DNA from: Eledone cirrhosa
Lineage: Eukaryota
Assembly (NCBI GenBank): GCA_964016885.1
Contig: OZ024740.1
Coordinates: forward strand, 288,176,001 to 288,240,000
Reading direction: 5' to 3'
DNA length: 64,000 nt
In this document: piece after piece, positions 1-64,000 of the stretch
Position numbering within the stretch: the stretch's first letter is position 1
How the letters are laid out: every line of letters begins with the position of its first letter
Notes under the pieces: model-generated
What the model was told of the DNA's origin: nothing
Database searches by the model: none
What the model saw: only the letters and a program-made list of their open reading frames with translations
Made by a program: the position numbers and the translations under genes

Positions 1-536
1 AACCCAGTTTCTCCATCAATTCATCCAGGATCTACCTTTCTCTCACATTTACGTTGCACATCCAGCGAAGCATGGTTGCTTCATTTCTCTACCACGCAGC
101 ATTGCACTTGGCACACAGGTGTCATACAGTCGTCCATTTGTACGTAGAGAGGTACCTTTTGTGGCCAACAATGGCAGTTCTTCTATCTTATCTTTATTCT
201 AGCTATTATGCTCTTAAACCAGTTCTCACAGAGCACCCTGCCCTGCTGCTAATTAGGCCACCTAACAGAGCACCCTCTTCCCTATTATTTAAGTCACCTA
301 GATAGCAGAAGCCATCAATCACTTCTATGGATCATTCCTGTGATCAAAAAAGGTGTATATCATTGACGCTCATCCCCTCGATTACCTCTGAGCATCTTCT
401 ACATACAAAGTCTTTCTTTCCTGTTCGTCTACCTGTTATCCCACTACATATATATGCACTAGTACGAACTCGCTATCATACAGATAGCGTACTTGTCTTG
501 TAACATAGGTTTATCTATCTATCTATCTATCTATCT

Positions 537-1200
537 TCCAAGAGGATGTGTCCAAGATGCGAGCAGGACATTGAAACCGTCTTGCACGCAATTGTACACT
601 GCCCGAGCGTAACCGACCTGTGGAACTATGCAGAACAACTGCTGTCGCGTATGGGACAAATCCAGTTGACTGCCGAGTCCATAGTAAGGATCAAACCGCC
701 AGCCTCTTTCAAAAACGAAAGAGTGGCGGTTTTCCTCTGTACAGTGGCTATGGTGAAAGAGGTTATATGGTGGACGAGATTGAGAGGACTGAGGACAGAT
801 GCCTTTCTCTCCGGACAACAATTGATTCCCTTCTTTAAGTATCACTTTAGAAGAGAATCAGAGTGGAGAGAGAGGCACTGCACCCTAGTAAATTTACTGA
901 AAGGTGGGTGAATGAAACGAAAATGGCCGGAGTGATTGGGCCTTCTCTATTTATAAGCCTGTAGGTTAAAGAAGAGAGCAAAAGGAAGAAGGGAGCACTT
1001 GCACAACACGCTCCAGAAGTTGAGGGTTGTTCTATCGACGGGGTATTAAACAACCCATTTGTGGCACCTCCCCCCTATTGGTGATTTCGATTGTTATAAT
1101 TGTTTGTTTCAATATTTTTACACGACTGTATGTAAAATCCCCGGCATGTGTCTTTGTATTGTCCCCTTTTCTTGTGCGCCTTTGTGGCAAATAAAGAAAT
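537..1200 (+). mobile_element. 5'-truncated Tx1/L1-group LINE fragment (C-terminal zinc-finger region plus 3' UTR)
   Basis: ORF 546-911 (CPRC..ETVLHAIVHC..EVIWWTRLRG) matches the C-terminus of the LINE at 28713-29117; ends AATAAAGAAAT; (TATC)n on both sides (about 510-535 and 1202-1217). Confidence 0.9.
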
Positions 1201-1625
1201 ATATCTATCTATCTATCCGCCTATCTACTCTACTCACCACACATATATATGGTGTATGAAAAAAATATATATGTAGAGCGAGAAGGGGGGGGGGCGACAG
1301 ATAATAGATAATATGAGGGAGAGTGAGATGGTCATATGATATGGATATATAGAAGATAGAAAAATAAACGGGTTGATAAAAATACAGAAAATACAATGGT
1401 GAGAATTAACATTTAAATCAACATTGTCTCATTCCTCTAACACTAAAATGCATTGATTTAGTACATTCAATCAAATATACTATATATTATTTACCCGTAA
1501 TTCTAAAACAGAAACATATATTTAGATGTAGGTTGATTATAAAGTGATGAGTAAATCAGCTGAAACTATGTCACAACAAGCAACATATTTTTCAGCATGT
1601 TTAATTTCTACTGTATAGTAGAATA

Positions 1626-1718
1626 TTTGTTTCTACTTTTTAGCACAAGGTCAGCAATTACCCAGTGCATTACTGGTACTTTATTTTATCAACCCCGTAA
1701 GGATGAAAGGCAAAGTTT
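1626..1718 (-). mobile_element. tRNA-derived SINE family A, 3' fragment
   Basis: Reverse complement of the GCCTTTCATCCTTACGGGGT..GTACCAGTAATGCACTGGG..GTAGAAAC core repeated throughout the window. Confidence 0.8.
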
Positions 1719-1791
1719 AACAAATAACAAATAAGCTAACAATAAACGTTAGATCTATAAGTACGTAGGCACGTATTTATATTCTTGTTTG

Positions 1792-1864
<73 letters not shown>

Positions 1865-1987
1865 TGCACCCCCGGTATTCGTGGGTCCAGGTTATTTCCT
1901 TAGAACCTAACTAATAAGAGTTCGTGGAAACCACCATATATTCGCGGAATCGTAAATATCTTCCGCGACTTGTAATGACAATATATA

Positions 1988-2029
<42 letters not shown>

Positions 2030-2675
2030 AAATTTCGTATTTCTAAAGAAACATGGTGTGTTATGTTTACAGGAAACACTAAGGAAGCCGTAGCTATGCA
2101 AACACCTGGTGGTGTCCAACAGAAACAAGAGGGACAACCGTCTATGCATTTCAGCTTGCAACTGCTGGACTTGAGAACAGTCGAGAATATATAGTTTTCT
2201 CGTCTGTGTAAATGAGGTGATTAATCTCATTTGCATATGAAGCTGCATAAGTTGGCTCAACTTATAATAGAATAGAAATAGGATTTCGCTTCAAGCATAG
2301 CTTTATACAATATGTATAGACATTTCGTATTTCTATACAACATTATTGACTCGAAAATCGAGACGAAGGGCGAGTGTGTTTGAAAACTCAACGCAAGAAT
2401 AGTTCTTAAAACAGTCAAATGCCATCAATGACAGGATGCAAGTCAGGTAAAAATACATCAAAGGACAGAAATCAGTGGCCAGTGGTCGGTGAACAGAAAA
2501 GCAAAGGTGCAAGGTGGGTGATAGGCAGATGAAATATAGAAAAGATTGAAAGAGGAGGATCAGAAGGAGAAGTCTGTTGGCACATTAAATTGATAGGATG
2601 AAAGAAAGGAAGACAAATTTGTGTTATGAATGATACAAATTCATATTCACACATATGCTTCATCAGCTCTCAAAT

Positions 2676-2937
2676 AGGCATTTGACTGTTTAACAGCTAT
2701 TTCTGCGTTGAGTTTTCAAATTATTTCTATGAATATATATTCATAGAAATAATTTGGAAACTCAACGCAGAAATAGCTGTTAAACAGTCAAATGCCTGCA
2801 TGGGAATTCTCTTAAACCCACCACCTAACCAAGGAAACTTCTTGTTGAGTAAAACAACGCCGTACGTTAAAACTATCTACAGTACAGTGTACTCACAACC
2901 TCTAACTGCATTACCTTAAACGATACCTTGTTATCCT
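2676..2937 (+). mobile_element. Palindromic Penelope-like pLTR remnant with HHR 3' half
   Basis: Inverted arms about 2676-2735/2736-2797; GAAA-TAGCTG-TT motif; unpaired 3' extension matches 21256-21398 and ends at (TA)n. Confidence 0.6.
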
Positions 2938-2967
2938 ATATCTATATATATATATATATATATATAA

Positions 2968-3184
2968 CGAAGGAAATGTGGTAAGGAACCAGGTGGACCA
3001 TAACACACCAAAGTACTCAATACTTAGGGTAGTAGAGTGGGTAATAGGAACGAGTAAGACCCCGACGGCTGAGCTCAAGCCGTTTCGACGGCTAATTCTG
3101 GACTCATTCTGGACTAATTCTAGTCCAGAATTAGCTGTCGAAACGGCTTGAGCTCAGCCGTCGAGGGTCCTACTCGTTCCTATA
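2968..3184 (-). mobile_element. Palindromic element family P1 (copy 1)
   Basis: Same sequence as 10159-10340 and 57716-57922; flanked by (TA)n. Confidence 0.8.
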
Positions 3185-3267
3185 TATATATATATACTGA
3201 AGTAAAAGTTAAGTGGAAATATCCAAATAGGACGAGTTTAGTATAAATAATTACAACAGTGACATAA

Positions 3268-3317
3268 ACAGGTACTCAAGTTTCGTTGGGTTCTGGGCAA
3301 CAATTTCTTCAGCCTGT
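3268..3317 (-). ncRNA. Type I hammerhead ribozyme (left arm of palindrome 3258-3390)
   Basis: rc: ACAGG-CTGAAGA-aatt GTTG..CAAC-GAAA-CTTGAG-TA-CCTGT. Confidence 0.7.
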
Positions 3318-3330
3318 CATGAGAAAAATG

Positions 3331-3380
3331 ACAGGCTGAAGAAATTGGGGCCCAGAACCCAACGAAACTTGAGTACCTGT
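3331..3380 (+). ncRNA. Type I hammerhead ribozyme (right arm)
   Basis: Stem I ACAGG/CCTGT, core CTGAAGA, stem II TTGGG/CCCAA, GAAA, near-palindromic stem III ACTTGAGT, GUA cleavage triplet. Confidence 0.75.
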
Positions 3381-3481
3381 TTATGTCACTTGTAAATCTA
3401 TATATATATATACAATGTATGGAGACGAACACTATTTTAACGTAGTATAGTTTACTATTTTGACGTAATAAAGAACATTCC

Positions 3482-3587
3482 CTCCGAGGTTAACTTTGCT
3501 TTTCGTCCTTACGAGGTGTCGATAAAATAAAGCACCAGTAATACACTGGTGTAATTGCTGGCCTTGTGCCAAAAGTAGAAACAATTA
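3482..3587 (+). mobile_element. SINE family A fragment
   Basis: Core and 3' end match the other copies. Confidence 0.75.
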
Positions 3588-4112
3588 CATTGCACGATCA
3601 CAAAATCATTCAGAGCAATAGGATTATTTCTGCACCAAACCGTTTCTGGAGACATTCAACACTCATAAATAGTTCACTTTCTTGATACCAACATACTATT
3701 TGCTTTGGTTTGTCATTCTCATTTGAAGGTTTGTACTTATATATCATCACTTTCACATATTACTAGATACAGATATTTGATATAATATAACATAAACATG
3801 ACAATGACTTTTAACAAATGACTTTTATACTCTTGGTGAGAGATTGGAATGCTAATATAAATAATCTTCTTTTAAAGACATTTACATTGCTGTTGAACTT
3901 ACTGAATAACTTATATTTATTTCATCACAAAACTAAACATTTTGTTTGAATATAGAAATAATAAAAAAAAGAAGGGGAAACAAAAGGAAAGAAGGAATAG
4001 GGAAATATATTTAAAAATATAGAAAAAAAAGCAGAGAAAGAAAGAAGAAAAAGATCGGGAAGGGGAGGAGATGGCAAGAGCTCTGGTGACGGAGAAGAGG
4101 GGGGGGGGGTGA

Positions 4113-4505
4113 TTGGGCAAGGGCAAGGGAGCAGAAGTGCCGCGCCCTGCAGACAAGGCGGCAAAAGCATTTCCCCGAACAATGGCCAGTGATACCCGCT
4201 GCAACAGTCACCCAACCTCGCGGGGCTCCCTCCTCAGACAGACCGCCGACGCTCCGATCTTGCGGAGGAGCTCGGCAGTACGGGGTCCAAGTACGACTGA
4301 GGTCTCGATGGCGACCAGTGTGAAGAGGAAGCTGCCGGACAAACCCCGGAATTTATTTATTTTACGTTCTTCTACGAGGTGAGCTACGGTGCCGGGGTTT
4401 GTGGCCGAAGCGACTAAGTTGGAGGCAGAGAACGTGTCGCAGCAGGTGGTGTCCCAGATGAAGGATCTACCTCCTTCGAATGGGAAGAGGGTGATTCCGT
4501 CTTCA
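4113..4505 (-). pseudogene. CRE-clade non-LTR retrotransposon, restriction-like endonuclease C-terminal fragment
   Basis: DGITLFPFEGGRSFIWDTTCCDT..KF..AIET..LLQRVSLAIVRGNA resembles the CRE/MoTeR-type C-terminal motif; internal stop. Confidence 0.75.
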
Positions 4506-4520
4506 GTGAATGTTGTTATA

Positions 4521-4728
4521 CGAGGGTTGACTGAAAAATTCATAGGCTGACTATGAAGTAGTGATCATAGAGCTGTGAAATCTTGCATGCATTAATTTCA
4601 ACGCTTTTCATTAACAACAGCATTGTTTCTTTCCAGGGACTATGTTGAAAAATAAACCTCATTTAGTTATTTCATGAGAGTATCGTGGTTAGCCTATTTC
4701 AGCCTATTAACTTTTCAGCCAACCTTCG
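4521..4728. mobile_element. Mariner-type MITE
   Basis: TA|CGAGGGTTGACTGAAAA..TTTTCAGCCAACCTTCG|TA terminal inverted repeats; related to 7540-7731. Confidence 0.8.
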
Positions 4729-4963
4729 TAAATATATATTTTCATCTATGTATTCAAGGTTCAAGCTATGCTCATTTTTCTTTATAACTGAAGATTTCTG
4801 AAGCTCAAAGAAGTTTGTTCTTTTTATAAACGATAATAGAGTGCGGCGTCGGTTGGCAACAACCCTTGTTAAATCTTCTTTTGTTAAACAGGAAATTTTA
4901 TAATCTTTTATCTTTAAAACTTTCCAGGTGCAGATCCATGGTTTCACAAAACATACAGCCTTC

Positions 4964-5005
<42 letters not shown>

Positions 5006-5161
5006 TTACATACATATATATATATTCAAGTAAATGAATCCGTCGCATTTTTATTCTTGGTTCAATATTATATTGTGTGTATGGGGGGGGGGGGAGGTTT
5101 AAGGCATGGCTTAGGAGTTACAACGTTGCGCTTGCAATTGGGAGATAGTGAATTCGATTCA

Positions 5162-5298
5162 ATTTATAATAAATTGAAGTGAAAACCAACAGGTGCGTGT
5201 GTGTTTTATTGCCAACATGACCCTCCCGAAGTATAACAATATCTGTTTCAACACACGTTTTCAGATAAGAAATCTTGCAAAACAAATTAAAAAACGAA

Positions 5299-5299
<1 letters not shown>
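5162..5299 (+). mobile_element. 3' end of HHR-bearing element family P2
   Basis: Matches 12505-12640 (rc) and 53690-53768; ends in (TA)n. Confidence 0.7.
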
Positions 5300-5336
<37 letters not shown>

Positions 5337-5689
5337 AACCAAACTCAGTATAAGTTGGACACCCTGTATGTATGTATGTATGTATGTATGTATGTATGTA
5401 TATATCTATACTTGTATCTATACGCGTGTAGAGATATGTATACTTCTTCATTTAATATATATATATACGCGCGCGCGCGTGTGTGTGTGTGTGTCTCTGT
5501 GTGTGCGTGCGTGTGTGTGTGTGTGTATAAACGAATTATGTTGAGTTCATTCTTACGTTTCACAGGCATTATTTTTGTCCTGCTGGGTTGTCTGATGGGT
5601 GTGGTGATTTAGTTGCCGGCGAATTGACCACGCCACAGGTTCTACCGCATTACATGTTGCCAGTAACACACGGAAGCGACATGACATCT

Positions 5690-5985
5690 TTCCATCTATC
5701 TATCCATTCATCCATTCTTACATCGATCCATCGATGCATCGATCCATCCATCCACCCATACATAAATCCACCCATCCACCCATCCACCCATCCATTCATC
5801 CATCCATCCATCCATCCATCCATCCATCCATCCATCCACCCACCCATCCACCCATCCACCCATCCATCCATCCATCCACCCATCCATTCATCCATCCATC
5901 CACCCATCCACCCACCCATCCATCCACCCATCCATCCATCCATCCATCCATACATACATAAATACATACATAAATACATACATAC
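5690..5985. repeat. (CCAT)n/(CATA)n microsatellite
   Basis: Direct reading. Confidence 0.95.
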
Positions 5986-6024
5986 ATTATAAATAACAAT
6001 CAAAGAGTGTTTAAAATATTTAAT

Positions 6025-6070
6025 CACTTACGATCGTTTCATCCAAGCACAAGGCCGGATCATTGGAGTA
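6025..6070 (-). ncRNA. Degenerate minimal hammerhead within inverted repeat 5982-6109
   Basis: rc: TACT-CCAATGA-TCCGG..TTGGAT-GAAA-CGATCG-TA-AGTG; core carries substitutions. Confidence 0.5.
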
Positions 6071-6393
6071 AACGTTTTACACACTCTTTGATTGTTATTT
6101 ATAATGTATTTCGGTTCTGTAATATACTTGTTATTTTACATTGAACTATTCTCATACTTGTAATTGGATAATATTTAATATTACCCACATGGCTTTTTAG
6201 TCCTGCTAGCGACTTGCCTATGACCAACAATACCATGTGACAATGTTTGCTATGCATGCATAGCAAAAATTGTCACATATCAAGCAATGCTTGTGCTTGA
6301 AGCTTTTTTAAGTGAGGAAAGGCTTTGCACAATGAAAATCCCATTTCCCCCAAAAGAAGAACTGGTTTTATATTAGAGTGACCTCCTATAGTA

Positions 6394-6480
6394 GGGGTCG
6401 GCAACCCCCAGACCGCTGGTCACATCCAGCCGGCGAAGGAATTTTGTCCAGCCCGCCAACAAGTTTCATCTAGCCACAAG
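6394..6480 (+). mobile_element. hAT (Charlie-like) terminal fragment
   Basis: TAGGGGTCGGCAACC..CCAGCCGGCGA terminus with GGCCCG-like subterminal motifs; no partner end found. Confidence 0.45.
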
Positions 6481-7539
6481 ACTCACTTAGCTGAACGTAA
6501 TTTTTTTGCGAGACAGAAACAAAAAACCAAACCCAGACAATAGTCAGACATCGAGGTCAAAGGGACTGTGTGTGTGTATCCATGTGTATACGTGCGTCCA
6601 AAGATGTTTGCATTTTATTGGGTTTTGACTAGAACACTCCAGCAGCATTCTTGCATATTTTGTATTCATATGCCCTCCACATCACTGTAACTTTTAATAT
6701 TTTTTATTCTCAGGACTATTCTTTCTACAGATTGCATTGTATAGTGTTTTGGCTACTACACCATACTTCATAGGCAGAGAGGATCGTGATGTCTTCTTTG
6801 AACAGTTGATTATGATGTAGGTAACGTATGTATGTATGTATGTATGTATGTATGTATGTATGTATGTATGTATGTATGTATGTATGTATGTATGTATGTA
6901 TATGTAGTGACCTACATCACGCCAGGGTCACCAATTATTACAGGAGGATGTTTTAATGTACAAAGTTGTTAGAGGAAATAATGTAATTGTTATAACGCCA
7001 ACAAGAAGAATGTTCGTGAGATGAAAAGTATGTTTATTTTGTTGTAACACAAAGTAATGTTTGTTAATTTGTATGGTTGAAGTTAAACATAAAAAGGTCA
7101 CAAAAGGAATGTGCCATTGTGTCAGGCCCAAGGCAGGCCCAAGGCAGGCCGGCAGGCCAAAGTGCAAATCTCACCGTTACATATTGTTCGTGTCGTTCCT
7201 TCGGAGTTCAAGCAGCAAGAGACCAAGAGGTCTTTACATTACCATGTATCAGCGCCAGTAGAAGAGAATGTATCCCTACGCGCCCTGAGGGAAAAATTTC
7301 CCGCTTGAATTTGAGAAATCACTCTCTCGCAACCTGAACATTTTTCCGGGTTCGTTAAAGTAAAGTACCCATTCCTAAATTGTTGGCCTTATGGCAAAAT
7401 TAGAATATCATTATTATTTCAGCAGTTTTATTTCTAATACCTGTTTTCACTACATAACCGAGTATATCTTGAATATATGTAGCATGTTCTGTTTTTGTGG
7501 GAGTTTTCTTTTGTTTTCTTTTTCTTTTTACTCTATCTA

Positions 7540-7731
7540 CGAGGGTCGACTGAAAAGTTCATAGTCTGACCACGAAACTCTCACAGAATGACCAGATTTA
7601 TTTTCAACATAGTCCCTGGAAAGAAACAATGTAGTTATTAAGAAGAAGAGTTAAAATTAAAGCATGCAAGATTTCACAGCCCTAACATCAATCCTTCATA
7701 GTCAGCCTATGAACCTTTCATCCGACCCTCG
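7540..7731. mobile_element. Mariner-type MITE
   Basis: About 32 bp imperfect TIRs CGAGGGTCGACTGAAAAGTTCATAG/CTATGAACCTTTCATCCGACCCTCG, TA target duplication. Confidence 0.85.
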
Positions 7732-7767
7732 TAGTTTGTATGCAGTGTTTAGTAATGTTATTGTCTG

Positions 7768-7798
<31 letters not shown>

Positions 7799-8365
7799 AG
7801 TTCTATGTTGTCTACAGAATACATGGGCAGAGATTAGCAGTGCTACTGTATTGAGAGTAATCTAATAGGTGCACACGACACGGCACTTATTTTCTGTATG
7901 CTGTTATAGTTTAACCCCAGAGCAACCATTCCCAATGAAACCTATGAGTGAAAGCATTTCAGCCACGGCCACCATATCCCATGTTCAAGGGATTCATGAC
8001 TACATCATCCAGCATGTCCTCTTCTATGAGGGTATGATTTGAGAGAGATTTTGCTGTTATTTCAAGCTGGCCAAGCGATCTCGTTGAGGCTTCTCCACTT
8101 CATTTTCTGTATATTGTATAAGTCTTAGTGTTCTCGGTTATATTTTCCACTGCTTTTCAATTTAACATTGAAGAGGCACGGGAATTATGATAAATATTTC
8201 TGTTTTATTCCCAACATTCTGGATGTCTAAAGTCAAATTCTGCCTGGATTGATTTTCTTCCGTCAGTTTTCATTAATATAATTACCTATCAAGTATTATG
8301 GACAATATATGTGAATGTATCACTTCTCTAAAATTTGCAATTCGGTATCAAAATTAGAAATCATT

Positions 8366-8785
8366 GGATTGGCAGTATCGGTAGAGGGTCGGACGCCATG
8401 CTTTCCAGCATAGTTACGTCCCTTTACGATCTGAGTTCAAATCCCGCCGAGGTTGACTTTGCCTTTCATCCTTACGGGGTCGATAAAATAAAGTACCAGT
8501 AATGCACTGGGTAATTGCTGGCCTTGTGCCTAAAGTAGAAACAATTAATTATTGCTACTCTGAGGGCGGTGGATTGGCAGAATCGGTAGAGCGTCGAATA
8601 CCATGCTTCGCGGCATAGTTACTTCCCTTTACGTTCTGAGTTCAAATTCCGTCGGGGTTAGCTTTGCCTTTCATCCTTACGGGGGTCGATAAAAATAAAG
8701 CCCCAGTAATGCACTGGGGTCGATTTAATTGACTTTCCCCTCCCCTTCAAATTGCTGGCCTTGTGCTTAAATCAGAAATCATTAA
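8366..8785 (+). mobile_element. Two tandem SINE family A copies
   Basis: A-box-like TGGCAGTATCGGTAG, B-box GAGTTCAAATCC, conserved central domain, ATT tails. Confidence 0.9.
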
Positions 8786-9144
8786 TTATTACTACACTGG
8801 ATTACATTCCAGACATTTATTTACGTTTAATTAGACCGCAGGGGAGATAAACACGAATAGAGTGTTTCTTTTATTGAGTCTTCAAATATGAAATTTGTAG
8901 AAATTTGTTTTATTTCTACATATTTCTACAAATTTCATACTTGACGACCGAATAATACTAGACTATGAAGACATAGCAAGTAAGAGATGTAAGTTGAAAG
9001 TTCTCTTTATAATGAATTAAATAAAAACCTTGCTAAGCGACATCCATGGGTTTAATTCCCACATTAATCTCTCGTAAACCCAGATCTTCACAAGACCCGT
9101 CCTCTAGCAACTATATATCAATAATTCTCACGCACTGGTTTCTA

Positions 9145-9732
9145 CTACCCACACCATTACCACTACAATTAAGCACCACCACAACCACAGTTATCACTAC
9201 CACAATCACAATGACCACCATACTCAACCATCACCGCTACAACTACCATCATCAACACAACAAACTATCACTATGACTACCAACCATCACCACGGAAACC
9301 ATCATCATCACGTAAAGCATCACCACCACAACTAACTATCATCACCACCACCACAACTAACTATCATCATTACAACCACTTCAACCACTATCACCACCAC
9401 ACTCAACCGTTACCACGCTCAACCATCACCACCACAACCACCATCACCATTACAACTGATCATTACTAATACTACCAACTATCACCACCAAAACAACCAT
9501 CACTACCACAAATATTACCACTACAACTACCATTATCACTACAATTACCATCACCACCATCACCACTGCAACATCCATCACCACCACACTCAACCATCAC
9601 CACTACAATTAACCATCACTAATACTATCAACTATTACCACCATACCACCACACCACCACAACCACAATAACCACTATAACCATCACCACCACAACAACA
9701 ATCACCACCATCATCAGCACGCTCAACCATCA
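9145..9732. repeat. Degenerate (CAC/CAT/CAA)n trinucleotide repeat
   Basis: Direct reading. Confidence 0.9.
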
Positions 9733-10158
9733 AGAAGCAAATTTTGAATTTTTGAAAGTATATTAGCTTAATGTAGGTTTTTAGACTACCAAAATAGTGG
9801 ACCAACTCGAGTATATTACGTCCCTAGAGACGCTAAAACTGGACAGTATCACCTGTTGAAACCGAACTCGAACTTACCATTTGCCGGGGCTTGGGGCTTG
9901 TATGCCTAATTAGTTCAACTAATCTCATAATAAAACAATAATTAGGTTGATGCAATTTACCTTAAGCTAACATACTTTCGCTAAGTGTTATGTGCAATTA
10001 TGATTGGTCAATTGCTTGATCAGATCTTGCTACTCTGTTGCTGGTTGGCTGAACAATCCAAGCACTTGAAATTTGTAAACAAAGAAATAATAGAACATTT
10101 TTAATGGATTAATGTGCAGTTATTAGAGATGAGGATAATTAATATATATATATATATA

Positions 10159-10340
10159 GGAGTAAGTAAGACCCCGACGGCTGAGCTCAAGCCGTTTCGA
10201 CGGCTAATTCTGTACTGAATTTAGTACAGAATTAGCCGTCGAAACGGCTTGAGCTCAGCCGTCGGAGTCTTACTTACTCCTATTTCCCACTCTACTACCC
10301 TAAGTATTGAGTACTTTGGTGCGTTATGGTCCACCTGGTT
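10159..10340 (+). mobile_element. Palindromic element family P1 (copy 2) with HHR 3' half
   Basis: Near-perfect 122 bp palindrome 10159-10280; GAAA-CGGCT-TGAGCTC-AGCCG-TC stem III with GUC; 3' extension then (TA)n. Confidence 0.8.
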
Positions 10341-10359
10341 CCTTACCACTTTTCCCTCG

Positions 10360-10459
<100 letters not shown>

Positions 10460-10480
10460 CAAGAAAGAAGATTGACATGG

Positions 10481-10514
<34 letters not shown>

Positions 10515-10535
10515 CAAGAAAGAAGATTGACATGG

Positions 10536-10572
<37 letters not shown>

Positions 10573-10604
10573 GAAAACAAGCGTGCTGCGTGGTTGCAAA
10601 TGGG

Positions 10605-10677
<73 letters not shown>

Positions 10678-10679
<2 letters not shown>

Positions 10680-10980
10680 CTTTGCAATCGAAAGGTTGTG
10701 AGTTCAATTCTCAGACCGGGTGATGTGTTGTTTCCTTGAGCAAGACACTTTATTTCACGTTGCTCCAGTTTACTCAGCTGTAGAAATGAGATTATAGGGA
10801 CTGGGATCCCTATCATTCGTCGAGGTGCCACGGCAAAAAAGCACCCAGCACTCACTGTAAATGAGGTTGGTGTTAGGAAGGGCATCCAGCTGTAGAAATC
10901 AAGCCAGAATCAGTTCCCGTCCCACCCTTGCAAGCAGGGAAAAGTGGACGTAAAATGAAATGATGAAAAAAATGATGATG
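10678..10980 (+). mobile_element. tRNA-derived SINE family B plus RTE-type SINE 3' part
   Basis: B-box GAGTTCAATTC, CCTTGAGCAAGACACTT core shared with 46111-46395; GGAAGGGCATCCAGCTGTAGAAA and (ATG)n tail. Confidence 0.75.
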
Positions 10981-10982
10981 AT

Positions 10983-11775
10983 TCCCAATTATGCGTTCGG
11001 GGTGCTAACTAAAAGTATTGCGTGGAAAATTGGCTGTATTATTTCATATGAGACATATCTAATATATCTCTTCCCAGACGGACGTCTCGTTTCATTATAG
11101 GATTCCTACCTTTTGGGTGAAATTATACCAATTTATGTAGGAGCTTGTATACCATCAATAGTTATATATTCAAGTGGGCTCCTATAATTCATCAGTGGGT
11201 GCCCCAATAATACTAATATTGATAATCTAACCAACATCAGTATTTAGCGATAATCATCATCCTCTGTGCCTGAGGTATCTGTCAGGTTGCCAGTCCAGCA
11301 GTTTTAAAGAAGTGCTCAAACTGATTAAAAAAATGAGGAAGTAAATTACCGCCAAAAAAACAATACATGCTCATGACAATGAATTCTGAAAGGAATTCAG
11401 GCCACGTGCTAAGAACTCAATTGGAAATTGAAAAAATATCTATGTGTGTACAACATTTGATGACACACACAGATATTTTCTCGGGCAAAATAACAGAATG
11501 AGATATAAGGAACAATCAATATTCATATATAAAAAAATAAACAAAGAAATGCTAACCTTATACCGGGAATTTTTTCGAATCTGCTGCACCAAGAGTAAAT
11601 AAATAAATACAATATCGGAGAAAGCTTTTTAGCGATACTCCGGCCAAATTCCAACTCACTCAACAAACATTAGGAAATAAGTGATTATATTCCCAATTAT
11701 GCGTTCGGGATGCTAACTAAAAGTATTGCGTGGAAAATTGGCTGTATTATTTCATATGAGACATATCTAATATAT
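10983..11775 (-). mobile_element. Non-coding HHR element with about 85 bp terminal direct repeat (708 bp period)
   Basis: 10983-11066 repeated at 11691-11774; HHR at 11073-11199. Confidence 0.75.
11073..11199 (-). ncRNA. Type I hammerhead with extended stem II
   Basis: rc: CCCA-CTGATGA-ATTATAGGA...TCCTATAAT-GAAA-CG AGACGTC CG-TC-TGGG; 9 bp stem II base, GUC triplet. Confidence 0.8.
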
Positions 11776-11785
11776 ATATATATAT

Positions 11786-12449
11786 TGATGAAGGACTAAA
11801 TTTATTCATATGTAACCCATTTGCAACCACACAGCACGCTTGTTTTCATATTCACACATATATATTTTCCTCCGCTGTGACCCGTCTGTTTCTTTCTTGC
11901 TGCTTCCTCTTTTCTCTGTATCTCTCACTTCCCTTTACCCCTCTAACAGTCACTCTCTCTGTTAGCCTCTTCCTCACCTTTCACTCACTCACTCTCTGCT
12001 ACTCCCTCTCCTACTTCCTCCCGTTTGACCTGTGCGAAATTCTTTCCTCACGCACACTTTGACCAGGTCGGTTGTTCTTCATTCTCTCTCGTCTACGATT
12101 TCACAGAACTTATGTTCACCGATTTCAGGGACTTGACTCCTTCTTCCTCCCGTTTGACCTGTGCGAAATTCTTTCCCTGCTCACATTTCGACCAGGTTTG
12201 ATGGTCTTTATTCTCCCTCGTCCACGATTTCACAGAACTTATATTCATCGATTTCAGGGACTTGACTCCTTCTTCCTCACTTTTCGTTGCATTACCATCA
12301 ATGATTGTTTACAGTCTCGCTCATTCCTCTTATTTACGTGTCCCAACGACTTTCTTTAGCCGTTGCTCGCACCAACCGGAGGTATATGGTCTTTAAAGCG
12401 ATGAAATACCAATGAAGGCTGGAAGATCACTGATGAAGGACTAAATTTA

Positions 12450-12454
<5 letters not shown>
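11786..12454 (+). mobile_element. Non-coding element family P3 (645 bp period) with rearranged HHR-like motif
   Basis: TGATGAAGGACTAAATTTATTCATA at 11786 and 12431; internal duplication of about 130 bp in 12012-12280; homologue at 63590-63795 (rc); flanked by (TA)n. Confidence 0.7.
12372..12440 (+). ncRNA. Candidate non-circularly permuted hammerhead-like RNA
   Basis: GGTA-TA-TGGTCTT..GAAA-TACC..AAGATCA-CTGATGA: stems I and III pair but core strands are in reversed cyclic order; stem II weak. Confidence 0.55.
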
Positions 12455-12506
<52 letters not shown>

Positions 12507-12714
12507 CGTTTCTGAATTTGTTTAGCAAGATTCTTTATCTGAAAACGTGTGTTGAAACCGATATTGTTATACTTTGGGAGAGTCATGTTGCCAATAAGAA
12601 ACACACGCACCAGTTGCTTTCACTTCAATTTATTATAATAAATTTATAAATTTAGGAATTTATAAATTTCCGGTTGGTTGGTTGGTTCCACAACCAGATG
12701 GTTGTTTATATATT

Positions 12715-12757
12715 GTCAAAGTTCTTTCGTCACACATTCTGTGACCTCTTCAGTGAC
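12715..12757 (-). ncRNA. Minimal type I hammerhead (family P2)
   Basis: rc: GTCA-CTGAAGA-g GTCACA gaatg TGTGAC-GAAA-GAAC-TT-TGAC. Confidence 0.75.
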
Positions 12758-12862
12758 TGGGGATTCTTTTCTTTGTTTTTGTGCCTCTCCTTTGTTCTGA
12801 ATTCTGAAGTGAAAGCAACTGGTGCGTGTGTTTCTTATTGGCAACATGACCCTCCCAAAGTA

Positions 12863-12962
<100 letters not shown>

Positions 12963-13088
12963 GGGGGTGTAACGTGCAGTTACTGTAAGTTTACCCAGGT
13001 TACCACTCGATGCTTAGAGTCACGTCTGTAACGAGGTGTAGAGCTAAACAGAGTGTAAATATAATAATAAAAGGATGATATGTTTATT

Positions 13089-13288
13089 GATTGGTGACGC
13101 GTTTCGCTATTGATCAGCTCAAGGTTCGATCTGTATCGACGTGGCCCGACTCTGGAATCAAAAGCTCGTCGGACCTTTGTTGTTGCAATGACAGAGACCC
13201 GACGAGCTTTTGATTCCAGAGTCGGGCCACATCGATACAGATCGAACGTTGAGCTGATCAATAGCGAAATGCGTCACCAATCAATAAA
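13089..13288. mobile_element. Palindromic element family P4 with an HHR in each arm
   Basis: Arms about 13083-13172/13199-13288; rc of left arm GGT-CCGACGA-GCTTTTGAT..ATCAATAGC-GAAA-CGCG-TC-ACC; relative at about 57405-57620. Confidence 0.7.
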
Positions 13289-13321
13289 CGCAATGAAGAC
13301 ATAAAAAATCGTCCTTTTATC

Positions 13322-13386
<65 letters not shown>

Positions 13387-13722
13387 TTACACACTTACAC
13401 ACTTCGCTTTTCATCTTTAAGGGGTCGATAAAATAAAGCACCAGTAATGCACTGGGGTCGATTTAATCGACTTTCCCTTCCCTCAAAATTGCTGGCCTTG
13501 TGCCAAAAATCATTATATATATATATACAAACAATACTCTAAGAATATTACCCCAGGTCTGTTGCAGGAAACAACCTAGGGTTCGATGTGTAGCGGCCTT
13601 TAAATGTTTGAGATTAATTAGTTTCCTATTCGGAATTTTAATTTATCCACGGAAAGATTTGGGTCAAGTGAATTAAAAGCCATAACTAATCCACGTGTCT
13701 CGGTAGACAGATGAATATACAA

Positions 13723-13760
<38 letters not shown>

Positions 13761-15080
13761 TTAAATTGACAGAGAGAACAGACAAGCAGTGTTTTACATC
13801 CTTCCAACCACAATAGACGCAATCGGAAGTAATTGTTGACATGGAGTTTACCATGGAAACATGACTAACTTCCTTCCTCTTAGAACACTGATTTCTAATT
13901 TAGGCGCAAGGCCAGCAATTTTGGATGAAAGGGAAAGTGGAAAGTGGATTATATCAACCTCACGGCTCGATTGCTACTTTATATTATTGACCACCTAAGG
14001 GCAGTATCGTTAGAGCGTCGGACACCTTACCTTGCAGCATAGTTACGGCCCTTTACGGTCTGAGTTCAAATCCCGTCTAGGTTAGCTTTGCCTTTCATCC
14101 TTACGGGGTCGATAAAATAAAGTACCAGTAAGGCACTATATTATCGATCTCCGAAGGATGGAAGGCAAAGTTGACCCCGGTGTGAATTGAACTGAGGAAG
14201 TATAAAGTCCCGGAACAAATACTGCTAACCCTTTATTCTACTCTCTACTGACTTTGCCAAGCCACAACCTGTCCTACAATATTAACAACATTAACATATT
14301 TCAGTTAGACGTCGTTCTCAATGCTTCTGCCATCCACCCGTCCCTTATGGTGTATTCTGCTGTTTAATCCTGAGATTCTCAAAGTAGGCGCTACAGCAGG
14401 ATTTGAATTCAGAACGTGACGCCATTGAACTAATACCACAAAGCAGTTCGTTCGATGCTTTAAAAATCCGGGGGGGGGGGGCACTGTGGCCTAGAGGGTG
14501 GTAGAGATAATATAATAGTATATTAAATATATTAATTTTACCTTTTGTTTTTTTCGGGGTGGATAAAAGGAAGTACCGATCTTGACGGACTGGCGGATTT
14601 TTAAAGCATCGAACGAACTGCTTTGTGGTATTAGTTCAATGGCGTCACGTTCTGAGTTCAAATCCTGCTGTAGCGTACTTAGTGGTAGATTTAATCTGTC
14701 ACCCGGTTTAACACCACCACCAGTGCTATTGGGTTCCTTTAGCGGAGTTAACTCTGCTGCAAGCATTCGGATCAGGTCTGCGACCAGACGATAACTTCCC
14801 CCCTCCATCCCAGTAGCCACGGAGCCCCTGACTAAACAGTAAAAGAAAAAAAAATGTTTCAAACATTGTTGACTTCTCATGAGGGTGGTGGATGGGAGGA
14901 GTTGTTATAGCGTCGGATAAAATGGTTTATATTTGTTTTGGCTCTTTATGTTCTGAGTTCAAATTCCTCGAAGGTAAGCTTTGCTTTTCATCCTTCTTGG
15001 GTCGAGTCTTATTAGTTTCACGCTTGGAGGGGGAAGTAATGAGGGTTTTGTAGTATTGGACACAAGTCCTTCTTCAGAAG

Positions 15081-15608
15081 GTCAGTGGTATGACTGTGTG
15101 AGCAGTCAGTGGTATGACTGTGTGAGCAGTCAGTGGTATTACTGTGTGAGCAGTCAGTGGTATGACTGTGTGAGCAGTCAGTGGTATGACTGTGTGAGCA
15201 GTCAGTGGTATGACTGTGTGAGCAGTCAGTGGTATGACTGTGTGAGCAGTCAGTGGTATGACTGTGTGAGCAGTCAGTGGTATGACTGTGTGAGCGGTCA
15301 GTGGTATGACTGTGTGAGCGGTCAGTGGTATGACTGTGTGAGCGGTCAGTGGTATGACTGTGTGAGCAGTCAGTGGTATGACTGTGTGAGCAGTCAGTGG
15401 TATGACTGTGTGAGCAGTCAGTGGTATGACTGTGTGAGCAGTCAGTGGTATGACTGTGTGAGCAGTCAGTGGTATGACTGTGTGAGTGGTCAGTGGTATG
15501 ACTGTGTGAGCGGTCAGTGGTATGACTGTGTGAGCAGTCAGTGGTATGACTGTGTGAGCAGTCAGTGGTATGACTGTGTGAGCAGTCAGTGGTATGACTG
15601 TGTGAGCG
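15081..15608. repeat. 24-bp minisatellite, about 22 copies (GTCAGTGGTATGACTGTGTGAGCA)
   Basis: Direct reading; gives the spurious SSQWYDCV ORF. Confidence 0.95.
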
Positions 15609-16249
15609 ATGTTCTGAGTTCAAATTCCTCGAAGGTAAGCTTTGCTTTTCATCCTTCTTGGGTCGATAATAAAGTCAAGCAGTGGGGTCGATAAAATAGG
15701 CTTTATTTAAACCTCAAATTGTTGACCTTGTATCCAAATTATATCCTGACGCTCTACCGATACTGCTAAATCCACCACCCTAGTTGCCTATATAATTAAA
15801 GACGTTCCAGCTGTGACCATCCCGTCTTTTCTTATACCAGGGACTATATTGTTCAATGTAATGTACCCCAACCTTTTTTTTTCACAAACAGTTTGTTAAT
15901 TCTAGAAGGCCGAGCAGCTGTGTAAAAGATCCCTTGTCATAGGTACTGCTGTTGTTGTTGTTATTATTATTCCAATATTGTATTAACAATAGAGAACAAG
16001 AATCCTTTGTTGCTACAGACGGTAGGTGTGATACAGCTCAGCACAAAAACACACGCATTCACATAATCACTATAGGCACATTACACACACACACTCACAC
16101 ACACATACACTCTCAAATATTTACATACATATATATACTTCCACATATACATATAAACACTGTATACATAATATATATATATATATATATATGGCTAACA
16201 CAACAACGCACTTACACAAGCACGAATATACATTATATATGTATGAGTA

Positions 16250-17192
<943 letters not shown>

Positions 17193-17640
17193 TCATGAAT
17201 TAAAACGAAAGTAATAATGATTACAACAACAAAAACAACAAATCACAATAGCAGTGTTTGGCAGAAAATCAACAGGTGTGATCAACCTGAGTCATGGCTT
17301 CATTGAAGTAAAGGTACATCATCAGCCTCCCTGCTTCATATACCACCCCGTTCTCTGTTTACACCCACGCCCCTCAAGTACTCACCATCCCTGCTTCATA
17401 TACTCCCCCCCCCCGCCCTGTTTACACCCACGCCCCTCAAGTACTCACCTGCACACTCCCCTTCTTGTCGAGGCTAGCTTTGTCTTTCATCCTTATGGGA
17501 TCGATAAAATAAAATACCAGTAACACACTGAGGTTGATTTAATCGAATTCATCCCCCCCCCCACACCTTTGTCCATTGTATTGTCTCCTATATGTAGCCC
17601 CTTGTGACCAATAAAGAAAAAATATTATTATTATTATTAT

Positions 17641-18337
17641 TGTTCTTTGAGTGTCAGTCATTGGTGTTATTTAACTGGAAAGTTTGTTGAAATGAATATC
17701 AAGCCACTACCTGTAGCCTCAGATATTCAGGACGTATCGGAGGGTTCTTGCTGTTCCCAGCAAGCATGCCTTTTGAAGTGTTCCAAAAAGCGGGTTTGGA
17801 CTAATCTTCTTTAACCATCCTTGGAAACTCTTTGAGATAGTACCCAGTGTGCCTATGACAATCGGGACGACCTTGATTTCATGGCAGTTCCAAATCCTTT
17901 TTAACTCCCACTTTAAGTCCTGGTATCGGTTAATTTTCTACTTCTCCTTTTCTTGCACTCTCGTGTCGAATGGGCAGGCTACATCTACATTCAGGCACGA
18001 TCTTTTTTCCTTGTCCAAAACCACCAGGTCGGGCCTATTGTGTTCTAATTTCTTGTCCGTCTGTATCCTAAAATCCCATAGCACCTTCACCTGATCGTTT
18101 TCTATCACCGACTCTGGCTTATGCTCATACCACTTCTCAGAATGTGGTAAATTGTTTACTTTGCATAGGTGCCAGTGGTTCACCCTGCCCATCACATCAT
18201 GTCTCCAGCCCTTATAGTGAGTCTGGGCTAGGTATTTACACTCGGATACAATGTGAGCCACAGTCTCCTTTCTCTCTCTCCATAGATTCTACACAGTGGG
18301 CTAGCCTCCTCCTTGTAAATATGGCGTTTCACCGACT
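17641..18337 (-). mobile_element. 5'-truncated Dong/R4-type RLE non-LTR retrotransposon
   Basis: HIVSECKYLAQTHYKGWRHD..LWDFRIQTD..NRPDLVVLDK..DVACP: CCHC tail plus RHD and PD-D endonuclease motifs; (TAT)n on both flanks. Confidence 0.85.
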
Positions 18338-18356
18338 TTATTATTATTATTACTAT

Positions 18357-19042
18357 TGTACTGGGTAATTGCTGGCCTTGTGCCAAAAGTAGAAACCATT
18401 ATTATTATTGGCAGTATCGGTAGAGGGTCGGACGCCATGCTTTCCAGCATAGTTACGTCCCTTTACGATCTGAGTTCAAATCCCGCCGAAGTTGACTTTA
18501 CCTTTCATCCTTACGGGGTTGATAAAATAAAGTACCAGTAATGCACTGGGTAATTGCCGGCCTTGTGCCTAAAGTAGAAACAATTATTACTATTATTATT
18601 ATCATTATTATTCGTGAATTGGTAGCATCAGTAGAGAGTCGGACGCCATGCTTTGCAGCATAGAGTTACAGCCCTTTACGGTCTGAGTTCAAATCCCGCC
18701 GAGGTCAACTTTACCTTTCATCCTTATAGGGTCGATAAAATAAAGCATTGGGGTCGAATTAATCGACTTTCCCGACCCCCCTTCAAATTGCTGGCCTTGT
18801 GCCTAAAGTGGAAACAATTATTATTTTTTCTTCTTTGCTGGCAGTATCAGGAGAGCCTCGGATATCATGCTTTGCGGCATATAGTTATGTCCCTTTACGA
18901 TCTGATTTCAACCCCCACCGTGGTTAGCTTTGCCTTTCATCCTTATGGAGTGGATAAAATAAAGTACCAGTAACGCACTGGGTCGATTTAATCGATTTCT
19001 CCTCTACCAAAATTGTTGGCCGTGTGCCTAAATCAGAAATCA
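18357..19042 (+). mobile_element. Cluster of tandem SINE family A copies
   Basis: Three near-complete copies plus a 3' fragment, mostly separated by (ATT)n. Confidence 0.9.
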
Positions 19043-19759
19043 ATATCACTTTCTTTTTCTTTGCTTTCACGACTCACGTTCAACTCTCCGAGACGGAAAT
19101 CTCATCGTTGCGTGACTAACTTTTTTATGTACTTCCCTTAGGTGTTACCACAACACACATTTACCATACCAACAACAGCAGCTGCACCGCTACCACCTCC
19201 ACCACTACCACAACCACCACTACCACCACCACCACCACCATCACCACTACCACCACCAACAACAGCAACAACTAGGAGTCAGTACACGGTCACTTAACCT
19301 GTTAGAAATGTCAGCTACAGCTCCCTCAAATCACCGGTTCTGCCATACACCTCACCACTACTGCCACTACTAATATTACTCACCTTAACCACTACGCCTC
19401 TTGCCGAATCAATAACAGGTCGTTTCACATAGTATTCCATTCATACTACTTACTATTATCTTTCACTTCCTTGTGACTCCGTAAAATGGAACACTGTGAT
19501 CTAGAGGCCATTGGATGTCATTGAGAATTTCTAATTTAGGTACACAGTCTGCCATTTTTTTGTGGAGTTGATGGGGTGGGGGTGGGGGTGGGTCGATTAT
19601 ATTGGTCCCAATATTTGTTGGTACCTTATTTTAGCGATCTCGAAGGGATGAATGACAAAGTTAACTTCGGCGGGATTTGAATTCTGAATGTAAAGAGCTG
19701 TAACTAAATGTATGGAGAATATATTTTCGTGCCAAGTCTTCGGAAAGGGCTCAACAGAC

Positions 19760-20271
<512 letters not shown>

Positions 20272-20317
20272 TCAAAATGACAAAAGACCAAGGTTAACAA
20301 CTTAAATCCATTCTTTA

Positions 20318-20437
20318 ATTTCCACGTCCATTTCAATACGGTTACAATAGTACTTGCATATGAAAACAATTGGAAATAATTAAATACCAATTATCAACAC
20401 TATACATAATACATATTACTGCATTTCTTCAGGAAAT
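20318..20437 (-). ncRNA. Degenerate hammerhead, extended stem II
   Basis: rc: ATTTC-CTGAAGA-AATGC...GTATT-GAAA-TGGACG-TG-GAAAT; G at position 17 predicts an inactive copy. Confidence 0.5.
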
Positions 20438-20914
20438 GTGATAAGGAACAAAGTTTACCAAATTCAAAAATAATAAGAATAGACTATATAAAACACTGGG
20501 CGTGAAGCAAGCAATTAAACGGACAGTACATGGAGTTGTTGCAAAAGTATATAATTATGGGTTGAAGTAAAAAGCATTACATCATTATTATTCATAATGT
20601 TATTATTAATTTTTCTTAGTAATTTTTCTTATACAATTAGAATAATACTTGTTAGTTAGATATGCAGGGGTGGAAGTTATTAAAGAAGCAACAGTAAGCA
20701 TTTCACGTAAAAAGATATATATAAATAAGAAGCATGTGTAAATTACCATTAATACTAATATTAATCTGGTTCGAAGATACAATCTGTGTAGAGGGTTGAA
20801 TTGGCTGAATTCATATTACACTGTTAATTACAGGAATTTTACAATTTAAATTCAAAGATTTGATTTCACGCGGTAAATTCAAAATTAGTAAAATCTCACA
20901 CATAACTATATATA

Positions 20915-21236
20915 TAGTGAAAGAGAGAAGAATAACATGGTCAACAGTAAAAAAAGGGTTTTATTTACAGTATTAACAATTGTTTCATTTATTAGGATGT
21001 CTAAAGGTTGCTAATCACTCGAAGTTGTGTCACTCAACCTTAAATACAGTGTATGCCTAATCAAATCATCGGAATAATTTGATGATTTGATTAGGAATAC
21101 AGTGTATTTAAGGTTGAGTGACACAACTTCGAGTGATTAGCAACCTTTAGACATCCTAATAAATGAAACGATTGTTAATACTGTAAATAAAACCCTTTTT
21201 GTACTGTTGACCATGTTATTCTTCACTCTTTCACTA
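20915..21236. mobile_element. Palindromic pLTR-like element (about 155 bp arms)
   Basis: Arms 20915-21070/21082-21236 near-identical in inverted orientation. Confidence 0.85.
20971..21076 (-). ncRNA. Type I hammerhead variant (CCGAUGA), extended stem II
   Basis: rc: TATT-CCGATGA-TTTGATTAGG...CCTAATAAAT-GAAA-CAATTG-TT-AATA; palindromic stem III ACAATTGT. Confidence 0.65.
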
Positions 21237-21395
21237 TTATTACTCCAAAATTAAACTGCATAGGAATTCCCGTGAACTCGCCACCTAACTAAGGAAACCT
21301 CTTGTTTAATCAAACAACGCCGTACGTTAAAACTATCCACAATACAGAGTACTTACAACCTCTAACTGGATTACCTATAACGATAATTTGTTATC

Positions 21396-21791
<396 letters not shown>

Positions 21792-21854
21792 AACTTTACT
21801 AACTTTGATATGTTTCGACCAGTATTGACCCAGGCCATGTCTAACTTAGTAGCA

Positions 21855-22046
21855 CTACCAGGCGAAATCTTTTAAATCATGATTTGGACAACATGGTCTA
21901 CTTAAGTAGAGAGTTTTCGGAGACATATCCGGAATTTCTTGGAAGAATTTGTCCAAAGACATTTTGAATTTTATGGGATCTGTTTCTGTTTTTATGTATT
22001 TTGGTGTGATGTTAAAGAGAGCTGGACCAGTTGAGGTGAAATACAT
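21855..22046 (-). pseudogene. CR1/L2-group LINE C-terminal fragment
   Basis: GPALFNITP..IK......FKMSLDKFFQEIPD resembles CR1-group ORF2 ends. Confidence 0.6.
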
Positions 22047-23316
22047 ACATTGTGTGTATATGTGTAAAATATGTATAATAAAAATAAAATAAACTGAAAT
22101 TCAATGAAATCTTACATTGCTATATATGATACATATTTTTTTTTACTCTGAATATTATGTTTCTCTGAGATAAACTTATGTCAAGATAAGTGCACATGTA
22201 TTCACTTTACCAGCAGGACCACACTTGCAGCTGGCGTCAAGTAAAATACGAGGTATTATAAACAAACTCGAAATGACGGAAGTTTCGAGCAAAAACTCCT
22301 TAGGGTTAGAATTCTCTACAACGTGGAAGTTGTTCGATATGCTAGAAATAGCAGCCAGATTTTTCTAACTCTAACACATCGCCTTAAAATGGGAATGGCA
22401 CTGTAATAATATAGTGTCCTGCAATCGGTGTATCTGAAAAAGGGTCTTGAATGGAACGCCCTTGGTCAAAGTTCTAGTAGTTTATTGCTGACCAATATAT
22501 ATAGCTAAACAACAACAATAAGTCCCCATCCTAAAAAAAAAACAAAAACAATTAAGCATGTTAAACGAAATATTGGGCACAAACTGAACCACTTCCCACG
22601 AATTAACCATAGCACAAATCTGTAGTGTAATTCTAGTAGAAAAAAATAAGGTAGAACAACAACAAAGAAAAAGAATTTCCTGATTACACATCAATGACAT
22701 TGAAATAATATTGTTACGAGAGATAAGAATACTTCAAATCAGGCAAGCCACGGTGGATATCACATAAGATTTATATAAAAAATCTTATATCTAGCACATA
22801 GATAGATACCACAAATATGGCACAACTTAGCAGAAATACAAGCATTCAAGATTGAAAAAAAAAAAAATAGACCTCCTCCCCCACACACACACGCACACAT
22901 ACAAAGAACAAAAGAATAGTAAACCAGCAGCACGCAAAGAAAAATGAGCATAATAAACGTATACTTACCACCTTCAACTACAAAACAAACATGATACTAA
23001 AATACAGATAACATAATAGATTAATGATGCACAATGTGATCCAAGTAAACCACCAGAGGTCCATACTAAAGCTTTTACATTAGAGAATCTATGATCTAAA
23101 TCAATTAAACTAAATTTACGTGTACCTATTATACAGTCCATTATCAACTTCTTAACTTGATATATTTATTTCCTACTGTGACGCATAATGGAGTTAAAAG
23201 TAAACGTATATTTGGTGGCCTATTGAGTTTTCCTTGGGAATTTCAACAGTTGAAAATTGCAAACTTGAAAATTGCAAACAGTTGAAAATTGCAAACTTGA
23301 CTGTCACCACACATTA

Positions 23317-23355
23317 TGAACCTGAAGATTGCGAAAGCATGAAAGTACTTGTTCA
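23317..23355 (+). ncRNA. Minimal type I hammerhead (39 nt)
   Basis: TGAAC-CTGAAGA-t TGC GAAA GCA t-GAAA-GTAC-TT-GTTCA; GNRA loop II, palindromic AGTACT stem III. Confidence 0.8.
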
Positions 23356-23467
23356 ATTAACACTTAACATTTAATATTCTACCATACTATTTCATTCTAA
23401 TACCATTATAAATTTTAAAGGATTGTAAATAAAACGAGTAAATCAGACAAAGTTGGAATTCCTTTTA

Positions 23468-23539
<72 letters not shown>

Positions 23540-23841
23540 TACATATATATGTATATGTATATATATTTATCTATTTATCATTTATCTATCTATCTATCTA
23601 TATGTCTGTCAGTCTATCTATCCATCTATCTATCTATCTTGATAGAGTAAGACACGCTTCACATCGGCTCCGCTATTCCATCGGGATTTACCCTTACTAT
23701 TGTAAGTACCGGATAAATTTTTCAGTGCAACACATTTGGAACACTAACCCCTGTTATTTAGGGAAACATTTTTGCATTTACCCCCTTTTTAGGGGGTAAA
23801 ATAAATATCTAATTTTGCCGAAAAATTTCGTTCTTGGCAGC

Positions 23842-25526
23842 ATGGCGGAAAAGATGGCAGACATGTCTGCCATTAGCTCTGCCACGCCCCCCCAAGTCTG
23901 AAGAAAAAAAAAATAATTACAACAAAATTAGACAACGAAACAAACAAAGAAAATGAAAAAACAAATGTTAAGGAAAATGAGCAAACGGAAAACAAACAAA
24001 CAGAAAATAATACAAATAACAACAGGGCAACTTTCGCCCAGAAAACAAAACAATCCATTACATACACACCAATTGACCTAACGGCCGCCAGAGAAAAACT
24101 GGCTGAAGCAAAGAAACACATTGTTTTGGGGGAGAACGGAATGTTTTCCATTAACTCCCCCCCAGAATTCAAGAAAGCGAGAACAGAGAACACAGTTCTC
24201 TTCAGAACAATCCTAAACCAAACAAGAAAGCCAGCACAGCCCAGCCAAATGGAGATAGAGTTGGTCCTAAAAGACTATATGAAGAATATTCTCTTCATAC
24301 GAAAGGACCGACTCTATGGCAGCATTTCGGTCCTAACAAAAGACAAGGAAACGGCGGAGAAGCTTTCCCTAAGTCCACTCTCATCGACAACATATAGCTT
24401 CTATCCCTCCTACATGGGTAGAAGAACACAGAGAGTAAAAATACAAACAATGCTGCCCACAATGGACTTCTGGTGGGCTATTGCTGGCTTCATAGACATG
24501 GGCGAGGACACAGTGCTGTCAATGGGGAAGGCATCCGGAGATGCGTTCCTGGGAATGGGCCTCGACCTACTAGTCCAAATGAGGCCCGAAAGAATAACAC
24601 AAATCCCGGATCGCATCTGGCTGGATGAGCTCACCCCAATAGATATAATTGTAGAGGGGAGAAGACCAGCATGCTATTTATGCACGGAAAGGGGACACAT
24701 TAAGGCTAACTGCCCGAAACGTATCCCCCAAAAAGGACTATTGCCCACACCCATCACAAACAGTACACCAACACCACCCACCTCCAAAAATACACTAATA
24801 CCACACACAGCAAACAAAATACAAACACCACCAAGCACAACACAAACATCACCACCACCAGCACCAAACACAAGCACGACACAAAAATCACCACCACCAT
24901 CACGAACACAAACACCACCACCACCATTACCAACCACAAGCACGACACAAACAGCACCACCACCACCACAAAACGCATTCCAAACAAATAAAAAAAAAAA
25001 ACAGCAACAAATCTACCCCTCCCGCAAAAAAAAACAACCAGACACGACGTCCCTCCCACCTAGCGCTGAAGAGTTTCCCCCAACTTCTGAAGAAGAAGGA
25101 GGAGAAGCCTTCAGACAAGTTAAAAGAAAAAAAAGAAAGCACACACCCAGCACACCACAAATAACCCACACACAAACACCAACTCCAATAAAAAACACCC
25201 CACTCTCAACAAACAAAAATAAATCTGCGCCTCCCCCCTTCGAAACATTGACAGCATCACAAAAAAAGACATTGCAATACACATATATAAATAAAGAAAA
25301 CAAAAAACTGTTTAAATTAATAAACAATAGCCCTTTGGTGCAAACCGAAGGGCCAAACTTTATCTTAACAGAGAACTTCACCCATTTAAAAATGATAAAG
25401 GTTCCTCTGGACCTTTATCGTTCCTTAAAAGAACAATTTAGACAGGACGTGAGCCCCCCCCCCCTGTTTAAAACCGTTAAATCGCGTCCTCTTGAAAGAT
25501 TTCCCCATAACCTCCCCTCTCCCTGA
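23842..25526 (+). CDS. LINE ORF1, gag-like with CCHC zinc knuckle
   Basis: ORF 24126-25526 has CYLCTERGHIKANC and a Pro/Thr-rich tail; frame stays open upstream to an A-run near 23905, with probable ATG at 23842 across one frameshift. Confidence 0.8.
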
Positions 25527-25679
25527 CACAACTCCAAACACCCCAACCCCACCACACTCGGGCACCCCCACACCACCACAAAACATCCCTCCACCCAACA
25601 CACCTGACGCCATGGAAATTACACAGCCCGGAGAGGTAGGTGCTTTTCTTTCTTCACTTTCAACACCAAAATAGATCAA

Positions 25680-28600
25680 TTGAGAGTTGGCTGTTTGAAC
25701 GCGCGTGGCCTGGGCTCAGCTTGGAAGCAAGCAAAGCTACTAAGTGACCTCAGGTCACGAAGTATAGATGTGATGGTTGTTTGCGAGAGTCGGATCAGCA
25801 GCGTGCGACAGCTGGCTCCCGCCTTCGATGACTTTGAGATGCACGCATCTCTCTGTCAACCCGGAGGCGGGGGAGGGGGAGTTGCCGTACTGCTGGATAA
25901 ACGTCTGGCTCTCGACGTACAGATTGTTCACTCGGACCCGGGGGGTCGATTACTGGTGCTGGACGTCGGAGGCGGTGAAGGTGGGGCTTTCAGACTGGTC
26001 GGTCTTTATGCCCCCTTCGGGGCTGAAAGAGCCGACTTCTTCCAGCGACTGGAGACTTTTCTAGGAACGTCGCGTTCCCTGCTTTTAGTGGGGGACTGGA
26101 ATGGAATCCTAGATGCGCGTTGGGACTATGCAGGGGCATGTCCCGATAGAGGGGGGTGTAGCAGCCTCAAGGGGTTACTCGATCGATTCGACCTGGTCGA
26201 TAGATTTCGACTAGATTGTCCAACTGCGCCAACCTGGACCTGGGCAAACCGCAGTGGACAATCTAGATCGTACCTAGATAGGTTTTTGGTTAGGAGTAAG
26301 GATAGGGACGTATTTAGTTGTCCAGAATTGATCATGGTTGGCTATTCAGATCACAAATTAGTGACCTGCGTGGTCAACCTTGATAGAACGCATAGACAGG
26401 GTCCCGGTTACTGGAAGATGAACTTGTCCTTGCCGGCAAAGAAAGATTACAGGAACCGGATTAGTAGCTTAGTTAAGATGCGGTTGACGGGAGCGATCGT
26501 CAACAGTAGGTGGTGGGTATCTCTAAAGAGAGAGATTAGAGTAAGTTCGATAGGTTACAGTAAGGAACTAGCGGCGAATAGAAATAGGAAGGAAAGGGAG
26601 TTAACAGATAAACTAGAAGAGGCGATTAGGAGCGGAGACGTAGCCAGAGTGTTAGCGGCGAGAACGGCGTTGAGCCAGTTCTTTGATGCGAAGCACGAAG
26701 GCTGCGTTGTCCGAAGTAAAATACGTGCTTTAGGAAACGAGGGGACCAAAGCTGTTAGCTGGGCCCGCGTGACAGAAGCCAAGAGTGGGATTAAATCCAC
26801 CATTCGGTCTTTGCGAGACCAGGATGGACGGGTGATCCTTGAACCTGAGCGGATGTGCGAGGCCTTTCAAAGGCACTTTGCTCGACTGTTCGGAGGGGCG
26901 GGGGGCCGGATGGGGATGTGGACTTCGGTCCATACCTCGACGGTCTACCGCGTCTTTCGAGCGGCGAAGCGGAGTGCTGCGAAAGGCCAATCACAGCCAC
27001 TGAAATCGGGGAAGCGCTCAGCCAATGCAGCAGACGCAAATCTCCGGGTCTCGATGGTCTACCATACGAACTTTATTTAGCTATGCCGGTCTTGTTCTCC
27101 GAACTCCTCGAGGCTGTCTATTGCAACTGGCAACAGAACGGGAGAATTCCCTGTTCTGTGACCAAGGGCGTGGTCACGCTAGTGAGGAAGGACGAGAGCA
27201 AGGGGGACGACTTAAGTAACTTTAGGCCCATAACTCTGCTGAATGCAGAGTTACAGATTTTGGCCAAGGTGTTGGCGAAGAGGTTGGCGCTTGTGGTGGG
27301 TGGTTTGGTGGGAGACGCGCAGACATGCGCTATCCCGTCCAGGTCCATTCACGACAACCTCCACCTCATGCGATACATCATAGAGAGGGTTGGCAACGAA
27401 CCCGGCTTTGGTGGGGCCCTGATCAACTTGGATCAATCTAAGGCGTTCGATAGGGTCGACCATGGTTACCTGGATGCGGTGCTAGCGGCGGCGGGCTTCG
27501 GACCCGTTTTCAGGGGCTGGATTTCTGCCATGCACAGTGGCAACATCTACTCTAGGATTAAAGTAAACGGCTACCTCTCGGAGCCGTTTCAAATCACCCG
27601 GTCCATCAGACAGGGGTGCCCCCTCTCCTCCCTTCTGTACGTATTGACTCTCGAGCCACTGCTGCGGAAGTTGGAGTTGCTGCGGGGCATACCCCTGGAA
27701 CCGGGATTGCACAAAGCGGTCTCGGCCTATGCCGACGACGTAACAGTAATGGTGGCGGACGCCTCGGAAATCGGGGCGATCGCCACCCTACTGGAGGAAT
27801 ACGAAAGGCTGACGGGGGCTAGGCTGAACCTGGACAAGTCAGTCGGTTTGCAACTCGGAACGTGGAGGGGCAAACCGATGCCGTTAGATGGTGTCGTCGG
27901 GCGGTGGACGGAGGGCCCGGTGAAGCTGCTCGGGGTCTGGTTCGGACCGGACCTCCAGGTGGAGAAGAATTGGGGCGAGGTGACGAGCAGGGTGTTTGCG
28001 CTGACCCAGAAGTGGGCCAAGTGCAAACTATCACTGAAAGGTCGGGCGGAGGTGACGAACGCTTACATAGCGTCCGTCATCTGCTACCGCCTGACCGTCG
28101 TGCCTTGCCCCAAGGAAAAGATCACCATCATGGAACGCATGCTCTTCCAGTTCCTCTGGAAGAAGCGGCCTCCCATGGTGAGGAGATCCATCTGCTGCCA
28201 GCACCCTTCGAAAGGAGGGCTGGGTATGCCGTGGCTGTTGATGCGTAGGCACGCATTGAGGCTACGGCATCTACAGGTATTCCTCACCGGTCAGCCGGTG
28301 TGGGCCCCGTTTGTGAGGCGAGCCTTCCCACAGCTCGTCTCGCTCACCGAGCTGCAATCCTGGGTGAAGCAAAGACCGAGAAAACTGGGCAACTGGCACA
28401 CCGAGTGTGCCCAGGCGCTCACGGCTATCTGGCAAGCGGACCCGACTGTCAGCGGAGAATCCACCTCGACATTCTATAGAGGGCTGGTGGCTAGCAGGGG
28501 CGACGACACCCTTGGAGAGTCGCTAGGCATGGAGGAGGACGAACTTGCCAGCCTGTTCGGTAGAACTTTCGGCCCGGGACCCATGGACAACTTCCAGAGG

Positions 28601-29117
28601 TCCCTAGCCTGGCAGTGTTACCGGGGGGGGGGGGGCTCTGCCCGTTCGAGAAAAGCTCTACAGACACGGGCGCCCGGGCAGGGATCCAGCGAAAAAGATC
28701 TGTCCCAGATGCGTGCGCGACGAGGAAACCGTTGCGCATGCACTGGTACACTGCCCGGGCGTTGCCGATCTGTGGGGCTACGTCGAACGACTGCTGTCGC
28801 GTGTGGCGCCGATTCGATTAACCGCCAAGTCTGTGGTGAACATCAAGCCGCCGCCTCCCTTCAGAAACGAAGCAGAGGCGGTCTTTCTGTGCGTAATAGC
28901 CATGATGAAAGAGGTTGTGTGGTGGACGCGCCTGAAAGGTCTGAGGTCGGGTGACTTTCTCTCCGGCCATCACCTGGTTTACTTCTTCCGATACCACTTC
29001 GGAAGAAGGATCAGGATGGAGAGAGAAGTGCTTGGCCCCAGACAGTTTTATGAAAGGTGGGTGAAAGAAGCGAGAATGGCTCGTGTAAATGGGCCTTCTC
29101 TCTACATTGTTCTGTAG
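25680..29117 (+). CDS. LINE ORF2: AP endonuclease, reverse transcriptase, C-terminal zinc finger (2 frameshifts)
   Basis: CLNARGL, GDWN, YLDRF, SDH (APE); KSPGLDG, RPITLLN, LDQSKAFDRV, RQGCPLS, AYADD (RT); CPRC..ETVAHALVHC; shifts at G-runs near 26900 and 28625. Confidence 0.93.
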
Positions 29118-29347
29118 GTGAAGAAGTGAAGAGGAAAGGGGGAGCGCCTCCTCTCTGGGCTTCCCCCGCGAAAAGGGTTGCACACTTTTCGGGGGTATGT
29201 GCAATCCCGAACACGCCCCCTCCCTTTTGAGGACTTTTTATTATTATATTATTATTGTTATTCCTTTTTCTTTACTCGATTTATGTAAACTCCCCCACTG
29301 TGTATTTGTCCCCTTCTTTTGTGCCCTCGTGGCAAATAAATAGAAAT

Positions 29348-29407
<60 letters not shown>

Positions 29408-29409
29408 AT

Positions 29410-29974
29410 GTCTGTCACCGAGTCTATTGTAATGATCAAGCCGCCTCCCCCCTTCAAAGATGAAGCAGAGGCGGTGTTTCTGTGCGTAATAGCCATGGCG
29501 AAAGAGGTTGTATGGTGGACGCGTCTGAAAGGACTGAGGTCAGGCACCTTTCTCTCTGGCCAACAACTGGTTCGTTTCTTCCGATATCATTTCGGAAGAA
29601 GGATCAGGATGGAGAGAGAGGTGCTGCACCCCAGTCGTTTTTATGAAAGGTGGGTGAAAGTGGCGAGAATGGCCCGTGTGAATGGGCCTTCTCTTTACAT
29701 AAGCCTGTAGGTGGAAAAGAGGAAGGAACGAGGGAGCACCCCCTCTCTGTGCTCCTGAGGAAAAGGGTTGCACACTTTTTTCGGGGGTGTGTGCGACCCC
29801 CCAAGGCGCCTCCTCTCTATTGAGGATTTTGTTAAAAATTTTATTTTTTGTTATATCTTATTTTATTTTTATATTTTGTTATTGCCTCCTCCTTATTGAG
29901 GACGCCTTTTTGTGTAAACTCCCCCCTTTGTACTTGTCCCACTTTTGATGCCCTAGTGGCAAATAAAAGAAACT
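29410..29974 (+). mobile_element. Second, 5'-truncated copy of the Tx1-like LINE in tandem
   Basis: IKPPPPFKDEAEAVFLC..RVNGPSLYISL duplicates the C-terminus; bounded by (TATC)n. Confidence 0.92.
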
Positions 29975-30423
29975 TATCTATCTATCTATCTATCTATGTA
30001 TTTATGGATAAGATGTTACCTACTAAGATCATTAATCCACTTGGTGTTCCATACTGCAAAGAAAAAAGGGGTGGGGAGACAGACTAACGAAAGAAATGAA
30101 AACATAACGGAAGAAGAAGAAGAAGAAGATGGTTTCAGACATTCTTCCTCTGATGTTCTCTCCCTCTCACACACACTTACTCATACAAACATATGCACAC
30201 GTATGCGCACGCACGCGCGGAGACAGAAGTAGACTATTGTCTGCGATTTCAGCTGGGTAGTCATAAATCAATATTCCTAGACGGTCTCGATCAACAACTA
30301 TCATTATCATCATTGTCATTATTAGTCTTACTTTCATTGCGCACTGTCACTGCATTACCGAGTATAGCTGTGTGCACCTTGTGTATATGCAGTATTGTTT
30401 GGGGGTTGCTAATTCTATTGTAT

Positions 30424-30585
30424 AGGCGGCGGATTAGCAGAGTCGTTAAGACGTCGGATAGAATGCTTTAAGGTATTCGTCCCACCTCATTGCGCGCCCT
30501 GAGTTCAAATCCCGCCGGGGTCAACTCTGCCTTTCATCCTTTCGAGGTCGATAAGAAAAAGTACCAGTCCAGTACTGGGGTCAAT
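30424..30585 (+). mobile_element. SINE family A
   Basis: GGCGGCGGATTAGCAGAGTCGTTA..GAGTTCAAATCC..GCCTTTCATCC. Confidence 0.85.
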
Positions 30586-31057
30586 TCTTCCTCTATAGAA
30601 AAAATCGACTGTGTTCAGTTCAAACCTGGAGAGGGTTTTAAAGTGCCCAAGATACGTAGTTTGACAGTGCCTCTACGACTCCACAAGGAGTTATGGGGGC
30701 TCTTATTTCTGTTGTACAGAGAGTATTCTCTGTAATATGTGTGCAGTACCTAGTATTTATATTTTCTGTATGATGTATATGTTTGTAAGTCCTCGAGTTT
30801 TGGTTATGTATCTGTGTGTTTTTGATCATTCGCAGAGCACTTCAAGAAGTGTTCAACAAATTCTAATTCTTGACTGAATGTTTGTTAAAGTAAGCAGCCC
30901 CGGCTTAGGTTTTTATACTATGAATGTAGCCCAATAAGTTAGACATATAAGGCCCTGGGGACGGAAAATATGGATAGTATCGCTTGTGGGAATCAAACTC
31001 ATGCCTACTGTGTCTGGGGGCTAATATGCCCCTATGTTAAAGCTGCTTACTTTAAGT

Positions 31058-31277
31058 CAAGCATGTCAAACATCTGGCCCGCAGGCCGCATGCAGCCCTT
31101 TACAAGCACATCTGCGGCCCGCACGAAGGTTTTTACAGCGCTACCATGTTTTATCTTCGTAATATAAAATTTAAAAAAAATAGTTGTAATGTGCGCAATT
31201 AGTTGTCGTGCGTGGCCCTCTGACAACACATATGTGATCCATGTGGACCTCGGGGGACACTCAGTTTGATATGTCTG
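31058..31277. mobile_element. hAT-Charlie-like MITE
   Basis: TIRs CAAGCATGTCAAAC/GTTTGATATGTCTG; 8 bp TSD CTTTAAGT/CTTTAAGC; GGCCCGC motifs. Confidence 0.8.
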
Positions 31278-31433
31278 CTTTAAGCTATCATACAAGTGCA
31301 GCAATTGTTTCCTGTCCCATATCGCTATGTAGATAATTCTTCTTGTTTTGTTTTGTGCTGTTTTCTGGTCCAAAGTCAATTGTGTTTCCATCGCGAATAG
31401 CTATCCGTGGATAACTCCATGGATTCTATTGAT

Positions 31434-32837
31434 CAGTGGCGGATTTAACAGGTGGCGAAGGTGGCAAATGCCGACTGGGCCCCTGCCACCTGGGCCCCTT
31501 CCGACTGGGCGCTTGCAAAAAAAAAAAAAAAATGTAATTTGGGCGATATCCAAAAATACCTCCTCCATGCCTCGGGCTAAATAACTTCACTGTTCGCTGC
31601 TGAAATGAGGCTAAATAACTTCGCTGCTGGCTGCTGAAATGAGGCTATTCCAACAAATTTACATTCCCTTTTTTTTAGCCGTTAAAAGAAATATAGATTT
31701 ATTTATTTATTTGAAACGTTTTTGTTAGTTTCATTGTTTTGTTTTTTTGGCGATATTTTTGTTAGTTTCTTGTGTTTTTTTTTAGTTTCTTTTTGATTTA
31801 TTCCTTGTGACTGAGTGCTTTGAACGTTCAACAGATAAATTGGAAGAACTCTGATGCGATCACAAATTTGAACAATTTGTGGATCAGGCAAAAAAAGCCT
31901 GGAATGACGTGGGATTTGATGCATCTGAAGCTGATTTTAAAATAACGCGAGTAAGGAGAAGAAAGATTATGGATGGTGAAGTTTGTGGTGTTGAAAGACT
32001 AGCTACTGCTTCAGATAGATATCGCACTGCAATTTATTTTCAATCACTGGATAGTATGATTGGAGAGATGAGAGCCCGAACTGAAGGAATAAAAAAAATA
32101 TCTTCAATCTTTGGATTTTTTAGTCCAAATCGACTGGCTAAATGCTCAGATGATGAACTAAAAACACATGTAGCAACATTGGTAGATAACTTTCCAAATG
32201 AATTCACACTGGAACTCAGAAATGAACTCTTTTCTTTCATTGGCCTCTACTTTTCACAGCCAAACGCAGCTTTAAAACAAAGTGGGGTTATGCCATATCT
32301 GAAATTTTTACTGAACAATGACTTGTGTGATGTCTTTCCCGAGTTTGAAATTCTGGTAAGGCTATTTCTCACTTTACCAATTGGCATAGCAAGTGCGGAA
32401 CGCTCTTTCAGTGTTCTACGAAGAATTAAAAATTATCTTCGTTCAACGATGGGCCAGGAGAGGCTATCCAGTTTTGCCCTGCTGCCAATTGAAAACAAAA
32501 TTACTAAATCAGTAAACTTGGACCACGCTATAACTCATTTTTCAACTGTTAAAGCTCGCAGAATTCTGCGCATGTAAAAGCAATTTGTGTAAAAGACTAA
32601 CATATATACAACTTTATTACTTTATTATTTGTTTACAGTACAGCACATCTGTTTGTTTGTTTCAAATAAAGTGTACTTGTAATTTAATTGTCTTCTTAAT
32701 GATTATTGGTAGCTAAATGGGAAATTAAAAAAAAAACTTTTTCAATACTCGCTCGAAAAGAAGGTACTTTAATTTTCACTCTGGGGCCTCCTTACTGACC
32801 AATGCCGACTGGGCCCTATTCTTTAAATCCGCCACTG
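31434..32837 (+). mobile_element. Internally deleted hAT transposon
   Basis: TIR CAGTGGCGGATTTAA, perfect 8 bp TSD CTATTGAT. Confidence 0.93.
31879..32577 (+). pseudogene. hAT transposase C-terminal dimerisation domain
   Basis: LTLPIGIASAERSFSVLRRIKNYLRSTMGQERL; N-terminal part missing. Confidence 0.9.
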
Positions 32838-33429
32838 CTATTGATACACTGGTGATGAATTGTCTTGTCCTATAAAGCATCCGAAACTGTAATGATCCCC
32901 AAAAAGACAGCCGATGAGGGGTTATTGTCCATATACTTGTCTCTTCCGCATTTTCTGTTTCCTATATTTCTCCCACGTGGTTTTTTAGATGACATTATCA
33001 TTGTAATCAAATTAAACTGTTATATGTGAACCGTACTATCTTTAGTTAATATATTCTTCATCTTGGCGGTTTTGTATCCCTTATGATTTCAACACACATA
33101 TGTGTGTGTTCTTCTCTACTATGTTATAAAGAACTCAGCATTTTTTTCTTGAGCTCATTTGATTATAAGCCCATTGACGAGCCCTGGAATGTTATGATTC
33201 TGACACTGTTTATGGCGAAACATTCTCTTCTTTGAGTCTGTCCAGGCGTTTTATAGTTGTAAAGGTGAGTTTGTACATTCTACTTGACCTATCCAATTAT
33301 TATGTATTTTCCACACTTTTCGTAGTCTTTATGTATTTCACTCTAGTGGTTCCCTACCCCCCCGTAATTCAAAACATACTCTTTTGTGTATTTGTGTATT
33401 CTTCTTTATATATATATATATATATATAT

Positions 33430-33739
33430 ATTAATAAAAATAATGAATAAAAACAAAGAAACAGTTCCTTATATTAAAAAATTCATCATTTTACGATCGT
33501 TTCTAGGATATATATGTGTGTGTTGGTATGTATATCATATAGATCTATGTAAAATTTTTACAAACTATCAGAGGGAATATACATACCTACACATATATAT
33601 GCTGTCTTCAGAAATTTTACATAGATCTATATGATATACATACCAACACACACATATATATCCTAGAAACGATCGTAAAATGATGAATTTTTTAATATAA
33701 GGAACTGTTTCTTTGTTTTTATTCATTATTTTTATTAAT
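33430..33739. mobile_element. Palindromic pLTR-like element
   Basis: Arms about 33430-33558/33612-33739; next to (TA)n. Confidence 0.85.
33488..33615 (-). ncRNA. Type I hammerhead, extended stem II
   Basis: rc: ATTT-CTGAAGA-cagc ATATATATGTGT...ACACATATATAT ccta-GAAA-CGATCG-TA-AAAT. Confidence 0.65.
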
Positions 33740-33871
33740 TTATCTTGACTCTGTTTTCCTGTGTTTTTCATCGAAAATATTTTGAATACATCTTCTCTTT
33801 TCATGATATTTGGATTACATTGAGTTCTTCATACGGATTGGACACTACCGTATATTTTGGTAGATTTATCT

Positions 33872-33918
<47 letters not shown>

Positions 33919-34320
33919 AAAGCTAATTTAAAATTAATAGCTTCATCGCACGTTGTTTTTTTGTATTTGAAAAATATTCTAAGTTGGGCATATAAGCCCC
34001 TGGACAGAAAAATGTGAACAGTGTCACCCGTGGGATTTGAACTCACGCCTGTCGTATACAGTAGGGTTGTGTTAGTATTCCATTAAAGTAGAACTGACCA
34101 TTTTCCCGTTCAATTATACTATATCAATCAGCCAGGATAAACAAATCTTATAAGTAGAATGTTTAGAAAAAAAAGCTGCGTTGAATCTATTAACCTTAGG
34201 TTAGCTTTAAATTCAAAATTCCTAAGTCTCTCAACGATTCTAGTCATTCCTTATCGGTCGAAATTTAAGGCTGATAAAATAAAAGTGACATTGGTCTTTG
34301 ATAATTAATACTATAATCTT

Positions 34321-34470
34321 GGCGGCGAATTGGCAGAGTCGTTAGAACGACGGATAGAATGCGGTATTCGATTCGGCTTTCTGCTCTCTGAGTTCAAATT
34401 CCGCCGAGGTGAACTTTGTGTTTCATCCATTCAAGGTCGATAAAAAAGTACCAGTCTAGTACTGGAGGCA
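34321..34470 (+). mobile_element. SINE family A
   Basis: tRNA-like head and core. Confidence 0.8.
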
Positions 34471-36286
34471 AATCTTCCTCCTTATATCTTTCTCACTGCC
34501 ATTCTCTCACTCTCTATCTTTCTCTTGAAGGAATCTGCTGTGATCAGACCTGGGGAGGATATGGGCGCCGCCAGGTTATAAAACATGGCCTAGAAACGCT
34601 GTATATGAATACAGTGCCCCCTACCACTTCCCTAGGAGTTACGTGACCTTAGCTACAGAACATAACCTTGAAAATCGAAGTCTATATCTTACGATTTACT
34701 TTGAGCAAAAACATACTTAAAAGTGAAGTACGTCAAAACTATAATGTAATTAGGTATTGCATTTATAATATAACTTTAAAAACACAAACCACTTAGCTGA
34801 ATCGTTGATGATTAGTTTTTGGGTGGGTGGGGTGGAGGGGGTCATTCAGTTCTTAGAGTTCGCTTCTATACGCACGAAAAAGATTGAAGTGGGAACATTT
34901 TTGAGAAGCTTTTGGTAAAATCTTTGGGAAAATATTTAATGAAATTTATTGGGGAAAATTTGTTGAAAATTTCTGGAAAATATTTGGCGAAATATTTTGT
35001 AATATTTTTCATGGAAATTTACTGGATATTTTGGGGGAAATTTGGGGGGAAATTTTAAATGAATTATAAATGAAATGTTTTAGGCATGTTTTATTTGTGT
35101 ATTTCATCAATGTATATTAGCGAAGATTGTAATCAGCAGTGAAAAGTCTGTACTCTTTGAATAAAGTTCGTGGCGATTTTTGACACTCTCTTTTTTTATT
35201 TGCTGGGCCTGGAAGAAGGGTCTGTAGCCATTACTTTTGTAAACTCTCCGAAATCAATCATATTGATGTTGTTTAAATTTCTGTACGTCGACTCGTGCAG
35301 TAACGATATGCACGGAATAAGAAAGGGGTGAGTTTTTAGAGCGGAATGATTAGGTATAGTGGTTAGAGCAGGCCTGGGGTGGGCATAATATGGGTGATGA
35401 AAAGAGAAGGATGTTTAAGAGGTGGAGGAAAGACGTGTGCAAGAAGTTAGATCGAGTGTTCGTTCTCTTTGTACTTCTGCTACGCATGCACTGCTTGTGG
35501 GCAGTGCATGCTTGCATCGACACCGAGCTTTTTTCTCGGCTGCCTTCCGCCGGACTTGCATTGGTAGCACTCGTCATTTTTCCGCTGGGTGTGCATAGGT
35601 AAGTGCTCGTCTTCATCGGCTCCGACCGCTGGGTGTGCAGTGGTAGTTTCTGTCTGCAGTTGTTTGTTTTCGGCTGCCTTCTGCTGGGCAGAAGAGCAGA
35701 CTGAATACAGTCTGCATTCATTTCAGCAGCCAGGAAGAGCCTCGAAAGTAAATGGTCACTAACCCTTTCCTCCTTACAGTACATATCAAAACATATTCGA
35801 TTTGCATGTGAAGAAACAAAATGTATACACCGTTAAAGTAGCATTGTATTTTTTGTAAGACGGGAAGAAGCATAATTTAAGACGAACGGTGCAGTCGCCT
35901 TTATGGCAGTGATTTCTACCCGACTGAACAATGTCAGACAGATCTCAGTTGTTCGATGGAAAAAATACAAAATTATTACTTTAAATGGAATGAAGAAAGA
36001 TGGACTGGTCCGTTTAGATCGATAAAAGCATACAGGCTGATCTTTCTAGACCAAGTCGGGAATAAAGATACCGTTTTCTATGGATCGATAAATTTGAAAC
36101 TATGTTATATATGCTAGCATCAATACTTTACAGTAGTTGTCTACATAAGAAAAGCAATCAAGTGTAAGTATGTCTTTAAATGCATTTATGTACCGCAGCC
36201 GGTGTCTACATCAAACGATTTTCAACGCACACTACATGCATGTTATACAACAATCATTTTATTTTATACCCACAAGCACACGTGGT

Positions 36287-36323
<37 letters not shown>

Positions 36324-36327
36324 TTGT

Positions 36328-36374
<47 letters not shown>

Positions 36375-36443
36375 TTTGTATAAATTAAAGAAATGGTGAG
36401 CGAAGACAACGTGAAAACGGATGGATCACAAGGTAGTCTCCTC

Positions 36444-36509
36444 TCATCAGTCGACGTCTGGAGGTCCTTGTGATTTCGGTTCATTAAGGTCGATATCACT
36501 AGCTCTAGA
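36444..36509 (-). ncRNA. Candidate non-circularly permuted hammerhead-like RNA (second family)
   Basis: rc: TCTAGAG cta GTGA-TA-TCGAC..GAAA-TCAC aaggac CTCCAGA c GTCGA-CTGATGA. Confidence 0.55.
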
Positions 36510-36790
36510 GCACATAGGACAGTAACAGATAGATACAAGGCATTACAATTGGTTTTTCGACTATTTATAAATAAAATCAAATTTACTACAAACCAGTGCT
36601 GCAACTGAAAATAAAAGATGGAAACGAAGCCCAACATAGCCTCGAAAAGAAAGTATGTACAGAAGACGAAGTGAGAAAGAGAAAGTGGAAGAGACAGTTT
36701 GGACGTTAGTCCTAAATGACAGACACAACGAGCAGATTTTTTCCAATTCCACCCCACCCGTCTCTTCACTCTATCTAATTTCTCATTCTT

Positions 36791-36826
36791 TCTTCTGATG
36801 AAGGACTAGAGTCCGAAACGTTAAGA
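36791..36826 (+). ncRNA. Minimal type I hammerhead (36 nt)
   Basis: TCTT-CTGATGA-a GGAC taga GTCC-GAAA-CG-TT-AAGA; ACGT palindrome as stem III. Confidence 0.75.
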
Positions 36827-37385
36827 CCTTCTTCCTGCTATTTCAAGCGTTAACCTAATATATCCCTTCCATATACTGTACCCATTGTGTTGTTATTTCT
36901 GTTTACCTTTTACACACACACACACACACACACTTATATATATATATATTCGCTAGGAGGAGGAGGGAGAAGTGAGAATGAGATATAGAGGAAAAATTGA
37001 TCCCAATATTGAACTGGTATTTTATTGACGTCGAAATGAAAGGCAAAGTTGTCCTCTGCGGGATTTGAACTCTGGGTGTAGAGATCCGGGGGCGAAAACC
37101 GCAAAACATTCTATCCGACGTTCTAGCAACTCTGGGTAGATTTTTTACCATAAATACTTTGCATAATTCAAAATTAAAAAAGCTAGGAGAAATAATTCAA
37201 AGAAGCCAATAGAGTGGAAGTGGAGAGCGGAGATAAAAAAAAACGATATACTGAATGCAGTACGTAATAAATGATCGTCTCTTCTAAAAATGTTACTTGC
37301 GATAAGGTGGGTTTTTTTCTCCGCTTAATACAGCACTGAAATAAGATATGCCAGTATTATGGTTTCCCTGACACATGGAGATTTT

Positions 37386-37438
<53 letters not shown>

Positions 37439-37472
37439 AAATTTCGCTCTGACAGTTTGGCAGGTGAACAGT

Positions 37473-37522
37473 GAGCTGTACTGATGAAGCGTGATACCCA
37501 GAAACATTAGTGTCTGCAGTTC
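37473..37522 (+). ncRNA. Type I hammerhead, copy 1 of 438 bp tandem
   Basis: GAGCTGTA-CTGATGA-a GCGT gat ACCC a-GAAA-CATTAGTG-TC-TGCAGTTC. Confidence 0.75.
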
Positions 37523-37910
37523 TGTTAGCATGCCAACACAAGAGCAAGAATGAAGTGTTCATTCTACTGACATGGCTATAAAATTGAGGCTTGTTTACAT
37601 AATTCCAAACGAATCGAATATTATTATTATTATTCGAAAAACTCAGATTACATTTATTGTATTCAGCCATGTAGAGCGAAATTTTCTTTTTTATTTGAAG
37701 TTGGCAAAACCGGCCATTTATCGCTCGTATACAGGGAACTGACTGGCCAGTCTGCTGATATACAAATCTGGCTGATCAGTGGATCTGCTAATATGCAAAT
37801 CTGACTGATCAGCCAGTCTGCTAATATGTAAATCAGGCGGATCAGTCATTGTGTATTTTTGAAAATAGCATATATTTTCACTAGCTCTGACAGTTTGGCA
37901 GATGAACAGT

Positions 37911-37960
37911 GAGCTGTACTGATGAAGGGTGATACCCAGAAACATTAGTATTTGCAGTTC
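37911..37960 (+). ncRNA. Type I hammerhead, copy 2 of 438 bp tandem
   Basis: GAGCTGTA-CTGATGA-a GGGT gat ACCC a-GAAA-CATTAGTA-TT-TGCAGTTC. Confidence 0.75.
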
Positions 37961-38061
37961 TGTTCGCATGCCAACACAAGAGCAAGAATGAAGTGTTCAT
38001 TCTACTGACATGGTTATAAAATTGAGGCTTGTTTGCATAATTGCAAACGAATCGAATGGTA

Positions 38062-41000
38062 TCTCTCTATATATAAAACGGAAGATGTCTGTCTGTGTGA
38101 GTGTATGATTTTTATACATTTCCACATTTCTCTACCGATTTTGATGATTTTTGTCCAATGTGCTCCAAATTTACCAACGATGGTCAACGCATAATAAACT
38201 TTGCCAAATATTTCCTGCTTCTATGAAAAAAGTCGATAAAACTAAATACATGCTGAAACCCTCTCTCTTACACGCTTAATCCCTCTCTCTACTACTCTCA
38301 AAAATCGACGAAAGTACATACATGATGCAACTCTCTTTTAAAGGTTCAACCCTCCCTCTACTCCCTTCTCAATCTCCTCTGCAACTCTCTTTAAAAGGTT
38401 AATCGCTCCCTCTACTACCCTATCACCATTACAGTTTACAACAGCGACAAAACATCGTTCAGGAACGCGACATAAACTTTGAAAATTAAGCAACACATCA
38501 ATTTATACAACAACAAACATAGTCATAACGACGCTCATACATCAAATAACAAAACTTAAAAAGCCGATAAAACTAAATACATGCTCCTCTCTCACCATTA
38601 CATTTTACACCATTACATTTTATATCAAATAACAAATATTCAAAAGCAACAGTTGAATTTATACAACAAACGTAGTCATAACGACGCTTAAGCATCTATC
38701 TACTTGAATCTCAACAAAGACATTATATTTTATTGTTGTCCTTTTTGTAATATTTTTTCTTTGTTTTTAGCAATATGAGACAAAAAAATAATGAGAAAAC
38801 TTTTTTCAGGAACGTCCGATTTTGATAATTTTTTTTCCAGTGTGCTCCAAATTATCGCCCCTGTTTACGCGTCGACCTTCATTGGGAGTCCCCGATACAT
38901 GAGTGAACGCACACAGGATGCTATGACGTACGTGCGTCTCTACGGCAGACCGGATTTCTTCATCACTTCAACATGCAACCTTAAGTAGACTGAAATTACC
39001 GCGGAATTAATCCCTGGACAAAGGGCGTCAGACAGACACGACCTTACGGCACGAGTCTTCCACTTGAAATTGACAAAACTTATTAAACTCCTAAAATCAG
39101 GTAAGGCCTTTGGATCTATTAGGTGATACGTGTACACCACCGTTGAGTGGCAAAAGAGAGTCCTGCCACACGCCCACCTACTCATTTGGCTGATAACGAA
39201 AATCATCGCAACCAGCATTGACAGCATTATTTCAGCAGAAATACCCGACCCAAAATTGGACAGAGAACTCCACAACATCGTCACTGCTCACATGGTGCAT
39301 GGGCCATGCGGAAACGGTTTCAACATGAATTCGCCATGCATTAAAGAAAGAAGATGCACCAAGAGGTATCCTAGGCCATTCCTCCGAGAAACTCGGACAA
39401 GTGGCGACGGTTACCCATTATACCGCCGCAGGGAGCCAGCGGACGGAGTAATTGTTGCGAAAACACCACATCACCACGTCGACAACCGGTGGATTGTACC
39501 CTACTGCCCACTTCTGCTTAAATTGTTTAACGCCCACATTAACGTTGAATACTGCCACTCTGTCAAATCAAAAAAGTACGTCTGCAAGTATATCAATAAG
39601 GGGTCCGATGCTGCGTCCTTCGGTCTTACAATGGAGAACAGCCGAGACGAAGTAACTCGATACCAGGTCGGTCGATACATCAACAGTAATGAAGCGTTCT
39701 AGCGATTCTTCCACTTTGCAATACACCATAACTACCCCCCCCCCCTCCTCAAACAGTTGGCGGTGCACCGCCTCCACCGCTGCTGAGATAGCAGAGGAAC
39801 CCAAGGATACCACACTTACGGCATTTTTTAAGTTATGCCGAAACGATCCCTTCGCCAAGACCCTCTTCTACTCTCAGGTGCCATCATACTACACATGGAA
39901 CACAGACAACAGAATTTGGTTAAGAAGGGTGAAAGGACAACCCATCGAGGGACATCCAGACATTAAAATCTCCCCTACCCTTGGGATAGTCTACACCATT
40001 CATCCTAACCAACAGGAATGCTTTTATCTCCGCCTTCTACTGCATGAGGTGGTAGGACCGACATCTTTCGACGGTCTGAAAACAACCAACGGGGAGGTTT
40101 GTACTTCATTCCGCGCAGCCTGCCTTAGACTGTGGGGCTTGCATTAAGTCATCTCCCCTGTGGCAGGAGGTGACAATTCTGACCCTCACAACAAACATGA
40201 GAGCCCAACTGCTCGGCGACCACTCATCAGCCGACTTCTCGAGGGACCTCTTAACAGTTGGTGACGGCACTGCACCTTCTGATGCAGCTGGAGAAATGGT
40301 AGTCTCGCAAGTAGGCACCGTTGTCGACACTGTTGACGACCTCACAGCCTTTGTCTTTCCCGATATGGCCATCAACTACAAAAACATGAGTTGGCTGTGC
40401 GATAGAGCCATATTGGCTCCCAAAAAATGTCTCCGTTGCAAAAATCAATGAGGACCTTCTACAACGCATTCCTGGAAACCTCCGTACCTACAAATCTGTG
40501 GACAAAGTTGTGGACAAAGATGAGGTTGACGATTTTCCAACAACATTCCTCAATTCCTTGGACCTCTCTGGACTGCCACCTCATGAACTGCGCGTCAAAG
40601 TTGGGACTCCAGTGATGCTGTTGAGGAACCTGGAACCACCACGTCTCTGCAACGGAACACGGTTAGTGGTAAGAAACCTCCTGCCCCATGTAATTGAAGC
40701 CACAATTCTCACGGGCTGTGGTGCTGGAGAAAACGTCTTCATACCCAGAATACCATTAACTCCATCAGGTACGGGATGCCCCTGTACTCTGCGCCGACTT
40801 CAATTCTCCGTTAAACTTTGCTTCGCGATGTCAATCAACAAGTCCCAAGGCCAAACGCTATCAACGGCAGCCCTCCATTTAGCTCAGCCGTGCTTCTCAC
40901 ACGGCCAATTATACGTCGCGTGCTTAAGAGTGGGATGCAAGCAGAACTTATTCATACTTGTGCCCAAAGGCAGAACAAAAAATGTGGTCTACAAAGAGGT

Positions 41001-41186
41001 GCTGTGACTCCTGTATTCAGCACCACTACAGTCTTGCCGGTCTGACATATGGTGAGTAGATGCTGTTGTTGTATATTTTCAAACTTACTCGTATTTACTT
41101 TCTTTGCCTCAATAATCATAATTGAGTGGAATCATTGAGTACTTTAAAGCAATTAAACTCCGAGCAACGCCAGGCACTACTGCTAG
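38062..41186 (+). mobile_element. Helitron (internally deleted)
   Basis: 5' TC..TATATATAAAA, 3' CCGAGCAACGCCAGG hairpin remnant and CTAG, inserted between A and T; RepHel fragments inside. Confidence 0.9.
38870..41007 (+). pseudogene. Helitron Rep-helicase remnants
   Basis: STFIGSPRYM..YGRPDFFIT, VEWQKRVLPHAH (HUH), KYVCKYINKG, Pif1 motifs LCNGTRL, AMSINKSQGQT, FSHGQLYVA; stops, frameshifts, deletions. Confidence 0.93.
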
Positions 41187-41217
41187 TTAGTAATATTCTA
41201 AAAACTCAGATTATATT

Positions 41218-41296
<79 letters not shown>

Positions 41297-41439
41297 ATTC
41301 ATGTCTCTATAAACAACGTAGATGTTGAGTCATGGAAGAAAATAAAAATAATTTTTCTTTCTATCTTGTTTCAAAACTTTAAGTAGAAAATATGTCTTTA
41401 GAATATAATAGTTTCATAGTCAAGGTATAAATATAAATA

Positions 41440-42780
41440 GGTTATATCACAAGTTTATGTTGGTCATAACACACATTTATGTAGTCCTTGTTACAGCCTT
41501 ATGGTGCTCATGTTGCAAGCATTGTGTTGGTCATATCACAGCGTTATGCTGGTCATATCACAGCTTTGTGTAGGTCATAGCTTTATTAGTCATGTCATAG
41601 ATTTATGCTGATCATATCACAGCTTTGTTAACTATATCATAGCTTTATATTGGCTAATGTTACACTTTTATGCTGGTCGTATCACGACATTATATTAATA
41701 ATGACCCAACTTTATCGTGTCACAGCTTTATGAAAATCATGTCACAACTTTATATTGGTTCTGTTGTTGCTTTATGATGATTATGACAGCTTTATATTGG
41801 TCACATCATAGCAGCGGCGTGCAGAGCTCTAGTGATGCCCGGGGAAAATCTTGATTGTATTCTCCAAAGACACAAGTATAAGGCCTAATATACTGAGAAA
41901 TATTATGAGAAAGGAAAATATTTTGAATATATAAACAGATGAAACATTCGACTTTAATATAAATCAATCAAATTTATTAAGTTTTTAGTGAATTGGCCAT
42001 AGGGTTATTTACTCCAGTAAATACCACTACATGCCAACCACTAATTTAATTTGTTTAGAAGATGTAAAAGAAATGACGATGTAGTAATTGAAACATGACG
42101 AATACTTCGGAAAAGTGTATCAGTAACGATTTGCCTTTATTGAAGTAGCTTGTTACAATTTTGGTAGTGAAATGTACCTCGTGCCATGATGTGGTGTAAT
42201 CCTGAGGTATAGGATAGGATTAGAAAAAGTTTAGCATCTGTGCTTGGTGTGGTCAGTTCTAGAGCCGTTGGTGAAAGAGAGGTAGATTGTCCTTTGCTCC
42301 TTCTTTTATAATCTCTGAAACGGAAGTTCAAGGGGTATTCTAGAAATTCTACGGGAAGTAACTCTACCTACTTCCCTTTGTCTAGAGAGCGCTACAAGTT
42401 CTTTTCCCCAAATGATGCCCCCATCCAATGGATGCCCGGGGCCAACGCACCGTCGCTCCCACCCCCTCTGCACGTTACTGCATCACAGCTTTGTTGGTCA
42501 TGTCAAGGTTATTTATGTCACAATTTTGTGTTAGTCGCATAAAGGTTTTAGATTGTCCATGTCACAGCTTTGCGTTGATCACGTCACTTTATGTTAGCTA
42601 TGTCACAGTTTTGTTGATCACGTCACAGTTCTGTTGTTCATGGCACAGCTTTATGTTTTGCCTGTAACAGCTCTATGCTTGTCATGACACAGCTTTTGCC
42701 GTGACATATTGTTGTCACTGCTTTATGTAATCCACAACACAGATGTCACAACTTATTGTTGGCCATGTCACACTTTTATA
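41440..42780. repeat. Degenerate 22-bp minisatellite (ATATCACAGCTTTATGTTGGTC) interrupted by a MITE
   Basis: Direct reading. Confidence 0.85.
41812..42480. mobile_element. Non-autonomous hAT element
   Basis: TIRs CAGCGGCGTGCAGAG/CTCTGCACGTTACTG; 8 bp TSD CATCATAG/CATCACAG; GATGCCC subterminal repeats. Confidence 0.85.
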
Positions 42781-43159
42781 TTGTCCACTTTTTTATTGTC
42801 GCTCAAGCATTTATAACAGAACTATAAAAACTGCTGACCTATATTCGCCTAAAAAGTTTCTCATGTTTAGGCATGCGTGGGTGTTTGTGCATTGGGTGCA
42901 TGAGTGTGTGTCTATGTGTCTATGTGTGTGCATGTGTGTATGCATATGTATGTGTGAGTGTGCGTGTATGTGTGCGTGTTTACGTGTCTGTGGGAGTTAG
43001 TTCATTTGAATATACATATATTCGCTTATGTATGTACGTGTGTATGTCTGAGTAGAATACAATGATATCATTTATAGTAGAATTATGTTTGTATCTATTA
43101 ATTCCACTGTGTGTTTCTGTGTGTAGTTGAGCATGCGGATTTGAACGTTTGTGTTATCA

Positions 43160-43211
<52 letters not shown>

Positions 43212-43469
43212 TTGTACGGATGTATGTATGAATAAATTTAAATAAAATATGATAGTTGAATAAATCGGGTAAATTATCCCTGGAGATTGAAAAGCGCGGG
43301 CAGAGACGCCCATTCAACCATTATTATAGATATCTGCATTGGCGATGATATCTTCTAATTTCCCAAGTCAACCAAACCATAATGTGTAGATATTACTGTA
43401 GGGTCTGTCATGTAATATACTATAATATAATATGATGTAATATATATATATATAATATAATATGATGTA

Positions 43470-43501
<32 letters not shown>

Positions 43502-43552
43502 ATATAATATGATGTAATATATATATATATATATATAAAATATAATATGATG

Positions 43553-43638
<86 letters not shown>

Positions 43639-43654
43639 TAAAATAACAGATTAA

Positions 43655-43705
43655 AGTTTAAGCAAAGAATCGCTGCTTTCACCCTTAACGGGATCTTCTG
43701 AAACT
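43655..43705 (-). ncRNA. Hammerhead variant (CAGAAGA core), left arm
   Basis: Reverse complement of 45063-45113. Confidence 0.65.
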
Positions 43706-45062
43706 AACAAAGTCAATCTGTAAACGCAGAACTGGATATTTCAAAAAACGTTGCAACCGGAGGAAGACAGGAAGACGATACTTTGGTTCGTGGTAACGTT
43801 CGCTGGCAAAGAACGGGAAAAAACGAATAATACGTCATTAATAGGAGCGGTGAAAAACAATTACGCGCAAAAACAAAACCACGTTTATGGTATAAAAGAG
43901 GTCGTAGACTAATGTTCTCTTAGGTGGTGCATAGAGACGTTCTCTGGCAATGAACGAAAAAACGAAGATAATAAGTCATATGTGGAGCGTGGAGAACAAT
44001 AGCACGCAAAGACAAAACCACGAAAATGGTATAGCAGAAATCGTAGACTAAAATTCTAACTAGGAGACCAAATGAATCTCCGCTACAGAGTTAAGAACAA
44101 AGTAAATAAATACAATACAGAAGTAATAGGAACAAATAAATACATACACGCAAACAGATACGTACATACACAAGCATACGCAAAACCTTACCATGGGTAT
44201 ACAAAACCACGCACATATAAATATGTGTGTGTGTGTATGTTTGTGTACAAATAAATAAATAATTATATAAACGTATATAAGTAAATAAATACGTATATAA
44301 CAAGCGCACACGCATACCTACATATAAATACACGAATGTTCGGAGACATAAGTCAACTAAAACAAGAAGTACACATATACACACACCCACCATACGTACG
44401 AACCTGCACACTCACGCGGACGCAAAACCCTAAATACCAGAATATGTAAAAATTGCGTGTGCGCTTGTTATATACGTATTTATTTACTTATATACGTTTA
44501 TATAATTATTTATTTATTTGTACACAAACATACACACACACACATATTTATATGTGCGTGGTTTTGTATACCCATGGTAAGGTTTTGCGTATGCTTGTGT
44601 ATGTACATATCTGTTTGCGTGTATGTATTTATTTGTTCCTATTACTTCTGTATTGTATTTATTTACTTTGTTCTTAACTCTGTAGCGGAGATTCATTTGG
44701 TCTCCTAGTTAGAATTTTAGTCTACGATTTCTGCTATACCATTTACGTGGTTTTGTCTTTGCGTGCTATTGTTCTCCACGCTCCACATATGACTTATTAT
44801 CTTCGTTTTTTCGTTCATTGCCAGAGAACGTCTCTATGCACCACCTAAGAGAACATTAGTCTACGACCTCTTTTATACCATAAACGTGGTTTTGTCTTTG
44901 CGCGTAATTGTTTTTCACCGCTCCTATTAATGACGTATTATTCGTTTTTTCCCGTTCTTTGCCAGCGAACGTTACCACGAACCAAAGTATCGTCTTCCTG
45001 TCTTCCTCCGGTTGCAACGTTTTTTGAAATATCCAGTTCTGCGTTTACAGATTGACTTTGTT

Positions 45063-45113
45063 AGTTTCAGAAGATCCCGTTAAGGGTGAAAGCAGCGATT
45101 CTTTGCTTAAACT
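45063..45113 (+). ncRNA. Hammerhead variant (CAGAAGA core), right arm
   Basis: AGTTT-CAGAAGA-t CCC gttaa GGG t-GAAA-GCA..TGC-TT-AAACT. Confidence 0.65.
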
Positions 45114-45371
45114 TTAATCTGTTATTTTAATAAATATTTGCTCTACGGTTCTTATATATTTGATATATATTTTCCTTATCGAGCCCTCTTTGGATTTTAG
45201 TCTTCAATTTTATTATTATTACTATATATATATATATATATGGAAAGTTATATTTAAATTGTTGGGTTAACAACGAGTAAATATTTATAACTGATATAAA
45301 AGCACTCAACAAGTATTTGGAGTATATTTATGATATTAAATAAATGGAAACTATATTTATAAAACTATATT

Positions 45372-45437
45372 TATTTCATTATATATATTTCAGGGATATC
45401 ATATTAACAATATGTTATGCCTTCATCAGACAAAATA
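45372..45437 (-). ncRNA. Type I hammerhead, left arm of palindrome 45330-45652
   Basis: Reverse complement of 45545-45610. Confidence 0.7.
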
Positions 45438-45544
45438 CAATATAAACAGTCTTATAAATAAATAGATATGCCAAATCAACTTCCCAAATGCAAGTCGATT
45501 GAAAGGTATGTCATATCTATTTATTTATAAGACTGTTTATATTG

Positions 45545-45610
45545 TATTTTGTCTGATGAAGGCATAACATATTGTTAATATGATATCCCTGAAATATATA
45601 TAATGAAATA
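45545..45610 (+). ncRNA. Type I hammerhead, right arm
   Basis: TATTTTGT-CTGATGA-AGG...CCT-GAAA-TATATA-TA-ATGAAATA. Confidence 0.7.
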
Positions 45611-45650
45611 AATATGGTTTTATAAATATAGTTTCCATTTATTTAATATC

Positions 45651-45685
<35 letters not shown>

Positions 45686-45824
45686 AAAGCTTGGTTTTCC
45701 GAGAGGGATCGCGAAGAAACCAGTTAAATAAGGTACTCAATATTTTAGTAGAGAAAATACATTTCATACAGAAATAATTTCTACGGGACTAGAACTGCCA
45801 TATATTGTTTGAAATATATATGTA

Positions 45825-45875
<51 letters not shown>

Positions 45876-46078
45876 ACGGATATTTATTTATATCCCGTAA
45901 CTGAGCGGCTCGGCTAAAAGAAATCGATAAAGTATATAACAAACCGAAGAAATCAAAGACTACCATATTCCACTGACAGTCCGAGGCTACAGTATAACAC
46001 TTGCCCAAAGTCTCATGCAATGGGACTGAGCCCGATGACGAAACAATATGGTTGGGAAGTGAACTGTTTAACCACACA
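45876..46078 (-). mobile_element. tRNA-derived SINE family C
   Basis: rc GTGTGGTTAA..TCCCAACCA..CAGTCCCA..TTGGGCAAGTG; similar to 51307-51463. Confidence 0.65.
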
Positions 46079-46110
46079 GTCGTGTGTGTTTTTTGTGTGT
46101 GTGAGCACAT

Positions 46111-46395
46111 ATGAAAGTCTAAAGTCTGCCCTGAGCCAGAAGGCTCATTTGGCCGGTGCTTATCCCGGTTTCATGGTGTGAAGCGACTGAGAGTACAAGA
46201 CTCCCCCCTGTACAGGACGCCAGTCCATCGCAGGGTTAAACCTCCAGCTATTGCTGGTACTTATTTTCAGTTGAGTAAACTGGAGCAACGTGAAATAAAG
46301 TGTCTTGCTCAAGGAAACAACACATCATCCGGTCCGAGATTTGAACTCACAACCTTTCGATTGCAAGCCTACTGCTCTAACCACTAAGGCATGCG
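46111..46395 (-). mobile_element. tRNA-derived SINE family B, near full length
   Basis: rc GGCGCATGCCTTAGTGGTTAGAGC..GAGTTCAAATC..CCTTGAGCAAGACACTT..GATAAGCACCGGCC. Confidence 0.85.
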
Positions 46396-46591
46396 CCTTC
46401 ATGTGAGCACATATATACATGTATATCTGTGCATGTGTGTGTGTTTGTGCGAGTGAGTGTGCGCCCGTGTATTTCTGTATATGTGCATGTATTGGTGTGT
46501 GATTATGCGTTTCTATGAGGGTCAAATATTTACATGTGTGGGTCAAATATTTACATTTGTTTTACCGCACAAAAAGTGTATTCATGTACTA

Positions 46592-48530
46592 CCGTGTTTC
46601 CCCGATTATAAGCCATGGCTTATATTAATTTTTACTCCGAAATGTATCACTACGGCTTATTTTCGGAGGAGGGGGTTCATATACCGAAAAAACGACACTA
46701 CGAAACTGAAAATTAAAAATTCGCTAAATGATTGGAAATTACGATAAAACAATCTGCATTTACGCGCAACGTTTATTTGAAAGATCAAATTTATTAAAAA
46801 TTAACACACCCTTTAATTCAAAAACTCATGAGCGAAATAATCCACTAATTTATTCAAAAATAATCATGTCATCCTGCTCTGGAATGTCATTGTTTTCCAA
46901 ATCAGTGGATTCAATGATTCCTGTGGAATTTTCTTGTAACTCAATTTCCTGCAGAAATTTCCTCCCTAGTCTTTCGTGTTGAGCGATAGAGGTTGAATTG
47001 AATGGAGAGTTCTTATCCAGATAGCCTGCTCATAGTGCATTCATGACACAGCTATCTGTGATTTTTGTTCCATGAATTTCTTACCCAAGTCACGATCTCT
47101 TGAAGGCTGGGCTTCACGAAATTTCCCCGCTCATTTTTCGCCATTCTATTTTCGATGTAGTCATTTATTTCCTTGCGCAGATGGTCCTTGAATGGTTTAT
47201 TCAGTGCGATGTCAAGAGTCTGGAGATAGGTGGTCATTCCTGCGGGAATCATCATTTGATCGATTCTTCTTTCTGTAAGAAAGTTCTTCATATCTTTGGC
47301 GCGGTGCGTGCTGGCTGAATCCCAGACTATGAGACCTATTTGGGTTCCACGCAAAATCAATGGCAGCATGAAATCGACCCACTTCCTTAAAACTGCCTGT
47401 GTGCACCACGCCTTTTCTGTTTCCAGAACACAGATACCTGAAACGCGTTCAATTTATCTTTCTTGCCTTTAGTGGTGATAAGAGGTGGGGCTTTGCTTCC
47501 GTCGAGACGAATTGCCAAGATATAGTATGTAACTCGGGAACTTTTGTAACCAGTGGATGGAATGTAAATTGACGACTCACCCCTTTGATCAATTGTAGAT
47601 TGAGAGCTTTGATCCATGAATACTGCTGTTTCATCCATAGCAATGATGTTGGAGAGACGGTAGTTAGAAAAGTCTATTCCATCAACAAAAGACTTAAATG
47701 CGAGTGCACGTTTAATAATCTCAGTATCGTCCAGTTTGAACAGTGTTTCCGATCTTCTCAGAGAAAATTCGTGTCGCTGAAGGAAATTATCCAGCCAGTG
47801 TTTGGATGCTTTGAATTCTTCTGGAACTATACCAAACTCTAGTGCATTTGTAAGGGCAAATGTTTGAATATCAGCCCTGTGAACAACCAAAGCTCTGGCT
47901 CTTCTTTCAGCAATCCATTCACAGATGGCGTCTTCCAGCTCAAGAAATATCGGTTGTCGACCAGATCCACGCTTACATTTCTTTGCATTTCCCTCGTCCA
48001 TGTCCTGACTGAGTTTATCGTAGTCCATTCTCCATCTATGAACCATTCGGAGATCCAGATTCTTTTCTTTGCAGAAAATAGTAAGATTCTTGCCCAGTGA
48101 TTCCTCTATAATTCCTTTCTTATACTCGACTGTATAACTCTTCTTTCCTTTCATCTTGTCTAGGGCTGAAAATGATCTTCTCCCCTGAAGTTACTGATAA
48201 GCCATTACTTCCGGTTTGTACCCGCATTTGAATAAACAATATTGATTGCATGCACTTTCCCCTTTCCTTTCGTTAATTTCATTATCGATTTTTTTCACTT
48301 CCGCGCATTCCACAAACCTCTTATACACCCGCTTGTCAGTTAGTTTTACATTAAGATACAATCCTGTACTATAATGGCTGATTGCGCCAATTTTCATAGC
48401 CGGCCATTTCTTTCTTTTGGCGTTCATTTTTGCTACGGCTTATTTTCGGGGCATGGCTTATATTAAATCCATCCTGAAATGTAGTGCTACGGCTTATTTT
48501 CGGGGGTGGCTTATAATGGGGGAAACACGG
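46592..48530 (-). mobile_element. pogo/Tigger-family DNA transposon, both ends present
   Basis: TIR CCGTGTTTCCCC..ATTATAAGCC at both ends, TA TSD, subterminal GGCTTAT repeats. Confidence 0.93.
46850..48154 (-). pseudogene. pogo transposase (HTH plus CENP-B HTH plus DDE_1), frameshifted
   Basis: FKASKHWLDNFLQRH, IAMDET, WDSASTH, LQTLDIALNKPFK. Confidence 0.9.
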
Positions 48531-48966
48531 TAGATATGTTTATGTGAATGTATAAGTGTGTGTCTGAACAAATATATCTATAACTGTAATTATAGTTCTG
48601 TATGATGTAATAGTGTGTGAGAGAGTGCATGTGTGCATGTGTAAGAAATCTTCGTGTGACTGAACGTGTTATTATGTGTATGTGTGTGCGAAAATGTATT
48701 TATGACTGCATATGTCTGGAAGTGTGTGAAAAATCTATGCACGCTTGACAATGTATTTGTGTCAGTATATGCGTGTGTGGGTGGGAGAAATAAAAAGTGT
48801 ATGTGCGGGAAAGAAAGAGAAAAGCAATCGTATGTGTATGTTGATACATACATACATACATAATTGTTTCTACTTTTAGCACGAGGCCAGCAAATATCCC
48901 AATCCATTACTGGTACTTTATTTTATCGACCCCGTAAGGATGAAAGGCAAAGTTAACCTTGGCGGG

Positions 48967-49410
48967 GTACATACATAATGGCTGCAGCTCGATTTCGAGT
49001 AATGCCATCGCTCGATACTTAAGCAGACGTGGCTTTTTAGACCTGCTAGGGACTTGCTTATGGCCAGCGATGCCTATGCTTGAAGCTTTAAGTGAACATC
49101 GAATGCATTTACGCAAACAGAAGAACTGGTCAACATCATTGGATGCAAACGAAGTCGCATAAAGTGACCTTCTAGAGAGATGTCTTAATGCAGGCTAGGA
49201 ATCTCTCGCTCCACGAAAAAGAAACACAACTTTATTGGAAGGCCATTGACTCTTTTCAGTTCCTCCGCCCTTTGACGGGTTTTGCTTTTCATCCCGCAGG
49301 GTGTCCAAAATCACACTCCTCACCAAGCAAGCTTGGCGGGTTTAGTGGCCGACGATCCGACCATACACACACAGGTTTTACTGGGTTACATGTTGCCAGT
49401 AGCACTGAAG
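48967..49410 (-). mobile_element. Internally deleted RTE-derived non-autonomous element
   Basis: Shares 5' part and 3' end (..ACTCGAAA.CGAG.TG.CAG..) with 62961-63556. Confidence 0.65.
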
Positions 49411-49650
49411 AGAGACCTGACATACATACATGCATACATAGATACATACTCCCCCCCCCCCTCTGCCATATATATGTAGCGAAAGAAATGCTTTCCCCTA
49501 CAAAAGCGGCCACCAAGTAAGTGACCTGCGACCTCGCCCAGAAGACAATAGATAAAGTCGCCTGGTGATAGGATTTACAGCACCTTTCGTAGGAAGGAGA
49601 AGATATTCTATGGCCATCTGTTATCTATCAAAAATAACTAGCCGTCATTA

Positions 49651-49833
49651 TGGCAGTACCGGTAGAGGGTCGGACACCATGCTTTGCAGCACAGTTACGT
49701 CCCTTTACAGACTAAGTTCAAATCCCGCTGAGGTTAACTTTGCCTTTCATCCTTACGGGGTCGATAAAATAAAGTACCAGTAATGTACTGGGTAATTGCT
49801 GGCCTTGTGACAAAAGTAGAAACTATTATAATT
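49651..49833 (+). mobile_element. SINE family A
   Basis: Near-identical to 8370-8545. Confidence 0.9.
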
Positions 49834-50467
49834 AGGATGTCCTGTGGTCCTAACACTCAGTTGTCTGTCTCTTCTCCTAGACAACACAGTTCACTGTCAC
49901 TTCACTTGTACAACTCAACCTCACCACATAAGAGTTTACTACTACCTCTGCTGGTACATACTGTCTGACTACAGCTTGTCATTTTATAAGGGAGCAGCAT
50001 CCCATGGTAAACAAAGAGACCCTCGCACAACACAGAATACTTATTGAATACTATATTCATTTATGAATACTACAGTCAAACTTTATATTTATGATTCGAA
50101 GTAATCATATTTTTTTCCGTTTTGCTGAAGTGAAGTAAAGATATATATTCAACAAGAATTGTTGGTATTTGTCGTGTATGTCATTTAATCCTCAACTCTT
50201 AAAACTTCGCTTCATAAATAGATATATGTGTGTGTGTGTGTGTGTGGGTGTGTGTGTGTGTGTTCGTGCGTGCGTGTGCGTGCGTGTGCGTGCGTGTGTG
50301 TGTGTATGTGTGTGTGTGGGGTGGGGGTATGTGTGTGTGCGGGGTGGGGGTACACCCTGATAAAAATAAAGGAGACGAAGAGTACTCAATAAAAGTTTGA
50401 AAATACAATTGTTTAATTTATTAGGCTGAAATTTACGGCGTTACTAAGAAAGTTCACGTTTTGCACT

Positions 50468-50677
50468 GAGGACCGGCGCCAGGGTATTTTTCGCCGCGGC
50501 TCGCCCTACAGTGTGCCAGCTCCCTTCACTTAGTTATGTGCCCCATTATCCCAAATATAATAATTTTTAACTTAGAGTTTAGCAAGTTTTCAAACAATTT
50601 TTGGCATTTCTTGCTCTGGCCACACTCAGAAAATGACCAACGGCTGCCCAGTTGGTGCAATGGCGGCGCTGGCCCTG
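50468..50677. mobile_element. hAT-type MITE
   Basis: TIRs GAGGACCGGCGCC/GGCGCTGGCCCTG; TSD TTTGCACT/CTTGCACT. Confidence 0.7.
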
Positions 50678-51463
50678 CTTGCACTTTTTCTCAGACAGAA
50701 ATATAAAATGTAGAATCTCTGAGTAGCTGCATAAATCTTTTCTGCCGAATAAATTATTTAGAGAGAGATGGAGAGAGGAAGAGAGATGGAAAGAGAGAGA
50801 GGGGGGGGGGGGGAGATAAGAAGAAGAATGTGAATGTGAGTGAAATAATGAGAAGTATTTAGATGGTAGGGGGAGGATGATAAGATATAATGAGTGGTGT
50901 TATGAGTAAAACAAGCAACACTGGACTTCAACAGTGCTGAAGGCCGATTGTGTCTTGTATAATATATATCAAAGTTTCCACGTCGTCTATGTTTCATCAG
51001 GCAGACAGAAAACGAGATAAAACATGGATATGGGGCATAAATGTTATCAAATGTGGCATAGTGGTTAGGGTGTTGGGCTTACTGTCGTAATGTGGTAGGT
51101 TCGTTTCTTGGAAGCGGTGACGCGTTATGTTTTGGAGCAAAACACTTCATTTCATGTTGCTATAGTACACTCAGTCGAAAATTAGTGCCAGCAGTAGCTG
51201 GGGGTTAGCCTTGCAATGGTCTGGTGTCCTGTCTAAGAGAGGCTTGTATTCTCAGTCGCTTAACATTAATAAAACTGAGATAAACTCCGGGATTTTTTAT
51301 ATATAGGCACAAGCATGCAGGTATGGTTAACGAGATCGCTTCGCAACCAAATGATTTCGGGTTCAATCCCACTGCGTTGCACTACGACAAGTGTCTTCTG
51401 CTATAGTATCGGATTGACCAATGTATTATTTGTGAAGTTGGTAAACGGAAACTGTGTGAAAGC

Positions 51464-51680
51464 TCTTCTTCTTCTTCTTCTTCTTGCTTGACGAAGCCTG
51501 GGGTCATCTTAAGCCAGCGATCCCAGAAGAATCATCGTGCGTAGACTCTACCATGTTCACCAGCGCCCTACATCGCTGGCAGTCCCGTGCCAGCTCCTCT
51601 GCATCCTCCAAGGTAATGTCGAGCCTCCGGAGATCTTCCTTCATGATATCCAGCTATCTGGTGCCGGTGGGTGGCTGCCG
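51464..51680 (-). mobile_element. RTE LINE 3' fragment with (AAG)n tail
   Basis: rc translates LDIMKEDLRRLDITLEDAEELARDCQRCRALV, an RTE-type C-terminus. Confidence 0.65.
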
Positions 51681-51729
51681 CGTAGCCTCTTCCAGTTGCA
51701 GTAGAAACTCGCATGTGGCTGTCAAAATA

Positions 51730-52320
51730 ATGATTTCTAATTTAGGCGCAAGGCCAGCAATTTTTGAGTGCAGGGAGAAAGTCGATTTAATCAACCCAGT
51801 TTTTTTACTGGCACTTTAGTTTATCGATCCCTGGATGGATGAAAGACAAAGTTGACTTTGGCAGGATTTGAGCTCAGAAAATAAAGCACCGTAACAAATA
51901 CTGCATAGCATTTTGTCCAACGCTCTAACGATTCTGCCAACCCCCCATACGATTTTTAACTTAGGTTCAAGACGACGATTATCGATTCAATTGGAACCAT
52001 GACCTAATTGGAACTTCTTTTATTGGACACCGAAGGAATGAAAGCCAAAGTTGATCCCAACAGGAACTGAACAGAACTAATCGCAGTAAAACATTTTATA
52101 CGACAGTTTACCACTCCTATTGAGAAGAAGGAGATAGACCTACAGAGAGATAAGTTGGTGTGAGAGTGGTTTAAAGGAGATAGAAAGAAATAACTGTTTC
52201 TACTTTTGGCACAAGGCCAGCAATTACCCAGAGCATTACTGGTACTTTATTTTATCGACCCCGTAAGGATGAAAGGCAAAGTGAACCTCGGCGGGATTTG
52301 AACTCAGATCGTAAAGGGAC
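51730..52320 (-). mobile_element. SINE family A copies and fragments
   Basis: Core motifs at about 51730-51945 and 52195-52320. Confidence 0.8.
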
Positions 52321-52498
52321 GAGATAGAAAGAAATAACGACAGAATGACACAGTTGATGGGAATTATGTCATGTTTGAAAGAGAAGCAAAGAGAAAGGGG
52401 AGGAGAATATGAAAAGAAGTGAGTGATTGAGTAAGAGTGTGTGTCAGAGAGAGGGGGAGAGAGACTGAAAAAGTGACAGAGATAGAGAGAGAGAGACT

Positions 52499-52548
<50 letters not shown>

Positions 52549-52950
52549 ATATGTGTATGTATAAGAGGGAGTAATCAATCAAAAAATGACTGACATACAA
52601 TATTTTTCAGAGTACATGGAAAAAAAATATAGTTGATGTTAGGTAAGATGTAGTAGAATAAACCTGTTCTACAAGAAATACAGCTTTAAAGTAATATCTT
52701 GGGAAAACCCCTTACGTCGTAGCCAATAGACATCCTGATGAATGTTTCTTATGATATCGAAGCTCAATTGAGGTCATCTACTGAATTGTGAAGTAGTCAT
52801 TGTATGTAATGAATAGCTTATGATTTAAGTCGTAATTATTCTAGGCTGTGTTTGAGCAATTTACTCTTCTGAATAATTACATTGCTTCTCGTATCTCACC
52901 ATGTGAGGTGAATATAATGTGTGTGTACAAATATCTATCTATCTATCTGT

Positions 52951-52993
52951 ACGGTGCTGATGACAGCTAATAAGCTAGAAACTAGTTCATCGT
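52951..52993 (+). ncRNA. Minimal type I hammerhead
   Basis: ACGGTG-CTGATGA-c AGCT aata AGCT a-GAAA-CTAG-TT-CATCGT; palindromic ACTAGT. Confidence 0.8.
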
Positions 52994-53367
52994 TCCTTCG
53001 TCAGTGTTGAACAAAAGGGCAACGATGGTTGCCGAACACTGTACGGCTAATAATTCGGGTTGTTTGTTTAAAAACAAACCGAGCATGATAATAAATGTTC
53101 GGTAAACCCATACGTACATATATATAAGTGTGCATGTATGTATATATATACATACTACTGTACGTCTGTATACATATATGTATGTACGTATACATACTTA
53201 TATTTAAGTATCAGCCGTACTAAGAGTGAGAAATGAGATTTCATTTTTTCCATTTATCGTTTTCGGCACACCCGGCCGACTCGATATGCAAATTAGGCTG
53301 CTCAGCCGTTAATATGCATAAGGAAAGTATATACTTTCAAACGTTCAATCGACTGACAGGAAGGTAT

Positions 53368-53410
53368 ACGGTGCTGATGACAGCTAATAAGCTAGAAACT
53401 GGTTCATCGT
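53368..53410 (+). ncRNA. Minimal type I hammerhead (second copy)
   Basis: Identical except stem III CTGG. Confidence 0.75.
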
Positions 53411-53595
53411 TCCTTTGTCAGTGTTGAACAAAAGGGCGACGATGGTTGCCAAACACTGTACGGCTAATAATTCGGGCTGTTTGTTTACAAACAAACCGAG
53501 CATAATAATATATAAGTGTGCATGTATGTATGTATGTATGTATATACATACTACTGTACGTCTGTATACATATATGTATGTACGTATACATACTT

Positions 53596-53763
53596 TGTGT
53601 GACGAAAGAACTTTGACAATATATAAACAACCATCTGGTTGTGGAACCAACCAACCAACCGGAAATTTATAAATTCCTAAATTTATAAATTTATTATAAT
53701 AAATTGAAGTGAAAGCAACTGGTGCGTGTGTTTCTTATTGGCAACATGACCCTCCCAAAGTAT

Positions 53764-53768
<5 letters not shown>
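53596..53768 (+). mobile_element. Family P2 fragment starting within HHR stem II
   Basis: Reverse complement of about 12565-12736. Confidence 0.75.
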
Positions 53769-53842
<74 letters not shown>

Positions 53843-54155
53843 GATCGATCGACTTTCATCAAATCGGACCGAGGAAACAATGTTTTCGTCGGTCTTTCCA
53901 GTTGCTAATACTATCTATCGGTCGCAACTCCAGGTAGAAGGAGCAACGTGAAATAAAGTGTCTTGCTCAAGGACATAACGCATCGCCCGGTCCAGGAATC
54001 GACGGGGCATTATAACAACATGCTGCTTCGTTCGTCTCTGGGTCAAAAACATAAACACACTTTTTTCTTCTTTGTTGTTTATTTGCTTGTTTCCTTAAAG
54101 CCTCTTGAAATGGGTTTACCATCATTCCGTTGGCATACATATATTACGCAATTTA

Positions 54156-54211
54156 CACCTGAAGATGTCACCGGCTTCTTACGCAACCGGGCGACTGAAA
54201 TGTGCATAGTG
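54156..54211 (+). ncRNA. Type I hammerhead
   Basis: CAC-CTGAAGA-t GTCACCGG..CCGGGCGAC t-GAAA-TGTGCA-TA-GTG. Confidence 0.7.
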
Positions 54212-54477
54212 CTTGCAGAAATAAATAATTAAGGACATTCAACTTATTTGGCTTCCTGTCATTTTACTTTATAATACATTTGACCACGTTCCCGCACCAC
54301 CAACATGATTCAACATCTAGGATGAATGAGTAGCGTAACGTCGAGTGCTTTTCTTATATTACGTTATGATTAGCATTGCAGAATGACCAATTCTACCCAG
54401 TGGTAAACCACCAAATTTAAACGTATATATATATATATATATCCAACTCTCTCTATATATATACACACACACACACA

Positions 54478-54541
<64 letters not shown>

Positions 54542-57212
54542 CACACACGCACATACGCACATACGCACACACACACACACACACACACATAGTAAACAGC
54601 TGACGAGGGGAATGTCCCTCTCTTGTTTGTGTCCCCTAACCTTCTCACACTCATCAGTAACCACACAGCCTCGCCTGCCTCAATCCATATATATATATAT
54701 ATATATGCGTGAGTGTGTATGTGTATATGATGCATAGTGTGCGCATACGTGTGTATATTTAGCCTATATACACTACGCTAGTATATATATATGTTAGCTA
54801 CCTAAGTTCACTCACAAGGCTTGGGTCAACCCAAGACGAAGATATTTGACCTAATATTAGATCTTGTCTGTAATTCAAATGAACAGTTCTCTAATCTCAG
54901 GAAGTTAATGGTGATTGGGTGATTGAAAGAAATCTTAGATCAGAGAGCACAAAAATTCTGTTTAAAAGATGTCTTAGTCTTCTAATCCCTGGCTGGTTAA
55001 AATATGATGTGTGACAATGGCGAAAATAAAATGTTGTCTGCATAATGTCATTGCATTATCCGCCCCTAGACTGCTGGGAAAATATCAATTGTTAAGGATC
55101 ATTATAAAATCAAGAGGAAGTGGAAAACCCTTAAGTAAATGTGAAATATCTCACGGGAGTAAATGATAAAGACAGTGAGTTGGCTAAAGGACTGAAATAA
55201 AATATCATGGACACATACAGAAGATGGAAATAGGGGGGGGGGGGGGGCGTCTGTACGATAGGTGCATCAGTATGCATCTGAGATTGCGTGTTGTGAGGTC
55301 TGCATATGTCTAGGTGGATGTGCACAAAACTAATGCGTTTGCAAGATATCTTTTCATACAAGTAAGTTTGTAGAAAATTAATATAGCATTAGCCTTTATA
55401 AGCATAGGTCTTTAGAAAAACGAAATGAACAATGAAAACATTTCACATGTAGTTCGTTTTTGTAGTTCGACTTGTGTTCTAAATGGACGCCAAGTTGAGT
55501 GAGGTGAAGATGAAAACTGTAGATTGTAGAAAAAAACAACAAAAAAAAAACGTGATGCTGCTTAGCTGCAAAACTAAATTGTCGCGTATATTGAGCCTGC
55601 ATTGGCCCGTCTGTGTATGTGTGTATATATGTGCTAAACGAATCAAAAATGAATACATGATAAATCTATCAGATAAGAAGGAAATTAAAAATGTGTTGCT
55701 AGGTAGTAGACTAGAAAAGTACGCGTCTAGAACAGTAAACATTTATGATGGTTAATTACGATTTAAAAATAAAATAAAAATAAACAAACTGTTCCATTGC
55801 TAGGAAGAATTAACAGAATATAAAACCTAAGACAGTCTGTTTACATAGATCAGGAATTACAGAGGTAATTCTATAGGTTTTGGTTGGAGTGTGAGGCGAA
55901 CAATTCTGTAGATAGTGATTCCACATATATCACATTTTCTGTCCTTGAGACGTCTCATGTAAGAGATGACGATGCTGTTATGTTGTTGTTACGTTGATAA
56001 AGTAAAATGTAATGATAAAGATCTCTTAACTCTTGGTGGAGTCGTAGGAACGCCGTCATAACACACTGCCTCCCTTAGGCATTTTACACCTGGCAGAACC
56101 CACCCCTCTCCAGGTCGAAACATAACCGATTTCTTCCAGAGAATGAGATAGTAAGATAGAGAGAGATAGAGAGAGGTATGAAGAGAGAGGGAGAAAGAGA
56201 GAAAGAGAGAGAAATAAAAAGAGAGAGAGGGGGGAAGGAGGGGGAAGGAGAGAGAGAAAGAGAGAGGGAGAGGGGGGGGGGGGGGGGGTAGAATAGACTT
56301 CAGTAATGGATTGCCAAAGATGAAAGGCAAAGTTAACTTCGGCGTAATTTGAACTCAGACCGAAGTGAGCCGGAACAAATACCGAAGTGTTTTTAAACCG
56401 AAGTCCTAACGACTCTGACAATTTACCGCCCATGGGGTGATCAACATTCCTCATACTTGGTAACCGCTGTATCGTTTATGACTATTGTTATTTGAAACTG
56501 AGCGAAGCTATAACGGAATCAAAAGTGTAGCTTCTGATGTTACATACTGTATCAGAAAACTGACTTCAAACTATAGATAACGGTTTGGTTGGCAGTGTGA
56601 AGAAAAACACATTTAAAATTTTAAATTAAGGTGTTAAAGTCTCTCTCAAGTCTAAAGACTCAACAAGCCGGAGCGTATTCCATTTTCATTGGTGTTTAGC
56701 GACTGTGAATGCCAAATTCCCCCGCACCTTCAACGTAACGCCAGTGATATGAAGTGCCATCATCAAAGACAAAACATATCACTGTGTCCAAGAATCGAAC
56801 CAATGATGTTATGATCGTAACTGCAACACCCAAACGACTAGATCATGCGCCAACACACTTTAAGTTTATAGTTGTGTAAAAAAAAAAAAAGGGATTAATA
56901 AAATGGCGTAAATTCTTGTAAGTTAGAATATAGTTAGAATATTGTTGGACTCTGAAACAAACGTTGACAAAATATTTGCCCCAAATTAAGGACGCTGATA
57001 GAAAGTATAGAAGAGATATGACGTTTCGGGTGAAGCATTATACCAAATTAAAATAAGGAAAGAAAAGATTAAGAAATAAGAAAAGTCTAGGAACGATAAC
57101 AAGCTGGAGAATACAGTGTGTATTGGGCGACTACATTCTGAGTGTATATATATATATATTTATATATATAATGGTGAAAGCAGCGATTCTTTGCTTAAAC
57201 TTTAATCGGTTA

Positions 57213-57274
<62 letters not shown>

Positions 57275-57715
57275 ATAATATATGTAGTAATAAACACAGT
57301 AAATCGTGTCTAAAATTACGAGGGTTGGTTTTACAAATTTAACCAGAGTTATTAACTCTGCCTTTTATTTGTATATATATATATATACATATACATTTAG
57401 TGATTGCGACGTCCAGTTACTGTAGGTCCACCAGAGTGAGCACTCGATGTGTTGGTTTCAGTAGGTATATTGGTGTTGTATTAATCAGAGTGTAATTCGG
57501 TACCATAACAGAAGTCCGACGAGCTTTTGATTCCAGAGTCGGGCCAGATCAATATAGATCGAGCCTAGAGCTCAATAACCCTCAATAAACGTAATGAAGA
57601 TCTAACACTTCGTCCTTTTTATTATTATTACTATATTACTATATTACTATATTACTTTTTATTATTATTACTATATATATATAGTAGAAACAATTATTAC
57701 TATATATATATATAT

Positions 57716-57922
57716 ATAGGAACAAGTAAGACCCCGACGGCTGAGCTCAAGCCGTTTCGACGGCTAATTCTGGACTGAATTCAGTCCAGAATTACCCGTC
57801 GAAACGGCTTGAGTTCAGCCGTCGGGGTCTTACTTGTTCCTATTACCCACTCTACTACCCTAAGTATTGAGTACTTTGGTGCGTTATGGTCCACCTGGTT
57901 CCTTACCACATTTCCTTCGTTA
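57716..57922 (+). mobile_element. Palindromic element family P1 (copy 3)
   Basis: Palindrome 57716-57843 plus 3' extension; (TA)n flanks. Confidence 0.8.
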
Positions 57923-58107
57923 TAGATATATATATATATATATAGTTAGGGAAGCAGAAAATTGCTTTTTGTGATCCAGTATTTGCAGTATAGCAATATA
58001 AGGTTGCACTTACCAATGAAACGGTCGTAAATACCTGGATAAAATCCTTCTCTTAATGCTTACCTGTGTTTTCTCTTTTATACTATATATATATATATAT
58101 TTATATG

Positions 58108-58169
<62 letters not shown>

Positions 58170-58770
58170 GAATAAGGAAAAGCGAAGTAGTTTCAGATGT
58201 TCAAGTCCTTTAATAATAATTGTTTCTACTTTAGGCACAAGGCCAGCAATTATCCAGTGCATTACTGGTACTTTATTTTATCGACCCCATAAGGATGAAA
58301 GGCAAAGTCAACCTCGGCGGGATTTGAACTCAGATCGTAAAGGGACGTAACTATGCTGGAAAGCATGATATATATTTCAGTGACGACACTGATTTCGTTG
58401 AAATCTGCGGTGGCTAATGGTCAACTTCCTTCGGACATGCGCTTGCGCAGACCGGTGGGAGTGAATTGGTACTCACAAGGGAACGGATGAAAAACCCAAA
58501 AGCACGAACTTCATCCGTTCCCATGTCGATTCAATTTGGATTGCCTCGGAAACATAACCTTATTATGTAATAAGCTGTCTGATGATGACACGACACTCGC
58601 ACACAGAACAGTGTGGCCAGTGTCGTCACTGAAATATATATCACAGCATTATTATTAAAGGACTTGAACATCTGAAACTACTTCGCTTTTCCTTATTCGA
58701 TATTTACTCCGTCACTCCTATGTGGAAAAAGTACGTTGAGTGTTTGAATTGAATTGCATCAATATTTACC
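58170..58770 (+). mobile_element. HHR element with inverted 5' pLTR piece interrupted by a SINE
   Basis: 58170-58220 and 58366-58391 are reverse complements of parts of 58618-58698; SINE A (minus strand) at about 58218-58365. Confidence 0.8.
58574..58647 (+). ncRNA. Type I hammerhead
   Basis: GCTGT-CTGATGA-tgac ACGACACT..AGTGTCGT cact-GAAA-TATATA-TC-ACAGC. Confidence 0.8.
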
Positions 58771-58818
58771 CTATATATTTATATATATATATATTTATAT
58801 GTATATACATATATATAT

Positions 58819-59040
58819 ATTGGTAAACGGAATAGAAAATGCTAACAAATTGTTCACAGTTGAAAAATGGTTTAATTAGGAATAAAAGAGTATTAGTGAT
58901 TGTATGGGTTAGTATTCAGTTGTGGTTTTAAACCACAACTGAATACGAACCCATACAATCACTAATACTCTTTTATTCCTAATTAAACCATTTTTCAACT
59001 GTGAACAATTTGTCAGCATTTTCTATTCCGTTTACCAATA
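58819..59040. repeat. Near-perfect 220 bp palindrome between (TA)n arrays
   Basis: Centre GTGGTTTTAAACCAC; degenerate GAA-CAATTTG-TC motif. Confidence 0.85.
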
Positions 59041-59073
59041 TATAATAACTTGTGTGTTACACCTCTATTCTTT

Positions 59074-59077
<4 letters not shown>

Positions 59078-59116
<39 letters not shown>

Positions 59117-59132
59117 TATATGTATATATATA

Positions 59133-59172
<40 letters not shown>

Positions 59173-59232
59173 TATATGTATATATATATTTTTATATGTA
59201 TATATATATTTTTATATGTATATATATATTTT

Positions 59233-59263
<31 letters not shown>

Positions 59264-59264
59264 G

Positions 59265-59299
<35 letters not shown>

Positions 59300-59350
59300 A
59301 TATTTATATGTATATATATATATTTATATGTATATATATATATTTATATG

Positions 59351-59381
<31 letters not shown>

Positions 59382-59558
59382 ATATTTATGTATATATATA
59401 TATATTTATGTATATATATATATATATTTATATGTATATATATATATATTTATATGTATATATATATATATTTATATGTATATATATATATATTTATATG
59501 TATATATATATATATTTATATGTATATATATATTTATATGTATATATATATATATATA
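59078..59558. repeat. (TA)n-derived higher-order array
   Basis: Repeated TTTATATG(TA)n units. Confidence 0.95.
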
Positions 59559-62500
59559 TCCTGGGTATGACATTAAACTACATCCAGTGGCAAGGCGCCA
59601 GTAAGATACTGTCAGCCATTGAAAAGAAATATGGAGAGTCGATCTAACAGCACTAGGGTTAGAGCCCCTAACTACACTGTCAAGGAGCAGTCTGGTCGTT
59701 ATGACTCTGCTGGCTTAGAGCCACAGGGAGGACCAGTGGATGATGGACCAGCTGTCTCTGAGACAAATATAAAGAGTGCAGTTTCAAAATGGGCACTCTG
59801 AATGTGAGGACTATTCGGACGCTGGAGAAGAGAGAGGAGTTGGGTCATCTGTTTGAGGAGAGTGGTATACAGATACTTGCGATCCAAGAACACAGGATCC
59901 TACACGATGAGTCCGTGAGGAGTGTGATGATTTGGAAGATGAGCCAGCTCATCACCACATCGGCAGTGAAGAACATGACCAATGCTGCAGTGGGAGTGGG
60001 TTTTGTTTTCAGCACAAAAACCAGTCTATTGGTGAGGGAAATAATATCTGTCTCCCCTCGAGTGTTGAGGGTGACCTTCAATGGAAACCCAAGACTGACA
60101 GTCATCCCAGCCTATAGTCCAACCGAGGGAGACAGTGATATGAGTGCGGAAGAGTTCCACGAGGAGGTGTGTAGAGCTGTCAACACCACACAAGCACACA
60201 GCATCCTGCTTGTTCTGGGGGACTTCAATGCACATCTGAGTAAGGAGGGCGGTGAAGATCCTTGCTGGTACTTCCATAACAACACCAACCGAAATGGAAG
60301 ACTACTGAGAGACACCCTGCTGGAGGTGAACTTGATGGTAACCAACCTAAGGTTTAGGAAGAATCTGAGGAAGATGTGGACCTACATCTCAGATATGCAC
60401 CTGTCCAAGTCACAGATTGATTTCATTCTGGTGAAGAAAAAGTGGCGGAATAGTGTTCTGAACACAGAACCATACAACTATTTCAGTACACTGGGCAGTG
60501 ACCACCGGCTTGTTATGAGTGAGGTCCGGGTGAGCTTAAGGAAGAGCAAGGCTCAGCCCCGGAGAGCAATCTATGACTGGGGAGCTTTCAAGGAAGATGA
60601 TAAGCTACAGAAGAGGTTCACAGTAGAAGTGAGGAACAGGTTCAGTACTCTGTGTGGAGAGACAGAGGAGAGAGATTGGATGGACTGAGGAGAGTGTGAC
60701 AAAGCAAATGATACCTGGTACCAAGGAGAAAGAACAAAAGGAAGCATGTCAGCTCTGGAGACCCAAACGTGTGTGCAGCCAGAGAACACCTGAACGCTGC
60801 CAAGGACCAATTCTATGCTGATCCTACGGAGGAGAGGAAGGAGAATGTGGAAGTGATGAGGAAAGAACTCTGTACCGCTTACACTGAGGCCAGAGAGGAG
60901 GCACTGATAGAGAAGATCAGAAGTGTGGAGAGAGCGGTTGGCAGGTCTGGATGTAAGGAGAGCTGGATGATCATCAACGAGATCACAGGGAGGAAGAGAA
61001 GGTGTTCGAGTCAGATCCAGGGAACAGGGCCCGATGATAGGAAGGGGAAATGGCTAGACGATTTTAGGACCCTACTAGGAGAGCTGCCCTCCACAGCCTA
61101 GAACACTGGGGAGATCAGACGGCTGTTTGAAGAACTGGATATTGAGACAGGGCCCTTCACCAGAGAAGACCTTCAGAGAGCCAAGAAGAAGACCAAGGAG
61201 GACAAGGCTCATGGAGAAGATGGAATGGCATCAGAGGTGATGAAGAAGTGTGATTTTGATGATATCATCCTGGGGTTCTGTAACCAGGCACTGGAGAAAG
61301 GAGTTGCTTCGAATCAGTGGAGGATCAGTAACATCGTCCCAGTGCCAAAGAAGGGAGATCTCTCTAACACCAACAACTACAGGGGGATCTCACTGACGTC
61401 ACTTGTGGCAAAGACCCTCAACAGGACGATTCTGAACAGGATCCAGCCCGAGATGGAGAAGAAGCTCAGGGACAACCAGAACGGCTTCAGAGAGGGAAGA
61501 TCAACCACCAGTCACATCCTGATGCTGAGGAGGATATTAGAGGGAGCTAGAGCAAAGTGCCTTCCTACGGTCATGGTTTTCATTGACTTTAGGAAGGCTT
61601 TTGATTCTGTGCGCCGTCACTGCTTGATGAAGATCTTACAGGCTTATGGAATCCCCAAGAAGATAGTGGACCTGATATCACTGCTCTACACCAACACCAA
61701 AGCCCAAGCAATTACACCCGACGGGATGACGGAGTTCTTTGAGATACTGGCTGGAGTGCTGCAGGGAGATACATTGGCTCCCTACCTTTTTATCATCGTA
61801 GTGGACTATTGTATACGCCTTGCACTGGAGAAACACCATGGTGGCGTTTAAAATGTAACACCGGATCAGAGCAGGAGAGTTAAGGAGAAAAAGATATCGG
61901 ATGCTGAATTTGCCGACGACATAGTTTTGGTGACAAACACAGTGAAGGAGGCAGAGGATTTGATGCAGGGGGTGGAGACTGTGTCCATGAGTGTGGGGCT
62001 GAGAATGAATGAGATTAAGACAACATATCTGGTAGAGAATGTTGAGAAGCCAGAGGGGATTACTAATGTAGGCGGGAAGCCACTAGAGTTGGTTGAGGAC
62101 TTCCTGTATTTGGGAGCAAAGATTGGGAATACGGAAGATGATGTGGTTGAGAGGAAGAGCAAAGCCTGGGCAGCGTGCCACAGCTTGAGATCGGTGTGGA
62201 AGTCGGACCTCCGTAAAGACCTGAAGGTCCGCCTCTTCATTGCTCTAGTGGAGTCTGTGCTGCTGTACGGGTCTGAGACTTGGACACTTACCAAGAAACT
62301 CACTCAGATGGTGGATGGGTGCTACACGAGAATGTTGAGGATGGCTCTGAACATTAATCAGTATACACTGAGGATGAAAAACCCAGAGCTGGATGGGAGC
62401 CTCCCAAAGGTCAGCTCAAAGGTGACACTGAGGAGACTGAGGTTAGCTGGACATGCTCACCGACATCCAGAGTTGACACTGCACTCAGTGCTCCCGTGGG

Positions 62501-62680
62501 AGACCCTGCATGGACAAACTGGAAAAGGAAGACCGAGGTTAACATATGTTGATGCCCTAAGGACAGACACTGGTCTGTTGGAGACGCAGGACATGTTAGC
62601 GATAATGAGGGACAGAGACCGCTGGAGAGAACTCGTCTATGGACCTCGGGAATTTTACCCGCCTTAGATAGATAGATAGA
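59559..62680 (+). mobile_element. Near-full-length RTE-clade LINE, decayed
   Basis: Single APE-RT frame without ORF1, short 5' UTR, (GATA)n tail directly after the stop. Confidence 0.9.
59789..62667 (+). pseudogene. RTE APE-reverse transcriptase
   Basis: GTLNVRT, IQE, GDFNA, SDH; YRGISL, FIDFRKAFDS, GVLQGDTLAP, FADD; GRPRLTY; several stops and frameshifts. Confidence 0.92.
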
Positions 62681-62960
62681 TATGTATATATATATAAGTA
62701 TGTATACGTACATACATATATGTATACAGACGTACAGTAGTATGTATATATATACATACATGCACACATATATATATATGTACGTATGGATTTACCGAAC
62801 ATTTATTATAATGCTCGGTTTGTTTGTAAACAAACATCCCGAACTGTACGTCTGTATACATATATGTATGTACGTATACATACTTATATTTAAGTAACAG
62901 CCGTACTAAGAGTGAGAAATGAAATTTCGTTTCATTTTTTCCATTTATATATATATAGCA

Positions 62961-63553
62961 GTTGGTGCTACTGGTAACGTGTATCCCAGTACAACCTGTC
63001 CCATGGTCGAGTCATTGGCGACTAAACTGGCAACCTCACCAAGGTTTCTTGGTGAGGAGGGTGACTTTGGACATCCTGCAGGACTAAAAACAAAACCTGT
63101 CAAAGGGCAAAGGAGCTCTTAAGAGTCAATGGCCATCCAAAATCACGGGGAGAGATGACCCCTTAGCCTTTGTCAAGGCAGAATTCTAGGAGAAGGAAAA
63201 CTCTGATATAACACCTGCAACCCTGATGGTATCCAATGATGTTGACTTGTTCTTCCTTTTGGTAAATATCATCTTGGTTAAGAGAGTGGGACTGGCTTTG
63301 TGCAGTGCCTTTGCTCACTATAAAAGCTTCACGGCACAGGCATTGCTTTATATCTGGAGATCTCTCTGCACTTCTCATCACATGGTACCATGGGCCCAGC
63401 ACTGTGTGTCAATAATTGTCACAAGTGTGGTGTTTGTGCCAGAGTTTTCAAGTCGCTGGCTGGACTAAAAAGTCACACTCGTTCAGCGCATCGGTAGGGG
63501 TTCTCCTACATGGATATAAAGTAGTGGCCGTACTCGAAACGAGTTGGCAGTCA

Positions 63554-63556
<3 letters not shown>
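62961..63556 (+). mobile_element. Internally deleted RTE-derived element (5' UTR joined to 3' end)
   Basis: 3' part encodes CGVCARVFKSLAGLKSHTRSAH C2H2 finger; ends at (TA)n; relative at 48967-49410. Confidence 0.65.
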
Positions 63557-63591
<35 letters not shown>

Positions 63592-63646
63592 AAAAATGGC
63601 ATGCTGCGTGGTTGCACATGCGTTACATATGCGTAAAATTAGTCCT

Positions 63647-63711
63647 TCGTCAGTGATCTTCCAACCTTCATTGGTATTTCTTCGCTTTAAAGATCATATA
63701 CCTCTAGTTGG
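63647..63711 (-). ncRNA. Candidate permuted hammerhead-like RNA (family P3, copy 2)
   Basis: rc: CCAACT aga GGTA-TA-TGATCTT..GAAA-TACC aatga AGGTTGG AAGATCA-CTGACGA. Confidence 0.55.
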
Positions 63712-63865
63712 TGCGAGCAACAACTAAAGAAAGTTATTGGGACACGTAAAATAGGGTGAAGCGAACGACACATGTACACAAACATAGATGGTAATATATA
63801 TATATATATATATATACGTACATACATATATATATATATATATATATACATACACACACACATAT

Positions 63866-63986
<121 letters not shown>

Positions 63987-64000
63987 AAGTTATATTTAAA

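Follow-up and report, generated by a model that had tools for sequence, protein, structure and literature searches.

The feature under study lies on the minus strand of a 64,000-nt stretch of Eledone cirrhosa DNA (the window), within a copy of a dispersed, non-coding repeat that we call family A (36379–36737, minus strand). This copy is truncated to about 360 bp, as judged by the extent of its homology to other copies, and has (CA)n/(TA)n on its 3′ side. Copies of a second repeat, family B, occur at 12365–12437 (plus strand) and 63646–63718 (minus strand). Both are predicted to adopt the fold described below for the 36444 copy, the latter with A-A at position 10.1–11.1. A decayed copy of a third repeat, family C, with a GUC site, lies at 32833–32937 (plus strand); the core of this copy is mutated to CCGAUGA, and its predicted fold is of the same rewired kind. 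The window also contains fragments of LINE-type, hAT, Helitron and Tc5/DDE transposons (23877–28954 and 59762–62667, both plus strand; 31855–32577; 39127–41007; 47052–48190), an open frame with a match to the OCRE domain (14978–15694, plus strand; E 3e-10) that is possibly a host-gene exon, and a near-perfect inverted repeat of 120 bp (2677–2796). Hammerheads of the canonical type I are present as well. One family, with A-A at 10.1–11.1 followed by a 4-bp stem II, is found at 37476–37519 (plus strand) and at loci L071 and L093; elsewhere in the genome (L200:6633–7768, L161, L175 and L039), a retrozyme-like family of tandem 528-bp units carries a type I hammerhead with a long stem II.

On the minus strand the motif consists of TCTAGAG (36509–36503), GTGA-TA (36499–36494) and TCGAC (36493–36489), then 11 nt, then GAAA (36477–36474), TCAC (36473–36470), CTCCAGA (36463–36457), GTCGA (36455–36451) and CTGATGA (36450–36444). 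Every word named in a sequence-only reading of this DNA is located where that reading had placed it, with stem I paired at 5/5 and stem III at 4/4 positions. The hammerhead drawn there had no stem II; stem II is in fact present, in composite form. From 5′ to 3′, the fold consists of a stem II strand, 1 nt, a bridge strand, stem III, the UH site, stem I and a UUAAW linker, followed by stem II, GAAA, stem III, the bridge, stem I and CUGAUGA, with a closing base at the 3′ end. In the 36444 copy the upstream stem II strand, GUGC (36510–36513), lies outside the interval of the earlier reading and pairs with 36482–36479 at 3/4 positions. Next on the minus strand are the 5′ strand of the bridging helix (36503–36508; 5/6), the 5′ strand of stem III (36496–36499; 4/4 with 36473–36470), U16.1-A17 (36494–36495) and the 5′ strand of stem I (36487–36493; 5/5 in the core, 6/7 when extended). 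The second half of the fold contains the UAAU end of the linker together with the 3′ strand of stem II (GAAC here, mostly GCAC or GUAC in the family) and C11.1 (36478–36486), the GAAA core box with the 3′ strand of stem III (36470–36477), the 3′ strand of the bridging helix (36458–36463), and the 3′ strand of stem I with CUGAUGA and G10.1, the last forming with C11.1 the G-C pair that closes stem II (36443–36457). Hammerhead cleavage follows the NUH rule, and with the triplet AUA it is predicted between 36494 and 36493.

The window was scanned with a descriptor comprising stem III, UH, stem I, linker, GAAA, stem III, spacer, stem I and CUGANGA. Exactly three matches were obtained (12381 plus, 63702 minus and 36499 minus), the linker being 11 nt and the spacer 14 nt long in all of them. 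The same descriptor gave a single match in 200 dinucleotide-shuffled windows, 0.005 per window versus three in the real one. An Rfam scan of the window with E up to 1 produced 110 matches, none of them to a hammerhead family. This would favor a chance arrangement in AT-rich repeats, a reading we regard as extremely unlikely: it is contradicted by the shuffle control and by the slide controls given below, and hammerhead matches are missing because the Rfam models cannot represent this strand order. The circular order C-G-S of Rfam hammerhead types I–III is not found here, where the order is S-G-C. Judged from sequence, the 36444 motif is a real hammerhead core in the order site-GAAA-CUGAUGA.

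We compared the helices among the repeat copies, using for family A the 22 ungapped, in-register rows out of 30 loci. Across 43 distinct copies of families A and B, 88.8% of the cells in the five helices are paired with a covariation score of 0.577, compared with 31–47% of cells and a score of at most 0.18 in slid-partner controls. Two-sided changes occur in every helix of these 43 copies, including 4/5 pairs of stem II, 5/6 of the bridge and 3/4 of stem III; the cells are copies rather than events, and the stem II changes amount to about four family-level contrasts plus metagenome matches. For two of five measures the shuffle control was not exceeded, ‘pairs with a two-sided change’ (40/500) and ‘pair types’ (78/500). 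Stem I covaries among the B subfamilies, appearing as UGGUC/GAUCA, UGAUU/AAUCA and UGGCC/GGCCA, and these subfamilies have three different bridges and AUA, GUA or AUC as the cut triplet. Nested folding fails to reproduce this structure (z −1.1 to +1.0), a pseudoknot that such folding cannot model. By this comparative evidence covariation extends over all the helices in families A, B and C, and it bears out the earlier proposal of a selected, permuted hammerhead-type fold.

Stem II is assembled from two sources, one pair being made through the base after CUGAUGA and 4–5 pairs through the strand 5′ of the cleavage site. The upstream pairing is GUGC/GCAC in family A and UCGC/GCGA in family B. At least 3/4 positions of this strand are paired in 17/22 A copies, and 4/4 in 59/61 B rows. 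The closing pair 10.1–11.1, which may be G-C, G-U, A-U or U-A, is present in 19/22 A, 39/41 B1, 5/5 B3, 15/15 B4 and 12/13 C copies. A stem II strand directly after CUGAUGA reaches at least 3/4 pairs in 0/22 A, 1/41 B1, 0/5 B3 and 0/15 B4 copies. In family C, counted over 13 of 14 loci (L497 was misoriented and was left out), 55/65 cells of the upstream stem II are paired versus 24/65 for the downstream alternative; stem III pairs in 47/52, stem I in 79/91 and the bridge in 55/78 cells, and a GUC site is present in 8/13 loci. A stem II formed from the downstream strand, irregular variants included, is ruled out by the pair counts in A, B and C. Two other candidates were rejected: a looser downstream hairpin, found in 8/26 family-A rows and no B row and therefore at most family-specific, and a GGAC/GTCC pairing with upstream or downstream sequence, whose letters are invariant and whose distances vary.

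The unpaired strand after CUGAUGA, together with one pair of the upstream helix that is open in 11/22 A copies, could be taken to indicate a type-SGC ‘minizyme’ that lacks stem II and consists of stems I and III, a distal extension of stem III and the single closing pair, the upstream pairing being incidental. A mismatch at 10.1–11.1 is likewise tolerated in canonical type I families of the genome. However, the upstream strand pairs through different letters in families A, B and C and does so in four of six unselected metagenome loci, and its 1-nt spacing from the bridge matches the 1–2 nt of published type-SGC RNAs. We therefore consider a minizyme quite unlikely and retain the composite stem II.

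The pairing of TCTAGAG with CTCCAGA, proposed earlier as a distal stem III, does form (5/6 in the 36444 copy, with one A-C mismatch), but it is better read as a helix bridging stems I and II. This helix of 6 bp is paired at 5/6 or more positions in 18/22 A copies, with one partner 5′ of the cleavage site. Because the upstream stem II strand sits one base before it, the helix joins the outer ends of stems II and I; the 1-nt gap recurs in all three families and in four five-helix metagenome loci. From this position we infer that the helix would serve as a stem I–stem II peripheral interaction. We also infer that the RNA represents the S-G-C ring of type-SGC and type-CSG hammerheads, opened at the joint between CUGAUGA and stem II.

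The core elements CUGANGA, GAAA and UH beside the helices are intact in the 36444 copy, in 14/22 A copies and in 58/61 B rows. The cleavage triplet is AUA in the 36444 copy, and AUA, GUA, AUC or GUC is the majority triplet in each family or subfamily. At the subfamily level the catalytic letters and the NUH rule are thus kept while the helix sequences turn over. This conservation argues against a real fold that does not cut efficiently in cis and that would instead be an element for recognition by reverse transcriptase or for ligation, or one assisted by protein. A stem III that is stable as a monomer, unlike that of the minimal dimer type, argues in the same direction. Minimal hammerheads of metazoan Penelope-like elements are reported to cleave poorly in vitro (PMC4209133), the published type-SGC rates are modest, at 0.007–0.19 per min (PMC10085705), and the copy ends fall 3′ of the core, at points resembling (TA)n, and not at the cut site; these observations would be consistent with inefficient cutting, which on balance we consider unlikely.

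The 36444 copy itself falls under the strict five-helix cut-off. In its nested minimum-energy fold, a copy-specific strand (36425–36433, minus strand) forms a competing 9-bp helix that can sequester stem III; this pairing is complete (8/8) in 1/22 A copies. The competing duplex is worth −22.5 kcal/mol here versus −8 to −13 in six other copies, and by a rough comparison that ignores loop costs it equals the four ribozyme helices of this copy taken together (−22.1 kcal/mol). In four young B copies the ribozyme helices beat the competing pairing by 24–35. In all likelihood the competing helix arose by accident during decay and would weaken the 36444 copy, and we predict that this copy cuts weakly or only during transcription. 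The sequence-only reading had suggested that this downstream pairing, TCACAAGG/CCTTGTGA, could act as a switch or a second site. A general switch does not hold up, as the pairing is perfect in only 1/22 A copies and absent from the B subfamilies (0/61 rows). Nor is a second site supported, because the pairing has no stem I partner: a matching stem I is found in at most 1/22 A copies and pairs at 1/5 positions in the 36444 copy.

Family A is old, with 75–88% identity among 40 scored matches of 176 candidates. Its units of about 430–490 bp occur in tandem, with shifts of 487, 464, 450 and 428 bp at L012, L019, L005 and L024, respectively. Family B, to which the 12372 copy belongs, is young (96–97% identity, 1629 candidates) and has a unit of about 645 bp, with a range of about 520–650 bp among its subfamilies. 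For family C, 40 of 179 candidates were scored. Neither the A nor the B unit contains an ORF over 52 aa (longest 37 aa in A and 52 aa in B), and in both families each non-coding tandem monomer carries one ribozyme. The claim that A and B are independent families could be sustained in part. Their repeat units show no similarity above shuffles (score 25, equalled in 47/200 shuffles) and, as had been claimed, the helices differ, at 25/40 stem positions; the ribozyme, on the other hand, is not demonstrably independent, since spacing and 12/20 unpaired non-core letters are common to both. A joint model of A and B, the check proposed with the original reading, did retrieve a further family, namely C, in the same 64-kb window (23 bits).

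Copies also occur as tandem and inverted pairs, the latter at L028, L100, L150, L165 and L228. A dinucleotide run lies within 150 nt of the core in 16/28 A copies compared with a background of 25%; the corresponding counts for family B are biased, since the queries included the repeat end. In 800 kb taken at even steps over six chromosomes there were seven strict SGC matches, and none in 10 shuffles. The joint model gave 12 matches over 50 bits in the same 800 kb, all of them B-like; family A had none in this sample. Copy number in the genome extrapolates roughly to thousands to tens of thousands, with A rarer than B. Since the units are in tandem, and dimeric activation of animal hammerheads is known (PMC4209133), the active form might be assembled from two units or two molecules in the canonical order, the odd order being only the reading of a single unit. 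Every strand of the fold finds its partner inside 75 nt of a single copy, however, and tandem S-G-C neighbours yield only S-G-C, G-C-S and C-S-G, a C-G-S order needing three units; moreover, single-copy ends of Naiad elements show, by eye, the identical order. Assembly from two units is accordingly very improbable, and we continue with a ribozyme contained in one unit.

We also searched metagenomes for the same build. A pattern with no pairing rule gave 118 loci from 2/64 parts of the collection. Stems I and III were both paired in 6/90 evaluable loci, versus 0.22 expected. An upstream stem II paired at 5/5 was found in four of these six stem-selected loci compared with 5/84 others (p=7e-4), and the classic downstream stem II in none of the six. 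The five-helix descriptor, with new helix sequences, matched 4/118 metagenome loci, compared with one match in 20 × 800 kb of shuffled sequence, and 0/120 loci from viral contigs. In the four matching loci the upstream strand supplies the whole of stem II, the closing pair included. A pattern specific for A and B had no match in metagenomes. Between distant families the joint model has little power; among 100 metagenome loci it recovered only L375 (E 0.03) and L399 (E 0.97) of the real loci, besides two others. L387, L418, L472 and L484 form a related metagenomic group, in which stem III is long, the site is GUC and the stem II strand lies upstream. On the marine metagenome contig L447 a rewired hammerhead lies about 35 nt past the stop of an ORF, whose C-terminus we take to resemble the restriction-like endonuclease of HERO-type non-LTR elements. 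The peptide upstream of the L447 hammerhead had no Pfam match, and a protein atlas returned only unnamed eukaryote clusters, with recognition below threshold.

Naiad elements have been reported to have no canonical hammerheads, with eight families labelled ‘half core’ in the accessible text of the report (Craig et al. 2021, PMC8557442). We inspected by eye the last 330–400 nt or so of 53 consensus records published there. The rewired build could be drawn in 10 of these 53 ends (Obim, Ovul, Esco, Amil, Aacu, Anas, 3_Chem, 2_Movir, Plae and Bfor), with stem II at 3/4 in Esco and a stem I of only 2 bp in Bfor. Seven further ends appear by eye to be of non-circular types, one classic type-SGC, in the spider Naiad_Smim with a long insertion, and six clean type-CSG, in the nematode elements Naiad-1/2/3_Nbra, Hcon, Hpol and Asuum. 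Of the eight families labelled ‘half core’, five belong to those 17 and can be parsed by eye as complete permuted hammerheads. The end of Naiad-1_Movir has, by eye, a twister-like motif, and several bivalve and hemichordate Naiads have another conserved 3′ motif in common, one that does not contain CUGAUGA.

No intact Naiad was found in the genome of E. cirrhosa; among 142 protein matches, the longest open frame was 298 codons. The 24 decayed Naiad-like loci yielded neither homology to A or B nor a parsable ribozyme. A 15-nt motif from the published end of an octopus Naiad had two genome matches, neither inside a ribozyme, and a Naiad RT motif had 18 versus 26 for a control, four of the 18 being decayed Naiad-like remnants. 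Within 1.5 kb of the ribozymes, shared coding sequence was found at 0/30 A and 0/30 B loci, and no ORF with an N-terminal GIY-YIG and RT was seen. At 20 sampled loci combining a long ORF with a C-terminal GIY-YIG there were canonical type I hammerheads or none, and never the rewired motif at the end. Young Penelope-like elements with RT and C-terminal GIY-YIG, up to about 940 aa long and 96–98% alike, are found at L081–L100; the L081 family has a 3′ repeat of about 1.5 kb, and the portion shared by its members yielded no CUGANGA. Because the Naiad-like sequences have decayed and the GIY-YIG loci do not carry the motif, the young B copies must borrow from a Naiad that was missed or from another Penelope-like clade. 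Naiads and families A and B are alike in a (TA)n insertion bias, in tandem and inverted insertions and, by eye, in the way the ribozyme is built, several Naiads having a UUAA-type linker (PMC8557442); unlike Naiads, A and B have no ORF, and no homology to the Naiad remnants of this genome was detected.

Taking these results together, we believe with a probability of roughly 0.72 that the site holds a decayed copy of a hammerhead that is likely to cleave itself and whose strands follow a new order, within a non-coding tandem-unit repeat probably mobilised by Penelope-like retroelements. We hold with somewhat less assurance, at a little better than even odds, that this seventh hammerhead wiring is active and widespread in animal genomes, that Naiads use the non-circular series (the rewired form, type-SGC and type-CSG), and that retrozyme-like parasites and at least one other class of retroelement captured the wiring. 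The RNA would fold to the usual hammerhead core, stems I and II being tied to each other by the bridge, and the cut would fall after 36494. Cutting would turn tandem transcripts into unit-length RNAs, which may circularise and be reverse-transcribed over more than one unit length into (TA)n/(CA)n sites. A model of cutting, circularisation and retrotranscription has been proposed for Penelope-like hammerheads (PMC4209133), and retrozymes have been described as non-autonomous derivatives of Penelope-like elements (bioRxiv 10.64898/2026.07.22.740005). If the RNA cleaves, the claim of six permutations, which rests on unbreakable blocks, would be incomplete; non-circular hammerheads, known only from metatranscriptome and metagenome contigs that are unassigned, would be common on the chromosomes of animals; and the reported lack of hammerheads in Naiads would be an artefact of the search. 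A split stem II would also be a natural place for two-strand or switchable ribozymes.

The closest known class is type-SGC, defined by the order site-GAAA-CUGAUGA and, in the available text of its description, published only from metatranscriptomes (Eckert et al. 2023, PMC10085705). Five type-SGC RNAs cleave in vitro, and for one of them each of stems I–III, as well as a helix that bridges I and II, is required (PMC10085705). No type-SGC RNA is reported there from the genome of a known organism. In the literature searched, with most subscription papers outside its scope, the terms type-SGC and type-CSG are used only by that original paper, which has a passing citation in 2026 (PMC13725137), and we found neither a link of Naiads or animal repeats to non-circular hammerheads nor a split C block. 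The six-type scheme treats CUGAnGA and its flanking stem strands as an unbreakable block, and the published pattern requires 2–6 further stem II pairs after CUGAUGAG (PMC10085705); owing to this requirement, it would miss the 36444 site. Families A, B and C resemble type-SGC (HRIMA-1 and a variant) in the S-G-C blocks, the full core, a short linker between stems I and II and the I–II bridging helix, with 1 nt between stem II and bridging strand compared with 1–2 nt in type-SGC. They differ in that type-SGC has stem II and the partner of the bridge directly after CUGAnGA, whereas here both are at the 5′ end, before the cleavage site, and the C block is split, and in that type-SGC is known outside named genomes and the copies described here are chromosomal. 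The RNA thus probably works like a type-SGC hammerhead and yet stands outside the class as defined, because the stem II strand is not contiguous with CUGAnGA and the bridge partner is not 3′ of stem II. Type-CSG, with two metagenomic examples published (PMC10085705), has the identical cyclic order and is another opening of the same ring. Families A and B also resemble the non-LTR retrozymes of animals, whose tandem monomers are non-autonomous and non-coding, carry a single hammerhead apiece and are proposed to derive from the pseudo-LTRs of Penelope-like elements (PMC7229834; bioRxiv 10.64898/2026.07.22.740005); the hammerhead is a classical type I in those retrozymes, as far as their published descriptions extend, and a non-circularly permuted one here.
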